Source: a virus
Lineage: Duplodnaviria; Caudoviricetes
Length of the DNA stretch: 64,000 bases
Direction: 5' to 3' (one strand)
IMG/VR virus record: IMGVR_UViG_2728369134_000004
Span: 15,310-79,309 of that record
The notes beneath the pieces were generated by a model. It was not told the DNA's origin. It did not search any database and worked only from the letters and a program-made list of their open reading frames with translations. How positions within the stretch are numbered: the stretch's first letter is position 1; each line of letters starts with the position of its first letter. Shown here piece after piece: positions 1 through 64,000 of this stretch. The translations under genes and the position numbers were made by a program.

Positions 1-2309
1 CCAAGAACCTTCTTTGTTGAGGAGCTTACTTTCCCTTCTGTATTTGTAGCAAAACGATCTACTGAAGCGATACTGTCTTCAGTTGCTTTTTGATATGCTT
101 TATATGCAACTACTCCAGTTCCGATAAGAGCCGCTGCTATTAAACCAACAGGCCCAAGAAGTACTCCTAATGCACTTCCTAAAAATCCAACCGCAGCACC
201 AGCAAGACCTGCAGCGCCACCAGCAATTCCTAATGATGTTGCTAGCGCTCCAATCCCTGACATAACCATCCCGACTGCCGCTAAAACTACACCGATTGCA
301 GCGGCTACCGCTGTTAAAGCAAGAACAATACCACCTGTAATTGCTATTGCCTTTTGTACAGGAGCAGGTAAAGAGTTAAATCCATCAACAAGTTTTTGTA
401 AACCCGCAACAAAAGCACTCACTACAGGAGCAAGTGCGTCACCAATTGTCTTTTTCATAGTAGAAAACGCTGAATCTAATAATGTAATTCGTCCTTGTAG
501 AGTATCAATTTTAGTCGCTGCAACATCAGCAGCCGTAACTTTAGACATGGCATCCCACATCTCATTGACACCTTTTGCTCCTTCTTTAAAGAGAATAGTC
601 GCACCACGTACCGCATCCGAACCAAATAATGTTTCTAAAGCCATGCTTCGTTGCTGGTCTGTCAAATCTTTCATTGATTCATGAAGTGTCCCTGAAATAT
701 TTTCTAGACTTTGAATATGCCCTTGTTGATCGTAGAATTTTGATGATAAGAAAGCTGAACTTGTTGCTAATTCACGAAATGTTGTATCACATTTATCATT
801 CCATTTCGTTACACCTTCTGTTTTCATTACATATTGTTCTAAAGCTACTTCTATATCCCCTACATTTCTGGAAGCTGGTTGAATACCGTTTTTAACTAAG
901 AAATCAAAACCAGCCTGCGCATTATAAGTAATAAGTCCTAAATCTCTCATTTTGTTATATGCTTCTTTTGTTGAAGGATTTAAACGCATGAGCATTGTTT
1001 TTAAAGATGTTCCTGCATCTGATCCCTTTAGACCATTTTGAGCAAACACTGCCAGAGTCGTAGCTGTATCTTTAAACGTCATCCCTGCTCCTGCTGCTAC
1101 TGCTGAAGATGCCGCTAAACCATATTTCAGTTCACGTACATCTGTAGCCGATGCGTTTGCTGCACCTGATAAAATGTTAGCCGCATCCGCTACTGATAGA
1201 TGGTCTGCTTTAAACGCATTTAAGGCTGTCGATGCAATTTCTGCCGCTTCACCTAAATCTAATTCTCCAGCAGTGGCTAGGTTCAGCGCACCAGATAGAC
1301 CCCCATTAATAATATCTGTTAAACTGACACCAGCTTTTATTAATTCTTCAATACCTTTTCCTGCTTCTACAGAAGAATATTTTGTTGTTTCACCCATATT
1401 GACAGCTAATTCACTTAATTTCTTCATTTCTTCTCCAGTAGAACCAGATACTGCTTTAACATTAGCCATTTGCTGTTCAAAATTCATCGATTCTGTAACT
1501 GCGGACTTTAAACCACGACCTATTGCATATGTCATTCCACCAAAAACAATACCAATTTGACTTCCTGCATTTTGCAAATGATTCCCCAGTGTTTCCATGC
1601 GATTCCCGAAATTCAGTAGTCGATTCCCTTGTTGCTCAAGTTCATGATTTGACTGACGTAATCCTTGTTCAAATCGATTTAATTCAGCAGTGGCCCTATG
1701 AATTTGTTCTGCGTAACGTTGCGCTGATTGACTCGCTTCTCCTTCCTCGGTTTTAGCGCGATTATAAGCTGACTGAAGCTCCCTAATTTTCTCTTTTTGC
1801 TTATCTACCATACGAGATAGAACATCAATTTTCGCTCGTGTCTGTTCAGTCGCATTGGTGTACCCATGCATCCCCGTTGTAACCGCTTGGAATTCAGCTT
1901 GTAAAGATTTCAATGAATTATTTAATTTATCCATTGCTGTTTGTTGCGCCTGACGATTCACTTGTTTGAGTTCATTCTCAAATCGATTTAAATCCGCAAC
2001 AGCCTTATTAACTTGTGCAGCGTACCGCTGAGTTGCAGCATCATTTTCACCTAATTTAGCTTTGTTCTGATCATAAGCTTGACGTAATGCCTTAACTTTT
2101 TCTTTTTGGGCTTCAATGAGTCTGCTGAGCGTATTCAATTTTGCCTGTGTTTGCTGACTAGCGTTGGCAAAACCGCCCATCCCTGTGCTTACAGATTTCA
2201 ACTCATTCTGTAACGTCCTGACTGCACGCCCTGAATTTGAGATACCTTGTCGAAAGTTTACATTATCAAGGGAAAGTCTAACGACCAGATTATTTATTTC
2301 GTTCGCCAT
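1..2309 (-). CDS. Tail tape measure protein A (5' part; runs off the window)
   Basis: Not in the ORF track. ATG at 2309 after a GGAGGTG RBS, reading MANEINNLVVRLSLDNVNFRQG...; Ala/Gly-rich helical TP901-type TMP sequence following the tail chaperones. Confidence 0.9.
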   Translation of the reverse strand, partial: MANEINNLVVRLSLDNVNFRQGISNSGRAVRTLQNELKSVSTGMGGFANASQQTQAKLNTLSRLIEAQKEKVKALRQAYDQNKAKLGENDAATQRYAAQVNKAVADLNRFENELKQVNRQAQQTAMDKLNNSLKSLQAEFQAVTTGMHGYTNATEQTRAKIDVLSRMVDKQKEKIRELQSAYNRAKTEEGEASQSAQRYAEQIHRATAELNRFEQGLRQSNHELEQQGNRLLNFGNRMETLGNHLQNAGSQIGIVFGGMTYAIGRGLKSAVTESMNFEQQMANVKAVSGSTGEEMKKLSELAVNMGETTKYSSVEAGKGIEELIKAGVSLTDIINGGLSGALNLATAGELDLGEAAEIASTALNAFKADHLSVADAANILSGAANASATDVRELKYGLAASSAVAAGAGMTFKDTATTLAVFAQNGLKGSDAGTSLKTMLMRLNPSTKEAYNKMRDLGLITYNAQAGFDFLVKNGIQPASRNVGDIEVALEQYVMKTEGVTKWNDKCDTTFRELATSSAFLSSKFYDQQGHIQSLENISGTLHESMKDLTDQQRSMALETLFGSDAVRGATILFKEGAKGVNEMWDAMSKVTAADVAATKIDTLQGRITLLDSAFSTMKKTIGDALAPVVSAFVAGLQKLVDGFNSLPAPVQKAIAITGGIVLALTAVAAAIGVVLAAVGMVMSGIGALATSLGIAGGAAGLAGAAVGFLGSALGVLLGPVGLIAAALIGTGVVAYKAYQKATEDSIASVDRFATNTEGKVSSSTKKVL

Positions 2310-2325
2310 AGTCTCACCTCCCTCG

Positions 2326-2520
2326 TTAAATAATGTTTTCAGCTGGCACTTCTACTTCATTTGAATTAGATCCTTCGTGATTTTCATTTCCGTTTTCATG
2401 CATTTTGCGATTAAGCCTCAAATAATGCCAAATATCCATCTCATTATCAATGTGATGGTGTTTGTACCCTTGTTGCAATAAAGAGAGGTAGAGTTCATCC
2501 ATAAACTCGCCGAATGTCAA
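2326..2520 (-). CDS. Tail assembly chaperone, downstream (GT-like) frame
   Basis: Between the chaperone and the TMP; lies in the -1 frame of the upstream ORF. Confidence 0.7.
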   Translation of the reverse strand: MTFGEFMDELYLSLLQQGYKHHHIDNEMDIWHYLRLNRKMHENGNENHEGSNSNEVEVPAENII

Positions 2521-2531
2521 CCCTCCTCCCT

Positions 2532-2849
2532 CTATACGTTTGGGTTTTCTACTCCATCAGCTACAGGATTAGCGCCCGCTGCTTCTACCGTTTCATTAAC
2601 TAGAGCATTAATTACATCTGTTGTCGTTAGTAAAAATTTCCGAGCGTCTATACCGTCCCAATACTGATCTACTGTAAATTGTTCACCGTAAACCTGTACA
2701 ACATATTCCACCATCTTATCTAAATCGGAAGCTTCAGGATTATTTGGAATGTCTGCAAGTTCAGGAGCTCGGCGAATTAAACGAGCTGGGATGAATGCTG
2801 GTAAGTTAAAAGTTTTTTCTTCGTTATTGATTCGTAAAGTTAATTTCAT
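2532..2849 (-). CDS. Tail assembly chaperone (gpG-like)
   Basis: Follows the major tail gene; slippery CCCAAAC near the 3' end. Confidence 0.8.
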   Translation of the reverse strand: MKLTLRINNEEKTFNLPAFIPARLIRRAPELADIPNNPEASDLDKMVEYVVQVYGEQFTVDQYWDGIDARKFLLTTTDVINALVNETVEAAGANPVADGVENPNV

Positions 2850-2896
2850 AATTTATTCCTCCTTAAATAATAAAAAGAGAGAGCATTTGCTCCCTC

Positions 2897-3505
2897 TTAT
2901 TTTCCTGCTGGTGGTTGTGCGACTGGTTTTTCATATACTTTATTAAACCAATTATCTCCAACTGATTTTGTAAACGTTGGCTCATCTTCATCCGCTGTAA
3001 ATTTCGTTCTATCATCAAAATCACGTTCAATAAAGGAACCTTTCAATTTTGTTGTTTGGAAATTCGGTTTATCTTTTTTCGTTTCAGCCTCTTCTTCCTC
3101 TTGTGAAAGTTTCCCTTTTAATAACCAAACATATCGATACTTACCATTGGCTTTTAAGAATCGGAAACCAATAGCTAAATATGGTTTCTCACCTTCACGT
3201 TTCTCATCTAAAACTCCATCTTTTACTTCTGGAAACCCTTCAATGTCAGCCTTTGTTGATAGAGAAATACTTCGAAGTTCGATTTCCACTTCAGTTTCAC
3301 CATCAGATTCTGCAATCTCTGATTTTCTGTTATCGCTCCACATAACCTCAGAAGATACTTTTTTAGTTAATTTAACCTTTACTGCACCTTCCATTTTTTT
3401 AACCGTGCTGTAATCAACACCAGTTGCATCATCTTTTAATGACTTCGCATAAACTAGGTTATCTACACCGACAGTCGAACTAATTTTAATAACTTCTCCA
3501 GCCAT
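2897..3505 (-). CDS. Major tail protein (phi13 family)
   Basis: VGVDNLVYA...YLAIGFRFLKANGKYRYVWLLKGK motifs; synteny. Confidence 0.9.
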   Translation of the reverse strand: MAGEVIKISSTVGVDNLVYAKSLKDDATGVDYSTVKKMEGAVKVKLTKKVSSEVMWSDNRKSEIAESDGETEVEIELRSISLSTKADIEGFPEVKDGVLDEKREGEKPYLAIGFRFLKANGKYRYVWLLKGKLSQEEEEAETKKDKPNFQTTKLKGSFIERDFDDRTKFTADEDEPTFTKSVGDNWFNKVYEKPVAQPPAGK

Positions 3506-3865
3506 CTATAACTCCACTCCTTTTGCGAATCGCATCGCGTAATGAAATATTTCTGTATCATCTTCATATAAATCAGCAATCGCATAACGTGAGAAGCCGA
3601 TACTTTTCATGACTTCATTCACTTTTTGATGAATTGCTGTTGTACTACCCTTTGCCCAAACATCAATTTGAAACAAGACTTCACTTTCAATTTCTCGATT
3701 ATCTGCAAATCCATCTGGCCTATTATCTAATTCAAAATACGTAATTCGCGGAAACTCTTCTGCTTTCTTTGCTTTACGGTAATAAATTCTTTTTCCACCT
3801 AACAATGAAACAAGCTCTTGATTATTCTCAAGAGCTTGTAAAATATCAGGTCTTAGATTTATCAC
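3506..3865 (-). CDS. Tail terminator / completion protein (DUF3168-like)
   Basis: FPRITY, FQIDVW motifs; synteny. Confidence 0.8.
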   Translation of the reverse strand: MINLRPDILQALENNQELVSLLGGKRIYYRKAKKAEEFPRITYFELDNRPDGFADNREIESEVLFQIDVWAKGSTTAIHQKVNEVMKSIGFSRYAIADLYEDDTEIFHYAMRFAKGVEL

Positions 3866-4299
3866 AGGTTCAACCTCATTTCGTTCTTTAAAATATCTGT
3901 CATAGCACGTACAGCTTCCGCTTTTGAAGCATTAAAACCCGGCTCTATAAATGGATGTGCTGGCATTTTGGATGTACCCCACTCTAAAAACTTTCCATAG
4001 AAATATGGAGAACGATCCGCTTTGTCTATTCCAATCTTAATCGTTTTCACACCATTTTCCATTCGTGCCTTCGTAACTCGTATATTATCAAGCAAATGTT
4101 GGCCCGTACGCCAAGGTTCACTTTTGGAAGGTTTCTTAGGACTTGAACTCCTCGGTTCACTTCTTTCTGCAATAGCTTTTCGAATTTGTTCACCACCGGA
4201 TGCAAGAGCTTTATCTTCAATTTCCTCTCCGCGTAACCCCATTTGATTTAATTCAGTAACTAAACGATCAAAACCTAACAAATCTACACCATCAGCCAT
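3862..4299 (-). CDS. HK97 gp10-family neck protein
   Basis: FLEWGTSKMPAHPFIEP motif. Confidence 0.9.
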   Translation of the reverse strand: MADGVDLLGFDRLVTELNQMGLRGEEIEDKALASGGEQIRKAIAERSEPRSSSPKKPSKSEPWRTGQHLLDNIRVTKARMENGVKTIKIGIDKADRSPYFYGKFLEWGTSKMPAHPFIEPGFNASKAEAVRAMTDILKNEMRLNL

Positions 4300-4615
4300 T
4301 CATTTCACCACGCTTCCACATGATTAATAAAGTATGATCTTGAGTTGGAATAACGGAAACAATATCATAAATCACGTTTTTGTAATTAATTTTCATATCT
4401 GCACTTACATCATCCCGATTTCTGATTTCTGTTTCTCCTTGAACCTCACTATTAGCAGCCGCTGCCTCAAAGTATTTCCTTCCTTTTAAATAAACGAAAG
4501 AGCCCCATACAGTAAAAGCATCTTTATAGCCATCTATTGGATCACCGTCAGGCCCTTTTGCATTTTCATCTTTTACTTGAAATGTAAGCCTTTTATCTAA
4601 TTTTGCAGGATTCAT
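4292..4615 (-). CDS. Head closure protein (SPP1 gp16-like)
   Basis: MNPAKLDKRLTFQ N-terminus; synteny. Confidence 0.85.
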   Translation of the reverse strand: MNPAKLDKRLTFQVKDENAKGPDGDPIDGYKDAFTVWGSFVYLKGRKYFEAAAANSEVQGETEIRNRDDVSADMKINYKNVIYDIVSVIPTQDHTLLIMWKRGEMNG

Positions 4616-4902
4616 TTGCTTTCCTCCTGAGGTTCTGGAGCATATTGGAGCTGTAATATCATACTCTGAACAATAGTTCTGATTTTTTCACTGGCTTTTT
4701 CCCCTACAAGCAATCGGTTTTCATACCAATCGGCAACCAAAAATAAACAAAGCAACTTAGCATCTTCATTTGTTTGAGTAAATGTTTTGCCAGTTGCTTT
4801 GTAAATATATAATTCAGCCGCTTTAATTAACATAGTGATAGTTTGGTCATCGTCCCCATCCACTCGAATCCATTCTTTAGCTTCTTCTAAGGTAACAAGC
4901 AT
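4612..4902 (-). CDS. Head-tail connector (HK97 gp6-like)
   Basis: VTLEEAKEWIRVD...LVADWYENR motif. Confidence 0.9.
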   Translation of the reverse strand: MLVTLEEAKEWIRVDGDDDQTITMLIKAAELYIYKATGKTFTQTNEDAKLLCLFLVADWYENRLLVGEKASEKIRTIVQSMILQLQYAPEPQEESK

Positions 4903-4919
4903 TCAAATGCCTCCCTAAC

Positions 4920-6098
4920 TTACCCTTGAGGTTGTTCAACAGGAGCGCTTAAATCGATTTCTCCGTAAACTGCTGCTTCGTTATCCCACATTTGTACATC
5001 ATCACGTTGAATTGCACGTAAGTCTAATGTATTACGAGTGAATGCTTTACCACCTACATCTGTAGAAGCAAGTTCCATATCTTCACGTTTAAATAAAACA
5101 ATAGCTTCCTTTAAATCCCCAATAATAAGTGGAGCTTTTTTATTTGTAGTTCCCTTTGTTTTTAAAAAACGATTTGAAACAACAACAACTGGATTAGTAC
5201 CAGCAAATAGTTTTTTGTTTTTTTGCGTTGGGTCTGACTGTAAAATATATTTTCCGTCTTTATCTTTTAATTTATCTAAGTAATTAAACCCATCTTGATT
5301 TGTAAGTAAAATTGCATTGGGAGAAATCGCTGGGTCTAATTTAACATTTAATACATCTTTAATATCATCCAGAGATTTGATTGCTTGCTTTGTTAACTTT
5401 TCGATTACATTCAAGATTAACACATTACGTGTAACCTTAGATTTTTTACCTAGCCAGTTAATTACATACTTTAGGATGTTTTGGTCACTATCTTGAAGCA
5501 ATGAACGAGATAACGGTAAAATACCTGCTCTGTCCTTCACTGCATATTGTACATTTGAGAATTTCGGGTTATCAGTTTCTGGAATTTCGCCCATTTCAGT
5601 GATTTCAACAAACGGAATCATTTCTGAATTTTTCTCTAATACTCTTGATCCTGAACGTGTACGCACTGGCTCAACAGTTACATATTGCTCAAGTGCATCA
5701 AATGAACGAGCTAATTCATTGATTCGTGTTTGAATATCTTGAGGGATAACCAGCCCTCCATCTTCCCCAGTTAATCCAGACATTGCGCGTTTTTCTAAAT
5801 CATCCTCAAGAAACTCACGTTCTTCAGCATTTAATGGTTTATTACGTAATGCTTTCATAAATACATCTCGGTATTCCATTTCACCATCTACATTACGTGT
5901 TTCAACTTCTCGGCCATTGTTTCGTTCTTCCGCTTCCGATTCATCCAATGAGCGTTGTAAATCAACTTTTTTCTGAAGTGATCGCACTTCTTCCATCATT
6001 TGTTCTGCTTCTGCCACTTTATCTTCTCTCATGAGAGAGCGTACTTCTTCCTTTTTCCCTTCTAATTTAGCTAATAATTCACGTAATTCTTTTGACAT
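4920..6098 (-). CDS. Major capsid protein, HK97 family
   Basis: Coiled-coil delta domain, GGLVIPQD motif, 392 aa, downstream of the protease. Confidence 0.95.
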   Translation of the reverse strand: MSKELRELLAKLEGKKEEVRSLMREDKVAEAEQMMEEVRSLQKKVDLQRSLDESEAEERNNGREVETRNVDGEMEYRDVFMKALRNKPLNAEEREFLEDDLEKRAMSGLTGEDGGLVIPQDIQTRINELARSFDALEQYVTVEPVRTRSGSRVLEKNSEMIPFVEITEMGEIPETDNPKFSNVQYAVKDRAGILPLSRSLLQDSDQNILKYVINWLGKKSKVTRNVLILNVIEKLTKQAIKSLDDIKDVLNVKLDPAISPNAILLTNQDGFNYLDKLKDKDGKYILQSDPTQKNKKLFAGTNPVVVVSNRFLKTKGTTNKKAPLIIGDLKEAIVLFKREDMELASTDVGGKAFTRNTLDLRAIQRDDVQMWDNEAAVYGEIDLSAPVEQPQG

Positions 6099-6136
6099 TC
6101 AAATCACTCCTTAAATTTATCAATAAAAAAAGAGCC

Positions 6137-6766
6137 TTATATAAGCTCTAGTTCGATTTGTAATTTTCTTTTCCTAAATTCATCAGCTACTCGCTTTTCT
6201 CCAGCTTTAAACTCATCCAATGAACGTACACTTACTTCATTCGTGGGATATGCCGGAAATGCAACCGGTGATATTTCATATAGTTCGGCATTCAAAATCG
6301 AACGCTTATAAAGCTTTCCATTTTCACGTTCTTCCGATGACCATTTGTCTTTTGTAACTTTCATCCCAAAAGAAACTCCATCAACATCTCCACGCTTAAT
6401 CAATTCCCATGCGTCATTCCCGACAGTTGTATTAGGAATATCTAATTCAAACCGTAATTCTTTCTTGTCATTTTCGATTCGTAAAGTTTTACTTTTTGTA
6501 TTTCCTAATACTTGAGATGTGTCGTGAGACCATAAACCTACAACATCACGAACTTTTAAACTTTCATCAAAAGCCCCTTCAGCAATCTCTTCTACGAAAG
6601 AATCGCCCCACCAGTCACGCATTTCAGCACTTTCATTGTTATATTTTATCGATCCAGAAATTGTTCGTTTTCCATCGTCCTCATTAACTTCACGGACTTC
6701 AATAGTCATTGGTAAAGCTCTAATTTCCTTCATTTCCTTCTTTGCTGACTTCTCCACTAGTATCAC
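6137..6766 (-). CDS. HK97-family prohead protease
   Basis: LWSHD, GVSFG, EISPVAFPAY motifs; true start may be slightly downstream. Confidence 0.93.
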   Translation of the reverse strand: MILVEKSAKKEMKEIRALPMTIEVREVNEDDGKRTISGSIKYNNESAEMRDWWGDSFVEEIAEGAFDESLKVRDVVGLWSHDTSQVLGNTKSKTLRIENDKKELRFELDIPNTTVGNDAWELIKRGDVDGVSFGMKVTKDKWSSEERENGKLYKRSILNAELYEISPVAFPAYPTNEVSVRSLDEFKAGEKRVADEFRKRKLQIELELI

Positions 6767-8018
6767 CTCCCTTCAAATACGCTTGTCCAGCCATATCAAT
6801 CGGTAGCATATTCCCATTAACAAGTAAGCGATCCCCACCAACTTCTGGTGGTAAATCTTCTTTACTTCTAGCCTCGTTAGGTTTGAGGAAACCACCTTGA
6901 ATACCTGTCCTATAAGCTTCATATCTCGTTTTAATATCCGCCCGTAGAATAGCATCTACATTGAATTTCGAATAAAAGCCTTTATCCAACTCACTGTCTA
7001 AAAATAGCTTATAAGTCATTTCTTGCTCATACATCGTTAAAGTAGCTTGCAATGTATCGGTATAAAATTGTTGTTGCTGCTGCTCAATATTATTTAAAGT
7101 CGCTTTACTCAAATCGTTTAATTGATGCATTTTAATGCCGAATGCAGTAGCGATTTGCCTAATAGTAAGCTCAGTATTTTCAAGGAATTGAGCATCTGAC
7201 ATATTTAAGGATATAGGCTGAAATTGGTATCCTACTGGCATTAATGCAATACGATGACTATTTTGAAGACCGCTAGACATTGATTCAAAATTTTCTCGGA
7301 AAACCTTTTTCGCATCTTCACTTAAATCACCGACATATTGAACTAATCCCTTTACCTGTAAGCCTTGTTTGTAAAAGTTATTTATGAATTTATCAGCTGA
7401 AGCTGAATTTTCTAATGTTGACTTTAAATATTCCATTGTAGGAACACCAACAAGACCATCAAGAGTTATTCCGTTTTTAAAGTGCAGTATCTCTTCAGAC
7501 TTTAACACTCTTTGCTGTCCATTCGTATTTACTACATACCACATTTTAGTTTTGGAATTTAATAAACCGACGTCATCAATGTACACCGTCACTTTAGAAG
7601 CATCTATCGGCCATAACGCTTGAACTTTACCTTTTCTATCAAATTCTATGTTGGCGTAGCTATTGCCATATAAATTTTTTTGAGCTTCTAATGCCCCAAA
7701 AAAATTCATGCTAGACATATACGGGTTAGGCCTTAGTCTCAATACATTGTTGAGATAATGCTTAGTCCCGCGTTGGATTCCATATTCATCTTCCTGATAA
7801 ATTTTCAATGGTAACTTTGATACAGATTCAGATAGTATCTTGGTACAAGCAAAGACTGTAGCAACTTTTAAAGCATTTTTTCCTTTAACACTAATATCAC
7901 TTGGAGAAATCCCTAACCATTCTAATAATTTCTCATCGTCTTTATTTAACTCTATTACCTGCGACGTTTGACGTTTTTCAAAATTAAAGAACTTTTTAAC
8001 TGAATCCACTATTTTCAC
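6720..8018 (-). CDS. Portal protein, HK97 family
   Basis: LRLRPNPYMS, GNSY, EILHF, NEARSKEDLPP motifs. Confidence 0.95.
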   Translation of the reverse strand: MKIVDSVKKFFNFEKRQTSQVIELNKDDEKLLEWLGISPSDISVKGKNALKVATVFACTKILSESVSKLPLKIYQEDEYGIQRGTKHYLNNVLRLRPNPYMSSMNFFGALEAQKNLYGNSYANIEFDRKGKVQALWPIDASKVTVYIDDVGLLNSKTKMWYVVNTNGQQRVLKSEEILHFKNGITLDGLVGVPTMEYLKSTLENSASADKFINNFYKQGLQVKGLVQYVGDLSEDAKKVFRENFESMSSGLQNSHRIALMPVGYQFQPISLNMSDAQFLENTELTIRQIATAFGIKMHQLNDLSKATLNNIEQQQQQFYTDTLQATLTMYEQEMTYKLFLDSELDKGFYSKFNVDAILRADIKTRYEAYRTGIQGGFLKPNEARSKEDLPPEVGGDRLLVNGNMLPIDMAGQAYLKGGDTSGEVSKEGNEGN

Positions 8019-8033
8019 ATGTTCACCCCCTCC

Positions 8034-9731
8034 CTAGTTCCATAACTTGCCTAGAAAGTCTTTATTCGCAAATTCAGATACATCAAACCTGACACTTGCT
8101 CCATACATAGCCCTAGCAAACGCATTTAATACCGCTGCTGCTGGATCAATACGATTTTTACTTATTTTTTTCGAAATCATAATGTTTTCCTGATCATCCA
8201 TTTTAACAACAGCATTATTAAGCGCCCAAAAAAGGACTGGGTCTCCATTATGTTTAACTTTCTTTTCGTATACTTTTTCACGAAAAGTTTTAGTCGGAAT
8301 GGATAAATTAGCAATCCTTTGAGGGATTTCTACACAAACAAATCCTTTATTCTCTAAATTTTGTGCTAGATGCAACGCATTCCATTTATCATAATCAAAC
8401 TCTTGGATTTCTTTATCTTTTGAAAAGTTTTCTATCCAAGACTCGACAATTGTATAATCAACCATTTCACCGGGCGTTAAAGTCAAATATCCTTGTTCGG
8501 CCCATAAATCATACCGCACCTTATCTATAGCCATTTTTTCTTTCAAACGTGCTTCAGGCATAAAAGAATGTTGTCCAACAATAAAATCACCTTCATCATC
8601 CATTCCAACCCAACCGACACTTGTTAAATCCGTTGTCATTGATAAGTCGCCACCTATCCAAAGAGTTGCACCTGAAAAATCAAGGTTATCTACTTCACAT
8701 TTTTGCCATTTTGACATATCCATGTATCCGTTGTCCTTTTTATCGACCCAGATATTCATGTTTTTCGTTAAAAAGGCCCTCATCTTCTCAGGTCTATCAA
8801 GAGCAACTTTCAAATCTGAACGTATGCCTTCCAAACCTTCTTCATATGTTGCTACGATTGGGTTTGCTTTTATCCAATTCGACTCATCTTTGATATCATC
8901 GTTCTTTTCCAATTCGCAGATCATAACGAAATAATCATCGTTTTCTACATTTTTTGACGGGTCTAAGATATCACTGACATACTCATACTCCCTATAACAA
9001 GGTCTTGATAAGTCGAAACCAGCTGTTGTTATGATAAACATTAACGGCTCTTTCCTTGCCACCATACCAGACGATAAAACGTCATAAATTTCATCAGTTT
9101 CATGTGCGTGATATTCATCGACAATTCCAAGAGACGGGTTTTTACCATCACCAGTTTTTCTAGCTTCTTTTGAAAGTGGGACTACCACTGAACCATTCTT
9201 AAATATTTCAATGGTACTATAAGCTTCTTTCCATTTCCCTTCTAACAATTCACTAGAACTAATCCCTGTTTTTACAGCTTCATAAACTTCAGATGATTGG
9301 TCTCTTGTCCATCCGGCAATATAAGCACGTTGTTTTTCATCTCCAAGAAATGTACAAAAAGCTGCTACAATAGCAAGAAACTGAGATTTAGCATTTTTAC
9401 GCGCTAACTGAATAAAAGCCTTTCTAAATCGCCTAGCTCCATTTATTTTCTTTTTGAATCCGAATATATTAGCCGCTAGAAACAATTGAAAATCAGTTAA
9501 TTCTACGGATTCACCTGCCAAAATCCCTTCAACATGCTTAAATTCCTTTGCAAACCAGTAAAAATCCTCCGCTATCTCTCCATCAAAATAAAAAGGACTG
9601 TCTTCACTTTGACACTCCTCATAATCCCTTATAAATCGTTCGATGGCCCAACGATGTTTTTTGCAACTATTTATTTTGCCACTTAAAATATCCTCGCAAT
9701 ATGCAAAAACCCGTTCCATTATCCAGTTCAT
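8034..9731 (-). CDS. terL: Terminase large subunit A (cos type)
   Basis: ARKNAKS Walker A, IVDEYH Walker B, GGDLS and RIDP nuclease motifs. Confidence 0.95.
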   Translation of the reverse strand: MNWIMERVFAYCEDILSGKINSCKKHRWAIERFIRDYEECQSEDSPFYFDGEIAEDFYWFAKEFKHVEGILAGESVELTDFQLFLAANIFGFKKKINGARRFRKAFIQLARKNAKSQFLAIVAAFCTFLGDEKQRAYIAGWTRDQSSEVYEAVKTGISSSELLEGKWKEAYSTIEIFKNGSVVVPLSKEARKTGDGKNPSLGIVDEYHAHETDEIYDVLSSGMVARKEPLMFIITTAGFDLSRPCYREYEYVSDILDPSKNVENDDYFVMICELEKNDDIKDESNWIKANPIVATYEEGLEGIRSDLKVALDRPEKMRAFLTKNMNIWVDKKDNGYMDMSKWQKCEVDNLDFSGATLWIGGDLSMTTDLTSVGWVGMDDEGDFIVGQHSFMPEARLKEKMAIDKVRYDLWAEQGYLTLTPGEMVDYTIVESWIENFSKDKEIQEFDYDKWNALHLAQNLENKGFVCVEIPQRIANLSIPTKTFREKVYEKKVKHNGDPVLFWALNNAVVKMDDQENIMISKKISKNRIDPAAAVLNAFARAMYGASVRFDVSEFANKDFLGKLWN

Positions 9732-10213
9732 ATACGATCACCAAAACGCTTTTGCGCTTCACTTTGCTTTTGTTGTGAAGTATCTGCTTCTGGAATAACT
9801 AATTTTAAGCGGGATGTAATGGTCAAACCCAAATCACTAGCTGAAGAACGGCATTCATTAAATAAAAGATTTTTACTTCTTTGCATTTGAGAATACAATT
9901 TAAAGTCATCTGAAGCTTTTGTTTTTCTTAGAAGACGAACCATTTTTATATATTGGTCTTTAGAATCAACGTACCTTGCTAAACTGTCAACATCTAAGTT
10001 GCTGAAAATTTTCAGCCTGACTAATTCAGCAGCTAAAGCATCGAATTCCTTTTTTTGTGCTGCGGTCAAATAAGAAGGAGCTTCAATTTTATCAGTATGC
10101 CCTCGTAATGCTTCTTCTTGTTTTTCTCGTCTGTTTTTCTCACTTTTTGTAATGTGATTTGATCTACCTTTTCCCTGTATAACAGAGAGTGGTTGTTTAT
10201 TTCTTCCAGCCAT
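9728..10213 (-). CDS. terS: Terminase small subunit (P27 family)
   Basis: APSYL...LGLTITSR motif; upstream of terL. Confidence 0.9.
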   Translation of the reverse strand: MAGRNKQPLSVIQGKGRSNHITKSEKNRREKQEEALRGHTDKIEAPSYLTAAQKKEFDALAAELVRLKIFSNLDVDSLARYVDSKDQYIKMVRLLRKTKASDDFKLYSQMQRSKNLLFNECRSSASDLGLTITSRLKLVIPEADTSQQKQSEAQKRFGDRI

Positions 10214-10266
10214 GATTACACCCCCTTAAAAAAATATGCAAAAACGGATTTTTCTGCGAAGTTGGG

Positions 10267-10275
10267 GGGGCGGCG
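10267..10275 (-). other. Putative cos site CGCCGCCCC
   Basis: GC-rich stretch between HNH and terS matching, from recall, the 9-nt cohesive end of Wbeta/Gamma-type phages. Confidence 0.75.
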
Positions 10276-10313
10276 GTACGGGAAGACCGTCCTGAATGTT
10301 TTTCGACCCACCC

Positions 10314-10697
10314 CTACCCGTACTTCTTTTTGTCTTCTGCTGTTTTCCTGTTGTGACATGGATTACAAAGTGATTGTAAGTTTTCTAATTTAAGTTTTAA
10401 ACTTGGATCAACTTTTATTGGAATGATATGGTCAACCATATCTGCAACTTTAATCTTTCTATTGTTCTTACAGTGTAGGCACAAACCCTTATCTCTCATT
10501 AGTGCCTGCTCTCTTAACCTTTCCCATGCCTTTGATTTATAGAAAGCCGTGCTCTCCTTGTCTCGTTTGAATCGGTCATAGTATCTATTCTTATCCTGCT
10601 GCGTTTCCTTTTCTTTGTACCTATGTTCATCACAATACCTTTCGCGTGTGAGATTATAACAATGGAATTCGCAGCACGGTCTAAGCGGCTTCCTCAT
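10314..10697 (-). CDS. Packaging-associated HNH endonuclease
   Basis: CLHC...VDHIIP...NLQSLCNPCHNRKT; adjacent to cos and terS. Confidence 0.92.
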   Translation of the reverse strand: MRKPLRPCCEFHCYNLTRERYCDEHRYKEKETQQDKNRYYDRFKRDKESTAFYKSKAWERLREQALMRDKGLCLHCKNNRKIKVADMVDHIIPIKVDPSLKLKLENLQSLCNPCHNRKTAEDKKKYG

Positions 10698-10765
10698 CTC
10701 TCCTCACTCCTTACCTTATCTCAACAAACAAGACGCTCCATAATTTACAGTAGCGCCTACAATAA

Positions 10766-11179
10766 TCAAATTTGATTTGAACATTTTATATCTAATTTAT
10801 TCGCTTGTAATTTAATGAAGTCTGCTGTCTGTTCAATTGTGGATTGAGTAATCGATTTTATATCGAAAGATACTTCAGCCATTTCAGTTTGGACTTTAAA
10901 TTTATTCATCACCTTTTCCAACTTCTCCAACGCATCTGCACATTCATTAGCAGCTTCCGTTACTTCCTTGATCCCTTCTAATGCTTTTGTTGTATCTACA
11001 CTAACTTGTATTGTTAGTTCACTATTCTTATTTTGATTTACTTGCTTCTCGACTGGATTATATGGTTTCTCTATTGTCGGGCCACCACATTTAACACAGT
11101 TCATTCCTTCTAAAAAATGACCGAACATTACTGTACGACATTCGTTATCTCTACATTCCAATTGCATTTTATATTTCAT
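10766..11179 (-). CDS. Hypothetical protein with N-terminal Zn ribbon and coiled coil
   Basis: CRDNEC...CVKC; GGAGG RBS. Confidence 0.65.
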   Translation of the reverse strand: MKYKMQLECRDNECRTVMFGHFLEGMNCVKCGGPTIEKPYNPVEKQVNQNKNSELTIQVSVDTTKALEGIKEVTEAANECADALEKLEKVMNKFKVQTEMAEVSFDIKSITQSTIEQTADFIKLQANKLDIKCSNQI

Positions 11180-11210
11180 TCTTCATCCTCCTCCAAAATA
11201 AAAAGCACCA

Positions 11211-11363
11211 TCACTTGGCGCTTTCTTTTTTCTTATTCACCTGTTGCAACGTCATTGGCCCGTTGCAATGAGGACATTTCCAACCGTCACGTATCTTATG
11301 AGAAGTCTCTTCAAATCCGCAGTTTCTATCTAAGCACCAATGTTTTGTTAATGGCATTTTCAA
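11211..11363 (-). CDS. Small Zn-ribbon protein (50 aa, not in the ORF track)
   Basis: MKMPLTKHWCLDRNCGFEETSHKIRDGWKCPHCNGPM...; GAGGTG RBS. Confidence 0.6.
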   Translation of the reverse strand: MKMPLTKHWCLDRNCGFEETSHKIRDGWKCPHCNGPMTLQQVNKKKESAK

Positions 11364-11377
11364 ACTCACTTCACCTC

Positions 11378-11632
11378 TCACTTTCCCCTTTCAAACCTCT
11401 TCCTTAATCGTTTCATTTCATCTTCTATAGCAAGATTCTTTTTATTAATCCGCTCATGACACTTTGCTATATCTGCTTGATACTTACGAATCTTATCATT
11501 CACGTACGCAGCTACATGTTCATGATTACAATGAGGACAAATAAAGAAACACTTCTCAATACGATTATGAAGTTGTGTTACTTGCGGATGCATGTCATAA
11601 CTTTTATCACACTCAGAGCAATAAACTTGCAT
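11378..11632 (-). CDS. Zn-ribbon hypothetical protein
   Basis: CSEC...CPHC. Confidence 0.65.
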   Translation of the reverse strand: MQVYCSECDKSYDMHPQVTQLHNRIEKCFFICPHCNHEHVAAYVNDKIRKYQADIAKCHERINKKNLAIEDEMKRLRKRFERGK

Positions 11633-11651
11633 TCCCTTTCACCTCATTGAT

Positions 11652-11843
11652 CTATTGATTCTTACTTAATGAATCAATTAATATCTCACGTGTTAATTCA
11701 AATGACTGCTCTTCGTTAAATCCCGCTTCTTTAAATTGCGTAAAGGCAGCAAACATCATTTTAGCGGCCAAAGCAAAATCTAACATAGCGTTTCCTACTT
11801 GTTCATTTTGCATATCGTTAACGATTTTATTAAATCCGTTCAT
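11652..11843 (-). CDS. Hypothetical phage protein
   Basis: RBS; operon packing. Confidence 0.6.
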   Translation of the reverse strand: MNGFNKIVNDMQNEQVGNAMLDFALAAKMMFAAFTQFKEAGFNEEQSFELTREILIDSLSKNQ

Positions 11844-12182
11844 TCAGTTATTCTCCTTTCCATATTCTTTTTTAAATTTCTTTAATGCACGTTTGAACTT
11901 CCAGATAAAATACTTATCTTTTAACCGCACAAAAAAAGAAGGACAAAACTGTTTGTAGTTTTCTTTATCCTTCTTCAATAATTCTTCTAATGATGTCCTA
12001 ATAAGATAGTCATTTGAGTATGGCATAAAAACATGTTTATACATTTTGTAGTGGGTGAAACGTCTTGCATCTAATCCTACATCTTCCCGAACTTTAAGAT
12101 ACCTGACATATATTGATTCATCTATAGGGAGTAAACCAAGAGCAACGATTTTCTTTTTTAAATCGTCATTCATAATCCTCAC
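11844..12182 (-). CDS. Hypothetical phage protein
   Basis: Operon packing with overlapping stop/start. Confidence 0.55.
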   Translation of the reverse strand: MRIMNDDLKKKIVALGLLPIDESIYVRYLKVREDVGLDARRFTHYKMYKHVFMPYSNDYLIRTSLEELLKKDKENYKQFCPSFFVRLKDKYFIWKFKRALKKFKKEYGKENN

Positions 12183-12400
12183 TCCTTACTCTCTAAAAAC
12201 TCATCAATCGCTTTCCCTAGTAAACTAATCGTCGCTTCCCTACGTTCTTTGGGAGTTGTATTATCAAAGAGCTCATTATGGATGGCAGTTGCTTGCGCCA
12301 ACTTCTGGGGATCAATATGTTCATTAACTATTTTCTCACCAAGCGTTGAAACACAATATGTCATTACAGCTGCTAGTTCTTGTTTAGATAACTTCTTCAA
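12179..12400 (-). CDS. Hypothetical phage protein
   Basis: GGAGTG RBS; operon packing. Confidence 0.6.
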   Translation of the reverse strand: MKKLSKQELAAVMTYCVSTLGEKIVNEHIDPQKLAQATAIHNELFDNTTPKERREATISLLGKAIDEFLESKE

Positions 12401-12406
12401 TTCTAA

Positions 12407-12630
12407 TCACTCCTGTATCTTTTTCATTGTTTCTTCTGCTACCAATTCCATCACACCGTTATCGATTTTCTTTACTAAGTACTCGCCTTGTATCCTAAAT
12501 GTGGATACACCACTTTTACTTTATCGCCTTTTTGTATAGTAGTTTGACCTAGCGCATCTGCCTTCGTTTCTACCTGACGCACTTTCTGTTCTAGATATTC
12601 TAATCGCATTGACAACTCTTGAATGTCCAT
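12407..12630 (-). pseudogene. Small gene with an apparent 1-nt deletion
   Basis: MDIQELSMRLEYLEQ...VVYPHLG continues in another frame as QGEYLVKKIDNGVMELVAEETMKKIQE*; 224 nt is one base short of 75 codons. Confidence 0.5.
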
Positions 12631-12662
12631 AGTTCATTTTCCTCCAAAATAAAAAGCACCTA

Positions 12663-13409
12663 TTACGAGTGCTTTAATGATTCGATATGTTTATTAACAC
12701 GTTCATTCCCTAACTTCCAATACTCTTCATCCATTTCAAATCCAATGTAATTACGATTTGTATTGATACATGCTATAGCAGTCGTGAATGACCCCATACA
12801 GTTATCTAAAACGATTTCGCCTTCTTTTGTATACGTCTTAATCAAGTACTCAAATAAAGCTACAGGCTTTTGTGTTGGATGAAATGTCTTGCTATCACGC
12901 GGAAAATCAATCACAGATTTTGGATAATTAGTGTATTTTTTAACATGTACTTTATTTAATGATTCATTGTTTCTTTTACCGAGTATCTTCATTCTACGTA
13001 TTTCTTTCTTTTGAATCGGTTTATCTAATAAAATTAAATCTTGCGGATAATATTTAGGCAGTTTTTTGTAGAATACTAATATGTTTTCATGATTTTTGAG
13101 CGGCATTCTGTTTGCATTCGGAAAACCTGTTGTATGATTTCCCTTCTTCCAGATCCACTCATAACGAAACAATTTAATATTTGAGGCAATCAACTTAGTA
13201 GTGAAAGGTTGGCTTGCTGTTAAAAGGATGGCCCCATTATCTTTTATAATTCTTTCGTATTGTTCCCATAGCAAATCGAACGGAATAATATTGTCCCATT
13301 TACATGCAGTAGTTCCATAAGGTAAATCACAAAGAATCATATCGATGGATTTATCTTCAATCATTTTCATACCTTCTAAACAATCCATATTAAGTACTTG
13401 ATTCAGCAT
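12663..13409 (-). CDS. Orphan N6-A/N4-C DNA methyltransferase (beta class)
   Basis: ILCDLPYG catalytic motif, HPTQKP, VLDNCMGS SAM-binding motif; no cognate restriction gene nearby. Confidence 0.92.
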   Translation of the reverse strand: MLNQVLNMDCLEGMKMIEDKSIDMILCDLPYGTTACKWDNIIPFDLLWEQYERIIKDNGAILLTASQPFTTKLIASNIKLFRYEWIWKKGNHTTGFPNANRMPLKNHENILVFYKKLPKYYPQDLILLDKPIQKKEIRRMKILGKRNNESLNKVHVKKYTNYPKSVIDFPRDSKTFHPTQKPVALFEYLIKTYTKEGEIVLDNCMGSFTTAIACINTNRNYIGFEMDEEYWKLGNERVNKHIESLKHS

Positions 13410-13603
13410 ATGTTATCCCATCCATTTCTACAATTAGAGTATGTTGAACGTTGTTAATATCCTAAATTATTCTGGTATGCAACTTTTGAAATCCATAAAC
13501 TACAAAAAAAGAGCAACCGTGCACCAGTTGCCCTTCTGCTAAAATTGTATGCTATCAATATAAATCATTTTTTCAACCGTTTCGATTCATTTTAGGAGTG
13601 AAC

Positions 13604-14011
13604 CTAAATGATACCTTCACGCTCCACGAACTTAATCAGTCGAACAAGTTCAGCATGTTTCTTTTTGATATGACTAGAACTATAATTTACTACCTCTGCT
13701 ATTTCTTCTAACGTCATACCATCCACATATTTCAATTTGAGTATCTGATTTTCTAATCCTCTAAACTTACTAATTAACTTTTTTAATTTATACATATCGT
13801 TCATCTTATGTGCTAATTCATATTCAATCGCTTCAATACGGTTTTCAACTTTTGCACCTTCAGATTCTGCCGTTAAACGTACTTCTCTCAAATCACCACT
13901 AACCCAGCGTCTTAATTCGGCTTTTGTTTTATCTAAGTTGTATTCCAGATAGGCTATGTCTTCTTCTAACTTTTGGTAATCTCTCAGCCAGTTAAACAAA
14001 TGATGATTCAC
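13604..14011 (-). CDS. Late transcription regulator A (ArpU/RinA-like, sigma region-4 HTH)
   Basis: ILKLKYVDGMTLEEIAEVVNYS HTH; position ahead of the late operon. Confidence 0.8.
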   Translation of the reverse strand: MNHHLFNWLRDYQKLEEDIAYLEYNLDKTKAELRRWVSGDLREVRLTAESEGAKVENRIEAIEYELAHKMNDMYKLKKLISKFRGLENQILKLKYVDGMTLEEIAEVVNYSSSHIKKKHAELVRLIKFVEREGII

Positions 14012-14171
14012 CTACTTTCATATTTCCAGATCAACAACCACATTTCCGATTGTCGATAGGTGTCAAAATGTCTTGTTGTTTATTCTTACAACTTGTACAT
14101 TTGTTTTGCTATAATGGATTTACATTGCCATCTGGAAAAGTGACTTGCCCCATCGAGTTGCTTTTCCTTTT

Positions 14172-14294
14172 TTATTTTATGATTCCTGATTTCACAAAAA
14201 TATTTCTCCAAGCTGCAGCAGTCCGTTCTTTATCAATTTCCTTTTGACGATTCAAAATTGCTCTTTTTACATGTTTTTTCTTTCCAGTTCTCAT
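14172..14294 (-). CDS. Small basic protein (DUF3983-like, 40 aa)
   Basis: MRTGKKKHVKRAILNRQKEIDKERTAAAWRNIFVKSGIIK; RBS. Confidence 0.6.
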   Translation of the reverse strand: MRTGKKKHVKRAILNRQKEIDKERTAAAWRNIFVKSGIIK

Positions 14295-14447
14295 TTTTTA
14301 TACTCCCTTTCTTAATAAATTCATTCTAATTTCCGCACAACACGTATAACAGGTTTGTACGCTCGAATAAGAGCTTTTTTATTAATAAGGTCTTATGATA
14401 TTCAGTAGGTTGTTATCGTCTCACAATGAGCAATCTGAGGAGTTAAC

Positions 14448-14660
14448 TTATTCGAACTTTTGTTCTCCGCTAACATTTATCTCACTAACTTCATTTATAA
14501 TGACTCCTTTGTCTACTAAATCATCCTCAGTTCTTTTTAAACGTTTGATTGTATTAATAACTTCTTCTGTTGACTCTGCTTCAACGACAGCTTCATACAC
14601 TTTTAATTCTGTGAAAGTCACATTAAATGTTTTCATTCTTTCTACTCCCTTTCTATTCAA
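14448..14660 (-). CDS. Hypothetical protein (likely starting at MKTFNV)
   Basis: AAAGGGAG RBS before the second Met. Confidence 0.6.
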   Translation of the reverse strand: MNRKGVERMKTFNVTFTELKVYEAVVEAESTEEVINTIKRLKRTEDDLVDKGVIINEVSEINVSGEQKFE

Positions 14661-14711
14661 ATAGCGTTTTTGTTCAAAATAATACTCCTATCCATTTGGA
14701 CACATTTACCA

Positions 14712-14812
14712 GTATTTTTACCAAAAAATTCATGATATGGTTATTTAGTCGAGTACGTCATTACTTGACAATTACCCTTAGGAACTCCGCAGACAAACGG
14801 GGTTTCTTTTAT
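14712..14812 (+). ncRNA. Putative sRNA unit A1
   Basis: GTATT-N14-CATGATA promoter-like; ~70 nt with no RBS-led ORF; GAACTCCG/CGGGGTTTC hairpin plus T-run. Confidence 0.5.
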
Positions 14813-14829
14813 TTAAATAACGATTTTGT

Positions 14830-15060
14830 TTAATTTCTAACTTTTATCACATTAGTTTTAAATGCTTCACCCTTACGGTTAAAAGATACAATATTCATAC
14901 CATGATAATCTCTGTGCCACCGGAAAGTTGGATCTAATCTATTATTAAACTCTCCATCAAACTTTCGTATCGTTGAAATTTTGATATTCTTCATTCCCAT
15001 AAAATTTTCTTCACCTATTTTTGTCATTTGTCTATTTCTTGTATGTCTCATCCGTTCCAT
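14830..15060 (-). CDS. Hypothetical accessory protein
   Basis: GGAGGGG RBS; stop abuts a boundary motif. Confidence 0.55.
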   Translation of the reverse strand: MERMRHTRNRQMTKIGEENFMGMKNIKISTIRKFDGEFNNRLDPTFRWHRDYHGMNIVSFNRKGEAFKTNVIKVRN

Positions 15061-15099
15061 TCCCCTCCATATCTTTTATCACTAAATGTAAATATTAAG

Positions 15100-15232
15100 T
15101 TGTAAATTTAATTTACTTAGTGCTATAATTCGAGAGATCGATAGTTACATTCACTGATCAACCTCATGTAATTTTAATAAAAGTTCTCGAGATTCAGCCC
15201 CTAACAGCGCACCGTTAGGGGCTGAATTCTTT
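15100..15232 (+). ncRNA. Putative sRNA unit A2 (sigma-A type promoter)
   Basis: TTGTAA-N18-TATAAT with TG extension; strong TTCAGCCCCTAAC/GTTAGGGGCTGAA hairpin. Confidence 0.55.
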
Positions 15233-15260
15233 CCAAATAAAGATTTTATTGTACAACTAC

Positions 15261-15350
15261 ACATACCTAAACAACATGCATACATTATGGTGTGTATTCA
15301 TTCAATATAAGTTTTGGTAAGAGAGTTCTTTGGCAAGAGCTCTCTATTTT
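15261..15350 (+). ncRNA. Putative sRNA unit A3 (sigma-K/E-like promoter)
   Basis: AC-N16-CATACATT; AGAGAGTTCTT/AAGAGCTCTCT hairpin plus T-run. Confidence 0.5.
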
Positions 15351-15367
15351 TAAAATAAGAATTTTGT

Positions 15368-16042
15368 TTAGTATTCTGTCGAAGCAATGATACATGGATT
15401 TGTAATATTATCCCGCTTTATTACCCATTCGAATGACCTTAAAACATACGTTTCTCCACCTCTATGAATTACTGGTTCGATTGTGGCTACTCGTTGTTCT
15501 TCGTCAGGTAATTCATCAATGCTGATATGCATTTTGTCTTTCAAACTAACTTCCCCAACAAAATATTCTTCAATTTCCTCCCAATCTATGAATTCCTCAT
15601 AAAAGTTTTTCGCTTCCTCTTCGTTCTTTGCAGCTACCCAATCGTAATCATTCATTTTAAAAACTTTCATCAGTAGCTCTGGATTCTCATAAACATTTCC
15701 TACGACTTCACATTCTTCTGAAACCCAATCAATGTCCTCGTCAATTGGGCTATCCCCTAAATAAAACGAACAATTGCCATACGTTACTTTCCAATGACTA
15801 TAAGTGGTCGCGGTGTTTTCTGGTGTTTCATACAGTGTAGGTCCTTTTAAAATGTCACCTACATAAATTTCTTTGCCGTTTTTATCCTTTATTCCCGTGT
15901 ATGGTAACAATGGAGAATAATATTGATCTTCTTTCCCGCCATTCTTCAAAGTGTCTTTTAAGCTATCAAAGTTCAAAATTTCTTCCCAGCTGTACATGAT
16001 TCGATTTTCTTTACCATATATCCGATATTTAATTTCATTCAT
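15368..16042 (-). CDS. YopX-family protein fused to an extra C-terminal domain
   Basis: EIKYR, YTGIKDKNGKEIYVGDIL, EVVGNVYENPELL YopX motifs. Confidence 0.85.
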   Translation of the reverse strand: MNEIKYRIYGKENRIMYSWEEILNFDSLKDTLKNGGKEDQYYSPLLPYTGIKDKNGKEIYVGDILKGPTLYETPENTATTYSHWKVTYGNCSFYLGDSPIDEDIDWVSEECEVVGNVYENPELLMKVFKMNDYDWVAAKNEEEAKNFYEEFIDWEEIEEYFVGEVSLKDKMHISIDELPDEEQRVATIEPVIHRGGETYVLRSFEWVIKRDNITNPCIIASTEY

Positions 16043-16069
16043 ATCTCATTCTCCTTTTCTGCCAAATAA

Positions 16070-16615
16070 CTATTTTGTACTAATTGACTCCCAATCAAAT
16101 GTTTCTAATATATTCAGTAATCGTTCCACTTTTGGTGCTCGCCATGCCGTCATAGCGTAAGTATGAGCTTTTGAAGTATAGTGGTAGTTATTTAGTTTAA
16201 GATGATTTTTTGCTTCTTCTTTTGTTAAAAACATTGTGTCAGGAACAATGAAACCTTCTTCTTTCATAAAAGCTGTATCAAAGTAACCATCATTATTTAA
16301 ATTACTTTCTACATACTCCCATAAATCATCGAACCTCTCGCTTTCATCATAAATAAGCACCCTTAATTCCTGATCTTCATCAATCTCTTCACTGTAATAT
16401 TCCTCCAAGAACTCTTTCAAATCACTGAACTTATGAAAAGTAACAAGATCACCATCATTAAAGAATCGTTCCTCTTCACCGCTGTCGTATTTCTCATTTG
16501 CTGGAACCATTCTATAATCCTTAATAACCCAAAACCGTGGCGATGCATTTCCGTCAGTTTCCTGTGTAGTTAATTCTTGTTGCAATTCCTTTAAAAATTG
16601 AATATCCTTGTTCAT
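16070..16615 (-). CDS. Hypothetical phage protein
   Basis: 181 aa, RBS. Confidence 0.7.
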   Translation of the reverse strand: MNKDIQFLKELQQELTTQETDGNASPRFWVIKDYRMVPANEKYDSGEEERFFNDGDLVTFHKFSDLKEFLEEYYSEEIDEDQELRVLIYDESERFDDLWEYVESNLNNDGYFDTAFMKEEGFIVPDTMFLTKEEAKNHLKLNNYHYTSKAHTYAMTAWRAPKVERLLNILETFDWESISTK

Positions 16616-16633
16616 TTCCCCGTTCCCCTTTAC

Positions 16634-16766
16634 GAATAATCTTTTTTTACATTACACATACTATCTACAAGTCAACTTCCCATGACTACACTCTTTCAAA
16701 ACGGAGCTTGTTCCTCCGTACTGTTTTGGATCGCGGCAGGTAACTTAGTCACTTACCTGCCATTTT
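16634..16766 (+). ncRNA. Putative sRNA unit A4 (sigma-G consensus promoter)
   Basis: GAATA-N18-CATACTA; hairpins exposing CUUCCC and UUCCUCC; GGCAGGTAA/TTACCTGCC terminator. Confidence 0.6.
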
Positions 16767-16787
16767 CTATTCAAATAACGCTTTTGT

Positions 16788-17177
16788 TTAGTTTTCAATT
16801 AGCACTAACAAGTCATAATTTGATTCAATAAATTCCATGCATAATTTTCTGTTTACGTCGTTTCCTAAACGTTCATAAATCAATAGCATTTCATGTTTTG
16901 TAAAGCTTGTCCCTAATAACTGGTTAAAGCTTTTTAAGATTTTTCTAGATTTATAATCACTCAAACTTTTACTAATTGGTCTTGATAACCAAGCAAACAT
17001 CTTACATATAAAATCCATATGATTTTCTACATCTTCTAATCTGAAATAAAGGTTGCTTCTAGGGTCGAATATCAATTCGTTACTACTATTTACAAAAGCC
17101 TTCGGGAAAAATCCCTGTGTCTTTTTTACTAAGCTTTGTACTTCTTCATTCATTTCTCGTTCCCCATTTCTGTACAA
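16788..17177 (-). CDS. Hypothetical phage protein (likely starting at MNEEVQ)
   Basis: Flanked on both sides by boundary motifs. Confidence 0.7.
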   Translation of the reverse strand: MYRNGEREMNEEVQSLVKKTQGFFPKAFVNSSNELIFDPRSNLYFRLEDVENHMDFICKMFAWLSRPISKSLSDYKSRKILKSFNQLLGTSFTKHEMLLIYERLGNDVNRKLCMEFIESNYDLLVLIEN

Positions 17178-17192
17178 AATTCAAATTTTGTC

Positions 17193-17675
17193 TTACTTTA
17201 CGCCCGTACTTCCAAATCCACCTGTCCCACGATCACTACGTGATAGCTCGTCTACCTCAACAAAATTAGCTGTTTCGACTGGCGCTATGACACCTTGGGC
17301 GATGCGATCTCCCTTTTTAACCACATATGTCACACTCTTGAATATTTCATGTTCATCATTGATACCTAATGTAATTGAATTACCTGGATATGATATATTG
17401 CTGACTATAACTCCTACCTCACCTCTAAAACCGCTATCCGCCGTACCGAGCACTACTCTAAGAAACGTTTTACGTGAAATTCCGCTTCTTGGTCTCACCT
17501 GAAGTTCAAATCCTGGTGGTATTTCGAATGCCAATCCTGTAGGGATTACTTTCGTTTGCCCTGGCTCAATAATTGTGCCTTCCGCTGCTACAAGATCAAA
17601 ACCGCTATCTCCTGGCTTCGCATACTTAGGCAAATCCACATCTTTCACTCGCTTAATCTTCACTCGTAAATTCAT
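17193..17675 (-). CDS. dut: Trimeric dUTPase
   Basis: SGFDL, RPRSG, GTADSGFRGE, RIAQ, RGTGGFGSTG motifs. Confidence 0.96.
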   Translation of the reverse strand: MNLRVKIKRVKDVDLPKYAKPGDSGFDLVAAEGTIIEPGQTKVIPTGLAFEIPPGFELQVRPRSGISRKTFLRVVLGTADSGFRGEVGVIVSNISYPGNSITLGINDEHEIFKSVTYVVKKGDRIAQGVIAPVETANFVEVDELSRSDRGTGGFGSTGVK

Positions 17676-17679
17676 TCCA

Positions 17680-17856
17680 TTACGCCCCTTTTAATGAACT
17701 TTCAATTCGTTGCTTACGTGTAAGTAAATCTTCTAAATTACCTTCTGTTTTCTTTTTCTCAAGCCCTAACATATTTAAATGTAGTTTCATGTTGCTTATA
17801 TCTGAATTAACACTTTCTAATTCTGACTCCAGTTGAACCCTTGTTTCTTTCTTCAT
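17680..17856 (-). CDS. Small coiled-coil protein (58 aa)
   Basis: MKKETRVQLESELES...; GGAGG RBS. Confidence 0.55.
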   Translation of the reverse strand: MKKETRVQLESELESVNSDISNMKLHLNMLGLEKKKTEGNLEDLLTRKQRIESSLKGA

Positions 17857-17866
17857 GCAATCCCTC

Positions 17867-18121
17867 CTACAGTCCTAAATGCTCCATGATCTTACCGATG
17901 TTCTCATCGAAACCAATGTATGGTTTCCCCTCGATAATAAACGTTGGTAATGAACTAGATTTATATACAGCTTGTAATACATGCAGGTTGTTTTTGTCCT
18001 CATCCACATTTCTTTCAATCAATTCCACTTCATGTCCTATCGGTAGGTTGTTCAACATTTCTTTTGCTCTTTTGCATTTCGGACAAGAATTTCCAGTGTA
18101 TATAATGATCTTAGTTGCCAT
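17867..18121 (-). CDS. NrdH-like glutaredoxin
   Basis: IYTGNSCPKC...SLPTFII...IGFD. Confidence 0.88.
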   Translation of the reverse strand: MATKIIIYTGNSCPKCKRAKEMLNNLPIGHEVELIERNVDEDKNNLHVLQAVYKSSSLPTFIIEGKPYIGFDENIGKIMEHLGL

Positions 18122-18187
18122 TCTCTTCAGTCTCCTTCACTTCTGCTAATAATTGAGTAATTTCAAACGTGCCATGCTCTGTATATT

Positions 18188-18391
18188 TCATTGTTCTTCC
18201 TCCCTGTGATCTGCTAAAATATCCTCTAATGTGATTGCCGTATTTTCTAATGTGTGCCACTGTCCTTTATGAAATCCCGATAATCCTAAATCCCCACTAT
18301 CAAAAGCTTTGTCAGCTTCTTTTCTGCTCTCTACTGCCGATTCACGTAATCCTCTTATAAGCTCTTCAATCGCTTCTCTCATTTTCTCCAT
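18188..18391 (-). CDS. Hypothetical protein
   Basis: Operon packing. Confidence 0.55.
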   Translation of the reverse strand: MEKMREAIEELIRGLRESAVESRKEADKAFDSGDLGLSGFHKGQWHTLENTAITLEDILADHREEEQ

Positions 18392-18506
18392 CTCCTTTTA
18401 GTAGCCCCGCCAGTTCCTCGCAACTCCCTTCAAACAAGTCGCGCCCATCCGGTAGCTTGTATATGTGATTATCGATTAATTTGTTGATTAAAACGTCTTG
18501 CTCCAT
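18366..18506 (-). CDS. FbpA-like small protein (46 aa)
   Basis: MEQDVLINKLIDNHIYKLPDGRDLFEGSCEEL resembles the LI..L...G.YK...R.LYE..L.EL pattern of Fur-regulated basic protein A. Confidence 0.55.
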   Translation of the reverse strand: MEQDVLINKLIDNHIYKLPDGRDLFEGSCEELAGLLKGDGENERSD

Positions 18507-18514
18507 GTTGCCTC

Positions 18515-19204
18515 CTAGCTGATTTGTTTCTTTTTGTATTTCCTTGGTGGTTTTGTTGCTGCCTCGTACGGATCCATCTTCCTTTTTACCCTTTGATAAA
18601 ACGCTTTACTATTAATTCCGTTCGCTTCTGCTAAAGGAATGTATCTCTCAAACCCCTTTGGCTTTGTCGCTGCTTCGTATGGTGTCATTCCTTCTTTTCG
18701 GCGGCGATAGTATGTCGAATCGCTTATCCCATTACTTCTGGCTAATTTCAGCATTTTCACATTCTTTTCTTTCCCTTCATAACTCGTACCAACTGGTGAA
18801 GTAATTGCGCGTTCCATCGTCCATCCATGACGTAATCTTTGGTCAAGCAACTTTTCACTCACTCCAATTGAAACAGCTTGTTTAATTTCCTCTTTGGATG
18901 GTTTTTGATAGTTTATTTTTCGATATACAGTCGCTGGGATTGTTGCTGCCTCTTCTGGTGTCCATTTCCGACGTTTCCCATATAGAATCCTCGATCTGAA
19001 TGTTTTGTAATCAATTCCATTCTTCTTTGCTAACTCAACGTACTTTCGATACTTTCTTGCGAATTCGCCACTCAATGGTTCTGTAATTGCCTGCTCAACT
19101 GTTTTCTTTCCTTTTTTAATTCGTTGATTTACAGTCTGCCTACTAATACCATTCTGTTCCGCTATTTTATATTGCACTTCCGTTGGTTTCTCCTTACTTT
19201 CCAT
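18515..19204 (-). CDS. Mini-HTH repeat protein (5 repeats; PVL-ORF50-like)
   Basis: A..NGI...T...R....W..E.A.T.P repeats. Confidence 0.75.
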   Translation of the reverse strand: MESKEKPTEVQYKIAEQNGISRQTVNQRIKKGKKTVEQAITEPLSGEFARKYRKYVELAKKNGIDYKTFRSRILYGKRRKWTPEEAATIPATVYRKINYQKPSKEEIKQAVSIGVSEKLLDQRLRHGWTMERAITSPVGTSYEGKEKNVKMLKLARSNGISDSTYYRRRKEGMTPYEAATKPKGFERYIPLAEANGINSKAFYQRVKRKMDPYEAATKPPRKYKKKQIS

Positions 19205-19574
19205 TCCTTGTCACCTTCTTTTTCCTTACCCTTGACGATATTTCTGCTGCTTCTTTTTTAGTCAATCTTGGGACTGTCGCAGCTTCAATTGGTTCCCAAA
19301 AAGATTCTTTAATACGTTGGCGAAATAACCGATATCCAATTCCGTTTTCCACCGCTATTGCTAGTTCTTTCTTGTACTTTTTCGTAAATGATTCATTCAC
19401 AGGTCGTGTGATAGCTTTTAATATGTTCCAACCTCGTATAATCCTCTGATCTACGTTGCATTTGCTAATACCATTGTTCTTAGCAATTTCATATTGTTCC
19501 CAAGTTGGAACTGGAAGGTAATTATTCTCCGTGCTTGCATATTCTTCTTCGGCATACCACCGATCTAAATCCAT
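19194..19574 (-). CDS. Mini-HTH repeat protein (2 repeats)
   Basis: Same repeat. Confidence 0.75.
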   Translation of the reverse strand: MDLDRWYAEEEYASTENNYLPVPTWEQYEIAKNNGISKCNVDQRIIRGWNILKAITRPVNESFTKKYKKELAIAVENGIGYRLFRQRIKESFWEPIEAATVPRLTKKEAAEISSRVRKKKVTRNGK

Positions 19575-19576
19575 TT

Positions 19577-20038
19577 TCAGATTGCCTCCTTCTTAGCTCT
19601 ATGTTTAATATTAGGCGGAGTCGTTATAGCGCGTTCTATCTCCCATTTAAGTACAAAGACTCTAGTTCTTACTGTTCGTTTTCCAATGCCGTTATTTAGT
19701 GCTATGCGGTATTGTGACGGCGTTATGATATCTGTTTTGGAGTGTGCTCTTTTCGTGCATTCTATTGGCGATAAAACTGGCGTCGTTGCCGCATCATCAG
19801 GATTCCAGTTGTAACGTTTAATCCTGGAGAAGAACGTATCATATGAGATACCATTTTGTTGTGCCAATTCCCATTGTTTTGCATACAGTTTTTTTAAACT
19901 AACGAATAAAGGCTTACTAATTGCGTCCTTTACAGTCCAACCATAAACATTAATCCGCTGATCTACCGTACACTTCTTTATTCCGTTACGTTTTGCGATT
20001 TCATATTCTTCCCAAGTAGGAACAGGACTATATTCCAT
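19577..20038 (-). CDS. Mini-HTH repeat protein (3 repeats)
   Basis: Same repeat. Confidence 0.75.
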   Translation of the reverse strand: MEYSPVPTWEEYEIAKRNGIKKCTVDQRINVYGWTVKDAISKPLFVSLKKLYAKQWELAQQNGISYDTFFSRIKRYNWNPDDAATTPVLSPIECTKRAHSKTDIITPSQYRIALNNGIGKRTVRTRVFVLKWEIERAITTPPNIKHRAKKEAI

Positions 20039-20063
20039 AAAGTTTCACCTTCCTCACTTTAAA

Positions 20064-20489
20064 TTAGTTACAACAACGTCTCCCGGTTTCTATTGGCGGA
20101 ACAGTAGCTGCCAATTCTATATCCCACTTATAATTACGTATCCGTGAGTGAAATGTTTGATAGTTAATTCCATTTGCTTCAGCTAACTTAGCCATTTCTT
20201 TAATAAATTCAGATGGCTTTTTAACTGGTTTCGTGGCTGCTTCTTCTGGAGTAAACCCTAAATTAATTCGGCTATAAAATGTGTTGGGATTCATTCCGTT
20301 TTTCACTGCGATTTCTAGCCAGATTTCAGATTGGCTTTTTTTAGAAGCGCGTTTCTTTCCTGGTGGGGTTGTTACGGCCTCTACAACATCCCAAGCGCAG
20401 TTGTAAACACGATTTCTTAAAGTATTCTTATTTATTCCGTTTTCTTCAGCTCGTTGATAATCAGATTGACTTAAAATCCCCTTTTTCAT
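20064..20489 (-). CDS. Mini-HTH repeat protein (3 repeats)
   Basis: Same repeat. Confidence 0.75.
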   Translation of the reverse strand: MKKGILSQSDYQRAEENGINKNTLRNRVYNCAWDVVEAVTTPPGKKRASKKSQSEIWLEIAVKNGMNPNTFYSRINLGFTPEEAATKPVKKPSEFIKEMAKLAEANGINYQTFHSRIRNYKWDIELAATVPPIETGRRCCN

Positions 20490-20499
20490 TGCAATCCCC

Positions 20500-20781
20500 C
20501 TAATCTAAATTCATAATCTCTGCTAAAGCCCTTGCGCTTACAACAGTTTTTATAATTTGTATTCTTCCGTGCTTTGCTATGGCATCGCTCTTCGCATCAT
20601 CTTCACTTTTCACTTCAAACCAATCAATTTTCTGCTTATCCTCCTGATCATAGAAGTGAACTTCATACGTAGGCGTTATATCGTTATGGCTGTTATTATG
20701 TAGGAACTTTTCTGAAGTACTAGTGGCTGCATAATCAAAAGTTCCTATGACATCCTCAAACGAAAGTTGACCGCTTTTCAC
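20500..20781 (-). CDS. Hypothetical protein with QLSF beta-clamp-like motif
   Basis: MKSGQLSFED N-terminus. Confidence 0.6.
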   Translation of the reverse strand: MKSGQLSFEDVIGTFDYAATSTSEKFLHNNSHNDITPTYEVHFYDQEDKQKIDWFEVKSEDDAKSDAIAKHGRIQIIKTVVSARALAEIMNLD

Positions 20782-20978
20782 GATGCAATCCCTGATTTCT
20801 CTTCCTGCTGCATACGATGGATTTCCATTATCCTCGCTATAACGGCATGACGCTTTCTATCCACTTCCTCAGGCGTCTGGTTCGCAGCCTGGCAAACGCA
20901 TGGCCCGAATTGATACATACCCATTCCAGTTCCGTTTTGAATTACTCCAGTACCATTACACGCGCACATAATCGTCAT
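20778..20978 (-). CDS. Small Zn-finger protein
   Basis: CACNGTG...PCVC. Confidence 0.6.
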   Translation of the reverse strand: MTIMCACNGTGVIQNGTGMGMYQFGPCVCQAANQTPEEVDRKRHAVIARIMEIHRMQQEEKSGIAS

Positions 20979-21429
20979 CCTTTCTTATTACAACTTCAAT
21001 TCCCCGTTCTGATATTTGGGCTATTGCAAAGGCCATGTTATTTTGACCTGATATTTGTAAGCGTAGTTTGTTGAAGATGTATAGTAATTCTTTGTATGAA
21101 AATTCAATCTTTTTACCTGTTGGCTGTCGCAGTAATTGCCCTTCCTTTTTTTCAAACACATCGATTTTTATACCATTCTTATCTTCCTCTATTTGCTGTT
21201 GTACTTCCCGTATACTCTTGCGGTACCCATAACGCTTGCCAACCTCTTTTATTAGGTCAAACAACGTTTTCATTTCAATCCTTTTAACAGTTGGATCTCC
21301 ATAGCAAATTGAGCAAGCTGTCATTTCCTTCTCTTCAATACGTACCTCGTGTATATCGATGTTATCAATTGCTGCACCGCATATATCGCAATATGGTTTA
21401 GATGGAGCTTGTACATCGTCAAATAACAT
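20956..21429 (-). CDS. Zn-finger hypothetical protein
   Basis: CDIC...CSIC. Confidence 0.65.
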   Translation of the reverse strand: MLFDDVQAPSKPYCDICGAAIDNIDIHEVRIEEKEMTACSICYGDPTVKRIEMKTLFDLIKEVGKRYGYRKSIREVQQQIEEDKNGIKIDVFEKKEGQLLRQPTGKKIEFSYKELLYIFNKLRLQISGQNNMAFAIAQISERGIEVVIRKDDDYVRV

Positions 21430-21444
21430 TTTCCTTCTCCCCTT

Positions 21445-22272
21445 TTACGCTTCTTTGAATCTTTGAAGACGTTGCTTAGCAATCTCTCTTCTGTAGCTTT
21501 CTGCTTTATTTTCAACCGTGAGGCTTGTTTCAACCATTCGATCATAGGAACGCTTTCCTACTTGGTTCTGTAGTTCTTTAGGTTGAAGATTACTTGTATA
21601 TAAGGTAGGAAGCTCTTTTCTATATCGGCCATCTATAATATTGAACAATTTCTCTTCTACCCATTCCGTAGTCTTTTCTGCTCCAATATCATCTAATATA
21701 AGTAAGTCGCATTCTAAAAGTGCTCTCATAATTTGTGTTTCATTTTCTTTGTTTTCACTGTTAAACGTACTACGAATGCGTTGCAATAACTCCGGAACGC
21801 TTTGAAATACAACGATATATCCTTTTTTCGAAAGTTCATTTACAATTGCTGCAGCTAGGTGAGTTTTACCGTTCCCAGGATCTCCCCAAATCATTAATGA
21901 TTCGCCATTCCATTCTTTAAATGTTTTTACATACTTCATCGCTATTTTGTAAGCAGTCTCGGATCCATTTCTATCTAGAAAGGATTCAAAAGTACTTTTC
22001 GAGAATCTTTCTCCTAAATTACTGATACTAAACAACTTTTCTATTTCTCGTTTCTTAGCAAAGTTTTGAGCTTCACGTATTTTTGCTTCTTCACGTTCCA
22101 CAACACATTCACAAGTAGGAAGGATTTTATTTTTAATACGTAGTTGTGGCACTTCAACAGTTATTGCTGCAATGTATTTATTGCAATGCTCACATGTATA
22201 TCCTTCTGTTTCTTCATTACAAGCCGATGTATTCACTATCCGAGTCATTACTCTTCCGATCGATTCCGACAC
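21445..22272 (-). CDS. DnaC/IstB-like helicase loader ATPase
   Basis: GDPGNGKT Walker A, LLILDDIG Walker B, TSN; N-terminal Zn finger. Confidence 0.93.
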   Translation of the reverse strand: MSESIGRVMTRIVNTSACNEETEGYTCEHCNKYIAAITVEVPQLRIKNKILPTCECVVEREEAKIREAQNFAKKREIEKLFSISNLGERFSKSTFESFLDRNGSETAYKIAMKYVKTFKEWNGESLMIWGDPGNGKTHLAAAIVNELSKKGYIVVFQSVPELLQRIRSTFNSENKENETQIMRALLECDLLILDDIGAEKTTEWVEEKLFNIIDGRYRKELPTLYTSNLQPKELQNQVGKRSYDRMVETSLTVENKAESYRREIAKQRLQRFKEA

Positions 22273-22954
22273 GTTTATTCGCTCCTTTATTTCGTTGATA
22301 TTCAGATTCTAAAGCTTCCACATCATTTAAATTCTTAATGTTTTTGTTAGACCACTGTTTTAAGATACCCTCAGCATAATTCCATTTAGCTTGTTTTTTT
22401 AATGCACGTTCCATAGCAGCTATAACCAGTTCTTCGCTTGTATCTTTAATCCACTGTTCTATGCTATCTGCCATGAATGGATTTAAAATTCCAATGTTAC
22501 TTTCATAGAATGAGAATGGATTCTTATTACTATTACTTTTTGTTAAATTAGTATTGTTAAGATTAGTATTGTTAGTGTTTCCCTCAGACACTACCCCTAG
22601 TTTCTGTGAGACACTACCATGGTTTCCCTCAGACACTACTAGTTTCTGTGAGACACTAGGGGTAGGAAGAACATAATAGATATTTGATAAGTTATTACCT
22701 TGGTCATCTTTCCTATTAACCTTTTGGATGTATCCTTTTTCCTCTAAGGATTTAATACATTCTATTATTTTCTTTCTTCCACACCCAACTTTCTCAGTTA
22801 AAGTCGTCAAGGAAGGGAATGCTGATTGTGTATCACGATTCGCGTACCTGACAACAACTGCGTATGTTTTAAATTCATAAACATTTAAATCACAATTATC
22901 AATTGCATCATTTTCTAGGATGAAAAAACCACGTCTTTTATCAATAAAATTCAT
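22217..22954 (-). CDS. Phage replication initiator (N-terminal HTH plus DnaD domain)
   Basis: AFPSLTTL HTH; WNYAEGILKQW DnaD motif; internal iterons. Confidence 0.9.
   Translation of the reverse strand: MNFIDKRRGFFILENDAIDNCDLNVYEFKTYAVVVRYANRDTQSAFPSLTTLTEKVGCGRKKIIECIKSLEEKGYIQKVNRKDDQGNNLSNIYYVLPTPSVSQKLVVSEGNHGSVSQKLGVVSEGNTNNTNLNNTNLTKSNSNKNPFSFYESNIGILNPFMADSIEQWIKDTSEELVIAAMERALKKQAKWNYAEGILKQWSNKNIKNLNDVEALESEYQRNKGANKRVGIDRKSNDSDSEYIGL
22577..22658. repeat. Iterons of the lytic replication origin
   Basis: Four AGACACTA cores alternating GTTTCCCTCAGACACTAC and GTTTCTGTGAGACACTA, next to an AT-rich tract (~22520-22575). Confidence 0.8.
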
Positions 22955-23212
22955 TCAATCCACCTTCTTTATCATCAAAAACGAATACTCTGTTTCAATT
23001 TCGTATCCAGATAGTTTGTACTTTCCTTTTCCAAAGTTTTTGTTCATATCATATTTATAATCTTTCCAAATACTTTTACGAACTTGGTATGGCCTTACAT
23101 GATCGTAACCACGTTTTTCTAAATCACGAACTCTCCTTAATAACTTCCCTAAATGTGGGCCTTTCAAATGTATAGGTTTATTAACCTCATCGTTCCAAGC
23201 CATTTCATACAC
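22955..23212 (-). CDS. Hypothetical protein
   Basis: Operon packing. Confidence 0.55.
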   Translation of the reverse strand: MYEMAWNDEVNKPIHLKGPHLGKLLRRVRDLEKRGYDHVRPYQVRKSIWKDYKYDMNKNFGKGKYKLSGYEIETEYSFLMIKKVD

Positions 23213-23381
23213 TCTCCCTTTGGCATACCGCTATATCACCTTGAATTTCAATTATTTTGTATCCTGGATAGCGGTCATGAGTAATGTACTTAATCGCCCT
23301 CAATTTCGCTTCTTTTTCGTTTTTCACGCCCTCCCATACCCATGAAGGAAGGACGACTTTCGATTGATTTTTATCTAACAT
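23205..23381 (-). CDS. Small hypothetical protein (58 aa)
   Basis: MLDKNQSKVVLPSWVWEG...RYPGYKIIEIQGDIAVCQRESV; AAGGAG RBS. Confidence 0.6.
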   Translation of the reverse strand: MLDKNQSKVVLPSWVWEGVKNEKEAKLRAIKYITHDRYPGYKIIEIQGDIAVCQRESV

Positions 23382-23397
23382 AGGCTTTCACTCCTTA

Positions 23398-23492
23398 TTT
23401 ACTTAGAAGAAACGACTGTGATATAATAGAGGTACATAATAATCTGTTGTTTCTCAAACCATTCGATTAGGCGTAGTCGAATGGTTTTTATT
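23398..23492 (+). ncRNA. Putative antisense sRNA
   Basis: TTTACT-N18-TATAAT with TG; AAACCATTCGATTA/TAGTCGAATGGTTT terminator. Confidence 0.45.
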
Positions 23493-23586
23493 TTGTTTTG
23501 ATGCTGTACGCATCATCATGACCAGAAACGAGGTGGAGGGGAAAGGGTGTCCGCTCCTGATCATGATGACAAGCACAACGCTTGTC

Positions 23587-23724
23587 CTATTTAGCTAGAG
23601 TGATAAACTCCTTATGCATTTCCCAAATCTTATATGCACTTCTATGTAACCCTTTATCTTTTAAATCACGTATCATTTTGATGATGTTTGCTTTCTCTTC
23701 TTTGTCCCGCTGCTGTCTATCCAT
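23587..23724 (-). CDS. Small hypothetical protein (45 aa)
   Basis: MDRQQRDKEEKANIIKMIRDLKDKG... Confidence 0.5.
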   Translation of the reverse strand: MDRQQRDKEEKANIIKMIRDLKDKGLHRSAYKIWEMHKEFITLAK

Positions 23725-23840
23725 CACTTTTCATCCTTCATAAACCTTTTATCTATCCAATCCATCAGACGAATGAATCCTGCGGTCAAAATGACAATTA
23801 CCAGTATCATAAAATGTGAGAATGTGCTTTCTTCCATCAT
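23724..23840 (-). CDS. Small membrane protein (38 aa)
   Basis: MMEESTFSHFMILVIVILTAGFIRL...; GGAGG RBS. Confidence 0.5.
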   Translation of the reverse strand: MMEESTFSHFMILVIVILTAGFIRLMDWIDKRFMKDEK

Positions 23841-23852
23841 TTACATTGCCTC

Positions 23853-24494
23853 CTAGTCAATAATTTTTAAGTATCTTGGTCTAGGTTGTTTAACTACCGA
23901 TGTTTGTCCTGTCTCGTTATCTATTAGTATTTTTTTGTTACCAGTTTCGCACATAGTGTAGGTTTTCAGATCAGGGAAGACTTCTTCCGTAAGTCCCTTA
24001 CCTGTTTCTTTTCTTTTAATTTCGCTCATGGTTGTGAATGAAGTGACGCAAAATTCAAAGATGTCATTCCAATCATGGTAATTAAACAAGAACTCCGAAA
24101 CAGATTCTCCGATTTTGGTGTCTATACCAATCTCGTTTATAGCCTCCATTGTGGAGTAATAATCCTTAATGCCAAACTTCTTACCCTTATACTCTTTTGA
24201 TATCGGGAATATAGTCATAAATTCTCTTGGCGTTAACTCACCTATAACTTCTTTTATCCAACTAATAAGCTGAAATTTAGCTATCAATCCTTCATATGAA
24301 TTTATATCTTTTAATTGGTTAACAAACTTAATTCCGTAGTACACTATTTTTCGAATCGTATCTTTATCACACGCCCCTGTTTCAGCGATTTGTTGAGTTC
24401 TGTCATTAGTTACTTTAGTGAAAACTCTGCTATAAATAGCGCAGTAATCAATTTCTTTCTTTTTAATTCCAGCTATAACTCGAAATTTTCCCAT
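23853..24494 (-). CDS. Hypothetical phage protein
   Basis: 213 aa, RBS. Confidence 0.7.
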   Translation of the reverse strand: MGKFRVIAGIKKKEIDYCAIYSRVFTKVTNDRTQQIAETGACDKDTIRKIVYYGIKFVNQLKDINSYEGLIAKFQLISWIKEVIGELTPREFMTIFPISKEYKGKKFGIKDYYSTMEAINEIGIDTKIGESVSEFLFNYHDWNDIFEFCVTSFTTMSEIKRKETGKGLTEEVFPDLKTYTMCETGNKKILIDNETGQTSVVKQPRPRYLKIID

Positions 24495-24528
24495 GCTACT
24501 TCCACCCCCTCTTACATAATTTGTAGAT

Positions 24529-25104
24529 TTACTTACCTCCTTTTTGTGTAAAATTATTTAATTTTTTCCATGTGAGTTCTTTAAGGAGCTGTTTGTGTTT
24601 TTTTACTAAGCAGTTCGGTATATCGTCAATGGATTTCAACCCTAATTGCTGTTTTAAGTAGGACGTTATTTGTCTCATAACTTTAGTTGTGTCTTTCTTA
24701 ATTAAGTCTCGAACAGCTTGTTCTAAGTCATTTTTCGAGCCTTCCATCGCTTCGAATGTGAGTTGTACTTTGTTTCCTACAAATTGTTGCGCTTTTCGAT
24801 GACGATCTTTTTGCAAATCATCACGGATTATTTTTGAAGCTACATTTGATAACTGCGCCTTTGTTAGTCTTTCGTCAAAACTCCCTACAGTTTGGTCTAG
24901 CGTTTCGACTTTTTCTGTGTGCATATCAACTGCCTCGCCAAGCTTCCCTACATCTTGACCTACTTCTTCTAACATGTTGCTTTGACTCGCGAATTGCGTT
25001 TGTACCAACGCAAATAACTTTTCAATCATTGCATCGTTGCTTCTCTTAATAACTAAATCCCCTGATTCGTTAAGCGTGATTGGTAATTGTCTAATTGGAT
25101 CCAT
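24529..25104 (-). CDS. Coiled-coil protein, possible ORF6C-like antirepressor C-terminus
   Basis: Position after cro; YLKQQLGLKSIDDIP pattern. Confidence 0.5.
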   Translation of the reverse strand: MDPIRQLPITLNESGDLVIKRSNDAMIEKLFALVQTQFASQSNMLEEVGQDVGKLGEAVDMHTEKVETLDQTVGSFDERLTKAQLSNVASKIIRDDLQKDRHRKAQQFVGNKVQLTFEAMEGSKNDLEQAVRDLIKKDTTKVMRQITSYLKQQLGLKSIDDIPNCLVKKHKQLLKELTWKKLNNFTQKGGK

Positions 25105-25118
25105 TTTTATTCCTCCAG

Positions 25119-26042
25119 TTAATTAATTTTTCTGCCTGTTTGAGCGATTTTTAAATCATTTATGAACTCTTGAAAGGCTTGAATACGCGAATTAAGTAAA
25201 TCTTTAGTAGCATCACTCGAATTCGCTATTGAACCCCTCATAAGAGAAGAAACCACTGCATCTTTTAAGAACTTGTCCATGTATGCAATAAGGTTATGAA
25301 CGTTCTTATTGGAAATATAATTCATTGACTTTTCTTCTTTTTCCATGTCGTTTGCATCTTTAGATAATGCATCAGCTTTTTGTTTGTAGAAATCAGCGTT
25401 GTCTTTATACTCTTGATTCTCTTCTTTTAACCTTTCAATCTCGTTAAGAAGGTCATCCGGAACAACTGGTACTTCTTTTACTATCTCTTTTTCAACAACT
25501 TGAGGTTCTTGATTATGTACGTTTTCTAGTTGTTTCATTGCGACTTGCTCTGATTTTCTTGCTTGTTCTAATTCCCTTTGTGATTCTTGTATTTTGTGCT
25601 CTGCTTGTTCTAAGAGCTTGTCCTTTTCTTTAAGGGACTTTTTCACTTCCCGAAGCTCACGAACCGTCATTTCATCGACTGTTTTTTGTTCCCCTGTTGA
25701 TGGAATGGTATGTGGTTGTTCGATGAATTGTTGGCGATCTATTTCTTGTGGAAGTGATAACATTTCAAAAATTTTATTTGGCGCTAAATTCCACGACGTC
25801 GTGGAATTTTCGAATTGTTCGTAAGCGCGCATGAATCTCCTTGCTTGTTCTTGCGAAAAATCCAGTTGATTCTCGCACCATCTACCAAATTCACCATGCA
25901 TCAAATCATTTTCTTTCGCATGTTTTAATCGCTTTCCAATTTCAAATATCGACTGTCCTGCAATTTGTTGATAGCTTTTTATTTCTGCTGTAATGACGTT
26001 GATGTCGTTTGATAAGTTCATCACTTCATTCATTCGTTTCAC
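25119..26042 (-). CDS. DUF3102-domain protein
   Basis: [13 protein letters not shown]...HGEFGRW...A.RFM motif. Confidence 0.8.
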
Positions 26043-26077
26043 CTACTTTCTCGTTTAAAACTTGTAATTGATCCATT

Positions 26078-26317
26078 TTATTTCCCCTCCGTTCTTGATG
26101 TTGTCATTTCGACAACATTTTGAGCAAAAAAAAGTTCATCTATTGATACTCCAAGTGCATTTGCTAGGGTAGGTATCTTTTCAGCATCTAATCTTCTCTT
26201 TCCGTTTTCTATGAAAGAAATAGCTGAAGCGTGGCTGAAGTCAAGCTTCTTAGCTAATTTTTCTTGAGTAATATTCTTTTGCTTGCGAATATCTCGAACT
26301 CTGCTTCCGAAAGTCAT
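26078..26317 (-). CDS. Cro-like XRE HTH regulator
   Basis: TQEKLA...AISFIENG; divergent from the repressor. Confidence 0.88.
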   Translation of the reverse strand: MTFGSRVRDIRKQKNITQEKLAKKLDFSHASAISFIENGKRRLDAEKIPTLANALGVSIDELFFAQNVVEMTTSRTEGK

Positions 26318-26336
26318 ATCCGCTTCACCTCCTGTC

Positions 26337-26456
26337 GTTGTCGTTTTGACAACTTCTTGATTTCATTATAGGTTGTCATTTCGTAAATGTAAACCCCGTT
26401 TTGTCATTTTGTTAAAAATATTTTTACAGATAGTGAAAAGTTGTCAAAAAGTATAT
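26337..26456. promoter_or_regulatory. CI/Cro operator region
   Basis: Palindrome GTTGTCGTTTTGACAAC (26337-26353) plus TTGTCA half sites near 26372, 26400 and 26440. Confidence 0.7.
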
Positions 26457-26544
26457 ATACTGTAATTAAAGAACAATGCTTTGCAATGCAAAACATTGCA
26501 AACTACACAATGGGATCTTATTTATAAAGGGGAATAATAAAATT

Positions 26545-26889
26545 ATGAACTTAAACGAAAGATTGAAAGCGTGTCGCGAAAAGAAAGGTTACACACAGAC
26601 TTTCATCTCAGAAAAATTAGACGTGAACAAAGCCACTTTATCTAGTTACGAATCAGGAAGACGTAAACCTGACTACGAGACATTAACTAAACTAGCAGAC
26701 ATATACGAGGTTTCAGTTGATTACTTATTAGGAAGATCAATACATCAAAAATTAACAGTAAAAGAAACAGAAGAGATCAGTAAAGAGACTAACGAATGGA
26801 TGAAACTAATCAACCAACTATCAGAGGACAACAAAGAGTTATTTAAATCAACAATTCAAAGCTTTATATCTAAAAATAAAACTCCGTGA
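26545..26889 (+). CDS. CI-like XRE repressor (ImmR/SinR-like)
   Basis: LSSYESGRRKPDYETL...VSVDYLLGR; AAGGGG RBS before MNLNER; no autocleavage domain. Confidence 0.88.
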   Translation: MNLNERLKACREKKGYTQTFISEKLDVNKATLSSYESGRRKPDYETLTKLADIYEVSVDYLLGRSIHQKLTVKETEEISKETNEWMKLINQLSEDNKELFKSTIQSFISKNKTP

Positions 26890-26917
26890 GACTAATAATT
26901 GTCTACGGAGTTTTATT

Positions 26918-27025
26918 TTACTTTTTTTCTGTATTTGATAATTCTAGTAGCATTTCACGTAGATGATCAATGTTTACCCCTTCTGTCTTCTCCATTAATA
27001 ATAATTCAGATACTAAATTCTCCAT
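26918..27025 (-). CDS. Candidate AimX (35 aa)
   Basis: MENLVSELLLMEKTEGVNIDHLREMLLELSNTEKK; GAGGGGG RBS; downstream of aimP and convergent on the repressor. Confidence 0.55.
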   Translation of the reverse strand: MENLVSELLLMEKTEGVNIDHLREMLLELSNTEKK

Positions 27026-27127
27026 AATACGTTGTCCCCCTCGAAATGTTTATGTATCAGCTTTTATAAGACTGTTTTGGAAAGCATTTGACCACATGGT
27101 CGATTCGCTTCCATTCCCCTTAAATTA

Positions 27128-27162
27128 GAAATGACACTATCAACAATTGATAGTGTCATTTC
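27128..27162 (-). terminator. 16-bp perfect hairpin after aimP
   Basis: GAAATGACACTATCAA-CAA-TTGATAGTGTCATTTC. Confidence 0.7.
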
Positions 27163-27198
27163 CTTTATCTATTAAATTCCCGTTGTGTTGCGACAGAA

Positions 27199-27351
27199 TC
27201 AGCCGCCTGTCCCACCGGGATCAGCTTCCATATATAGTACAGGTTGTTCTGATTTAGCAACCTGTTGTGTTTCTTCTGTTTTTACTGCTGTAAAAGAAAA
27301 ACAAGCTACAGCGGCAATCGCTAAAATCGATTTAATGACCTTTAATTTCAA
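27199..27351 (-). CDS. aimP: Arbitrium pro-peptide AimP (50 aa, not in the ORF track)
   Basis: MKLKVIKSILAIAAVACFSFTAVKTEETQQVAKSEQPVLYMEADPGGTGG: signal peptide plus C-terminal DPGG peptide, directly after aimR. Confidence 0.9.
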   Translation of the reverse strand: MKLKVIKSILAIAAVACFSFTAVKTEETQQVAKSEQPVLYMEADPGGTGG

Positions 27352-27385
27352 TCATTTCACCACCTTTATGTATGCCTTCATTATA

Positions 27386-28525
27386 TCATTTCAAAGCCAT
27401 TTTAGGTAGGGAAATATAGAAAAAATCACCTGTTTTTTCAAAATCTGCTATGGCCTCTTCAAAGAATGTTTTATCTCCTGTAGCAAGACCTTTGTAGTAT
27501 TTTTGGAAAGGAGAAAGACTGCCATATTTCTTTTCTAACCCCTCTAAAATAATAATCGCCTCTTTCTCTCTGCCTATTTTTGCGTATAAATGTGCTTTTT
27601 CAGCTAAACTCGACGGGTTTATTTTATCAAGATTCTTTTCATGAACTATATTAAGAAAATCAAGCGTGTTTTTTATAAACCCTTTACGATTAAGAAGTTT
27701 TTTATTTGTAATGATTGGAAGAGTGGCGAAAGATTGTTCTAAAAAATAATGTGCCTTTTCATAATCCATCATATGCGTTTCGGCCAATGTACAATAAGCT
27801 AATGATTTCATACAATCATAAGGATTAGTTTCATCGTTTATAATTTCGAAACATAATTTCCTCGCAGTCTCTAAATCATTTCCTCTTTGTGCACTCATTG
27901 ACTCCATTTCTTTTATTCGTAATGAATATGATTTTCTAATGGTATCTTTACTAACATCATCAATCATTGGTTTCAATTGATTTGTATATTGTGAAACCAT
28001 TCGATAGTCGCCAAAATTTAGTTGAGCATATATAAACGCAAACCCTGATAATATTTTAGCTTCGTTGTTAGATGTTTTAAAAGAATTCCTCATCTTGTCC
28101 GTCTCCACAAAAAAGTCATTATTAGATATCCTTCCAGACAGTCGCAGAGCAAGTAAATCATAAATAGATGCTATTTTCTTATTTATTCTTGCGTTTTTCG
28201 TAGTTTTATCTGAGTTTATTATTTTAGCGGTCAATTGTTTTTGTAATCCGTATTCGCCATACATATTCAAAACTTCCATGGCTACCCGTTCATTAACTGG
28301 CGTTAATTGTTCGAACATTTTTTTGACGCATTCTCTTCTATAGTTGATGTTATTCGGTTTATGCAACCTCAATGATTCTACAAAGTGCATAAAGTCAAAT
28401 TCACTAGTCGCTTTAAAATAACTGTTCACAGTTGTGTGACTAACATCGAATCGTTTAGCTAATTTACGATTCGTGTACCCGTTACTCTTTAAATCCTCAT
28501 GCATGTTACTTAATAAACTCTGCAT
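27386..28525 (-). CDS. aimR: Arbitrium receptor AimR (RRNPP family, HTH plus TPR)
   Basis: N-terminal HTH, helical TPR-like body, FEKTGDFFY C-terminus; followed by aimP. Confidence 0.88.
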   Translation of the reverse strand: MQSLLSNMHEDLKSNGYTNRKLAKRFDVSHTTVNSYFKATSEFDFMHFVESLRLHKPNNINYRRECVKKMFEQLTPVNERVAMEVLNMYGEYGLQKQLTAKIINSDKTTKNARINKKIASIYDLLALRLSGRISNNDFFVETDKMRNSFKTSNNEAKILSGFAFIYAQLNFGDYRMVSQYTNQLKPMIDDVSKDTIRKSYSLRIKEMESMSAQRGNDLETARKLCFEIINDETNPYDCMKSLAYCTLAETHMMDYEKAHYFLEQSFATLPIITNKKLLNRKGFIKNTLDFLNIVHEKNLDKINPSSLAEKAHLYAKIGREKEAIIILEGLEKKYGSLSPFQKYYKGLATGDKTFFEEAIADFEKTGDFFYISLPKMALK

Positions 28526-28609
28526 TATTTGTCCTCCTCGTGGACAAAAAGACACGTAAACCCCATTTTCTTACATAAAAGGAAAACGTGTCACTCTCAC
28601 TCTAAGTTG

Positions 28610-28713
28610 TGTTATAATATGTATGTACAAGATCCGCGACAATGTTCCCTAGTGTGGTTAGGGGGCAGTGTAAGAGTGTTACCAGCACTACTTACACCGT
28701 GGGTCTTTTTTCA
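28610..28713 (+). ncRNA. Putative structured RNA antisense to the aimR leader
   Basis: TGnTATAAT; GATCCGCG/CGTGGGTC closing stem followed by T6. Confidence 0.45.
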
Positions 28714-28901
28714 CGTCCGTTTATTTTATTTGTTTTCATAATATCACATTTTTGGCAAATTTCAGTCATGCAGTTATCAGACAATTATTGAGAAAATTAA
28801 GAAATCCCTTATTATCAAGGTTTCTCAAGCGATACAAAAATAAAATATGCAATTATGCATGGAACGCTTGAAGACCTCACATGCATATATTACCATAAAA
28901 T

Positions 28902-28915
28902 CGAACTTTTGTTCT
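28902..28915. promoter_or_regulatory. LexA (Cheo) box
   Basis: CGAACTTTTGTTCT fits GAAC-N4-GTTC; next to a minus-strand TGnTAATAT. Confidence 0.6.
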
Positions 28916-29054
28916 AAGTATTTTTATCATGATTCAAAATTAATCTTTTTAAAATTAAAATGTTTTATAATTAATCGTTTTATCCAAATATATACCATTT
29001 ACTTTGCTCGTTCGCTTATAATTGTCACAGATAAAAAAGGGCGGTGAATAGTCA

Positions 29055-29372
29055 TTGCTTAGCGAACGACTTATATACTTTCGAAAGAAAAACAAACTTA
29101 CTCAAAATGATGTTGCTCACCATCTTAATGTTGTTCGTTCAACATATACCAATTGGGAAGCGGGAAGATCTGAACCTGACGTTTCTACTCTAATCAAGAT
29201 TGCTGATCTATATAACATTAGTCTGGACAATCTGGTCGGCAGAGAATACCGGATACCACCACAAGTCGAGGTCATATTAGATCAAATTTCTAAACTAGAC
29301 ACAGAACCACAAAAGAAAGCACTAAACCTCTTAGTGGAATATACATACTTGGTGAAAAAGTATTTTATGTAG
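29055..29372 (+). CDS. Second XRE HTH regulator
   Basis: TQNDVA...YTNWEAGRSEPD...ISLDNLVGR. Confidence 0.85.
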   Translation: MLSERLIYFRKKNKLTQNDVAHHLNVVRSTYTNWEAGRSEPDVSTLIKIADLYNISLDNLVGREYRIPPQVEVILDQISKLDTEPQKKALNLLVEYTYLVKKYFM

Positions 29373-29692
29373 GTCTCACACTCCTTATTTTAACGTATAA
29401 ACACCTTTAAACATCAAGGTAATATGAATCCTCTATTGAAGATTCTAAAACAAAATACGGAGCGTTGCAGCGCTCAATATTTCAAATTAAAGATATTGTA
29501 TTTGAATCCATAGTAAAAGAAATCATTTCCAAAATAAAGAGGTAAAATTTTACATAATTTTACCATATTAACCAATGAGGGCTTCGGCTCTCTTTTTTAT
29601 TTTCTTTCGACAAAATATGACAATATTCGAATTGATTGTTTGCTATGATAGGCTCGGAAATCTTACATTTTACATAACTGGAGGAAACAAAA

Positions 29693-30304
29693 ATGAAAAA
29701 ACCGTTCTACAAAAAATGGTGGTTCTGGGTTATCGTTGTTATCGTAGTACTCGGAGCTTATGGTAATAGCAGCAAGGATACAGAAGATACTAAAACAGCT
29801 TCTACTGAACCAAAACAAGAGGCTAAACAGGAAACGAAAAAGGATGAGCCTAAGAAAGACGAAGCTAAAAAAGAGGAACCAAAGAAAGAAGAACCTAAAA
29901 AGGAACTTTCTAAAGAGGGCGAGTCTTCTAAAGTTAAAATCGCTGTAGGTTCTGTTGAATCAACAGATTCAGTAGGTGGTCAATACTTAAGCGAAAAAGC
30001 GCAAGGTGTGTTTAAAATCGTTGAGGTTTCTATCACTAACAACCAAAAAGACGCTATCACTGTCGATGCTAACAGCTTCAAATTAGTTGATAATCAAGAT
30101 CGTGAATTCAAATACTCTACACAAGCTCAAACTGCTTTTGATGTAGGTAACGGCGGTAAATCTGATTTCTTCTTAAAACAACTTAACCCTGGACTAACTC
30201 AAACAGGAAAAATCATTTTTGATGTTCCTGCTGACGCACAAGGCTTAGTTTTAAAAGCTCGCGGCGGTATGATGGGTAAAGAAATTAAATTAAAAGTAGA
30301 ATAG
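29693..30304 (+). CDS. DUF4352 membrane-anchored protein (moron-like)
   Basis: KKPFYKKWWFW TM anchor, EPKK linker, LNPGLTQTGKIIFDVP; own promoter and terminator. Confidence 0.85.
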   Translation: MKKPFYKKWWFWVIVVIVVLGAYGNSSKDTEDTKTASTEPKQEAKQETKKDEPKKDEAKKEEPKKEEPKKELSKEGESSKVKIAVGSVESTDSVGGQYLSEKAQGVFKIVEVSITNNQKDAITVDANSFKLVDNQDREFKYSTQAQTAFDVGNGGKSDFFLKQLNPGLTQTGKIIFDVPADAQGLVLKARGGMMGKEIKLKVE

Positions 30305-30485
30305 TTGAAGGCACTCGAAAGAGTGCTTTTCTTTTTTCTCAATCTTCTAACATTCTATAATGTGATATAATGATATTGGATGAGAATCCAACACTCATAT
30401 TATTAAAATTAAAGTGGTTATCAAGTCGGAGGAAGGCACCTTTGGGTGTCTTTTCTTTATACAAAAAAACACGTCAAATTAACTT

Positions 30486-31014
30486 TTAAACGTGTTTTTC
30501 GGTGAAATGATATTTAATATAATCTATCCCTAGACTAACTAACGGAATAATTATTGCTAAACTTAACGCATAAACCATCGTTTTTATACCTGTATAGGGG
30601 TACCGCCAGCATTTCGGAAAAAAACCACGTTAAGAATTTTTCGGTTAATGTTCCCCTGATTTAAGGACAATACAAGGGGAGAAAGAAACATCTATGCTGA
30701 AAAGTGTAACGTATACTTTTGGAAAAGGTTTATGGCAATCATTTTGGTAATTACTTTTGGTAAAAGACTACCTCTTTGCTATCAAGAACCTTAACCAAGA
30801 TTGAATAAATTACAAAAATTATGGTTTTTGGTAACTAAAGTTTTCCTTAACGCTGTTAAAAGTACTCGTTTTTATGTTGAAATTTGCTTAACGTGGTTTT
30901 TTTCCGTTTTGCGGTCTGTACCCCTGTATAACCTAGAAATTTATCCGCTATAACTAACGCTAAAACAAATAATATTGTTGATTTTATAAATAGTTTAAGA
31001 AGATCAATTTTCAT
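30486..31014 (-). pseudogene. 64-aa two-TM membrane protein gene interrupted by the MITE
   Basis: Removing 30597-30924 plus one TGTATA copy restores MKIDLLKLFIKSTILFVLALVIADKFLGYT-GIKTMVYALSLAIIIPLVSLGIDYIKYHFTEKHV*. Confidence 0.85.
30597..30924. mobile_element. Non-autonomous Tn3-family (Tn4430-like) MITE, 328 bp
   Basis: 38-bp IRs GGGGTACCGCCAGCATTTCGGAAAAAAACCACGTTAAG and (reverse complement) GGGGTACAGACCGCAAAACGGAAAAAAACCACGTTAAG; TGTATA duplicated on both flanks; no transposase. Confidence 0.9.
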
Positions 31015-31167
31015 ATTAGTTCCTCCTTCATATCTCATTAGAAATGCAAAACTTTTCAAATGAGTGTATAATATACATTAGACAGAGGCACAATTGCAAG
31101 AGAACAGAGTGGTTGAGACACCCTGTTCTATGTAATACTCACTTATTAGTGAGTGAACGGAACATAA

Positions 31168-31362
31168 CTAAAAGTAAAAAGTAACTATCTTTAGCACTCT
31201 TAGCCACTCTACAGCTACGTTCATAGCTTGAGTGGCTTTTACATATGTAAAAATAGATAAATTCCGCGTTTTTTGTTCTATATATTCAACGAAAGGTTCA
31301 ATGAAGTACCTTTCCATGAAAAACAATAATACAGCCCCTATCAATTCTTTCACATGTATCAC
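31168..31362 (-). CDS. Small hydrophobic protein
   Basis: AGGAGGTG RBS (likely GTG start); long structured leader. Confidence 0.55.
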   Translation of the reverse strand: MIHVKELIGAVLLFFMERYFIEPFVEYIEQKTRNLSIFTYVKATQAMNVAVEWLRVLKIVTFYF

Positions 31363-31576
31363 CTCCTTCTAATAAGAACTAAAAATCAACAGCAATTGCT
31401 GATAAAAGATTGCTTGATTTTAGTTAACTTACCAGAGGTAGGTTGACAATCCCACTCATTTAACTAACATTACTGGAATAATATAGCATGTATTTGCAAA
31501 TTTGCACATATCAGAATTTTGAGTCAAAATTAATTTTAAAGCATCTCAACTTTATACATTAAACATTACGAATCAC

Positions 31577-31840
31577 TTAGATACCGCTTCTCGTTTTTTT
31601 TGATAAATGATTTTTCACAGATTCTTTAGCTGTCTTTAAATCGATTTTCTCATTTGGAATAACATCCATGACATTTGATTTAAACAAGAAATGTTGTTTC
31701 TCTTCAGTTTCTACATAAATCATGTACTTATCTCTACCAACTACCTTACCCTTCAAAGGCTTTCCATTACTTAATACAAATGTACATGGCATTTCATAAT
31801 GTTCTAAATACATTAAAATACTATCAAAAAACATATGCAT
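31577..31840 (-). CDS. hfq: Hfq-family (Sm-fold) RNA chaperone homolog
   Basis: CTFVLSNGKPLKGKVVGRDKYMIYVETEEKQHFLFKSNVMDVIP aligns by eye with Hfq Sm1/Sm2 (VTVFLLNGFQLRG...FDNFTVLL...KQQLIYKHAISTFAP). Confidence 0.8.
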   Translation of the reverse strand: MHMFFDSILMYLEHYEMPCTFVLSNGKPLKGKVVGRDKYMIYVETEEKQHFLFKSNVMDVIPNEKIDLKTAKESVKNHLSKKTRSGI

Positions 31841-32080
31841 ATACTTCATCCCCCTTTGAAACAAGTATAACAAGAAAAATTAGATAATAATATTAACCAT
31901 TTAAGCACTTAACAACTTAATAATTTCACGTACTATATCCGATTGATAAAACCAAATTCAGCAGTAAGGCCTATTCTACCATCCCCATACATAATAAAAA
32001 CCCCCTAAATAGGAGGTTTAGGAATAACAAAGTACTAGGGTGCATATAACTTTGCTTTAAAGGGACAGGGATGTCCGCTT

Positions 32081-33394
32081 TTATATTTCTTTTCTTAGAC
32101 GACGTAAATGCCTTTCCGAAATGCCCATTTCTGCTGCTACGGACTTCCATTTTGGCTTTGGATTTTCTGCGATCAATTCTTTTAATTTAGCTAGCTGATT
32201 ATCAGTTTGTCTTGCAGTTTTCTCTTTATGTTCTTCTAAGCTAACAGAACCACGGGTTTTTCGCTTTCTTAGCTTGTCCCTGTGTTTACTTTCCTCTGAA
32301 TCAATTAATGTATCCATCAATTCAAGTTCTTCTTTTGTTAATTTTATGTCTAATTTTCTAAAAATCGTCTCTGTTTTCATTGGTTTAATTAAATTTGACG
32401 CTAATCCTCGCATCGTAAACCCATTTTCCGCAAACGCATCGAAAAACTTTATAGCATCTCTATACGCATCTTTCGCTGTTCTTTCTACTTCTTTTTTCGT
32501 TTGCGGTTCTTTAAATTTATCATTTATCTGAAATGTCATTTCTAACGTCGCTATTTGGTTTTTAACGATCAAAGCTGTCGTGAAGGCGTAAATGTATGTC
32601 ATGTCGTGTCTATGCTCTATTTCGCCATTTCTGAGCGCCACAATCTTCTCTAAATCAGATTTCCTTTTTGTATTTAAACTATAAAGGTTCATTACCCCTT
32701 TTTGAGAAGGTAGTGTTGAAATTGACCCTTTTTTACGTGTAGCAGTTCGTTTCGGTTGTCTCTTCTTTTCTAAAGGTGGTACATAATCATATAACTCTTG
32801 TAGATCGTGTTCGCGTCTTGTCCAAATTTCAAGTTCTATTTGCTTTCCAGTTTTGCTATGCGTTGTATATGGCATGCGCAGGACCCTTGAAAGGTCGCTA
32901 CATGATCCGTCTGCACCTAATGGCATCAACATTTTTATAAAATGGTTTGTTATGTATTGAGATAAAAATGCCATTTGTGGAGCTGCGCCACCTTGTACAG
33001 TGTAAATCAGTTGCATTCCTCGACCATACATAACTAAATTAGGACAAGGGAGCATCCCTTCTGCAATGAAATCTTGTAAGTTTTGAATCACGTATTCTTT
33101 TGAAATATCCAACTTGTAAAAATCTAAATCTACGCCGATATTCCGTATTTGTTTTAAATCTGTCGCTTTCCTACTTCCAAATACAAAGCTATTCAATGAC
33201 AGATAAAAGTCCTTATTTGAAGGATTAGACATATTTGAAAGAGTTTTAATGTCATTTGTGCCTATCCATAATTGTTTCTTCTCGCTACCGCTTAAATCTA
33301 AAACGGCTATATACCCACTCTTTTTATGTTCTGACAAGTAGCATTCATGCCACTCATCAATAAACGATTCCTGGTGTTGCCTTATAGCTAACAC
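32081..33394 (-). CDS. Plasmid replication initiator (AEP primase-like with C-terminal HTH)
   Basis: VDLDF, PNLVMYGRGMQLIY, DLSRVLRMP motifs; WKSVAAEMGISERHLRRL HTH; AGGAGG RBS before GTG at 33394. Confidence 0.82.
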   Translation of the reverse strand: MLAIRQHQESFIDEWHECYLSEHKKSGYIAVLDLSGSEKKQLWIGTNDIKTLSNMSNPSNKDFYLSLNSFVFGSRKATDLKQIRNIGVDLDFYKLDISKEYVIQNLQDFIAEGMLPCPNLVMYGRGMQLIYTVQGGAAPQMAFLSQYITNHFIKMLMPLGADGSCSDLSRVLRMPYTTHSKTGKQIELEIWTRREHDLQELYDYVPPLEKKRQPKRTATRKKGSISTLPSQKGVMNLYSLNTKRKSDLEKIVALRNGEIEHRHDMTYIYAFTTALIVKNQIATLEMTFQINDKFKEPQTKKEVERTAKDAYRDAIKFFDAFAENGFTMRGLASNLIKPMKTETIFRKLDIKLTKEELELMDTLIDSEESKHRDKLRKRKTRGSVSLEEHKEKTARQTDNQLAKLKELIAENPKPKWKSVAAEMGISERHLRRLRKEI

Positions 33395-33446
33395 AAATAG
33401 ACCTCCTTTTGAGAATAAAAGGAAGTCACACAAGGATATAAAAGTA

Positions 33447-33575
33447 TTTACCTTATTGATTAAATTTGATATCATAGAGACATAAATTAATTAACAACAG
33501 GGTATACACCTTGTGTAACTTATCAGAGAGTCTTAAATCCAAAGTTTGGTCGCGGAGGATTTAGGGCTCTTTCTC
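33447..33575 (+). ncRNA. Putative copy-control antisense RNA of rep
   Basis: TTTACC-N17-TATCAT promoter; hairpin 33525-33570 with TTTGG loop and T-run, complementary to the rep leader. Confidence 0.6.
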
Positions 33576-33801
33576 ATTTATTCGATTAATTTCTACATCA
33601 ATTGTAATACAAGTTTCATATAGTTACAAGAAGCAGGAAGATAAGCGTGAAGCTTGTCTTCTTTTTTTATTGTTGATAAAACCTTTAGGGAGGATTGACG
33701 AATCTTAGGGAGGACAAGCCTATGTCTTCCCTACCTCGCAACATTCATTTTTATTAATATTGCGAAGCCTTTGCGATGCCCTATAACCTTGCAAACTAAT
33801 A

Positions 33802-33899
33802 ATCAATGATTAACCAATAATAAATTTAGCGTTTTTGGTATATTTCATTGAATTTAAACGTAAGTATCTGTTAGAATCAAAAATATCAATGATTAACCA
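33802..33899. repeat. parC/operator-like direct repeats
   Basis: ATCAATGATTAACCA at 33802-33816 and 33885-33899, upstream of parM. Confidence 0.65.
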
Positions 33900-33922
33900 T
33901 TGGTTTTGAAAGGGGAATATAT

Positions 33923-34954
33923 ATGCTATTAGGAAATCCGTATGCGATTGACTTAGGAAATGGTTTTACAAAGCGTGCTTCAAAGAAAAACAAATCACTA
34001 GAGGCTGATGTTATTACAGAATTATCGGTGTTAGCGCCTGTTGATGACTACTACAACGAAGCTAGTTTCACAAAAATTGAATTAACGAACACCGACTTCC
34101 CTTACTACATAGGAGAAGAAGCTAGAAAATCAAAACTTCCATTAATTCGCGCGCTTGGCGAGAACAAAGCAAAACGTTATGAGGATCCAACGTTTAAGAA
34201 ACAGCTATTCGGATTCATTGCAAAAGACTTTAAGAAGAACGTTACTATTCCGTTACTTGTTACCGGTCTTCCAGTATCTCACTTCGGTAATCAACGCGAA
34301 TCAATCCGTAAGGTCGCTATGGAAGAAACAGCAGTAAAAGTAAACGGTGAATTAATCACAGTTAAAGTAAAAGAGTGTTTAGTAATCCCACAACCAGTAG
34401 GAACACAATATTACCTGGTTAAAAAAGAAATTATTAATAAAGAAGATCGTATCCTTATCATTGATGGTGGATTCGGTACATTCGATGTTACTGATATGTC
34501 TGGTAATGCTGTTATCGACCGTTTAGGAACTGAATTAGGTTGCGAGAAAGCATTCATGGCTATTGAGCAAATCGTACGCGATAACATTGGCGAAACACCT
34601 GATTTAAGCGTTTCTAACATGCACTATATCCTTGAAAATGGCTATAAGTACAATGGCTCTCTATACGACTTATACACTCATAAAGATGTAGCTGAGAAAG
34701 TTGATGAAGAATTACAACGTCATTTCGATGCAGCATTACGTGAAGTTTCTCAAAAGTTTAACTTAGCTGTATACGATAAAATTGTATGGACTGGCGGAAT
34801 GGCTGCGCTTCACAAAAAGCGTATCGAGAAGAAAAAAGAGCAATTCCCAACATTTGCTGTTCTAGAAAATGGTCAAGAAGCTAACCTATTAGGATACTAC
34901 TATTTAGGATGTGATGTTTTTGACAAACTTACAAAAGAAAAAACTGCAAATTGA
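33923..34954 (+). CDS. parM: ParM/StbA actin-like segregation ATPase
   Basis: IDLGNGFTK, LVTGLP, IPQP, IIDGGFGTFD, WTGG actin motifs. Confidence 0.93.
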   Translation: MLLGNPYAIDLGNGFTKRASKKNKSLEADVITELSVLAPVDDYYNEASFTKIELTNTDFPYYIGEEARKSKLPLIRALGENKAKRYEDPTFKKQLFGFIAKDFKKNVTIPLLVTGLPVSHFGNQRESIRKVAMEETAVKVNGELITVKVKECLVIPQPVGTQYYLVKKEIINKEDRILIIDGGFGTFDVTDMSGNAVIDRLGTELGCEKAFMAIEQIVRDNIGETPDLSVSNMHYILENGYKYNGSLYDLYTHKDVAEKVDEELQRHFDAALREVSQKFNLAVYDKIVWTGGMAALHKKRIEKKKEQFPTFAVLENGQEANLLGYYYLGCDVFDKLTKEKTAN

Positions 34955-35240
34955 GCTTAACCCTAACAACGATAAGGTTCTTTACAACTTTGTAACTCGT
35001 TTAGAGGAACAAGGAAAAGGACAAAAAGGTTACGTAAATAAACAAATTAAAAAGCGATTAGAAATGTACCAGGTACTTGCAGAAGTTGCTGGTGAAGAAG
35101 ATCCGCTTCAATTAGTTAAAAAGCTACTAATCAATATAAATACTCATGGCATACAGAATGATGCGGGAGAAGATGAGAAACCTTCTGAAGAAGCTGTCGA
35201 TAATGCTATGGAGTTAATTAATGGTTTCAACGATTGGTAA
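34911..35240 (+). CDS. ParR-like adaptor
   Basis: Overlaps the end of parM; small with an acidic tail. Confidence 0.7.
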   Translation: MMFLTNLQKKKLQIELNPNNDKVLYNFVTRLEEQGKGQKGYVNKQIKKRLEMYQVLAEVAGEEDPLQLVKKLLININTHGIQNDAGEDEKPSEEAVDNAMELINGFNDW

Positions 35241-35350
35241 TAACTATCTAACAAAAATATAAGATACCTCCTCTCTTTTCTCAAAAACAGCAGGAATGAT
35301 AGCATGTTGGAACTATGACCCTGTGTTAACAGAGAGGGAGGAGGTTAATT

Positions 35351-35749
35351 TTGAAAGGGGAGAGCATCATGAGCAACGTTAACCCTATGTTTGAACCTCG
35401 AAAACAATCTACTACAATAACAAACCAACAACCTCGTAAAATTCGTTCTGATAAAAAGAAAGATGTAAAAATCCCCGTAAATGAAATACAAAGACAACTA
35501 ATAAGATCCTCAGCATTCCAAGAAGGAATAACCACTACACAATATATGTCCAAATTAATCACAGAACACCTTAGGATTGATTATATAAATGAGATACATG
35601 CATATGACTATAAAGATACCAAAAAGTACATTCATGCGAAATTGGAGCAGGAAACGCATTCTAAGCTTGTCCGATTGGCAATTGAATGGGGAGTTTCGCA
35701 AAGAGCTGCAGCAACACGTATTTTATGCTTTGCATTACGCACTATGTGA
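35351..35749 (+). CDS. Ribbon-helix-helix-like DNA-binding protein
   Basis: Two RHH-like segments; in the plasmid module. Confidence 0.55.
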   Translation: MKGESIMSNVNPMFEPRKQSTTITNQQPRKIRSDKKKDVKIPVNEIQRQLIRSSAFQEGITTTQYMSKLITEHLRIDYINEIHAYDYKDTKKYIHAKLEQETHSKLVRLAIEWGVSQRAAATRILCFALRTM

Positions 35750-36291
35750 GAGGTGACAGCATGTATAGTAAATACGATGTAATGACAAAAGAAATTCAAC
35801 TTATGAGTGCTAATAATTGGTGGGAACGAACTAAAATTGAATGGAAATTAAAAGAGAAGTACCGTTTTGAAGTGAAGATGCTCAAAATTTACTTATTCCG
35901 TATGAATATTATTATCGAAGATATGGAAGAGGAAGAATATGAGTGTAATGCTAGTGATCTAGCTGAAATACTAGTCGAAGACTTTCTTGAACATATAAGG
36001 TCCAAGAATAGTATGGAGCAGCTGTATCAAATTCTAGAGAGTAAGAAGCACTATACTGATTATGAATTAGAATTTAATGAAAACGATGAACGATATGGAA
36101 CGATTGATGTGAAAATTGATAGAAGGACATTGAGAAGGATTGAAGTGTTTTTCTCGGATATGGCTCACACCTTCCCTATGCACGGATATACGGCTGATAA
36201 ACTGATTAATATTCTGATGTGTGATTACATGAAGTACTATGCAGAAGAACCAGGAAAGAAGCTCTCTTTATTGAAAAGACGTTTTTCGTAA
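35686..36291 (+). CDS. Hypothetical plasmid-module protein (likely start MYSKYD at 35761)
   Basis: GAGGTG RBS before 35761. Confidence 0.65.
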   Translation: MGSFAKSCSNTYFMLCITHYVRGDSMYSKYDVMTKEIQLMSANNWWERTKIEWKLKEKYRFEVKMLKIYLFRMNIIIEDMEEEEYECNASDLAEILVEDFLEHIRSKNSMEQLYQILESKKHYTDYELEFNENDERYGTIDVKIDRRTLRRIEVFFSDMAHTFPMHGYTADKLINILMCDYMKYYAEEPGKKLSLLKRRFS

Positions 36292-36388
36292 AAAATTGTC
36301 GACCATGCACCATTTTTAGGCCCCTATTTTTAGGGGTTTATTTTTTGTGCATTTAGGAAAGTACTGTAGATAACAATTTTCATAGGGA

Positions 36389-36622
36389 GTGAGAATGATG
36401 TGGAGGTTTCGTTCTAAGAGAACGCCACTAGGAAGGTTTTTAGATAAACATAGAATTGAGCAGGAATGGTTAGTGAGGAAATCAGGTTTAGGACGAAACA
36501 CTGTAGGAGATTTAGCGAATAATCCGGACAGATCACCCACACGAAAAACAATGCAGAAGATATTGAAGGTATTGAGGGAATTTGATTCAAGGGTTAAAGC
36601 TGATGATTTTTGGGATATGTAA
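36389..36622 (+). CDS. Small XRE HTH protein
   Basis: QEWLVRKSGLGRNTVGDLAN...DFW. Confidence 0.75.
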   Translation: MRMMWRFRSKRTPLGRFLDKHRIEQEWLVRKSGLGRNTVGDLANNPDRSPTRKTMQKILKVLREFDSRVKADDFWDM

Positions 36623-36661
36623 AATAAGCCGCCCGACAGGACGGCTCTTTTCTCGCTCAAA

Positions 36662-37447
36662 CTATTCTTTTGTATAGAAGTATTTAAGTCCTTTCGCATC
36701 TAACCATGCTGTTGCTCGATCTAGTTCATTCCCTTGGCGAAATGCTGTTTCAAATCTAACTAATCCTTGTTTATCTCCATATGAGATAATACGAGATTCA
36801 TAACCTAGGGCATCCATCATTCCTAACATCTCAGGTACTAACGCTGTACCAAACTCATACGTAACAACTTTGCTAAATTTATTCACTGTAATCTCCACCT
36901 CTCTGTTATTTGTACTTGATTGAATTGTTTTGCCAACAATAACCTCAGCTACCGCTTTAGCTGCCTTGTCAAAGTTAGCACGGTATTTTTGCATATCTGT
37001 TTCATTATCAATAAAGCAGATTTCTGGAAGTAGTCCGGTCTTCGTTTTATTAATCCAACCTAATTCTGTTGAAAACTTAATTCCTCTATCTCTTAATCCA
37101 AATGCATCGGCCATCGCTTTTGAAATTTTAGCTGCTAATTCTCTATTACCGTATGAAGGATGTAACCACACTTCACAACCTGTACCGCCTGGAGTGGCAT
37201 TTAAATGGAACTGTAAATCTACATCACTATCTTTAACTCGTAAGTGGTTATTTGCTGCATTATTCCAAACATCGTATTTTGTCGTTCCTACTTCGTCAGA
37301 ACAGTTCACATAATCCCATCCTGCTGATTGTACATATTTAGCAACTGCGTCAAGAAACCTTCTATCCTCCACATGTTCTTTCCCATAAGCGCTATTTGCA
37401 CCTTGTACGATACTATTGTGACCACCTGATCCTGCGAAACAACCCAT
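36662..37447 (-). CDS. Endolysin, N-acetylmuramoyl-L-alanine amidase (Amidase_3) with cell-wall binding domain
   Basis: GGH, E, QFHLNA, LPEICFIDN zinc amidase motifs. Confidence 0.92.
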   Translation of the reverse strand: MGCFAGSGGHNSIVQGANSAYGKEHVEDRRFLDAVAKYVQSAGWDYVNCSDEVGTTKYDVWNNAANNHLRVKDSDVDLQFHLNATPGGTGCEVWLHPSYGNRELAAKISKAMADAFGLRDRGIKFSTELGWINKTKTGLLPEICFIDNETDMQKYRANFDKAAKAVAEVIVGKTIQSSTNNREVEITVNKFSKVVTYEFGTALVPEMLGMMDALGYESRIISYGDKQGLVRFETAFRQGNELDRATAWLDAKGLKYFYTKE

Positions 37448-37463
37448 TATTCAACATCTCCTT

Positions 37464-37712
37464 TTAGTGTAAGTTATTTTTTTGTAATACATCTTTTTGT
37501 TGTAATCCTTTATTGCTTAAATAGTTATTCTTCCATGCCATATATAGAGTGAAAGCTCCTGTAATTACTGCCACTAAATCGTTTGTAATTTTGTCATCAA
37601 TCGTTTGGTACCCAATAAGATTCAAAACACTGTTAATCACAGCGATTACTAATACGACATAACGACTAATTGAAGCTGCATCAAAGTTTTTCATAACCTC
37701 ACCTCCTTTCAA
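37464..37712 (-). CDS. Holin (SPP1 family)
   Basis: Two TM segments, AWKNNYLS. Confidence 0.88.
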   Translation of the reverse strand: MKGGEVMKNFDAASISRYVVLVIAVINSVLNLIGYQTIDDKITNDLVAVITGAFTLYMAWKNNYLSNKGLQQKDVLQKNNLH

Positions 37713-37736
37713 TAAAAAAAGTGACCGTATATACGA

Positions 37737-37976
37737 TCACTTCCCTGCGAATTTAAAAAGAGCCATTATCCCACCAGTGATAATAGCTCCAACTACTGTA
37801 GTACCAATCCAAAATACGAATTTATCTAATCGATCAATCCTCAAATGAGCACTTTTCGCTGACTGCTGCGCTTCAATTGCAACATCCTTAACGTTACCAA
37901 GCGTATCTAACTTTGTTTCCACCCTTGTTAATCCAACTAATAATTCCTTAAAGTCATCATGTTTTTGTTCTGGCAT
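37737..37976 (-). CDS. xhlA: XhlA-family lysis protein
   Basis: LTRVETKLD...AHLRID plus a C-terminal TM. Confidence 0.8.
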   Translation of the reverse strand: MPEQKHDDFKELLVGLTRVETKLDTLGNVKDVAIEAQQSAKSAHLRIDRLDKFVFWIGTTVVGAIITGGIMALFKFAGK

Positions 37977-37991
37977 TTATTAAGCCTCCTT

Positions 37992-38960
37992 TTAAGCTGC
38001 AAAGCAACTTGGATCCATTCCGAAAATATCTGCAATATCTTCCTCACTCCTATCTTTTAAATAGGATTGTGTTGTCGAAATATCCGAATGATTTGCAAGT
38101 GATTTTAATTTTTCGAGTGGTACACCTTGCACTTTTAAATTATCTAATCTGCTATGACGAAAACAGTGAGGATTCATTTTATATTCCTTACCTTCTTTTT
38201 CGTATAACATCTTAGAAAATATCTTGCACCAGTAATTAAATGCGCTCTTATTTAAAAGTTTTCGTTCACCATTCTTATAAACTCGTACGAACAAATCTGG
38301 AATAGCATCTTTACCGCGCTGTTCTATATATAAACGAATACATTTCTGTACTCGGGGATTATAATACAATCTGAATTTCTTACCTCGCTTACCACGTACT
38401 ACATTCGTAAAATAACGTTCTGTTAGTTCTTCTTTTTGAACTTGGTAAACTTCATTCTTCCTTGCTGCACTGTAGTAAGAAAGCGCTAAATAGGTTGCTA
38501 ACATATATTTCTCTTGTTTAAGTAATTCATCGATTAACCACTCAATTTGTTCTTCAGTTATAAAAGTGATTTCTCTGACTGGATTCTTAGGTAATCCGCG
38601 GACCCGTGAACCTACATTAAATTCATACTCATAGTCATCATCGTCCGCACAAAATTCAAGTGCTGAACGCAATGCACTCATTAATCCATTCACACGTGCA
38701 TTAGACATTCCCAGCTCTTGAAAAATAATAGATAAGTTTCGAATATCTTTACGTGTTAATTCAGTTAGATTTTTATTTTCGAAGTGTTCATGTATTAGAA
38801 ACAAAATAATTCGTAAATCCCAATTGTATTGTTTTAAAGTGCTTGCCGCTTTCCCTTGTGCTTTCTTTTCGATTAGAAAATCTTTGACTAGGTTTTTGTT
38901 TTCTTGGCTAACATGCTTTTCATAAATTGCTTGGTCTACTATTCGTTTCACAATGATCAT
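37992..38960 (-). CDS. Tyrosine recombinase (Xer-like)
   Basis: Catalytic R (ARKNE), K (GKRGK), HxxR (HCFRH), H (ANH), Y (TQSY). Confidence 0.92.
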   Translation of the reverse strand: MIIVKRIVDQAIYEKHVSQENKNLVKDFLIEKKAQGKAASTLKQYNWDLRIILFLIHEHFENKNLTELTRKDIRNLSIIFQELGMSNARVNGLMSALRSALEFCADDDDYEYEFNVGSRVRGLPKNPVREITFITEEQIEWLIDELLKQEKYMLATYLALSYYSAARKNEVYQVQKEELTERYFTNVVRGKRGKKFRLYYNPRVQKCIRLYIEQRGKDAIPDLFVRVYKNGERKLLNKSAFNYWCKIFSKMLYEKEGKEYKMNPHCFRHSRLDNLKVQGVPLEKLKSLANHSDISTTQSYLKDRSEEDIADIFGMDPSCFAA

Positions 38961-39054
38961 CTCCTCAAAATAAAAAGAGAAGCGAAATCGCTCCTCTTGA
39001 TCTATGAATTGAATTTTTACTCAAAGCCGTATTTTGTTCAAAATAAAAAGCCCA

Positions 39055-39201
39055 CTATTGTGTGCTATCGGTAATTAAATCTGCTCTTCCATTGTCAGTT
39101 AGGTATTTATCAATTCGTTCTTTATATACCTTCATTTTTACAATGATAAATGCATACGTAAAAACTTCATCGATTACTCGTTGTGCCATATACTCTGCCA
39201 C
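39055..39201 (-). CDS. Small tail-associated protein (48 aa)
   Basis: MAEYMAQRVIDEVFTY...RIDKYLTDNGRADLI; AAGGAG RBS. Confidence 0.6.
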   Translation of the reverse strand: MAEYMAQRVIDEVFTYAFIIVKMKVYKERIDKYLTDNGRADLITDSTQ

Positions 39202-39218
39202 TTTGCATCTACTCCTTT

Positions 39219-39725
39219 CTATTGAATACCTGCAATAATCATTTCATCCATTGCTTTCTGCATTAGTTCCATTTGCTTTTTAAGTATTTCTAACTCTGAC
39301 GGTTCTTCAGGTTGCGGTTCAACAGGTTCTGGCTCAACTGTTTTAACCCATTTACCATCCTTGAATACAGGCTCGTAACCTAACCAAGGGCAAACTTCTA
39401 AAGTACAGTTTTCAGGAATGTCAGGCTCATAACCAATTACAACATCCTCCTCGTATGGCACTTGGATAGTTTCATACTCTACATTTGACATTACACAGTC
39501 AGGACACTCGTACTTACTAATTGGTCCTGCTTCGTCCTCTTGATCCGGCTCATAAGTACCATCCTCAATTGACTGGTGAAGTTCACATAATTTCTCTTCT
39601 GTGACAACTTCTTTTTGTTCTTCTCTGTAGAAAGTCTGTTTTTCGTAAATTGGTTTTTCATCAATAGGAATCATTTCAGTGAACTTCCCGTTTTCGTCAT
39701 AACAATAACCGTAATATTTAGCCAT
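39219..39725 (-). CDS. Tail fibre-associated protein
   Basis: YCYDENGKF N-terminus, PEEPSELE C-terminus; synteny. Confidence 0.65.
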   Translation of the reverse strand: MAKYYGYCYDENGKFTEMIPIDEKPIYEKQTFYREEQKEVVTEEKLCELHQSIEDGTYEPDQEDEAGPISKYECPDCVMSNVEYETIQVPYEEDVVIGYEPDIPENCTLEVCPWLGYEPVFKDGKWVKTVEPEPVEPQPEEPSELEILKKQMELMQKAMDEMIIAGIQ

Positions 39726-39737
39726 TTGGTTTCCTCC

Positions 39738-41009
39738 TTAATCTGCTACGTAAGTGAACGCTATATTAAAACGTTTGCCTTTTGAAGTATTATCAGCAAA
39801 GTGTACTTCACCGTTGTATCTAAACATAATACGTGATGGTATTCCGTCTGTTGATACACCTGTAAAGTTTATAGTGTCTGTTGGTCTCATTCCCTCAGGA
39901 AGTGTTGTTATAATCGGGTCTGTTGAATCTGCGTTTCTAATTGCGTCCAACCAAACTGTTACTGTATTACCTCTGCGGGTTACTATCTGCGGATTAGCAC
40001 TCCCTGGCGTAGCATTAGCCGTTAAAGTTAATGTAGCTTTGCCGTCTTTCTCTTTAGTAGCGATCTCCCTTGAAGTAGCCTCTCCTTCTTTTCGTAAAAA
40101 AGCCTTACCTGTAGGAGTGCTAATCATGAAACCATAATCAGTTGTATTCCCTGCGTTATATAGCAGTCTTACCTTTTTAGAACCATCTGCAACAATTAAA
40201 TCGACTGAAGGAATTCCCTTTTGGATTTCAAGATTTCCTGTCATAGTATCTCCGGTTTTCTTTACAAGATTGGAATCTCCCAAGACATTGACTGTAGCCC
40301 CACTCCCTAAACGAACTTCTTTCGTTGCAGGTCTGTACTCGAAAGGAATTACATTCTGAGGGGCATCCCATAACACAAAGTAATTTGAACCGTTTAGCCC
40401 CATTCGGATTGCTTCAGAGTTTTCTAAATCCCATGAGATGCTTCTCCACCCTGCCCCACTTGCTGGAGACTTGTCTATGCGGATATTACCTGTCATCGTT
40501 CCGCCCGTTTTCGGTAACGCTCCCTTTGCTAATTCCCCAGCTGCAATAGTCCCGTTAATATCTACACCTTCAAGTTTCTTACCTGCTTCAATTGCTTTTT
40601 GAATAATTGTAAATTCATTTGTGGACTCAACTGCTTCATCGCTTGCCAACGAATCATTTACTACAAAAAAGAACTTTTGTGTATCAATGATTCTATCCTC
40701 TTCCTCAATATGGATCTGTGCAATTACATTACCAACTGAAGTCAAAGTTTGAGTCTTTAATACAATTTGATATTTTCCCTTCATTGCATTAATCGGTTGG
40801 CAATCGTTTTGGAATACACGAGTTCCATCCGGCTTTTTAAATGACATTCGTACCGATTTCGCTTGGCTTAAATCAAGCTCCGCACCTTTATTTGTTATTG
40901 TTACTAATAATTTAGCGGAGTTTCTATCATTTTGAGAAAAGCGATTGGAACAAGTTGTTGATGTATCATGTACTAAATCTACGTTAATTTCATAGGTCTT
41001 AAATGTCAT
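39738..41009 (-). CDS. BppU-domain baseplate/receptor-binding protein
   Basis: RFSQNDRNSAKL BppU N-terminus; GGTMTG/GDTMTG fibre repeats; TLPEGMRP. Confidence 0.85.
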   Translation of the reverse strand: MTFKTYEINVDLVHDTSTTCSNRFSQNDRNSAKLLVTITNKGAELDLSQAKSVRMSFKKPDGTRVFQNDCQPINAMKGKYQIVLKTQTLTSVGNVIAQIHIEEEDRIIDTQKFFFVVNDSLASDEAVESTNEFTIIQKAIEAGKKLEGVDINGTIAAGELAKGALPKTGGTMTGNIRIDKSPASGAGWRSISWDLENSEAIRMGLNGSNYFVLWDAPQNVIPFEYRPATKEVRLGSGATVNVLGDSNLVKKTGDTMTGNLEIQKGIPSVDLIVADGSKKVRLLYNAGNTTDYGFMISTPTGKAFLRKEGEATSREIATKEKDGKATLTLTANATPGSANPQIVTRRGNTVTVWLDAIRNADSTDPIITTLPEGMRPTDTINFTGVSTDGIPSRIMFRYNGEVHFADNTSKGKRFNIAFTYVAD

Positions 41010-41064
41010 AGAATCACTCCTTTATGCAAAATAAAAAAGACCAGCCGTTGCTGCTCCATCTGTT

Positions 41065-43527
41065 TTAACTAATTAATTTTTGAACTAATTTTTCTAGGGC
41101 TTCCACACGTGTATTCATACTTTCCATATCAGCTTGATGGCTTTCTTTTAATGCTTGGATTTCTGCATCATGCTTTTGATCTAATTCTTGAACGGCTGCC
41201 GTAAGTATTGATAATGTGGCATAATCTTTTATTCCATCCTTCTCGGGCGTTGTAAATATATCATCCGTTTCTTCAGCAATTAAACCGTAATACGTTTCGA
41301 TATCAGCTGTTGTGTAAGGTTCTACGCGGTCTGCCGGTTTATTCATTCGCATTTGGTACAGATCATACATATCCTTTTTCAGAACATATTTTTTCACTTT
41401 CAATCCTCTTATTTTTTCAAGTGGAGAAAATGGAAGGTCATGTATAGATGCTTTAATTTTTTCTGTCGATCTGTTTATATGCTCTATGGCATAAGAATTT
41501 TGTTCTGCCCACAAGTTTGTATCTGAACGAATTCCCCCATGTGCGGTTATCTCAGATACTTCTAGCCCTCGAAATTCATTACCGAATACATTTTTTATTT
41601 GCAGTAATTTATCGTATCCCTTTGCTGTGGACGAACGTATCATGTGATTTCCACCCAAAGTTAGATCATTATCGCCGCTATTATTACGCTGCACTTCTAC
41701 AACGGTTTTGCCTGCATGGTTCATAGAAACACCATGTTCACCATCTACAACAAGAGAACCCTTAGAATTAAGCCACATACTTGTTTGTGCTGTGATGCCT
41801 ATGTTCCCTTGTGCTGTTAAGCGGATATTACTTTCAGCACCATTTAAATCTATAAAACGTAAATAAAGTCCACCGCCATCCTTATAAATGGTACCGACAT
41901 TCCGCCCAGTCCCATCCCCCTGACCGAATGTAATGTAAGGATTAAAAGTGCTACTGTTGTATTCATTCTCAAACCCCATTATCATTTTAGGGACACCCTG
42001 ATTAACAAACTTCAACACTTGATTCTGCATATGAATATGTTCTTTAGTGTTACTAGTTTTGATGGTCATACCTTCAAGTAATCCTGCAATTAACCATTCG
42101 GCTTTTACTTTACCAACCAGATCAATAAGTTCTGAATTTATAAGTACACTTTGCGGAGTTATATTTAATTCGGAAGCAATATCGCCTTTCCCGACTTTTG
42201 CCTTTATTTCTCTCGCGTTAACATCTAATGTGGATGATAATTTTTCCATCTTCTGATTGACAGCTTGGGCATTTAAACGTATTGATTCATCTGTTTGCTC
42301 AAGACTTGTCTTCATAGCAATTAATCTTTCATTAAAACCACTTGAAGTATCTTCTACCTGCTTTTCTAGTAGCTTCAACGCTTCGTTGCTTGCTTTATCC
42401 CATAGGGAATTTCGAATCTTATTGTATAGCTTGAGCATTTCTTCTCTTGTATCGATGACCTCTATATAATCACCAAACACATATTTATTTTCAGACGGAT
42501 TCGTAAATGATTCATCACCAGCGATAGCGCGAGCGATTAGATACAATTCCGGTGTAAACCCTGTATCTTTAATCCTTATAATGTCACCTTCTGCAACTTC
42601 CTCGTGTGATAATCCAAATATCTTATCAAGTGCAATTGCATCGACTTCATATTGAACAGTCGAATTCATCCGTTTTTTAAATTCAATTTTCATCAGTGCC
42701 ATTAATCGCTCTGGTGTCATGTTTTGATCTTCTGTTTCAGGTGTATAAAAACCAAATTTATGCTGACCGTTTTCATTCCAACGCTGAAAGGCTGAACTAT
42801 CGACAATATAAGGGAGACCATTATTAATACTCTCCACCGTTATTAATTTGTCATTTTCCCCTCTTACAAATCCAACTAATGCCGTACAAATGTTACTCGA
42901 GTTTTCTCTGCGGACAATGCCTTTTAAATCTTTACCTAAAGTTACCTCTTTACCAGTGTCTTTTCCCTGTCTTTGCACCATATCTACATAACGGCCAACA
43001 ATTCGAGAACCGATAACTTCAACTCGAAATACAATTTCCAAATCAAAAAGAGCAGCAATGTCCTTTAGAAATTTTAACGGATCAATAAACTCATCGATTG
43101 TCATGGTATGAAAACCAGAATACTCAATAAATCCTATTTCATACTTCGTTCCAGCTAAGGCAATAGAAGTTAATTCGCGTGCCGTTTTCGATTCGAATCG
43201 TTGCGGTTTAATAACCCCTGCCTTTTTTAATAAAACCCATTCTGCAGAAGCATATACCGTAAGGGAACGGCCATCTGAACTTTTAGCTGTATCATCGATT
43301 ACATACGGGACTATACGCCCGCCACTAACTTCTTTTAGCACTAAATTTTGTTGCATTAATGTTGCTGCTTGTTCAGTTCCATCGAAAACAGTGAAATCAA
43401 GTATATCTACATTGTTCTTAATTTCCCAATGACGTTTATCGTCCCAATAATCACTTGATTGGAGAGCAGATATAATTTCACCTGATTGGAAATCTGCAAT
43501 ATGAAGCGTTCCGCTAGGCTTTCTCAT
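41065..43527 (-). CDS. Tail spike/Tal protein with C-terminal intramolecular chaperone
   Basis: Prophage tail endopeptidase-like N-terminus; S74-like STEKIK...GLIAEE plus coiled coil. Confidence 0.85.
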   Translation of the reverse strand: MRKPSGTLHIADFQSGEIISALQSSDYWDDKRHWEIKNNVDILDFTVFDGTEQAATLMQQNLVLKEVSGGRIVPYVIDDTAKSSDGRSLTVYASAEWVLLKKAGVIKPQRFESKTARELTSIALAGTKYEIGFIEYSGFHTMTIDEFIDPLKFLKDIAALFDLEIVFRVEVIGSRIVGRYVDMVQRQGKDTGKEVTLGKDLKGIVRRENSSNICTALVGFVRGENDKLITVESINNGLPYIVDSSAFQRWNENGQHKFGFYTPETEDQNMTPERLMALMKIEFKKRMNSTVQYEVDAIALDKIFGLSHEEVAEGDIIRIKDTGFTPELYLIARAIAGDESFTNPSENKYVFGDYIEVIDTREEMLKLYNKIRNSLWDKASNEALKLLEKQVEDTSSGFNERLIAMKTSLEQTDESIRLNAQAVNQKMEKLSSTLDVNAREIKAKVGKGDIASELNITPQSVLINSELIDLVGKVKAEWLIAGLLEGMTIKTSNTKEHIHMQNQVLKFVNQGVPKMIMGFENEYNSSTFNPYITFGQGDGTGRNVGTIYKDGGGLYLRFIDLNGAESNIRLTAQGNIGITAQTSMWLNSKGSLVVDGEHGVSMNHAGKTVVEVQRNNSGDNDLTLGGNHMIRSSTAKGYDKLLQIKNVFGNEFRGLEVSEITAHGGIRSDTNLWAEQNSYAIEHINRSTEKIKASIHDLPFSPLEKIRGLKVKKYVLKKDMYDLYQMRMNKPADRVEPYTTADIETYYGLIAEETDDIFTTPEKDGIKDYATLSILTAAVQELDQKHDAEIQALKESHQADMESMNTRVEALEKLVQKLIS

Positions 43528-45011
43528 AGATATCTCTCCCTAAACGATACTGTCGCTTTCACATCAGGTGGTGATATATCAATTCTGTTATATCCCTTTA
43601 TAATTGTCGGAAATTCACTGAAAATATCCTTTATATTTATAGCGTTCTTACCATTGATTGTAACGAGACTTCTTTCCGTATCAATGACAATTTTGTCGCC
43701 AACATCATAGATAAATGACCTTGCGTTCTCATCAACCTTATTTACTTTCCAAATTTTCAAATCATCAATTTGCATGATATCAACTGGTGTGCAGTTATCC
43801 CATTTACAAATCGCAATCATAACTTGCGCAATTTTTCGGTTTGTCATCGGTGTATTATCTACATCATGCCATTGTTCGACTAGAGAAGCATCATCTGTTT
43901 CGGTACCATCTTTAAATTTAGCTACATAAACAGACCATTGTTTCCCTCTTCTAGCAATGCGTAAGCGACCTCGGAACTTATTAAACGTAGTCGTGTACCC
44001 TCCGCTTGTATCTACTAATTTCTTAATACTATTAGGCGTTCCGCTGTTCCCAACTCTCATATAAGCTTTTGTAATTTCAGCATTATCGTATAGATCGTTC
44101 ATATTGATACGTGCTACTATATTGCTTGCATCGTCTAGTAGAAGAACTTCAACACGTCCCATTTCACCAACGTTTTTTGACTGTAAAGTCATCCTTGCTT
44201 CCATCTCAAAATCTTGTAATGGTCCACCCGGAATGTTTTTCTTAGCTATTGCGCCATAGAACCCTTTATCTTGTCCGAAGTTTTCACAATACAGCGCGTG
44301 GCCGTCTCTTGATTTGAAACTACCTGTACCCTTCATTTCTTCAACTTGCCCAGTAACAGGAGTCCAACCTATAGGTGAACCCATTTCATCCCACATCACA
44401 CGTTCGCGCGCTTGTACTGGTGTTTCCTCTACAGTTCGCGGATAACCCAGACGGAAATAATCGCGATTATTCGGATATTCTCCAAACCAAACATCTAAAA
44501 ACGTTGATGGCTTTTTAACCTCAATTTCAATTATTGGCGGAGCTTCTACGCTTCCCTGATTCGTTAAGTATGCTGTTGTTTCAGTAGACCAACTTTGAAC
44601 AAATTCGCTTTTTTTAGTTGCTCCTAATTTATAAGGCATCGGACAAATAAATGTAAGAGTTCCTTTCCCTCTAAACACCAACTCATCAAGGTCAACACTT
44701 CCATCTAATACTGCTAAATATGTTCTATCCGGTTCATCATCAAAAACTAATTCACACGGTTGATCTGTCATTAGCCAATTTGCTAAATCTTCTTTGATTT
44801 TTTGTAAATCACTCTGATTCTTCGCTTTAATAACAAAAGGAACATCAATTTGACGTTCCTCTGTTACTGTATTTAATAAATATCCCCCTGGTCGATGAGG
44901 TACCTTTAACAATTCTCTCCGAACAGGAGCTAACACTGGACGATTAAAACCCATCAATAAATAAATATAATCTTTACGAATATTATTAAATGTAAAACTT
45001 GAATTACCCAG
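43524..45011 (-). CDS. Distal tail protein (evolved Dit)
   Basis: LVFDDEPDRTY, FICPMPYK motifs; frame open upstream to a CTG behind a GAGAGGGGG RBS (MGNSSFTFNNIRKDY). Confidence 0.88.
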   Translation of the reverse strand: MGNSSFTFNNIRKDYIYLLMGFNRPVLAPVRRELLKVPHRPGGYLLNTVTEERQIDVPFVIKAKNQSDLQKIKEDLANWLMTDQPCELVFDDEPDRTYLAVLDGSVDLDELVFRGKGTLTFICPMPYKLGATKKSEFVQSWSTETTAYLTNQGSVEAPPIIEIEVKKPSTFLDVWFGEYPNNRDYFRLGYPRTVEETPVQARERVMWDEMGSPIGWTPVTGQVEEMKGTGSFKSRDGHALYCENFGQDKGFYGAIAKKNIPGGPLQDFEMEARMTLQSKNVGEMGRVEVLLLDDASNIVARINMNDLYDNAEITKAYMRVGNSGTPNSIKKLVDTSGGYTTTFNKFRGRLRIARRGKQWSVYVAKFKDGTETDDASLVEQWHDVDNTPMTNRKIAQVMIAICKWDNCTPVDIMQIDDLKIWKVNKVDENARSFIYDVGDKIVIDTERSLVTINGKNAINIKDIFSEFPTIIKGYNRIDISPPDVKATVSFRERYL

Positions 45012-45028
45012 TATGTGTACCCCCTCTC

Positions 45029-48000
45029 TTAAGAAAACTTAGCCAACCTAATAGCATTTCGATCATTAATATCTTTTATATCTGTAGCTAACAATTCACC
45101 AACGACTTTCTTGTCCATAATTAAATAAGTGGGAGAATTATTCCCACTTAATGAATCGTTATTTAAGATCCTACTAGCACTGTTATCTCTTTCTGGAGAA
45201 CCACCGCTACTACTCTTTACATTTGCAACTGCATTAATATCTGGAAGGTCTAACAACTCATTCATTAATCCACTCACTTTTGGAAAAGCTAGTTTTATAC
45301 TATCGGAGATTGGACCGCCAAAGTCTAAATGATCCAAATCACTTAATGGTCCTGTTTTTGCAGGAGAAAACGGTAGGAAATCACGTACTTTCCCTGCGAT
45401 ATCAGACATTGTACCTAAAACACTATCTTTCATACTAATTAAACCTTTTTTAAGCATTTCCATTAAGCCCTTACCTGCATTGAAGAATGTATCTTTGGCA
45501 TTATTTAGTTGATCAGTCATACTCTTTATTACGTTATTTTTAATTGTACTTCCTAGCTCTCCTACTAGAGAGATAATACCCTTGATAAGTTCAGCGAGAA
45601 TTCTCATACCAGCATTCCAAATTTTAGGTAAATTAGCAATTAAAACCCTTGCTATTTCAACAATAAGTTTTAGCGCTGTATCTAATAATTGAGGGAGAAT
45701 CTGAATAATCCCCCTAATCAATTCTTGTAGAATTTTCATCCCAGCAGCCCAAATTTTAGGCATATTTTGCATCAGAATGTTAACCAGTTGAACAATCAAT
45801 TGAATCCCCATTTCGATCAATTGAGGGAGAATTTTTAAAATCCCTTCGATTAGCGCTGTCAAAATTTTCATCCCTGCATCGATTATTTTCGGAAGATTCT
45901 GAATTAACATCTCGCAAACTTTAGTTATCAGCATTACGGCTGTTTGGATCAAATTTGGTAAAATCTTTAAAATTCCATCTATTAAAGCCATTAGAATTTT
46001 TATTCCCGCCTCAATGATTTGGGGTAGTAAAACTGCTATCGCATTCGCTAACGTGGTTATCATTTGCAAAGCCGCGTTTATAATTTGAGGCAAATTTTGT
46101 ATAATCCCGTCGATTATCGCCATCAAAATTTTGATTCCTGCATCTAAAATTAAAGGTAATAAAGTTCCAATTGTGTTAACGAGAGAATTCACCAATTCAA
46201 CGGATACTTGCACGAGCGTAGTCACCACAACAGGCAAAACTTGCACAACTCCATTTATTAAAAATGTCAATATTTTGATACCTTGCTCTAGGAATTGCGG
46301 CAGGTAAGTTGTAAGAATCGTTACGATTCCAGTAATCATGTTTGTTATTGTCGTAGTTAAAAGTGGTAACATCAAATTGATACCGTTCACGATTGTAGGA
46401 AGGAAATGGGATGCCGTAATTAGTAATGCAGGTAACCCGCCGAGTAGCATTCCTATCAGTGTAGGCATGATTGTCATGAAGATTTGTCCGAGTTGAGAGG
46501 TATCTCCACCTAGAGCCAATTTAACAGCCTCTACTAAACTAGAAATAGCTGTTTTGATAGTTAGAATTGCATTACCTATTAGAACACCTGCCGTTTGAAA
46601 TCCTACAGGCATAAGATTTAACCAACCATTCATTAAACTTCCTGTAGATACGACAGAAAGAATATATCTTCCGAAATTTAAGAATGTATATCCTACTTGA
46701 TCAAGCGGACCAAATAATGATGTAAATGACTCTGACATTGTTGCAATAACATTTCCTACTGCCATAGCTGCATTCTGCCAACTGACAGGAAGATGAGTAA
46801 TCCAATCATTCAGGCTATCTCCATCTAAAGCAGCAAAGTAAAAATACTTCCCTAAAGCTACAATTGATTGTCCAAATGAGTTAACTGCCAACACGGCTGG
46901 AGCGATTGAATTCGCTAATCCTTGTACACTTGGCGGTAAAGCATTTAACGCGTCAGAAAAGATATTTCCTGTTAGGGCCACATTTATTAAATAGCTACCT
47001 AACTGCGTCAAATCTTTCCCTAATTGCATTGTAGCACCGAATAATGAAATAATATGACCTCTTATCGTCGATACAGCTTGTCCAGTAGCCATTACAGCAC
47101 CTTGCCAAGATTCAGGTAGATGCGTAATCCAATCGTTGAGATGATCGCCATCTAAAGCTGTGTAGTAAAGATATTTCCCCAAACTAGCCATATTGGAACC
47201 GAACTCTAAAGATTTCTTACCTGCTGTAGCAAATCCCGTTTGCAGGGCTTTTATGCTATTCTGAACCATATCTGATTTGTAAGCACTTTGGATTAATTCA
47301 GATGTATTTTTAACAAGCGCACTCCCGAAATCTTTAATACTTTTAATAGTCCCGTCTACAAATCCCTTGAATTTCTCATTCGTTTTATAAAAATGGGTGA
47401 ATCCTACCGTTAACCCTGCTATAGCTGCCGCTAATATCCATACAGGAGTTGACATTGTAGCGAACGCAGTCACTACCGGCATTATAATAGGCCGTAATGC
47501 GAATAGAATCGCTCTCAATCCTCTGAAATATCCAACACCGAGTGCTAAAGGTAACATAAGTGCCATTAATGCAGGGACTAGCATAATAGTACCTTGAATA
47601 AATTTTGCCATGACAGGGTGCGCTTCATTGAATGCTATAGTTAATTCTGCTAGTTTCGTAACAAAGTTGAAGATAGGAATTGCAACAGCAGCGAAAGCTT
47701 GTCTCATTGGTTCTAGAGCCTTTGTTAGTTTCTCCATCATCTCATTAAACGCTTCTGCGTATTTAGGGTTCATTTCCATGTTAGCTTTGTGTAAAGCTCC
47801 ATACATGAATAGAACAGACATCCCGACACCAATCGCAACGAAAGGCATCCCCATCATAACAGTATTAAGCCTCATCGCTTCATCCGTTAGGGTTTTCATG
47901 CTCGCTTGTGGTCCGTGTAATTCAAGAGCGATCTGAGCGGCAGAACCACTACGAGCCACCCTATCCAAACTATCTACTAAAGCCAGAGCAGGTCTAGCAG

Positions 48001-48595
48001 TATTGTATAACGGATTTTTCATTTGATCCAAGTTCTTAGTTGTTTTAGATGCTGCAGAAGACATCGCATTCATAGCCCCGATAGTTTGAAGCATTCCCAT
48101 CATCGCTAGTCTATTCGCGTTAATTTGCGCGTCTTGCGAGGCTTTCATTGCCTTTCCTATATCGTTAGCTTGATTTATGAATGCTTGGTTTGTACCTTGA
48201 AAGTCCTTTGAAGCCTGAGCCATTTGATAAAATCCATAAGTCGCTTTGATTTGGTCTTCTTTAAAAGGAATCATAGCCATTTTCTGAGCGTGGAATCCTT
48301 GTCTCATTTCTTCCATCATGCCCCTAGCTTCAGCAGACATATAACGATATGAACTGCCAATGTCACCCATAAGACCGCCTATCTCGTTTCCATAAGCGCG
48401 GCGGTACTGTCTAGCATAATATTCCGAGTCGCCAACCATTCCTTGCATCCCTCGGCCCATTTCGTTACGCATCCCTTGAGCTGTTCGACCCATGTTATTT
48501 CCAATACGATTTAATTCAGCATTAACACGTTGTACATCCCTACGAATGTTACTCGTTTCAAGACGGGTATCTATATTAACGCGACCATCAGCCAT
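45029..48595 (-). CDS. Tail tape measure protein B
   Basis: 1188 aa; MADGRVNIDT start; LP.II.AG.KIL..LI.GI repeats; FSPAKTGPL. Confidence 0.92.
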   Translation of the reverse strand: MADGRVNIDTRLETSNIRRDVQRVNAELNRIGNNMGRTAQGMRNEMGRGMQGMVGDSEYYARQYRRAYGNEIGGLMGDIGSSYRYMSAEARGMMEEMRQGFHAQKMAMIPFKEDQIKATYGFYQMAQASKDFQGTNQAFINQANDIGKAMKASQDAQINANRLAMMGMLQTIGAMNAMSSAASKTTKNLDQMKNPLYNTARPALALVDSLDRVARSGSAAQIALELHGPQASMKTLTDEAMRLNTVMMGMPFVAIGVGMSVLFMYGALHKANMEMNPKYAEAFNEMMEKLTKALEPMRQAFAAVAIPIFNFVTKLAELTIAFNEAHPVMAKFIQGTIMLVPALMALMLPLALGVGYFRGLRAILFALRPIIMPVVTAFATMSTPVWILAAAIAGLTVGFTHFYKTNEKFKGFVDGTIKSIKDFGSALVKNTSELIQSAYKSDMVQNSIKALQTGFATAGKKSLEFGSNMASLGKYLYYTALDGDHLNDWITHLPESWQGAVMATGQAVSTIRGHIISLFGATMQLGKDLTQLGSYLINVALTGNIFSDALNALPPSVQGLANSIAPAVLAVNSFGQSIVALGKYFYFAALDGDSLNDWITHLPVSWQNAAMAVGNVIATMSESFTSLFGPLDQVGYTFLNFGRYILSVVSTGSLMNGWLNLMPVGFQTAGVLIGNAILTIKTAISSLVEAVKLALGGDTSQLGQIFMTIMPTLIGMLLGGLPALLITASHFLPTIVNGINLMLPLLTTTITNMITGIVTILTTYLPQFLEQGIKILTFLINGVVQVLPVVVTTLVQVSVELVNSLVNTIGTLLPLILDAGIKILMAIIDGIIQNLPQIINAALQMITTLANAIAVLLPQIIEAGIKILMALIDGILKILPNLIQTAVMLITKVCEMLIQNLPKIIDAGMKILTALIEGILKILPQLIEMGIQLIVQLVNILMQNMPKIWAAGMKILQELIRGIIQILPQLLDTALKLIVEIARVLIANLPKIWNAGMRILAELIKGIISLVGELGSTIKNNVIKSMTDQLNNAKDTFFNAGKGLMEMLKKGLISMKDSVLGTMSDIAGKVRDFLPFSPAKTGPLSDLDHLDFGGPISDSIKLAFPKVSGLMNELLDLPDINAVANVKSSSGGSPERDNSASRILNNDSLSGNNSPTYLIMDKKVVGELLATDIKDINDRNAIRLAKFS

Positions 48596-49253
48596 ACTGT
48601 TCCACCTGCCTTTTTTGCGCCTCTAATCGTTTCAGATACGCTTTGTACTCCATTTCCTCCCTAATCGCTTTGGCTTCCGGCAATTCGTAACGTTCTTTCA
48701 TTTTTTTTATCCGCTTACGTTCGTCGGCATTATGTTTATCTTTCTTAGGGATTTCGCAGGTCCGATAATGAATTGCTATTTTCATAGGCGTCTTTTCAGA
48801 CAGGTTATTAAACAGAGCTAGAAACTCGCTCCATTGTAGTTTTCCTTGTTGCTCGAATAAATTGATATTGTAATCAAATAGAAAAGACGCAAATATCATA
48901 TCTGCATCTAGTGTGAAGTTAACGATTGGAATGTCAGGAACCACTTCGTTTTCTGTATTACCTAGCGCTTCTGTCATTTCTCCCGTCTTCTTATCCGACG
49001 TCAAATCGATATTTAACTTATCTTTGAAGATATCAATGATAAGTTTCTCTTTCCCTTGCCAATTAAGCTGATCAAGAAGCTTATGGTTAACAATAAGCAT
49101 CAATAACGCAATATTCGGCTTCGCTCGCGCACTAATTGTCTCATCGTCAAATAGCTCCATAATTTTCAAGATATTATCAAAAGACAGGTTTAACTCGATG
49201 TCAACGCCTGCCCAATGATACACATCTCTGTTTCTGTCAGTAAGTTTGAACAT
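48588..49253 (-). CDS. A118 Gp15-family tail protein
   Basis: LNLSFDNIL, DADMIFASF..Y.INL, W.EFLALF motifs. Confidence 0.85.
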   Translation of the reverse strand: MFKLTDRNRDVYHWAGVDIELNLSFDNILKIMELFDDETISARAKPNIALLMLIVNHKLLDQLNWQGKEKLIIDIFKDKLNIDLTSDKKTGEMTEALGNTENEVVPDIPIVNFTLDADMIFASFLFDYNINLFEQQGKLQWSEFLALFNNLSEKTPMKIAIHYRTCEIPKKDKHNADERKRIKKMKERYELPEAKAIREEMEYKAYLKRLEAQKRQVEQYG

Positions 49254-49264
49254 TACTGATCACC

Positions 49265-49666
49265 TTACTTTTTTAGGTTGGCTAAGTATTTAGACTGTGA
49301 TTTTTCAGCAGTTTTCATTGATTCTTCAACATAGATATCATTTAAGTAGTGTACAAGATTCAATAGATTAGCAACCGCTCTTCCAGCGATTTCATACAGA
49401 TCTTCGAATGTTCCTTCTCCTAAGAAAGTCTCCACAACTTGTTTCGTTAAATCTTTTTGTTTTTCTGTTAATGCATCGATTTCTTTATCAGAAGCTGCTT
49501 CAAAATCAGGAATCATTGATTGTAGTTCATCTGTTCCTCTTTTAAATTGTTTTAACGCTTTTTGATATTTGTTTAAAGCATCATCATTAAATTCTACTTT
49601 GAATAATTTACCCGCAACATCTACCTCTTTATATGTCTTTTCAAAATCAAATTTAAATTGTGTCAT
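49265..49666 (-). CDS. Tail assembly chaperone B
   Basis: FLGEGTFEDLY; synteny. Confidence 0.7.
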   Translation of the reverse strand: MTQFKFDFEKTYKEVDVAGKLFKVEFNDDALNKYQKALKQFKRGTDELQSMIPDFEAASDKEIDALTEKQKDLTKQVVETFLGEGTFEDLYEIAGRAVANLLNLVHYLNDIYVEESMKTAEKSQSKYLANLKK

Positions 49667-49731
49667 AGTCGCTCATTCTCCTTTTTAGTTAAATAGAAAA
49701 AGAGCCGTAAATTTACGACTCTTTTTAATCT

Positions 49732-50187
49732 TTATTTAGCTGGTACAGCTTTTGTAAATTTAGGAACTCCATCAAAACTGATTGTAAATTCAATTTCACC
49801 TTTAGAATTTGCATCTCCACCTGGCGCTTTGATTTCAGAAATAGTTGCTTTACCTTCCCATATATCCCCGTTCGGTTCGGTTACTCTGAATTCAGTTTTT
49901 CGTTCAGGACCTACTTTGTGAGTTTTGCTAAAAATATAATCCTGCGCTTTATCTCCGTAATTTCGATGCCCTTCAAATCCATATGACAACATAAACCCTG
50001 TGATATCACGTTCAGCGGCACCGCCACCATCGTAGTAATACGTTTCTTCTGATTCTTCGTTGTTATCAGGATCTACAGATGTAATACCTGCAGCAATTCG
50101 TTCCCATGCCGGTACTTCCGGAGTAGTTGCTGTATTAATTTCAAACTTATACCCATGATTCAATAAAAACCCTTGATTTTTTCCCAA
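49732..50187 (-). CDS. Major tail (tube) protein B
   Basis: IAAGITSVDP, YYDGGG, GHRNYGD.AQ motifs. Confidence 0.85.
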   Translation of the reverse strand: MGKNQGFLLNHGYKFEINTATTPEVPAWERIAAGITSVDPDNNEESEETYYYDGGGAAERDITGFMLSYGFEGHRNYGDKAQDYIFSKTHKVGPERKTEFRVTEPNGDIWEGKATISEIKAPGGDANSKGEIEFTISFDGVPKFTKAVPAK

Positions 50188-50188
50188 A

Positions 50189-50611
50189 TCAATTACCTCC
50201 TATTTCTAATTCCACACTAAAAAGTGCAGTGTATATTTGCTCGTTCGCCTCTGTTTTATCGACCCAATTAGGCTCCACATACTTTTCCATCGTAATGAGA
50301 TTATAAGAATCATCAATACTATGAAACCTGCGCATATGAAGGTTATGAAGCTCGTCCGCAATAGATTCAATACTAGACATCGCTTCTAAACCGTCAGGAC
50401 TCTTAACGAGTATTTGAAACTGCTTACGGATTGTTTCACCTTCGAAATACTGTTTACCAGGAGCAGAGGGGGTTATCCTCATCGCGATGCTCTTTCTTGG
50501 TGCATTGTTAGTTCCTACATCTAACACATTTGCTTTGATAGGTGCGTAAACAATATTTGGAGGTAAAACTTTAGTTAAATGCTTGATCACGCTTTCTACT
50601 AGCCATTTCAT
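50189..50611 (-). CDS. Tail terminator (A118 'minor capsid' type)
   Basis: Synteny; FQILVK. Confidence 0.7.
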   Translation of the reverse strand: MKWLVESVIKHLTKVLPPNIVYAPIKANVLDVGTNNAPRKSIAMRITPSAPGKQYFEGETIRKQFQILVKSPDGLEAMSSIESIADELHNLHMRRFHSIDDSYNLITMEKYVEPNWVDKTEANEQIYTALFSVELEIGGN

Positions 50612-50619
50612 GTGACCAC

Positions 50620-50970
50620 CTACAAATTATCTTTCATTGTTCGTTCTATGATTCTTTTCCAATCGACTAAATGAGCAGCCTTAGCTACTTCGAACCATAA
50701 CCCTTGAGCGTTAGGGTTCACATCTTTAGAAAAGTTATATTGCGGATTGTAGTACAAGCGCCTTGCATATGGCGTATCCCATCCGACATGTCCTTCACCA
50801 GGTCTGCTGAATCTGACTCCTGAGCGCTTTAACTCTGTAGTATCTTCCGGGGCATAAAAATTGCTGTCCTTCAGTACTTGCTCATCCAATGCAAACTGCG
50901 CTTTTTCAGTAGCTCTCATAACATTTGATTCGATTTGTGCTGTATCAACTTGTACATTAACCCTAATCAT
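50620..50970 (-). CDS. Neck protein (Minor_capsid_2 type)
   Basis: WDTPYARRLYY...NPNAQGLWFE. Confidence 0.82.
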   Translation of the reverse strand: MIRVNVQVDTAQIESNVMRATEKAQFALDEQVLKDSNFYAPEDTTELKRSGVRFSRPGEGHVGWDTPYARRLYYNPQYNFSKDVNPNAQGLWFEVAKAAHLVDWKRIIERTMKDNL

Positions 50971-51323
50971 CGTAGGTACAACTCCGTATGGTGCGGTCTG
51001 TTCGTATTTGTTGTATAAAGTGGTTCAACCTCTTTAATGAACATTTCCTTTCCATTCCACACGATCTTTGATTTCTCTTTAAAAACCTGATTAGGATGAG
51101 CAGAGTTAATAGAATCATGGAATAGAATAGATTGGAATGTCACGCTATCACCCGTTGTAGCGTTATACACCTTTTCGTTTGGTTGCACACGCACTCTTTC
51201 AATAATGATAGGTTCAGCATATGAAGCAGAGCCACCGCCCCAAATGTCATTCTCGCCGATATATTCGTGGTATTCAACAGTATGGATTAATAGGTGCCGC
51301 GGAATCGGAATAATATTGATCAT
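50967..51323 (-). CDS. Head closure protein (Minor_capsid_1 type)
   Basis: IPRHLLIHTV...HHTELYL. Confidence 0.8.
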   Translation of the reverse strand: MINIIPIPRHLLIHTVEYHEYIGENDIWGGGSASYAEPIIIERVRVQPNEKVYNATTGDSVTFQSILFHDSINSAHPNQVFKEKSKIVWNGKEMFIKEVEPLYTTNTNRPHHTELYLR

Positions 51324-51721
51324 CTTGTATCAACTCCTGAATAAAGCAATCCTGTAGGCTCCAGGAATTTAATTGCACCGTTCGAAAAACTAGGATCTAC
51401 GCTTGTGCCGCCCTCAGTTTTCCCACCTCGTAATAACCCATAACGGAATTTGCCAACCTGCATAACAGGCGTTTCAACCATAACGTTTGAAGAGGTTTCT
51501 CCATATAACGCGATGAATTCAGTCTGAGCAGCTGTAGCTTTCATTACTTGTTTCTTAATGAATGGAGCTGCTTCATCAAAAGTTATACCTTCTAATTTGT
51601 AATGAATCATTTGATCAATTACGTCAGATGCTCTTTTAATCATCCGTTTCAACATCTCATCGTCATCAACTGGAGTTCCTTCATATTCATTTCTGTAATA
51701 ATCAACAGTTATATAAGGCAT
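51320..51721 (-). CDS. Head-tail connector B
   Basis: MPYITVDYY...RASDVID...TGLLYSGV. Confidence 0.82.
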   Translation of the reverse strand: MPYITVDYYRNEYEGTPVDDDEMLKRMIKRASDVIDQMIHYKLEGITFDEAAPFIKKQVMKATAAQTEFIALYGETSSNVMVETPVMQVGKFRYGLLRGGKTEGGTSVDPSFSNGAIKFLEPTGLLYSGVDTR

Positions 51722-51729
51722 GTAATCAC

Positions 51730-51969
51730 CTACTTCTTAGCAGTTGTTTTAGGCGCCTTCAACGCTGCGATTTCTTCCTCTAGCTCATCAATTTTATCAA
51801 GTGCTTGATTGTACTCTTGTACCGAAATGTTACGGCCGCCAGTGGCACGTTTAATAATTTTGCCTTCGTCGTTAATTTGGTCGAAACCGTCATTCAGATA
51901 GCTAGGCAAGAAGTCTTTATCAATATTCAATACTTTATTTAATCGTTTAACTTTTACCGTGTTACTCAA
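51730..51969 (-). CDS. Small head-module protein
   Basis: Follows the capsid gene; RBS. Confidence 0.6.
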   Translation of the reverse strand: MSNTVKVKRLNKVLNIDKDFLPSYLNDGFDQINDEGKIIKRATGGRNISVQEYNQALDKIDELEEEIAALKAPKTTAKK

Positions 51970-52022
51970 TTACATCATTCCTTTCTTATATAAGAGAAAA
52001 AGAGAAGCTATAAAAGCCTCTC

Positions 52023-52919
52023 TTATGCAGAAGTAATATTGAATTTAACGCCGTCTACTTTAGCGCCTAAGATAAATACATCCCAGTATTTGCGCTCGTA
52101 ATAGAAGTATTTGCCGCCAGTTGTAGCAGATGGTTGATCTAAGCTAACAAATTCGTATTGTTGCGGAGCTACCATAGCTAATGGGTGAATTAAAATCATG
52201 TTGATTTGTTTTGCAGTTGCATCAGGTACAGCGCCATTTGTAAAGTTGTATGCAGTTTTCATGCGTGTAGATGGTACAGGGATGATAGTTACGTCATCTA
52301 AAGAATACACACCGCGATTAACAGATTTTTCAGTAGTACCAGAAATCTCTAAAGTGCGCTGTAATTCTTTAGCCGCTTTTACAATCTTTTTAACTGCAGG
52401 TGTAATGTAAAGAAGACGACCAGTTTGTGGAACTTCCGCTTCATCCATTTCTAACATCATTTGATCGAATACTTCTAAGAAACTTTCAGGAGTAAGGACC
52501 GTTGTATCAGCTGTTTTACCTGCTCCAGTGTATTCTGCATATAATTTAGAAGCCATATACTTATCGTGTTCAGGAACTGCTTCCTCATCGTTGAATACAC
52601 GAGTAATATTCGCAATTGTTACAGCCATATTTGTTTCATCAACATCAACCGGATCAACTAATGTACGGAATTCACGGTCATGGCCGAGAGTTTTAGGTTC
52701 GAAAGAATTATCAACACGACGAGTGTAGTTACCAGCTGCATCACGGTTAACGTCAGTGTATCCACCTACTTTAATGCGTGGAATCATGATTGTTTTTGGT
52801 CCTGTCCATTTGATAATTGAGTTATTCGGCGTGTTGTATAACGCAGCGAATGATAAACCTTGAGAAAACTTTTGAACTAATACTTCTTGATACTGCGTTG
52901 CGTAATTTAATGTAGCCAT
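52023..52919 (-). CDS. Major capsid protein B
   Basis: Starts MATLNYA after an AAGGAG RBS; TLGHDR, DPVDVDET, A.PE.D.Y motifs; follows the scaffold. Confidence 0.9.
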   Translation of the reverse strand: MATLNYATQYQEVLVQKFSQGLSFAALYNTPNNSIIKWTGPKTIMIPRIKVGGYTDVNRDAAGNYTRRVDNSFEPKTLGHDREFRTLVDPVDVDETNMAVTIANITRVFNDEEAVPEHDKYMASKLYAEYTGAGKTADTTVLTPESFLEVFDQMMLEMDEAEVPQTGRLLYITPAVKKIVKAAKELQRTLEISGTTEKSVNRGVYSLDDVTIIPVPSTRMKTAYNFTNGAVPDATAKQINMILIHPLAMVAPQQYEFVSLDQPSATTGGKYFYYERKYWDVFILGAKVDGVKFNITSA

Positions 52920-52994
52920 TAATAAAATCTCTCCTTTGATATATGTTTTTTTGCAAAACAAAAAGCCACCTATAAAAGATGACTCGTTTAAAAC

Positions 52995-53651
52995 CTATTG
53001 CTTTTTAATTCCGAATGCAGCAGCCCACTTTTCTGATTCTGTCATTGTAGTTTGTTGATGTTGACCACTAGAAAAAGTCGGTTTCGGTTTACTGTTATCT
53101 GGCGGTGTTTGTTCCACTACACCTTTAAAGTGAGGAAACTCTTCAACTACCATTTCGATAGCTTTTGTAATATCTATATCATCGCTAACCTTCGTTTTCG
53201 CTAGAGTAATAACTGCGTTTAAGTTTTTTTCTTCTGTAATACCTGACTTAATCGCAGCATTTTCAGCTTGAAGATTAAACAACGCGCTTTCTTGCTCTTT
53301 CACTTGATTCTGATAGTTAGTAAGCTGCTCTTGCTGCTTCTCCTGATCAGTTTTAAGTGTTTCTTGGTGTGCTTTCCAATCAGTAAGTGTCTGCGTCAAT
53401 TGATCGACATTTTCTACTCCTAATTGTTTTAAGAGCCTTGCTTCATGTTCTGTTTTTGCTGCATCCAACTGTTCTTGTGTAAATCTCACAGGAGCAGGAG
53501 GTTCAACTACTGGCGGTGCAGCAGGTGGAGTAACTGGATTTGTTGGCGGTGTTACACTTGGGTCACCTCCTTCCGGTGCAGGTGGTGTAACTGGATCTAC
53601 TAAATTATTAAAGTACTGCATTCCTTTGACTCTTAATCTAGGTTTAAACAT
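52995..53651 (-). CDS. Capsid scaffolding protein
   Basis: Pro-rich N-terminus, FTQEQLD, coiled coil. Confidence 0.8.
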   Translation of the reverse strand: MFKPRLRVKGMQYFNNLVDPVTPPAPEGGDPSVTPPTNPVTPPAAPPVVEPPAPVRFTQEQLDAAKTEHEARLLKQLGVENVDQLTQTLTDWKAHQETLKTDQEKQQEQLTNYQNQVKEQESALFNLQAENAAIKSGITEEKNLNAVITLAKTKVSDDIDITKAIEMVVEEFPHFKGVVEQTPPDNSKPKPTFSSGQHQQTTMTESEKWAAAFGIKKQ

Positions 53652-53862
53652 GTTCGTTAACCCCTTTCTGTTCTAATAATTTAATGGTTATAATTTGATC
53701 GCGTTCGATAATGAAATTATCTAAGAAGATGTAAGTTGCATTCGGTAATTTTAATTGTTTAGTAAGTGATTCCATTATTTCTTCATCGCCTTTACCATCA
53801 ATTGATATTGTAGTTTTGTCACCTGTTTTCAATTCAAATACCACAAGAACCATCGTTAACAC
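53644..53862 (-). CDS. Hypothetical protein
   Basis: Operon packing. Confidence 0.45.
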   Translation of the reverse strand: MLTMVLVVFELKTGDKTTISIDGKGDEEIMESLTKQLKLPNATYIFLDNFIIERDQIITIKLLEQKGVNEHV

Positions 53863-53866
53863 CCCT

Positions 53867-54988
53867 TTATATAATTTGTTCTCTGTTAGATTGACGTTTT
53901 CGACCTGTAGCTTTAATAAAGTCCCTCATGTTTGCTTGACGCTGTGATACTTTTTGTTTCGCTAATCTAACGCCCTCTTTATCACCAAGCTCTTCTAATA
54001 ACATGACTTCACGTTTCGCCTTTTTGATGTCCCTTTCAAGAGAGCGTTGTCTCTGACTCTCTTTGTATACGCGGTCATTCTCGGCGTAATCTTGAGGTTC
54101 ATTCCTTTTCGTTGACATGCCAGGTATATAAGGATATTTAATATGCCGGCAGTTAACGCCAAGTATTCCAGCAGGATCCCCATAAGAAGTTGTGGACCAT
54201 GCAGGATACTTTTTACTTTTACCACTCATAGAGAATATGCGCCCCTGATATGGTGCGCATTTTGGCCTACTTCCCATATGACTGCTTGTTTCGACTAAAT
54301 CAACACCGTAATCTTTCATGCGTTCATCCTGCATTTCGTTGGCCACGTTGTTACTAGTCGAGCGACATACCATATTTACATAGGCTTCTGCACTCCATTT
54401 TCTCCCTGACTTATCAACAAAACCCGGAATACCTTTATCAGACCATTGTGCGATAGTCTGTCTAACGGCTTGTTGTTGCGTTATAGTGCCCGCGAGCATC
54501 TTACCGACAGTTGTATTTAACACATCTAAATACATTTGCTGAGAGTGTTTTAACATCGTCGTATTGACGAGATTCAAGGTACTGAGCGCTTGATTTACGT
54601 ATGCGTTCAGAATACCGATTAAAGCAGCGTTAGTTGTAATTGGAGGCGCTACTTCTAATAAGCCTAATTTCATGGCTTGATTATAGATATCTTCATGATC
54701 AGCAATAGCAGCAGAACCAGCATCTTTAAGCATTTTCCTTACTTCTTCTACCGTTTTACCGCTATGCTTTGCAAGAGTATCTAATTGTTGTTTATTTAAG
54801 GTACCTAACTTATTTAGCTGTACCATGCGCCAATGTTGATACTCGTCGCCATTTTCAGCCGACAATAATAAGGGCATATCATGCTTTAGCATTCTAGCCA
54901 TATTTAAAAGCAGCTCTTCTTCTATCGCGCTGTAAATATCTACAACGAACAAAGAAAGCTGCTGTGATTTTTCTGGAGGTAAAGCCAT
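53867..54988 (-). CDS. Minor capsid protein (Phage_min_cap2 type)
   Basis: SSHMGSRPKCAPYQG, GVNCRH motifs. Confidence 0.9.
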   Translation of the reverse strand: MALPPEKSQQLSLFVVDIYSAIEEELLLNMARMLKHDMPLLLSAENGDEYQHWRMVQLNKLGTLNKQQLDTLAKHSGKTVEEVRKMLKDAGSAAIADHEDIYNQAMKLGLLEVAPPITTNAALIGILNAYVNQALSTLNLVNTTMLKHSQQMYLDVLNTTVGKMLAGTITQQQAVRQTIAQWSDKGIPGFVDKSGRKWSAEAYVNMVCRSTSNNVANEMQDERMKDYGVDLVETSSHMGSRPKCAPYQGRIFSMSGKSKKYPAWSTTSYGDPAGILGVNCRHIKYPYIPGMSTKRNEPQDYAENDRVYKESQRQRSLERDIKKAKREVMLLEELGDKEGVRLAKQKVSQRQANMRDFIKATGRKRQSNREQII

Positions 54989-54991
54989 TTA

Positions 54992-56506
54992 TTACTCACC
55001 TCCGTTATTAGTTTGTTCCTGCTCCGGATTCCCTTCTAAATTAAAGAAGTCAACATTCTCCGGCATAGCCATCCTGTTTTCCTCTATAATCTGTTTTAGC
55101 AGTTGTTCTGCTTCTTCTTCGGAAATTCCGTGAATCTTCATCAGAGCCTTTATTTTGCTTGTTAAACCGTTTGTAACAAGTAGAATCTGCTTGTTAATTT
55201 CAGCTGCCTGATCTTCTGCAATAGAATCGTCAAATGTTACTGTTACTTCGTAGTCTTCAGTGGTACTGAATGTTCCATATAAAGCAGCGATATCAACAAT
55301 AACGTCAACTAAGTCCCTGATACAATCTTCTAATATTGTTTCGTGAGATTGTTTGGTTTTGAATGTCTTAGAATTTTCACTAACAACTTCAGTAGCTGTT
55401 TTAACCCCTTGACCATCAAAGCTAAATGCACCAGTAGAGAATCCCGTTTGCATGGATAGGTAATTTAACAGAGCGTTAATAGCTGCTGTATGCTCTTCCA
55501 CTCTCAATGTCACTGATATATCTTGTATTCGTTGGTCTCCCTCAAGTTTCATCGCCTCATACACTTCATCAGAACTATCAAAGTAACGATGTGGCATACC
55601 AGAGATTGGATCTACTACATGTTTGATAGCAGAAGCAGGTACGATAATCCGCTTCTTACCTAACACGAATTCCCTTTGGAAACTGTCGAATGCGATATCA
55701 AGCGATTTAAGAACATCTAAAGAGTTCCCGTACATTGAAACTCCAAGTGGAGAATATAAATCTAGATTATTTGCCGTATTAGGCTTGAAGTATACAAATG
55801 TAGGGCGCGATAAGTTTTTGATTCTTACCTCATCTTCTAAGTCCTCGTATAATTCTTTTAATCCTGTTCTCACACCTAATTCACCTTTATTACGACTTAC
55901 ATACAGTTCGTTTTTAATTACGTGTTGCGGTCCTTCGCTTGTTCGCTCGATTAAATGCCATTCTAAAAGCGTGTAATATTTACCAGCCTTTGTAGACTCG
56001 TTAATAAACACGCCTTCTGTTACTTTATTGTTATCCCATGATACGGGGACGAAACAATCTGCAGTAACGAATGATAATTTAATCCCTTGATTGTAATACA
56101 CCTTAATCACCATACCGCCAAGCGATAACATGTATTCAAGGTACCTCTGAAATTCCCTATAAAAATTATTTTCATCTAAAATATTCTTGATATTATCGAA
56201 CAATGTTTGGTCTGATATATTAATAGAACATTTCTCGTTAAAAATAAGAGAAGACATTTCTTGAGTGACAACTTTCGCCATGTTCAACGATGCCATACGG
56301 CGCTGTTTCTGCCCCTCAACCGTTTGGTATTTAAGGTCGTGCCATTCGCTGAAATGACCGCTATAGATAGCCTTCCATACGTCTATCTGCTTGTATGATT
56401 CTTCATTAATGGTAATCTTTCGATTGTCAGTGACTTTCTTAATACCGGAAATTAAGCCCATTTTGTAGAGCAGCTCCTTCCCTTTATTGATTAACCATGT
56501 AAACAC
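54992..56506 (-). CDS. Portal protein, SPP1/A118 type
   Basis: SPLGVS, KTATEVVSE, FDDSI motifs. Confidence 0.92.
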   Translation of the reverse strand: MFTWLINKGKELLYKMGLISGIKKVTDNRKITINEESYKQIDVWKAIYSGHFSEWHDLKYQTVEGQKQRRMASLNMAKVVTQEMSSLIFNEKCSINISDQTLFDNIKNILDENNFYREFQRYLEYMLSLGGMVIKVYYNQGIKLSFVTADCFVPVSWDNNKVTEGVFINESTKAGKYYTLLEWHLIERTSEGPQHVIKNELYVSRNKGELGVRTGLKELYEDLEDEVRIKNLSRPTFVYFKPNTANNLDLYSPLGVSMYGNSLDVLKSLDIAFDSFQREFVLGKKRIIVPASAIKHVVDPISGMPHRYFDSSDEVYEAMKLEGDQRIQDISVTLRVEEHTAAINALLNYLSMQTGFSTGAFSFDGQGVKTATEVVSENSKTFKTKQSHETILEDCIRDLVDVIVDIAALYGTFSTTEDYEVTVTFDDSIAEDQAAEINKQILLVTNGLTSKIKALMKIHGISEEEAEQLLKQIIEENRMAMPENVDFFNLEGNPEQEQTNNGGE

Positions 56507-56516
56507 TATTTATCAC

Positions 56517-57789
56517 CTACTTTACATAGTTGTTATAGAAGTAATTTCCTGCATAGCGTGCTTCATCCAAACTGTGGTTGTATGCGTCTATCGGAGAACC
56601 ATTATCTTGCCGTACATACATACCGATTTCTTTTAAGAAATGATAATGATCGTATTCGTCACACTCGACAATGTAAAACTGCTCATTCGTCATTAAGTTC
56701 TGAAGTCTTTCAATACCAACTTCCATTCCTTTAGCAGAGCTACTGACATCGTGTGCATTGTTATCTGCACCTGTCGTATTAACCCCTAATAAGTGAAGTT
56801 CTTCTCTCAATGACTTACACGCAGGGTCAACAAACACTTCTGTATAGCGCATTTGGAATCGTCTTACGCACCATTCTATAAATAATTTGATTTCTTTTGC
56901 GTATACAGACATTGCTTTTACTTGTCCTGTTTCTGCTCCACTATGATAGTAGTGAGCGACACGCATCAATCTGAATTTATCTTTGAAACGAGTTACGATA
57001 TTGCAAGCACAACTTGTAGCGTCAGATTGACCACCATCAGCAGTGAAAAACATTTCGTAACGATCACCGAGTACCGCATGTTCAACATTCTTATTCATAT
57101 CAAACATGGAGTAGATAACACCCTGAGGCATTACACGCTTTCCGTACCAATCTCGTTCGAGTAAATACGGATTCTTAGAAAGTACATCATATATTTCCTG
57201 CTTACGTTGCTCTGATAATATCGGATTGTCATTAGGTGTCCAATGAGTCCAACGTGTGTTTTGAACATCGAATACTTCCGATATAACAGGATGGTTAGGA
57301 GCAGGAGGGTTTAAATCCGCTAAATGGTAACGGTCCTGCGCTGCAAAGGTACGACGGAAACATTCTTGAATCATGCCCATATTAAGAAGGTTAATCTCAC
57401 AAAAGACTACACTTCCAAGCGACATACCCGTTATGGCGCCGACACTGTTACTTTTCCCTCCACCCTTGTAAAAGACTCGCTTAATTCCTTTTGGTGTGTG
57501 TACCTCAAGGTGTGAACCGAGTTCATTATGCTTTATTTCTGCTAAATCCCCAAATATATGAGCCAATCCAGTCCCATCGCCATCTATAAATAAACGCTGC
57601 GCTTGTTCCTGGTTATACGCTACGATTAAATGATTATCATCTCTAGTATTCGCGATGTATCTTGCGTATCTAAAGTGACCAGCTGTGGTCTTTCCTGATC
57701 TAGGGAGTTCCTTCGTTAACTTCTAACGAATAATTAAAAGGTGCTCTAATTATCTGCAACTGTTTATCGCTGAATTTAATCTGAGGAAT
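56517..57789 (-). pseudogene. terL: Terminase large subunit B (PBSX type) with a 1-nt insertion in Walker A
   Basis: GAA GGA ACT CCC TAG; deleting one C (57703-57705) gives EGTPRSGKTT in frame with ORF 56517-57566. Confidence 0.85.
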
Positions 57790-58717
57790 CGGAACCACCT
57801 CCATCATCATTAACCGCACCTATTAAAGCATCCAGTAATGAAGTATCTTTCGTTTGACCACGTAACTTCTTAGCACGTAATTTAGTAAATTCAGTATCTG
57901 CCTTAACTTTCTCGACCTGCACCTTTTGCATTTCTTGGTTCATTCTGTGGCGCTCTTTCTCAATTTGCTTTTTGAAGTTGTCAGGAACTAAATCGAAGTA
58001 CTGAGATAATTTGTCTAGAGCCTTCATTTTGTCCGCGAGTTTAACTGACACACCGTCCTTACCTTGTTTCACCTCAGTAATTATGGAACCGTCAACGGTA
58101 TCAGCTTCATGTAAATCTACATAATTGACGATACGGGTTATTTCTTTCCCTGATTCATCTTTCATAGGACCATAAAGTCCCATAACAGGCACTTCCTTCT
58201 GACCAAAAGTCACATAGTTAGTAATATCAGCAAAGGCAATCTTAATGTACTCTTTCAACACATCCATCGCTTCTACAAATACATTTTCAACTAACTCACC
58301 TTTAAGCTCTTTTATATAGGAAGAAACTCGTTCACGCCTTAGCAATCGACTTGCCTGCACATGAGCTCCATCTTTGGAATATCCTGCTTTCAATGCAGCT
58401 TGTGTACCATTGAAGTATTTCACGTAATACAAACAAAAGAGCCGTTCCTTTTCGGTCAGCTCTTCATCTTCTAAAATTTCTTTTAGTTTTTCTTTCGTTT
58501 TGGGATTTTTAACATTAGTAACGCTCCTTTTCGCAATAGTAACGTTACCATTCATTTGCTCATCCCATTTATCTTGTGATTTCCACTTTCTAATTTGCGA
58601 AGGCTTGAGGTTTAACTTAGCTGCAATATCAATAAGTGGCTTCTCACCTTTACTTGCTTTATATATTTCAAATGCTTTGTCACGATCTGGGCTTCGTTGC
58701 CTAGCCATATTCACCAC
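57776..58717 (-). CDS. terS: Terminase small subunit B
   Basis: RQRSPDRDKA HTH; LTEKERLFC...NGTQAALKAGYS; DKMKAL. Confidence 0.92.
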   Translation of the reverse strand: MVNMARQRSPDRDKAFEIYKASKGEKPLIDIAAKLNLKPSQIRKWKSQDKWDEQMNGNVTIAKRSVTNVKNPKTKEKLKEILEDEELTEKERLFCLYYVKYFNGTQAALKAGYSKDGAHVQASRLLRRERVSSYIKELKGELVENVFVEAMDVLKEYIKIAFADITNYVTFGQKEVPVMGLYGPMKDESGKEITRIVNYVDLHEADTVDGSIITEVKQGKDGVSVKLADKMKALDKLSQYFDLVPDNFKKQIEKERHRMNQEMQKVQVEKVKADTEFTKLRAKKLRGQTKDTSLLDALIGAVNDDGGGSDSSD

Positions 58718-58741
58718 CTCGCGGTAATCACTAATTTATTC

Positions 58742-58850
58742 TTGAAATTCTCAAAAACTCGATGTATTATATTTTTGTATTTTCTCAGTTCCCAAGCCGA
58801 GAATACATCATCACTTATGAAAGGACCCGAACTCCAGCGGGTTCTTTTTG
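58742..58850 (+). ncRNA. Putative sRNA unit upstream of terS
   Basis: TTGAAA-N17-TATTAT; internal hairpin; GGACCCG/CGGGTTC terminator plus T5. Confidence 0.5.
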
Positions 58851-58927
58851 CAAAATAAAAAAACATCCATTATATGAATGCTTCATGTTATTATGATAAA
58901 GCTGTATTAATTCAGATTGATATGTAG

Positions 58928-59116
58928 GTGAAACTAATGGAGAATAAACAACCTGAACAAAAGTACGATCTAAGTAAGATATACACATACACAGAACTTC
59001 CAGATAAAATCAGCGGCCGTTGTGACAATTGTGGAAATACCGCATTCAAAAGTTCCGTTAAAGATTTCATCTATTTAAGAGAATGCCGTAAATGCGGCAT
59101 GAAGAAAAGTATCTAG
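58928..59116 (+). CDS. Small Zn-ribbon protein (moron-like)
   Basis: CDNC...CRKC; own terminator. Confidence 0.65.
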   Translation: MKLMENKQPEQKYDLSKIYTYTELPDKISGRCDNCGNTAFKSSVKDFIYLRECRKCGMKKSI

Positions 59117-59166
59117 CCCAGGTAGGGCTTTTTTCTTTATAAAATAAAAAGCAGCGGATTCGCTAC

Positions 59167-59388
59167 TTATTCGACAATAAGATTCCCGTCTTCTATTGAT
59201 GGATCTATATTTATTTTCAACCCTAAGAATGTATAATCAACGTTCTCTCTATTAGGGAACATTTCTTTATCCTTAGCTTCTAAATAATCATAATCATTTT
59301 TGCTCATATTGATTCGCTCAGGTTCTCTTTTGTTTTCTTCAATGTATTTTTCGACTAAACTTTGTCCCAGTTCAATAAGATGTTTCAT
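59167..59388 (-). CDS. Hypothetical protein
   Basis: GGAGG RBS. Confidence 0.55.
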   Translation of the reverse strand: MKHLIELGQSLVEKYIEENKREPERINMSKNDYDYLEAKDKEMFPNRENVDYTFLGLKINIDPSIEDGNLIVE

Positions 59389-59494
59389 ATTGTCATCCTC
59401 CTTTTCTTCCAGAATAACACAAAAATAATCTTATTTTAAGAAAATCCATAAAGAAAACTAATTTATGCAGGGAAATTAAATATTTATACAAATG

Positions 59495-59522
59495 ACTAGC
59501 GATAATGTATCTTATGTAAACA
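59495..59522. other. dif-like Xer recombination site
   Basis: ACTAGCGATAA-TGTATC-TTATGTAAACA, 11-6-11 layout with a Bacillus XerD-type arm. Confidence 0.7.
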
Positions 59523-59741
59523 AGCTTTTCGGGAAATATGCCGTCATATCAACGTTTGTGGCACTTTCGAGTACTTCCACCCGCAATATCTTTTATGCAC
59601 TGTTGATTTTACGCTATTTCTACCTTAAAACCGCCGTTATTCCCTGCATAAACTTCACTTTGTTAACTAACTGCATTTTCCATCAGAAATACTACACTTT
59701 TACTACTTTATATTCGAACAAAACTATAGGGAGGTTTTTCT

Positions 59742-59867
59742 ATGAAAATTAAAAAGACAAAATTAGAAAACGGAACGATCACTTCAGAATGGGAATTTGA
59801 TATTGTCGGTTGCATCTACGCTATCGCCAATTTAATCCAAGTCCTCCACCTAGCAGGAATCATTTGA
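59742..59867 (+). CDS. Small protein (41 aa)
   Basis: GGAGG RBS; MKIKKTKLENGTITSEWEFDIVGCIYAIANLIQVLHLAGII. Confidence 0.5.
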   Translation: MKIKKTKLENGTITSEWEFDIVGCIYAIANLIQVLHLAGII

Positions 59868-59904
59868 TTCTTGCTTTTCTCGTTCGTTGTGTTCGTTTGT
59901 TTTG

Positions 59905-60082
59905 TTAGTTTTTAAAGAAACACCATGTAACGAAAGAAAAGAAGAAAGTTGCACAAACAATTCCCGTTACTGTAATAATAGTTAAATCATTCATCGCCTC
60001 ACCCCTTATCTTTCTTTAACAACAAACAAGACGCCACCCAGATCACGGCAGCGCCTACGATAATTACTATTGGTTTAATCAT
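59905..60082 (-). CDS. Two tandem single-TM mini-proteins (59999-60082, 27 aa; 59905-59994, 29 aa)
   Basis: MIKPIVIIVGAAVIWVASCLLLKKDKG and MNDLTIITVTGIVCATFFFSFVTWCFFKN, closely coupled. Confidence 0.5.
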
Positions 60083-60309
60083 TGAATTACTTTAAAACAG
60101 TCATGGACAGTTAGTTTTCCAAACTGATCGTACTCAGCTGCTACTGTTTCACCACAAATAAATTCCCATGTATCATCATTTAACTTAACATCATATTGCT
60201 CACCTTCACGGAATTCCTGAAGTAATACCTTACCTGTGTGATCATATATACTAAAATCCTCAGTTACTTCTACTTTCATTTCTTTCTTCATCATTATCCT
60301 CCTAATCAA
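60079..60309 (-). CDS. Hypothetical protein
   Basis: GGAGG RBS before MMKKE. Confidence 0.6.
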   Translation of the reverse strand: MIRRIMMKKEMKVEVTEDFSIYDHTGKVLLQEFREGEQYDVKLNDDTWEFICGETVAAEYDQFGKLTVHDCFKVIQ

Positions 60310-60422
60310 ATATCCATCCTATTCAGATTCACGTTTAATGTGTAATTTCTATATAGTAAAGAATTTTATTCTCTCTAAACTAGGAACTAACATAATTGGA
60401 TAATCCCTAGTTTACAAAGAAC

Positions 60423-61395
60423 AAAAAAGCCATCACCGAAGTGACAGCTCTTTTACGGCTTATAAAAATATTAAAGGGGATGGGAGAAATTCACGTTCGT
60501 ACATAAGGGGATATGTTCATGTGAATTCAAGGTCAAGATTACTCTCAACCTTCTCCAAGCCACCGCATCGACTAGTATGGCTACACGCCCTGTGTTCAGT
60601 GACTGGGAGAAGAGCAAGAGCTTCCTATATCTCTTTCAGCACTCATACGTTGCTTCTCTTCTCGTTTATACTCCGTAGAGTCGGAATGATTCGTTGCTCG
60701 AGTCGAGTCATCCCTGTTTGATCAATCTGCGCTCAGTTGCGCCGGGGAGCGAGTCCCAAAATAAATGAAGGTATCCATAACCTCTTTCAACATACAGTTT
60801 CCTATATGCTCAAAGAGAGCTAGGGACTCTCTTATAAAGGATTTTTAATTTATATCAAGACGTATGTGTTTCTTCCGACGCCTTGTTTGAACCAGCACAT
60901 GCATTAGACGGAGGGGACCGTTCAGTTGTACTAGCTCAAACAAAGAGCGGAAGCTCTCTGCCTAACGAAAGATGTGAGTAATTCGTTAAAAGTGTAAATC
61001 ATGTCGTCCGAACCGGTGAAGTGAAGCCTATTTTAATATTTGTTTTCTTTCCATAAACGCGATGTTCATTTAATCATAAATAAACCACCCCATTCCATTT
61101 CCAGAAACAAATAACAGAGAGTAATAGACTTATATTCACTATCAACCCAGAGGACGCATCTGAGTTGAATACTAAATATAATAGAAACAGCATGACGAAT
61201 GCGAGTTATCTCACACTCGCCACGCTGGAATATGTCATTGTTATACATTCATTGGTCTTTTCGTCTTAACGCGGGTTCTTACCGCCTTGCCCGCCCTATT
61301 ATGCGGTATACGTTACCGTGACATTCTCGCATAAGAACGTTTCACTGATAGGTGTACTAATCCTCTTCGATATGCGGTTGTCAAAGAGCTTGTAC
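60423..61395 (-). ncRNA. ~1 kb structured non-coding late leader / RNA cluster
   Basis: Many hairpins that pair better on the minus strand (G-U pairs, GAAA loop); boxA-like 5' end; terminator at 60423-60454. Confidence 0.65.
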
Positions 61396-61471
61396 ATATA
61401 ATTTATCGTTTTTCCCATTTGCAAAAACTCCCCAAAAAATATGCTATTTCTCTGCGTTTTCTCTGCCATTT

Positions 61472-61843
61472 TCAAATGATTCCTAATGTAGTAGCGATCA
61501 GTTTAATTGCACTTTTCTTCTTCTCATAAAAGTATGAGTTCTTCATCATCAGTTCGTTTTGTACGAATGAATCTTTAACTGGCTTATTATCTAAGAACTT
61601 CATAGTAATAATGTTTCTTTCGTCTTCATCCAGAATGTTATTTAACGCTTTTTCAATTTGTTGTACCTTCATCCTACTCGTTACCCTTGAATCACGTAAT
61701 TCAGGGAATAAACTGATTCCTTCTTGCTCCACTTCATTACTAAACCGCATCTTAAGCGCTCTATATTCTTTTAAAATACTTACTACTTCCTTTTGTACTT
61801 TCTTATCATCGATAGCCGGTAATAATGTTAATTGTCTCTCCAT
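61472..61843 (-). CDS. ArpU-family late transcriptional activator B
   Basis: LDEDERNIITMKFL...FYEKKKSAIKLIATTL. Confidence 0.88.
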   Translation of the reverse strand: MERQLTLLPAIDDKKVQKEVVSILKEYRALKMRFSNEVEQEGISLFPELRDSRVTSRMKVQQIEKALNNILDEDERNIITMKFLDNKPVKDSFVQNELMMKNSYFYEKKKSAIKLIATTLGII

Positions 61844-61982
61844 GAAGGAATCCCCCTATTTCTGAATTTGTTTTTTAACATCACGTAAGGTACGTGAAAT
61901 TTTACTATCTCTTTGTTGAATAAGGGAAACATGCTTAGTAAAGTAGCCCCCACCAATCTACTCTGCATGGTTCCATTATTCA

Positions 61983-62174
61983 TTAAGCTGTTGTCTTCCT
62001 ATAAAACGCCGCTATACGTTTCTCTTCATCGTGAATTCTCCATCCGTTGTCTAAATGATTCATTAGCTCCTTGTACGTAAATACATCGAAATTCCATACA
62101 CGTTGTTTATCTCCAAAACCATCTTCATTACGGTGCAACATGAACTCTCTTGTACCTTTGTATTTTGGAATCAT
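61983..62174 (-). CDS. Hypothetical protein
   Basis: RBS; operon packing. Confidence 0.55.
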   Translation of the reverse strand: MIPKYKGTREFMLHRNEDGFGDKQRVWNFDVFTYKELMNHLDNGWRIHDEEKRIAAFYRKTTA

Positions 62175-62188
62175 CTACTCAGCTCCCT

Positions 62189-62575
62189 TTATTTTCTTAC
62201 CCAACCTTTCTGCTTGTCCTTCATAACAACAACTAACTCCTGTTTATAGCGATATTCGAACATTTTCTTCATATACGGAAAGCGATCATTAGCATAGCCT
62301 TTAACATCAATTACTTCCTGTGTTCCATCCTTATAAGTAACAAGGAAATCAGCTGTAAATTTCCAATCTCTGCGCTTCTTTCGCTTGCCATCTCGTGTAG
62401 TAATATAAAACCCTTCAAGGAGCATATACTGAGGTTGCAGTTCAATTTCGACAACCTCAGGATTACTCTTTAGGAATAGGTAATACTCCGCTTCTGTTTT
62501 ACTATCAAACTCAATTCCTAGTGCGACTGTTTTTCTACTATTAATACGGCCTGTCTTCTTTTTACGTTTGAACAA
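62189..62575 (-). CDS. DUF1064 PD-(D/E)xK nuclease-like protein
   Basis: GIEFDSKTEAEYY, ELQP, TADF, IDVKG. Confidence 0.88.
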   Translation of the reverse strand: MFKRKKKTGRINSRKTVALGIEFDSKTEAEYYLFLKSNPEVVEIELQPQYMLLEGFYITTRDGKRKKRRDWKFTADFLVTYKDGTQEVIDVKGYANDRFPYMKKMFEYRYKQELVVVMKDKQKGWVRK

Positions 62576-62591
62576 CTTATATCCTCACTTT

Positions 62592-62765
62592 CTATTCCAT
62601 TTGTTCTTTACACTCTTCAAGGAAATCAATAACTTCCTGCACATGCTCCCTTGTTGTCATACTCTCCATCACGTATCCTGCATCGTTATAAACATTAACC
62701 TTATCCCCTGTAAACTCCATCCCGCACATTCCGTCTGCACCTAATAGCTTTACGTTACCTTCCAT
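62592..62765 (-). CDS. Small hypothetical protein (57 aa)
   Basis: MEGNVKLLGADGMCGMEF...; GAGG RBS directly after a boundary motif. Confidence 0.6.
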   Translation of the reverse strand: MEGNVKLLGADGMCGMEFTGDKVNVYNDAGYVMESMTTREHVQEVIDFLEECKEQME

Positions 62766-62892
62766 TCTTTTAACCTCGCTTTCTATTCAAAGGATTATTT
62801 TGTTTAAATCTTCCTTAAATCTTATTGTTACTCCTTAACACACAAACGAATTCCTGTATAATACAATTTAGTAATTAATAGGAGTGTTAAAT

Positions 62893-63057
62893 ATGCCTGA
62901 TACATTAAGAATCATTATTTATATCATTGTAGTAGTTGGTGCATTTGCTACTTTGATCAAAGAGTTTAAAAAACCTCAAAAAAGTATCTTTTTGATTTTG
63001 TTCAATTTGTTAATTCTCATAGGATTTACATATTTACTAACAGATAAGTTGATGTAA
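62893..63057 (+). CDS. Small two-TM protein (54 aa, antisense moron)
   Basis: AGGAGTG RBS; MPDTLRIIIYIIVVVGAFATLIKEFKKPQKSIFLILFNLLILIGFTYLLTDKLM. Confidence 0.6.
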   Translation: MPDTLRIIIYIIVVVGAFATLIKEFKKPQKSIFLILFNLLILIGFTYLLTDKLM

Positions 63058-63087
63058 TTTACATAGTAAATAATCTCTTCCTCCCCT

Positions 63088-63200
63088 GAATAAAACTCAA
63101 TATTCCGTCCATACTGTGAATGGAGGAATTTTTATATACCCATTAATTCCTCCCTTTCTTTAAGGGTTGGACAGTTAGTTTCCGCTAACTGTCCTTTATT
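63088..63200 (+). ncRNA. Putative sRNA B1 (sigma-G-type promoter)
   Basis: GAATA-N17-CATACTG; UUCCUCCCUUUCUUUA; GGACAGTTAG/CTAACTGTCC terminator. Confidence 0.6.
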
Positions 63201-63306
63201 ACCATAACTTTGTGCATACTACTTATAAGCTGCTTTCTTAACAGTGTTGGCAGCCCGGAACCTTTTGTCAAAATGGAGCGGTCAGCTTTTGCCGGCTGCT
63301 CTTTTA
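63196..63306 (+). ncRNA. Putative sRNA B2
   Basis: TTATT-N14-CATACTA; CUUUCUUAAC; GAGCGGTCAGC/GCCGGCTGCTC terminator. Confidence 0.55.
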
Positions 63307-63531
63307 TCGTTTTGGATGACCACATGCTTCTGTATAACTCCAATAACTTTTACAATCAGTTGAATTAGGTGTCATTTTGAAGTCTGCTAAGTCTTCCGAT
63401 GTACACTCTCTAGAAGTAGGACGACTTGGAGAATACATATTCCAGTAACATTCTGTACAACTACAAGTTAAATCTTGATTCCCTTGCACTTCGGCCACTT
63501 TTTAAAAAAATGCTTCAAATTCATCGATCAT
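63304..63531 (-). pseudogene. Cys-rich small gene with an in-frame stop at codon 10
   Basis: GGAGG RBS precedes MIDEFEAFF*K, in frame with ORF 63304-63498. Confidence 0.45.
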
Positions 63532-63545
63532 ATACATTCCTCCTT

Positions 63546-63652
63546 GAATAAATCCTCAAACATTGTCCATACTATAAATACATTTAATTATTGAACTTCC
63601 TTCTTAACGTTTTTCTGGAGAGCAGTTAGCTTTTGCTAGCTGCTCTTTTTTC
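63546..63652 (+). ncRNA. Putative sRNA B3 (sigma-G consensus promoter)
   Basis: GAATA-N17-CATACTA; CUUCCUUCUUAAC; GAGCAGTTAGC/GCTAGCTGCTC plus T6. Confidence 0.65.
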
Positions 63653-63676
63653 AAATACTAATTAATTAACACAAGC

Positions 63677-63768
63677 GCATTTCAGACAAACTTCGTATGA
63701 TATGATGTATTCCTTTCTTTTAGAAAATGAAACTCGTCATGGGAGCACTTTTATGAAGTGCTCTTTTT
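63677..63768 (+). ncRNA. Putative sRNA B4
   Basis: GCATT-N14-TATGATA; UUCCUUUCUUUUAG; GAGCACTT/AAGTGCTC plus T5. Confidence 0.55.
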
Positions 63769-63802
63769 GGCTTTTAAACTAATACAAAATGAAATTTTTA
63801 TA

Positions 63803-64000
63803 TTAATTACTTTCATCCCTCATAACCCAATTCAATCTCATTACTACTTGGTCCAAAATTCCTATTTGTTTATTAACACCATCACGATATTCCTCACTAT
63901 GAATTCTTGAAAAGCCATTTTGGATCCGTTTTAAACCTGATTTTCTACGTTCTAAATCAGTAATAAGCTGTTTAACTTCTTCAGATTTCAAACTGCACAT
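63803..64000 (-). CDS. Hypothetical phage protein (at the window edge)
   Basis: ORF track; stop abuts a boundary motif. Confidence 0.55.
   Translation of the reverse strand: MCSLKSEEVKQLITDLERRKSGLKRIQNGFSRIHSEEYRDGVNKQIGILDQVVMRLNWVMRDESN

Follow-up and report, generated by a model that had tools for sequence, protein, structure and literature searches.

A series of 15-nucleotide linkers that probably marks a gene-swapping scaffold, and not an integron, in a Wbeta-like prophage

A short repeated motif in the variable region of a Wbeta-like prophage is best read as the mark of a gene-swapping scaffold and not of an integron: related phages keep the linkers and swap the genes between them. 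The sequence analysed is a stretch of viral DNA of 64,000 nucleotides (IMGVR_UViG_2728369134_000004:15310-79309), referred to here as the window, and the variable region of this prophage is flanked by the dUTPase gene and the late regulator. The motif occurs in one orientation, is confined to this region, follows a conserved order and coincides with the break points of homology between phages. Comparison of these sequences makes it somewhat probable that the copies are position-specific linkers at which short-homology recombination exchanges cassettes, in the manner of PeSL (promoter-early stem-loop) elements and of the boundary sequences of lambdoid phages.

A preliminary description of the window listed eight sites of an 18-bp motif in three six-base parts, and all eight are present in the sequence. 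Six of them fit a tighter, asymmetric 15-nt consensus on the sense (minus) strand, A[C/T]AAAA-NNN-[T/C]TATTT (AYAAAA-NNN-YTATTT), while the site at 16631 is degenerate and that at 17174 is a separate element. Comparison with shuffled sequence supports the strict form, which occurs six times within 2.1 kb of the window against 0.35 expected, a count reached by none of 100 shuffles. The loose 6-6-6 pattern with one mismatch is not significant by itself (14 matches against 8.7 expected, with 5 of 100 shuffles reaching 14) and was dropped for the tighter consensus. The single orientation noted earlier is uniform: 18 loci (the window and 17 phages of the Bacillus cereus group, 151 kb in total) contain 76 sense copies and one antisense copy. 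Five whole phage genomes (215 kb) contain 29 sense copies and no antisense copy, with two matches to a reversed control, and all 29 copies are confined to some 2 kb of variable sequence just beyond the dUTPase gene. By eye, the motif fits none of the sigma-70, sigma-F/G, CodY-box, ComK-box, Chi or dif consensus sequences.

The same linkers, in the same order and with different units between them, are found in Wbetavirus, Hubeivirus, Cecivirus, phBC6A51 and phBC6A52, which are temperate phages of the B. cereus group; BMBtp15 has no copies. In 18 prophage loci of other species with a related late regulator (about 230 kb) the motif is essentially absent, with two sense copies and one antisense copy of the strict form, and no other repeated junction motif was found there. 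The array is therefore lineage-restricted, and the other-species loci gave no independent replication set. These loci are comparably AT-rich, which argues against the reading that the motif is a matter of chance or a by-product of AT-rich intergenic composition. That reading can draw on the loose form being barely above its shuffles and on a 14-base form of the motif, which occurs in at least 121 stretches of IMG/VR and, among the matches listed (80 loci), gives one match each; these scattered single matches look like chance hits and were left out of the comparisons. For the motif itself it is refuted by the enrichment of the strict form, the confinement of 29 of 29 copies, the strand bias and the conserved order, and its probability is negligible.

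The array lies on the minus strand and its upstream anchor is the conserved dUTPase gene (17193..17675; PF00692, E 1.3e-25). Directly after the stop codon of this gene is the array-start element ACAAAATTTGAATTTTGT (17174..17191), an 8-bp inverted repeat with a TG spacer; it opens the array and is not a copy of the main motif. A sequence of the form CMAA(A)TTTGAATTTTRT is present as one sense copy directly after a dUTPase-type gene in 17 of the 18 loci, with no antisense copy. The first cassette is a 129-aa gene (16788..17177; phrog_7711 in PHROGs), and its TAA (16788) abuts linker 1, ACAAAAGCGTTATTT (16773..16787, triplet GCG). The 15-mer of linker 1 is common to 11 different flank contexts, and homology to A16R4, 11143 and J5a ends near it at 16796-16798. 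The second cassette (16070..16772; cluster c10, also in A16R4) consists of a non-coding hairpin unit (16616-16772) and a 181-aa gene (16070-16615, phrog_3205). A degenerate copy with two mismatches, AAAAAAAGATTATTC (16631..16648), lies just upstream of the ribosome-binding site of this gene; J5a homology starts near it at 16611 and 11143 homology at 16623. Linker 2, ACAAAATAGTTATTT (16064..16078), has the triplet TAG, which is the stop codon of the same gene, and its 15-mer is found in 14 different flank contexts.

The third cassette is a YopX-family gene of 224 aa (15368..16063; PF09643, E 3.9e-17; cluster c3, also in A16R4 and 11143). Its TAA (15368) abuts linker 3, ACAAAATTCTTATTT (15353..15367, triplet TTC), near which the homology of MY192 and PfEFR-4 ends at 15372-15375. 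A 103-nt non-coding unit follows (15250..15352; cluster c1, five phages), with a terminator-like hairpin on the plus strand at 15320-15345. Linker 4, ATAAAATCTTTATTT (15235..15249, triplet TCT), is again a strict match to the consensus; six phage matches end at 15250 and two begin at 15235. The next cassette (14830..15234; cluster c0, six arrays) comprises a hairpin or sRNA-like unit and a 76-aa gene (14830-15060, phrog_2487), the TAA of which abuts linker 5, ACAAAATCGTTATTT (14815..14829, triplet TCG). Homology to z1a ends at 14813, and that to LY4 and 11143 starts at 14815. The last cassette is a 141-nt non-coding unit (14674..14814; cluster c2), which has a terminator-like hairpin on the plus strand at 14780-14807 and holds a 19-codon ORF ending at the next linker. 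Linker 6, ACAAAAACGCTATTT (14659..14673, triplet ACG), is followed by the ribosome-binding site and ATG of the gene at 14448-14660, and the homology of seven Wbeta-like phages (92-94% identity) ends by this linker at 14639-14661. The conserved downstream anchor (13604..14660, minus strand) consists of this 70-aa gene, a DUF3983 gene (14172-14294) and a sigma-region-4 late regulator (13604-14011), which shares 97.8% identity with its counterparts in Wbeta, Gamma and Fah. The intervals between strict copies, first described as single genes or RNA units, are 694, 696, 103, 405 and 141 nt long and hold single genes or hairpin units.

The central triplets follow the order GCG>TAG>TTC>TCT>TCG>ACG, with 179 concordant and 12 discordant pairs in 17 phages. 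Each slot-specific 15-mer is found in 5-14 unrelated flank contexts, and on these comparisons the triplet is tied to the position in the array and not to the cassette. What lies between the linkers is diverse. The 103 inter-linker segments form 69 clusters, and the 69 ORFs of these segments fall into 40 mostly unrelated families, some of which sit in different slots in different phages. Some units are small genes, others are non-coding, of the hairpin or sRNA-like type, and others again are morons in reverse orientation.

The preliminary description proposed that the motif marks the junctions of exchangeable units, and that indel break points between relatives which did not coincide with it would speak against this. 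The gain, loss and replacement breaks between related phages do fall at or inside the motif, and the proposal is borne out by the break points of homology. Motif windows cover 2.3% of the sequence and contain 116 of the 578 unique BLAST end points. A break is carried by 56 of 72 gene ends with the motif and by 100 of 264 without it (odds ratio 5.7), a comparison confounded by the variable region as a whole being more mosaic than its surroundings. Among context pairs that share a flank, 72 share one flank only and 23 share both at motif junctions, against 45 and 173 at motif-less gene ends (odds ratio 12); the pairs are drawn from related genomes and the break-point p-values are nominal. Individual matches run from linker to linker: phage 11143 matches the window at 99.8% from 14815 to 16078, and LY4 at 100% from 14815 to 15250.

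Two recent events are bounded exactly by copies of the motif. PfEFR-4 equals PfNC7401 plus 750 bp, and this insert is bounded by two copies of AYAAAATCGTTATTT, the same linker as linker 5 of the window, with 400-nt flanks that are 100% identical on both sides. The second event concerns phage Gamma, whose fosB island has a copy as its right border. In the Wbeta/Gamma replacement that carries fosB the left border is the start element and the right border is the TAG linker, after which identity is 100%.

The positions of the cross-overs within the linker bear on how the units are exchanged. Positions 7-10 are shared in 17 of 26 pairs with only the left flank in common and in 31 of 46 pairs with only the right flank in common, placing cross-overs on both sides of the central triplet. 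Judged from these alignments, this fits exchange anywhere in a short shared tract. The edges are also sharp: left-only pairs break at position 16 in 12 of 26 cases, and right-only pairs at position -1/0 in 12 of 46.

The mechanism first suggested for the array, an integron-like platform built on tyrosine-recombinase core sites with inverted arms, is not supported. A tyrosine-recombinase core site has two inverted binding arms of about 11 bp around an overlap region of 6-8 bp, and attC sites are imperfect inverted repeats of 57-141 bp that form hairpins as single strands. Across 98 unique contexts the logo is asymmetric apart from C2-A5 against T13-G16, and the supposed arms amount to the 4 bp of CAAA/TTTG. 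The motif does not fold: the 40-nt stretches around it give -0.6 to -2.3 kcal/mol (z-scores -0.68 to +0.93). Integron cassettes each carry their own attC, and the identity of the site follows the cassette; the position-bound triplets of the array (179 against 12), with one 15-mer flanking 5-14 unrelated contexts, are the opposite of this. The cross-overs on both sides of the triplet are likewise at odds with a core site, at which they would map to one point. No recombinase was found with Pfam or PHROGs among the 20 ORFs from 10314 to 20038, and no intI-type enzyme with attI adjoins the array. The nearest candidate, the recombinase at 37992-38960 pointed out earlier, is a tyrosine integrase that lies 21 kb away and outside this prophage. 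The array does resemble integron arrays in its small, mostly single-gene units that differ between relatives and in a recombination-associated site of one orientation just after the stop codon. It differs from them in that no integrase adjoins it, its sites do not fold like attC and insertion is not tied to a single point; its site identity goes with position, and some of its units are reverse-oriented with their own terminators.

A dedicated enzyme need not be of the integron type. The linkers could be targets of a sequence-specific recombination or homing enzyme that cuts and joins there. This enzyme might be XerCD-like and come from the host, it might be the small integrase that some of these phages have next to ArpU, or it might be a protein not recognised as such. 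The very sharp boundaries at both edges of the 15-mer would suit such an enzyme, as would indels bounded exactly by two copies and stop codons that directly abut the motif in 59 of 122 copies; the conserved order would also be accounted for if the central triplets had to be identical, and A16R4, PfEFR-4 and phBC6A52 have a small integrase annotated close to the array. We nevertheless regard it as distinctly improbable. There is no recombinase in or beside the array of the window, and none is annotated in the corresponding stretches of Wbeta, Gamma, Fah, J5a, z1a, Tavor_SA, McSteamy, Carmel_SA, HD29phi, LY4 and phBC6A51. The motif has a 4-bp dyad in place of inverted binding arms and no attC-like fold, cross-overs fall on both sides of its centre, and linker identity follows position and not cassette.

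Exchange by short homology, the reading we favour, makes a dedicated site-specific recombinase unnecessary. The scaffold consists of the one start element followed by six oriented, position-specific 15-nt linkers, and units would be exchanged between co-resident phages and prophages. The 15-25 nt or so of shared linker sequence may act as micro-homology for recombination via host RecA or a phage recombinase, and the slot-specific triplets would bias exchange to equivalent slots and so keep the order. A tract of about 15-25 nt barely reaches, or falls short of, the length that efficient homologous recombination usually needs, which counts against this model. No single-strand annealing protein was recognised by PHROGs in the window prophage, in which several early genes are without assigned function. 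The model leaves unexplained how unrelated genes first gained such precise linker flanks and why the slot-specific triplets are invariant across unrelated contexts. Given the abutting stops and the invariant triplets, a sequence-specific function or enzyme could be involved.

The linkers have a regular place with respect to translation. In the window the three copies described as flush against a stop codon each abut a TAA (14830, 15368 and 16788), and the copy said to contain a stop has the TAG of the gene at 16070-16615 as its central triplet. At least one reading frame is closed by the linker in 97 of 98 contexts. After the linker there is a Shine-Dalgarno sequence and start codon in 48 of the 98 and a hairpin in 34; where a gene follows, the Shine-Dalgarno lies directly after the linker and the start codon 14-24 nt downstream. 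Since the linker starts at or contains the preceding stop and is followed directly by a Shine-Dalgarno, any unit between two linkers is cleanly terminated and restarted. Integron cassettes are promoterless and all face one way behind a common promoter. The motif here has a uniform orientation; however, beside the hairpin units, some arrays hold reverse-strand genes, and promoter-like and terminator-like sites are present on the plus strand of the window.

The place of the linkers relative to translation raises the possibility that every unit requires the motif in cis for its expression and that this is the motif's primary role, recombination there being a by-product, as for the promoter/terminator PeSLs. 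Such a signal might make RNA polymerase pause in a NusG-dependent manner (TTNTTT on the non-template strand), direct mRNA processing or serve as a standby site for ribosomes. TTNTTT is given as the pause motif of Bacillus NusG in the accessible part of a review (PMC12288461), and motif positions 10-15, TTATTT, match it. The T positions 10, 11, 13, 14 and 15 of the logo are conserved in 83-97 of the 98 contexts. The near-uniform sense orientation relative to transcription (29 to 0; 76 against 1) and the place of the motif 14-24 nt upstream of start codons agree with such a signal, and the invariance of slot-specific 15-mers across unrelated contexts looks like selection on the sequence itself; a comparison for purifying selection at orthologous diverged junctions had six usable pairs and is underpowered. 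However, the motif is missing from the late genes and from the remaining intercistronic junctions of this early operon, all 29 copies lying in the variable stretch, and in 34 of 98 contexts a hairpin unit follows and not a gene. TTNTTT accounts for neither the ACAAAA half nor the invariant A at position 12, TCATTT variants break the pause consensus, and TTNTTT alone is insufficient for pausing according to the same part of that review (PMC12288461). No sigma-70-like promoter was found at the motif copies on the sense strand of the window, and Rfam gave no more than two sub-threshold chance matches on 13500-18000. We consider a primary expression signal unlikely.

A repressor operator had also been put forward as an alternative, and the motif could likewise be a stoperator-like site through which a phage DNA-binding protein silences the accessory region or sets its timing. 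Like the 13-bp stoperators of Cluster A mycobacteriophages, which in the accessible text of PMC3029335 are asymmetric intergenic sites near stop and start codons, the 15-nt linkers are short, asymmetric and intergenic and lie in one orientation relative to transcription. The stoperators described there are spread genome-wide in 24-34 copies, with a consensus that changes with the repressor (PMC3029335). The linkers are instead confined to 2-3 kb (29 copies in five whole genomes within about 2 kb), and the same consensus occurs in phages of different immunity with unrelated repressors. With the CI-like repressor of the window as the sole query, no phage homologue exceeds 60% identity (LY4 36%, HD29phi 39%), and the linker consensus does not vary with it. 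Lytic Gamma isolates, which lost part of the lysogeny-control region as stated in the accessible part of a review (PMC4113786), keep their copies. An operator function is therefore very unlikely.

The closest precedents for linkers exchanged by short homology are the PeSL cassettes of T4-type phages (Arbiol et al. 2010, PMC2839356; Comeau et al. 2014, PMC4122927). From the accessible portions of the first of these papers, PeSLs are repeated intergenic motifs concentrated in a hyperplastic genome region; they span from the stop codon of the upstream gene to the next Shine-Dalgarno and start codon, they delimit the insertions, deletions and replacements by which close relatives differ, and modular shuffling is proposed to result from recombination between their copies. 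The linkers are alike in each respect: they run from stop (59 of 122) to Shine-Dalgarno and start (48 of 98), all 29 whole-genome copies lie in the variable stretch, and they bound the 750-bp indel and close the Gamma fosB island on its right side. PeSLs are, in the same portions, composites of sigma-70 promoters and stem-loop terminators in lytic myoviruses of Gram-negative hosts, for which mini-circles have been demonstrated (PMC2839356). The linkers have a 15-nt asymmetric core with neither early promoter nor stem-loop, belong to temperate siphophages of the B. cereus group, and are individually distinguishable and fixed in order.

The short conserved boundary, or linker, sequences of modular theory have been reported for lambdoid phages (cited in the accessible text of PMC3029335). 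These too are short conserved junction sequences, possible substrates of homologous recombination, at which homology breaks coincide, as they do at the linkers. The difference is that here nearly every junction of one region has a linker, and that these linkers, no longer than about 15 nt, stand in a fixed series in which each slot has its own centre. By this comparison the ordered, slot-specific series would be what is new, and PeSL cassettes and boundary sequences would be the precedent for the concept.

The variable loci of Wbeta, Gamma and Fah were reportedly treated by Schuch and Fischetti in 2006, Fouts and colleagues in 2006 and Minakhin and colleagues in 2005, and these papers may mention flanking repeats. 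In the searchable literature, including the accessible parts of PMC4113786 and PMC5590980, no description of the motif was found; the original locus papers lie beyond that reach.

It is possible, though rather doubtful, that the linkers are addresses for a candidate phage or host activity that cuts and joins at the 15-mer, with the central triplet as a must-match overlap. If so, the array would be an addressable cassette rack, a site-specific form of gene exchange among temperate phages, with no relation to integrons and no recombinase recognisable beside the array.

Conserved linkers at mosaic junctions were postulated by the modular theory and cannot be found at most boundaries, according to the accessible text of PMC3029335. 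The array described here is an unusually clean case, with a linker at nearly every junction, individually recognisable and ordered, and with recent exchanges bounded to the base. It makes the choice between a homology-driven and an enzyme-driven mechanism directly testable. The array provides a simple rule for delimiting cassettes, which makes small accessory genes and non-coding units easier to find in these prophages. The array also explains the swapping of accessory cargo among B. cereus-group phages, an example being the right border of the fosfomycin-resistance island that sets the diagnostic phage Gamma apart from Wbeta.

The phage genes of the window lie on the minus strand, and a variable stretch of its Wbeta-like prophage holds an array of short repeats, here called linkers, together with the units between them. 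The source virus record is 79,309 bases long. On its upstream side the array is bordered by a dUTPase gene (17193-17675, minus strand, PF00692), and the conserved tail downstream of it consists of minus-strand genes: one of 70 aa, one for DUF3983 (14172-14294) and one for a sigma-region-4 late regulator (13604-14011). With its counterparts in phages Wbeta, Gamma, Cherry and Fah this regulator shares 97.8% identity.

The linker is an asymmetric 15-nt sequence, A[C/T]AAAA-NNN-[T/C]TATTT in the sense direction, and each copy is named by its central triplet. This strict pattern is present at 14659 (ACG), 14815 (TCG), 15235 (TCT), 15353 (TTC), 16064 (TAG) and 16773 (GCG), with no further copy in the rest of the 64-kb window; 0.35 copies are expected, and none of 100 shuffles contained at least six. 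A copy with two mismatches occurs at 16631. The preliminary description listed eight sites of a looser 6-6-6 pattern, all of which are present in the sequence, and the stop codons that it placed beside or within the copies are correct; taken alone, the looser pattern is not significantly enriched. Its site at 17174 exists but belongs to a different element rather than to the linker motif. In 17 of 18 loci (the window and 17 phages of the B. cereus group) this start element, CMAA(A)TTTGAATTTTRT, stands directly 3' of a dUTPase-type gene as a single sense copy, and sequences diverge at once past it. The one exception among the 18 is phage Fah, from which the element is absent; the review PMC4113786 describes a deletion in this region of Fah.

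A megablast search with window 14300-17700 matched 30 Bacillus phage records, none of which reached 80% query coverage, and the alignment ends pile up at motif copies. The equivalent region was compared in 17 phages and in BMBtp15, where it contains no motif copy. Five whole phage genomes contain 29 strict copies, all in the sense direction and all in the roughly 2 kb that follow the dUTPase gene, and a reversed control pattern has two matches in the same genomes. The 18 loci, 151 kb in all, contain 76 copies in the sense direction and one in the antisense direction. It has been suggested that the motif is a repressor operator. An operator of the CI type is improbable, since the motif is common to these phages and yet the repressor of the window has no phage homologue above 60% identity.

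The 98 unique contexts give the logo aAAAwyTAA-ACAAAA-tcg-TTATTT-GA, with a purine-rich run after it. In 59 of 122 copies a stop codon lies immediately 5' of the motif, and in most of the remainder it lies within the motif; one or more reading frames are closed by the linker in 97 of the 98 contexts. On the 3' side there is a Shine-Dalgarno sequence with a start codon (48 contexts), a hairpin (34), both (4) or neither (12). Where a gene comes next, its start codon is 14-24 nt downstream of the linker.

In the window, hairpins with a T-run on the plus strand are found at 14780-14807, 15320-15345 and 16701-16719. The T-run hairpins that follow several linkers read as terminators of transcription that runs against the early operon rather than of the operon's own transcripts. 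A promoter-like sequence, TTGTAA-18-TATAAT, is present on the plus strand at 15100-15129 (matching at 10 of 12 positions and with TG ahead of the second hexamer), and 3' of it on that strand is a GC-rich hairpin with a T-rich tail (about 15192-15228). The plus strand of 15100-15250 is a candidate for an RNA of about 100 nt, antisense to the phage early genes and containing no ORF. The same hairpin unit is found again after linkers in PfNC7401, PfEFR-4, J5a, LY4 and phBC6A51. The motif could primarily be an expression signal for each unit. Its TTATTT half fits the NusG pause motif TTNTTT, as given in PMC12288461, and it may therefore have a transcriptional role. A purely expression-related role is made less likely by two things: the motif is limited to the variable stretch, and it stands before hairpin units as well as genes. 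Several of those hairpins are read as opposite-strand terminators.

Homology between phages commonly ends at the motif. Of 578 unique BLAST end points, 116 lie inside motif windows, which make up 2.3% of the sequence, and homology breaks at 56 of 72 motif-bearing gene ends and at 100 of 264 that lack the motif, a comparison confounded by the more mosaic nature of the whole region. For pairs of junction contexts with a common flank, those at motif junctions number 72 with only one flank in common and 23 with both, versus 45 and 173 at motif-less gene ends (odds ratio 12; the p-values of the pair tests are nominal, since the pairs are drawn from related genomes). Seven Wbeta-like phages (92-94% identity) lose homology to the window at 14639-14661, the ACG linker, and that of z1a continues to 14813. 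Phage 11143 matches window 14815-16078 from linker to linker at 99.8%, LY4 matches 14815-15250 at 100%, and A16R4 matches 15235-16798. Of 29 end clusters in 13540-17960, 12 come no further than 12 nt from a junction element; most of the others are inside the dUTPase gene, coincide with gene starts (15059, 15091, 16611, 16623) or are inside the YopX gene (15844). Cross-overs are located on both sides of the central triplet.

Two recent events separate close relatives. PfEFR-4 equals PfNC7401 plus a 750-bp insert of three units, bordered by ACAAAATCGTTATTT and ATAAAATCGTTATTT, with 400-nt flanks that are 100% identical on each side. Phage Gamma carries the fosfomycin-resistance gene fosB where Wbeta has collagen-like and cupin genes (2420-3818 of Gamma stretch L130; 958-3818 of Wbeta stretch L129). 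The left border of this replacement lies close behind the start element, about 24 nt beyond the stop codon of the dUTPase gene. The right border is the TAG linker, whose 15-mers differ between the two phages only at position 2, and beyond it they are 100% identical.

Cutting the arrays at the motif gives 103 inter-linker segments, which fall into 69 clusters and contain 69 ORFs in 40 families. Equivalent slots are mostly occupied by unrelated families in different phages, and the YopX, F3, F4, F5 and F11 families vary in slot. The central triplets of the 17 phages follow the window order GCG>TAG>TTC>TCT/TCC>TCG>ACG (179 concordant and 12 discordant pairs). It is broken where PfEFR-4 and LY4 have duplicated blocks and where phBC6A51 is rearranged, and Wbeta and Fah each contribute a single discordant pair. 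An integron-like platform with tyrosine-recombinase core sites had been proposed from the inverted arms of the motif. The defining features of such a system are lacking: only CAAA/TTTG is symmetric, the motif has neither binding arms nor a fold, no recombinase adjoins the array, and site identity tracks position.

Elsewhere in the window, a weak motif-like match, ACAAAATACGGCTTTGAG, at 39020-39037 (PWM 14.4 bits), just upstream of a tyrosine integrase gene (37992-38960), is probably due to chance. For the first prophage, no integrase was found in the window; a 389-aa ORF (27386-28555) at its presumed lysogeny end matches phrog_1728 ('transcriptional regulator') rather than an integrase. Four tandem phrog_1065 paralogues (HTH and a PVL_ORF50-like part) lie on the minus strand at 18515-19204, 19194-19574, 19577-20038 and 20064-20489, a position held by a sigma-F-like gene in Wbeta-like phages. 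A second phage-like region contains a linker variant, ACAAAATAATCCTTTGAA with TAGAAAG after it (62786-62803, minus strand), which is also present in PfNC7401, with a less close version in 11143; the rest of its array would fall past the contig end.

In eighteen prophage loci that come from other species and encode a related late regulator (including Lysinibacillus, Jeotgalibacillus, Virgibacillus, Viridibacillus, Carnobacterium and several Bacillus species, one of these last with a regulator 97% identical to that of the window), the strict pattern has two sense copies and one antisense copy over some 230 kb, and no different motif is repeated at the junctions. The array is therefore confined to a subset of B. 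cereus-group phages. The closest described system is the PeSL cassettes of T4-type phages (PMC2839356), and the boundary-sequence idea and stoperators are set out in PMC3029335. The literature searched, including parts of PMC4113786 and PMC5590980, gave no description of the motif; the three primary Wbeta, Gamma and Fah papers, outside that search, may mention it.

Each slot-specific 15-mer is unchanged in 5-14 unrelated flank contexts, and similarity stops at its edges. An enzyme-driven mechanism acting at the linkers is kept, at a lower probability than an expression signal, because the original, precise framing of unrelated genes and the invariance of the triplets are not accounted for by short homology. 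On balance we lean towards the linkers being a scaffold at the DNA level, where short-homology recombination swaps units, a reading that suits every context. Units would be exchanged in this way between co-resident phages, and the slot-specific centres would favour exchange between equivalent slots.

Follow-up and report, generated by a model that had tools for sequence, protein, structure and literature searches.

Four short cassettes, B1 to B4, lie on the plus strand at positions 63088–63770 of the window (the whole 64,000-nucleotide stretch of phage DNA analysed here), each consisting of a promoter-like site, a 40–80 nt ORF-free body and an intrinsic terminator. Cassette anatomy, strand, family relationships and diversity can all be read from the sequence, and indicate a real and apparently undescribed family of small-RNA cassettes in B. 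cereus-group phages. Taken as a whole, the best explanation is that a B. cereus-group temperate phage carries B1–B4 as autonomous small-RNA genes ('sRNA morons'), a reading we consider on balance probable.

The units occupy gaps in a minus-strand phage early operon, approximately 1.3–2.3 kb upstream (in the sense of that operon) of a gene for a late transcriptional activator (61472..61843, minus strand; phrog_248 'transcriptional activator', E 9e-28). The flanking minus-strand ORFs have PHROG matches that mark them as real phage genes; B1–B4 are thus antisense to this operon, as a first-pass annotation of the DNA had proposed. Each unit is located between the stop codon of one minus-strand gene and the SD of the next, so that no coding sequence is overlapped and pairing in cis would span only ~70 nt of spacer. 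The motif GAATA-N17-CATACT occurs three times in the window, always on the plus strand, compared to 0.06 expected, and three or more occurrences were seen in 0 of 100 shuffles, which excludes chance for this main motif. A terminator scan of 61400–64000 returned four sites (0.8 expected), all on the plus strand, three of them being the ends of B1, B2 and B4. The units display two features expected of independent small-RNA genes, a same-strand terminator with a U-tract 40–120 nt after the promoter and no translatable ORF; inside B1–B4, no plus-strand ORF of 25 aa or more preceded by an SD was found. The Hfq gene mentioned at first pass exists, ~31 kb from the units.

The plus-strand island opens with a sigma-A-like promoter, TTAACA-16-TATAAT (62835..62862; 11/12 matches), and a small two-helix membrane ORF (62893..63057, 54 aa from ATG or 57 aa from a GTG at 62884; phrog_8028, E 2e-12). 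The scan found no terminator between the stop codon of this ORF and the B1 terminator, the latter also being the first terminator downstream of the ORF. The B1 promoter-like site, GAATA-N17-CATACTG (63088..63116, located by string search with shuffles), belongs to a 44-bp block that shows ~97% identity among phages that otherwise differ. Body and terminator follow at 63121..63200 (predicted fold -28.0 kcal/mol, z -5.6), and the predicted RNA contains a hairpin GGAGGAAUU/AAUUCCUCC, a single-stranded CUUUCUUUAAGGGUUG and a terminator at 63169–63194 with a T run behind it. B2 retains a -10 box, CATACTA (63215..63221). The TTATT-N14-CATACTA reported for it at 63196 is present as quoted, the 'TTATT' being the remnant of a 13-nt deletion that took out the GAATA box. 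Relatives keep this box, and an RNA-library contig has 13 extra nt behind 63197. The B2 body and terminator (63226..63305) are predicted to form a hairpin GCUGC..GCAGC with UUUCUUAAC in the loop, then a terminator at 63276–63301 and a T run.

Between B2 and B3 the ORF list places a Cys-rich small ORF of the early operon (63304..63537, minus strand). Here an in-frame TAA at 63504–63502 splits an upstream SD+ATG from a GTG ORF at 63498..63304, and a homologous C-terminus is visible at another locus (L050). B3 has the best sigma-G-type match of the four (GAATA-N17-CATACTA, 63546..63574), conserved at loci L002, L003, L012 and L013. Its RNA (63578..63652) is predicted to combine an unstructured 5' part carrying UUCCUUCUUAAC (63597–63608) with a terminator, GAGCAGUUAGCUUUUGCUAGCUGCUC, at 63620–63645 followed by a T run; this hairpin was missed by the terminator scan and folds at -22.4 kcal/mol with z = -5.3. 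The B4 promoter-like site, GCATT-N14-TATGATA (63677..63702), had tentatively been called sigma-E-like together with GTATT-N14-CATGATA at 14712. Both strings exist. The B4 site is of a different, weaker type, and relatives carry AC-N17-CATATAATA in its place. The predicted B4 RNA (63705..63772) has UUCCUUUCUUUUAG at its 5' end and a terminator at 63741–63765 followed by a T run. The other prophage of the window carries one more such cassette (16634..16770, plus strand; GAATA-N18-CATACTA, terminator hairpin ~16737–16763), with a ~100-nt body antisense to minus-strand genes and with promoter and body matching clusters from other loci.

The family is very large and was found only in B. cereus-group phages and prophages. 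Its near-constant parts are the promoter (G-H-A-T-A, 17 nt, n-ATACT-A/G) and the terminator hairpin, while the body is highly variable, with 70 clusters among 228 bodies; these statistics refer to mutually related sequences at loci chosen by one exact 22-nt terminator word. Of 145 unique terminator-anchored units, 79 score at least 7/9 for GHATR-N16-18-nATnnTR and 41 more are listed with GAATA/GAATG-N17-AATA[C/A]TG. Conversely, 289 of 313 unique promoter-anchored 175-mers contain a plus-strand terminator, compared to 123 of 313 in a permissive shuffle control. Promoter and terminator are therefore coupled, whichever of the two is used as the anchor. The first-pass view of discrete, mutually homologous promoter-to-terminator cassettes forming a diversified repertoire is thus borne out across many phages.

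In 10 of 15 annotated phage stretches, a late regulator annotated as ArpU-type or sigma-like is found no more than ~1.5 kb downstream of the units, as in the window. Calling the coding strand from summed ORF lengths gave no usable answer, with 54 of 202 units left ambiguous for both flanks, and purine skew, calibrated on the window, was used instead. By this measure both flanks are opposite-strand coding in 161 of 225 unique units and same-strand coding in 4. The idea that the late activator itself reads these promoters was rejected: the minus strand of the window has no copy of the motif, and units occur with ArpU-type and sigma-like late regulators alike. In phage PHBA67-J a 37-codon CDS has been called under the units, and such short 'hypothetical protein' calls may be spurious.

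No description of these units was found in the literature searched, the exact promoter and hairpin words occurring in 0 of its papers; supplementary sRNA lists of B. cereus-group RNA-seq studies lie outside this search and might include some of them. Rfam 15 gave 0 matches at gathering scores over the whole window. The best plus-strand match in 62800–64000 was SurA, over B1/B2, at 17.6 bits compared to a gathering score of 100 (E 0.036). Contigs from RNA libraries cover the region in 4 of 4 runs, these being unstranded Logan metatranscriptome contigs without defined ends or levels, for which DNA carry-over is possible. They break at the repeated promoter (~63104–63117) and terminator (~63620–63650), and neither their uncovered stretches nor their depth figures are counted as evidence here.

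Transcription of the units as such appears likely; which sigma factor would read the promoters is less firmly indicated. The sigma-G consensus comprises a -35 box G-H-A-T-R, a 17–18 nt spacer and a -10 box C-A-T-n-H-T-A. B1 and B3 both carry GAATA at -35, B2 has no such box and B4 has GCATT; at -10, B3 and the 16634 unit agree at 7/7 positions, B1 at 6/7 (CATACTG) and B4 does not match, leaving B2 with a -10 box only. The sigma-G reading offered at first pass for B1 and B3 fits B3 exactly and B1 nearly; B2 is without its -35 box, and B4 has another promoter type. Across the family the -35 boxes are GAATA, GCATA and GTATA. Among the 79 best-scoring units the -10 box reads CATACTA in 35 cases and AATACTA in 17, while AATACTG accounts for the majority of the 41 units with score 6. 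The latter is the commonest promoter class, comprising the commonest B1 relatives, and departs from the sigma-G -10 consensus at 2/7 positions, having no C and no final A. In phage McSteamy a GerPA/GerPF-family gene is located directly upstream of the units on the same strand. This gene is preceded by CATATACT, a string given for the -10 region of the sigma-K promoter of csfB in PMC4383634. Upstream regions of SASP genes in one B. thuringiensis genome show G-[C/T]-A-T-n / 17–18 nt / [C/T]A-n3-TA in 4 of 7 cases when read by eye. The strict sigma-G pattern matched 0 of these 7 regions, so the yardstick is a loose one. As judged from these motifs, sporulation control of the units is plausible but unproven, and we would place a sporulation sigma factor as their driver a little short of probable.

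The same cassettes and RNAs could alternatively be read by vegetative sigma-A from a weak TTGAAT-18-nATACT promoter, serving as maintenance or immunity sRNAs in lysogens or during infection in the manner of lambda OOP, with sporulation irrelevant. A T does precede the G of the -35 box in 41 of 64 cluster representatives, and the two -10 positions that matter most to sigma-A, A at 2 and T at 6, are retained. Furthermore, the class A units with AATACTG would offer sigma-G a poor -10 box, and the neighbouring plus-strand ORF of the window has a near-consensus sigma-A promoter of its own. The match itself is mediocre, however, at ~8/12 by eye, with an 18-nt spacer and without a TG in the extended -10 position, and a sigma-A scan requiring at least 9/12 matches picked up none of the four promoters. 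GAATA, GCATA and GTATA at a fixed 17-nt spacing suit the forespore-type box better than TTGACA, and the spore gene of McSteamy sits in the same island as the units. We therefore regard vegetative transcription as possible but rather unlikely.

That an RNA of the plus strand is the product is a point on which several lines of evidence converge. At least six T are present in the 9 nt after the hairpin in 136 of 145 units, whereas a comparable run for the other strand is seen in 3 of 145. The consensus hairpin contains a U·G pair on the plus strand that becomes a C/A mismatch on the minus strand; over all stems 323 G·U were counted versus 17 C/A, the units being mutually non-independent. Plus-strand RNA is also predicted to fold better than minus-strand RNA by 4.8–7.4 kcal/mol for B2 (-26.5 versus -19.1), B3 (-22.4 versus -16.1) and B4 (-18.9 versus -14.1). 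An SD+ATG occurs on the plus strand in 2 of 289 units. A plus-strand RNA is thus indicated by T-tracts, G·U pairs and the absence of ORFs.

Were the minus strand the functional one, the units would be cis-acting spacers of the early mRNA (leader ORFs, or hairpins that sequester the SD, process or stabilise), and the plus-strand T runs would only stop stray antisense transcription. The reverse complement does contain an SD+ATG with a 3–9 codon ORF in 75 of 289 units compared to 39 with shuffled bodies (e.g. MGCLQY*, MGI* and ..VLTEY*), the SD of the B1 mini-ORF falls inside a hairpin in the predicted fold, and the promoter abuts the SD of the next minus-strand gene at many loci. Yet the other 214 units have no mini-ORF and the reading frame varies among class A units; a leader-peptide role was set aside on this count, as it fits only the 75. 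The G·U pairs of the hairpin turn into mismatches on this strand, the same unit adjoins unrelated genes on either side at different loci, and its left neighbour is a plus-strand gene in the window and at L006 and L014. Since a minus-strand role would in addition leave the conserved -35 / 17 nt / -10 arrangement without function, we consider it improbable.

A purely DNA-level role, in which the units are conserved linkers for the swapping of gene blocks by homologous recombination and their likeness to promoters and terminators is incidental, is more improbable still: the 44-bp promoter block and the 26-bp hairpin are indeed 97–100% identical between phages with different flanking genes, class A promoters are joined to class C bodies in hybrids (L111, L068, L032) and the hairpin is occasionally flipped (2 stems among 289 units, and L050 and L135), but recombination needs neither the one-sided T run, the G·U asymmetry and the unpaired pyrimidine runs described below nor a fixed box spacing, which, under a search pattern that required the G-H-A-T-A form, persists with both boxes over 64 clusters of unrelated 17-nt spacers, and recombination is expected at conserved functional sites anyway, possibly as a side effect rather than a purpose.

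In the units, here read as autonomous small-RNA genes, the body is enriched in unpaired pyrimidine runs. Pyrimidine runs of at least 9 nt are present in 57% of bodies compared to 15% of same-strand control segments, and CCCC in 23% compared to 6%. In predicted folds these runs are 73% unpaired, compared to 59% for the bodies overall. A small hairpin before the terminator keeps its C-rich loop while its stem is extended by varying pairs (CCG/CGG, CCA/UGG, CCAA/UUGG). When 22 hairpin regions were aligned with MAFFT, the 5-bp core stem proved almost invariant and the shorter loops were misaligned, so that pair counts would be of little use. The CU-rich strings reported for B1–B4 at first pass are all in place, as are the two GAATA-N17 sites of B1 and B3. 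What had been described as a 'shared seed' is a common pyrimidine-rich character rather than a single conserved sequence.

The sequence makes one partner of such RNAs certain by perfect complementarity, namely the intergenic stretch of the polycistronic early mRNA of the phage itself. Pairing with other ribosome-binding regions, as proposed in the first-pass annotation, received no support within the 79-kb record, where the best duplexes of the four bodies with 284 ribosome-binding regions are no better than those of shuffled bodies (B1 -29.1 versus a shuffled mean of -28.7, with B2–B4 similar). A 24-nt target pattern searched against one B. thuringiensis genome had 0 matches at up to 3 mismatches. 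An 18-nt pattern gave 2 matches with 2 mismatches compared to 1 for the control, i.e. chance level; of these, one is the cis copy and the other, a lead only, falls in the start region of a membrane-protein gene.

In the mechanism we propose, each unit would join a host-type promoter (G-H-A-T-A / 17 nt / n-ATACT-A/G) through a non-coding body to a strong intrinsic terminator, and would be inserted backwards between genes of the distal early operon, immediately ahead of the gene for the late activator. Each would yield a plus-strand RNA of 65–85 nt whose pyrimidine-rich stretch stays unpaired, in many cases as the C-rich loop of a hairpin. These RNAs may pair with purine-rich ribosome-binding regions, host mRNAs in trans being possible further partners. 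A sporulation sigma factor, of sigma-G type for B1, B3 and the 16634 unit, may read the promoters and so produce the RNAs in the forespore, where they could damp the progress of early transcripts to the late activator or adjust spore physiology. Silencing of lytic progression by the units is, in our estimate, doubtful. More speculative again is the notion of a modular, swappable library of dormancy-specific guide RNAs. Here a constant forespore-type promoter and terminator scaffold would present a ~40-nt hypervariable anti-ribosome-binding-site segment, made only in the developing spore, that holds the lytic cascade before the late activator and/or retunes host translation, so that the phage could travel into the spore and out again.

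Little is understood of how temperate phages keep silent, or take over, during host sporulation. The answers known to us for phages in sporulating hosts involve Spo0A-repressed promoters and phage sigma factors, and we know of none that involves RNAs. If the proposal is correct, widespread phage RNA genes with spore-type promoters immediately before the late-gene switch would make the question of the phage in the spore directly testable. The constant scaffold and variable body would likewise show modular sRNA evolution at work in nature in Gram-positive bacteria. On a modest reading, too, the cassettes account for many gaps in the early regions of B. cereus-group phages, and they merit an RNA family model.

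Several known systems share individual features with the units. The type I toxin-antitoxin antisense RNAs of Bacillus prophages (bsrG/SR4, txpA/RatA) have their own promoter and terminator, but no convergent hydrophobic toxin ORF of 30–60 residues overlaps the units described here. Minus-strand ORFs inside the units are of 0–17 codons, and the hydrophobic 54–57 aa ORF beside B1 is upstream on the same strand, not antisense. RsaE/RoxS (Rfam RF01820) resembles the units in exposing C/U-rich stretches in loops or single strands ahead of the terminator, stretches which in RsaE/RoxS pair with Shine-Dalgarno regions. A separate RsaE-like gene (60423–60530, minus strand, by likeness to RF01820) is located in the same prophage as B1–B4, which themselves gave no match to RsaE at E up to 10. 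The B. subtilis sRNAs SurA (Rfam RF02377), SurC and CsfG are transcribed from promoters of sporulation sigma factors, CsfG being forespore-specific. They are chromosomal, single-copy, conserved host genes, whereas the units are phage-borne and have the weak SurA match as their sole Rfam likeness.

AgvB and AsxR, the anti-sRNAs of enterohaemorrhagic E. coli prophages, act in trans on host RNA networks; they are Gram-negative, Hfq-dependent and transcribed from sigma-70 promoters. Like the units, they form small-RNA families that recur in equivalent positions across many related prophages, and to our knowledge none has been reported to combine a constant promoter and a constant terminator with a variable body. 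Phage lambda OOP RNA and P22 sar RNA are short antisense transcripts, each with a promoter and an intrinsic terminator of its own, that reduce expression of the early transcript they overlap. B1–B4 share this organisation as short predicted RNAs with promoter and terminator, antisense within a temperate-phage early region. However, OOP and sar overlap a named target, in its coding region or at its start site, whereas the units fill intergenic spacers only. In further contrast to OOP and sar, the units are present in up to four or more copies per phage, occur in dozens of body variants and have promoters that resemble the sporulation type rather than the housekeeping type.

The four cassettes B1-B4, each consisting of a promoter-like site, a short ORF-free body and an intrinsic terminator, are located at 63088-63770 on the + strand of the window, whose 64 kb form the end of an IMG/VR provirus record of 79.3 kb. 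They lie 230 nt from the record end, in a region that is part of a B. cereus-group siphophage. ORFs on the - strand match phrog_12106 (63803..64000), phrog_7853 (62592..62765), a Holliday-junction resolvase family (62189..62575) and a late activator (61472..61843; phrog_248 'transcriptional activator', E 9e-28), while the small terminase subunit is matched at 57776..58717. Hence, the - strand order runs from distal early genes through the late activator to late genes, and all four units are indeed antisense to the early operon, as the first-pass annotation had proposed. Of 15 annotated phage stretches examined, 10 have, as in the window, a late regulator (annotated as ArpU-type or sigma-like) at most ~1.5 kb downstream in the operon sense. 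A small Cys-rich - strand ORF between B2 and B3 (63537-63304) has a good SD and ATG (63537/63531), is broken by an in-frame TAA at 63504-63502 and resumes from a GTG at 63498; the break could be a nonsense mutation, read-through or a division into two ORFs. A homologous C-terminus occurs in another phage stretch (L050). Between the two prophage blocks lies an Hfq-family ORF (31577-31873, - strand; PF17209, 40 bits; phrog_13793, E 1e-57).

Every string quoted in the first-pass annotation was found at its position in the window. GAATA-N17-CATACT occurs three times, always on the + strand, compared to 0.06 expected, and none of 100 shuffles gave three. The third exact copy (43118-43145, + strand) is located within a - strand tail gene. 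A terminator scan of 61400-64000, in which 0.8 sites were expected, returned four, each on the + strand; B1, B2 and B4 end at three of these. The B3 hairpin was missed by the scan and has a folding energy with z = -5.3. Five terminator-like sites, again all on the + strand, were found in 13900-18500 of the other prophage. The TTATT ascribed to the B2 promoter is present but represents a remnant rather than an intact -35 box: GAATA is located 17 nt ahead of B2's CATACT in MY192, PfEFR-4, LY4 and McSteamy, and in one RNA-library contig the box is restored by 13 additional nt after 63197. As the B1 terminator is the first to follow a small membrane ORF of 54-57 aa (62884/62893..63057, + strand; phrog_8028) with a near-consensus sigma-A promoter, B1 may double as the 3' end of this transcript.

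BLAST searches of phage records gave 19, 31 and 37 records that match some part of the region. All are from Bacillus phages except SpaA1; this phage is listed under Staphylococcus and shares its virus species with Bacillus phage BceA1. Among phages with differing neighbour genes, a 44-bp block containing the B1 promoter is ~97% identical and the B3 hairpin (26-30 bp) 100% identical, while the 35-50 nt between promoter block and hairpin vary from phage to phage. The exact 22-nt hairpin word was found in at least 120 stretches in IMG/VR and at least 120 in species-representative genomes; among the 80 genome matches listed, the record title is Bacillus (cereus-group species or Bacillus sp.) for 75, 'Paenibacillus sp. 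102' for four and 'Bacillaceae bacterium' for one.

All family figures refer to loci selected by one terminator word and to sequences related to one another: of 145 unique terminator-anchored units, 79 score ≥7/9 for a promoter of the form GHATR / 16-18 nt / nATnnTR, 41 others have GAATA or GAATG, 17 nt and AATA[C/A]TG, about eight more carry the same promoter as judged by eye, and most of the remainder are 3' boundaries of + strand protein genes using the same terminator. Anchoring on the promoter gave 313 unique 175-mers, with a + strand terminator in 289; since the permissive finder likewise reports a terminator in 123 of 313 shuffled controls, the stem lengths of 11-14 bp weigh more than this count. 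The median distance from presumed start to stem end is 69 nt. Clustering separates the promoter windows into 64 groups whose spacers are unrelated; outside the fixed pattern, they display an A after the -35 pentamer (49/64), a G three nt ahead of the -10 heptamer (45/64) and a C/T-rich upstream flank. The 228 unique bodies form 70 clusters at 70% identity. Hybrids joining one class's promoter to another's body were seen in three stretches (L111, L068 and L032), and RNA-library contigs contain three further bodies between the constant blocks.

The sigma-G consensus, established from ssp genes and later regulon studies, is G-H-A-T-R, 17-18 nt, C-A-T-n-H-T-A. The match to this consensus is complete for B3, as it is for the unit at 16634 in the other prophage, and for B1 except the last base; B2 retains the -10 box only, and B4 is without a match. 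Relatives of B4 have AC-N17-CATATAATA at the promoter place, presumably closer to the sigma-K type, and also contain TATAAT. Across the family the -35 boxes are GAATA, GCATA and GTATA, all with fixed 17-nt spacing, and the commonest class carries the -10 string AATACTG. The same promoters may also be read as sigma-A sites (TTGAAT, 18 nt, nATACT; ~8/12 matches). As a yardstick for forespore promoters we used seven SASP-family genes of one complete B. thuringiensis genome. The strict sigma-G pattern was found upstream of none of the seven; on visual inspection, G-[C/T]-A-T-n, 17-18 nt, [C/T]A-n3-TA is present at four, and CATACTA lies further upstream at two others, which means that genuine forespore promoters in this clade are looser than those of the units.

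The spore-gene context lends some weight to the sporulation promoter reading. In the Wbeta-like phage McSteamy, gp50 (1571-1786 of stretch L014, + strand) belongs to the GerPA/GerPF spore germination family (PF10676, E 8e-20), is antisense to the early operon and is the gene immediately upstream of the units, in the same orientation. Ahead of gp50 stands CATATACT, the string that PMC4383634 gives as the -10 box of the csfB sigma-K promoter in B. subtilis. In other prophages, GAATG-N17-CATCCTA precedes a 51-aa DUF4021 ORF whose terminator belongs to a second family (hairpins GAGCAC..GTGCTC or GAGCGC..GCGCTC; 205 unique matches), many of which are preceded by CATACAATA-type boxes. A recurrent + strand motif, roughly TTCAAA-nn-A-nn-ATTTTGTTTAA, is positioned just upstream of - strand SDs or after + strand terminators (window 62780-62815, ~14655, 14815, 15350 and 16770; phage or prophage stretches L002 2250, L003 2090 and L014 1445), often ahead of this second kind of + strand cassette, with its CATACAATA-type box and GAGCGC/GAGCAC hairpin. 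The first prophage contains two further + strand cassettes of other classes, with promoter-like sites, at 14712-14807 (GTATT-N14-CATGATA; terminator 14780-14807) and ~15225-15345 (ACACATACC..GCATACATTATGG; terminator 15320-15345).

The 'shared seed' initially attributed to the units does not correspond to any single sequence; what they have in common is a pyrimidine-rich character. Runs of ≥9 pyrimidines occur in 57% of bodies compared to 15% of control segments taken from the same strand 250-900 nt away, TTTCT or CTTCT in 66% compared to 28%, and CCCC in 23% compared to 6%. Minimum-energy folds of 262 predicted RNAs place a second hairpin in 234 and CCC in a non-terminator loop in 78, with pyrimidine runs 73% unpaired versus 59% for bodies overall. 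In the commonest class, UUGUUCCCCCU is presented by a 5-bp stem (UCUCC/GGAGA), lengthened in variants by G-C, A-U or AA-UU; other classes keep the C-rich loop on a different stem.

On the + strand, 136/145 units have a T-run after the hairpin, and a comparable run exists for the - strand in 3/145. A U·G pair in the consensus stem becomes a C/A mismatch in - strand RNA; over all stems, 323 G·U stand against 17 C/A oppositions, counts dominated by one inherited pair. Folding energies for the + and - strands are -28.0 versus -27.4 (B1), -26.5 versus -19.1 (B2), -22.4 versus -16.1 (B3) and -18.9 versus -14.1 kcal/mol (B4). Purine skew, calibrated on known window blocks, assigns both flanks as opposite-strand coding in 161 of 225 unique units, one opposite-strand and one ambiguous flank in 48, and both same-strand in 4. 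RNA-library contigs, from four libraries, are assemblies carrying neither strand nor ends. SD and ATG on the transcribed strand occur in just 2/289 units. The main alternative, which we consider improbable, is that the - strand is functional, the reverse-complemented bodies providing an RBS, start codon and ORF of 3-9 codons. Many bodies do resemble this arrangement: the B1 - strand has AUG GGU AUA UAA in the hairpin loop with the SD buried by the same hairpin, and the commonest class gives MGCLQY*, others ...VLTEY*. However, such a mini-ORF is present in only 75/289 units versus 39 with shuffled bodies, its frame varies among units with a common promoter, and one unit type adjoins unrelated genes, or a + strand gene, in different loci. 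These points argue that the mini-ORFs are a by-product of a body complementary to a ribosome-binding region, and some may be translated.

The predicted + strand RNAs are a perfect complement of the early polycistronic mRNA spacer just before the next gene's RBS. Hence, the most economical mechanism would be pairing with this mRNA that triggers its cleavage or changes its translation, and/or interference of unit transcription, running head-on, with early transcription heading to the late activator. Trans action on purine-rich start regions would be equally compatible with the anatomy. No trans target above chance was found in the ribosome-binding regions of the 79-kb record or in one B. thuringiensis genome. 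AAGGAAGGAAGTTCAATCATG, from the start region of a gene for a membrane protein (locus L266; genome G001, C1:3048212-3048229, - strand), is complementary to the B3 body at 16/18 positions (21/24 by eye), in a search that gave as many matches as the control pattern, and as a B3 target is only a lead.

No Rfam family reaches its threshold in the window, no description of the units was found in the literature searched, and the exact promoter and hairpin words occur in no paper searched. An RsaE/RoxS-like sRNA gene (60423-60530, - strand) lies within ~1 kb of sequence that contains no ORF, downstream of the late activator, scoring 52.2 bits (gathering score 79; E 4e-8) against the full Rfam model with both C-rich boxes and a terminator. 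RNA-library contigs accumulate there, with loose ends at 60452 and 60491 showing that part of the depth derives from another locus having only the 40-nt core in common, probably the host's own gene. Antisense RNAs of phages and sRNA families of prophages have both been described before; judged from sequence, what is new here is a hypervariable body framed by a constant promoter and terminator, the occurrence of several units together, their location ahead of the late activator and the putative spore-type promoters. B1-B4 are not members of the RsaE/RoxS family, but share the design of such regulators, an exposed C-rich loop or pyrimidine run.
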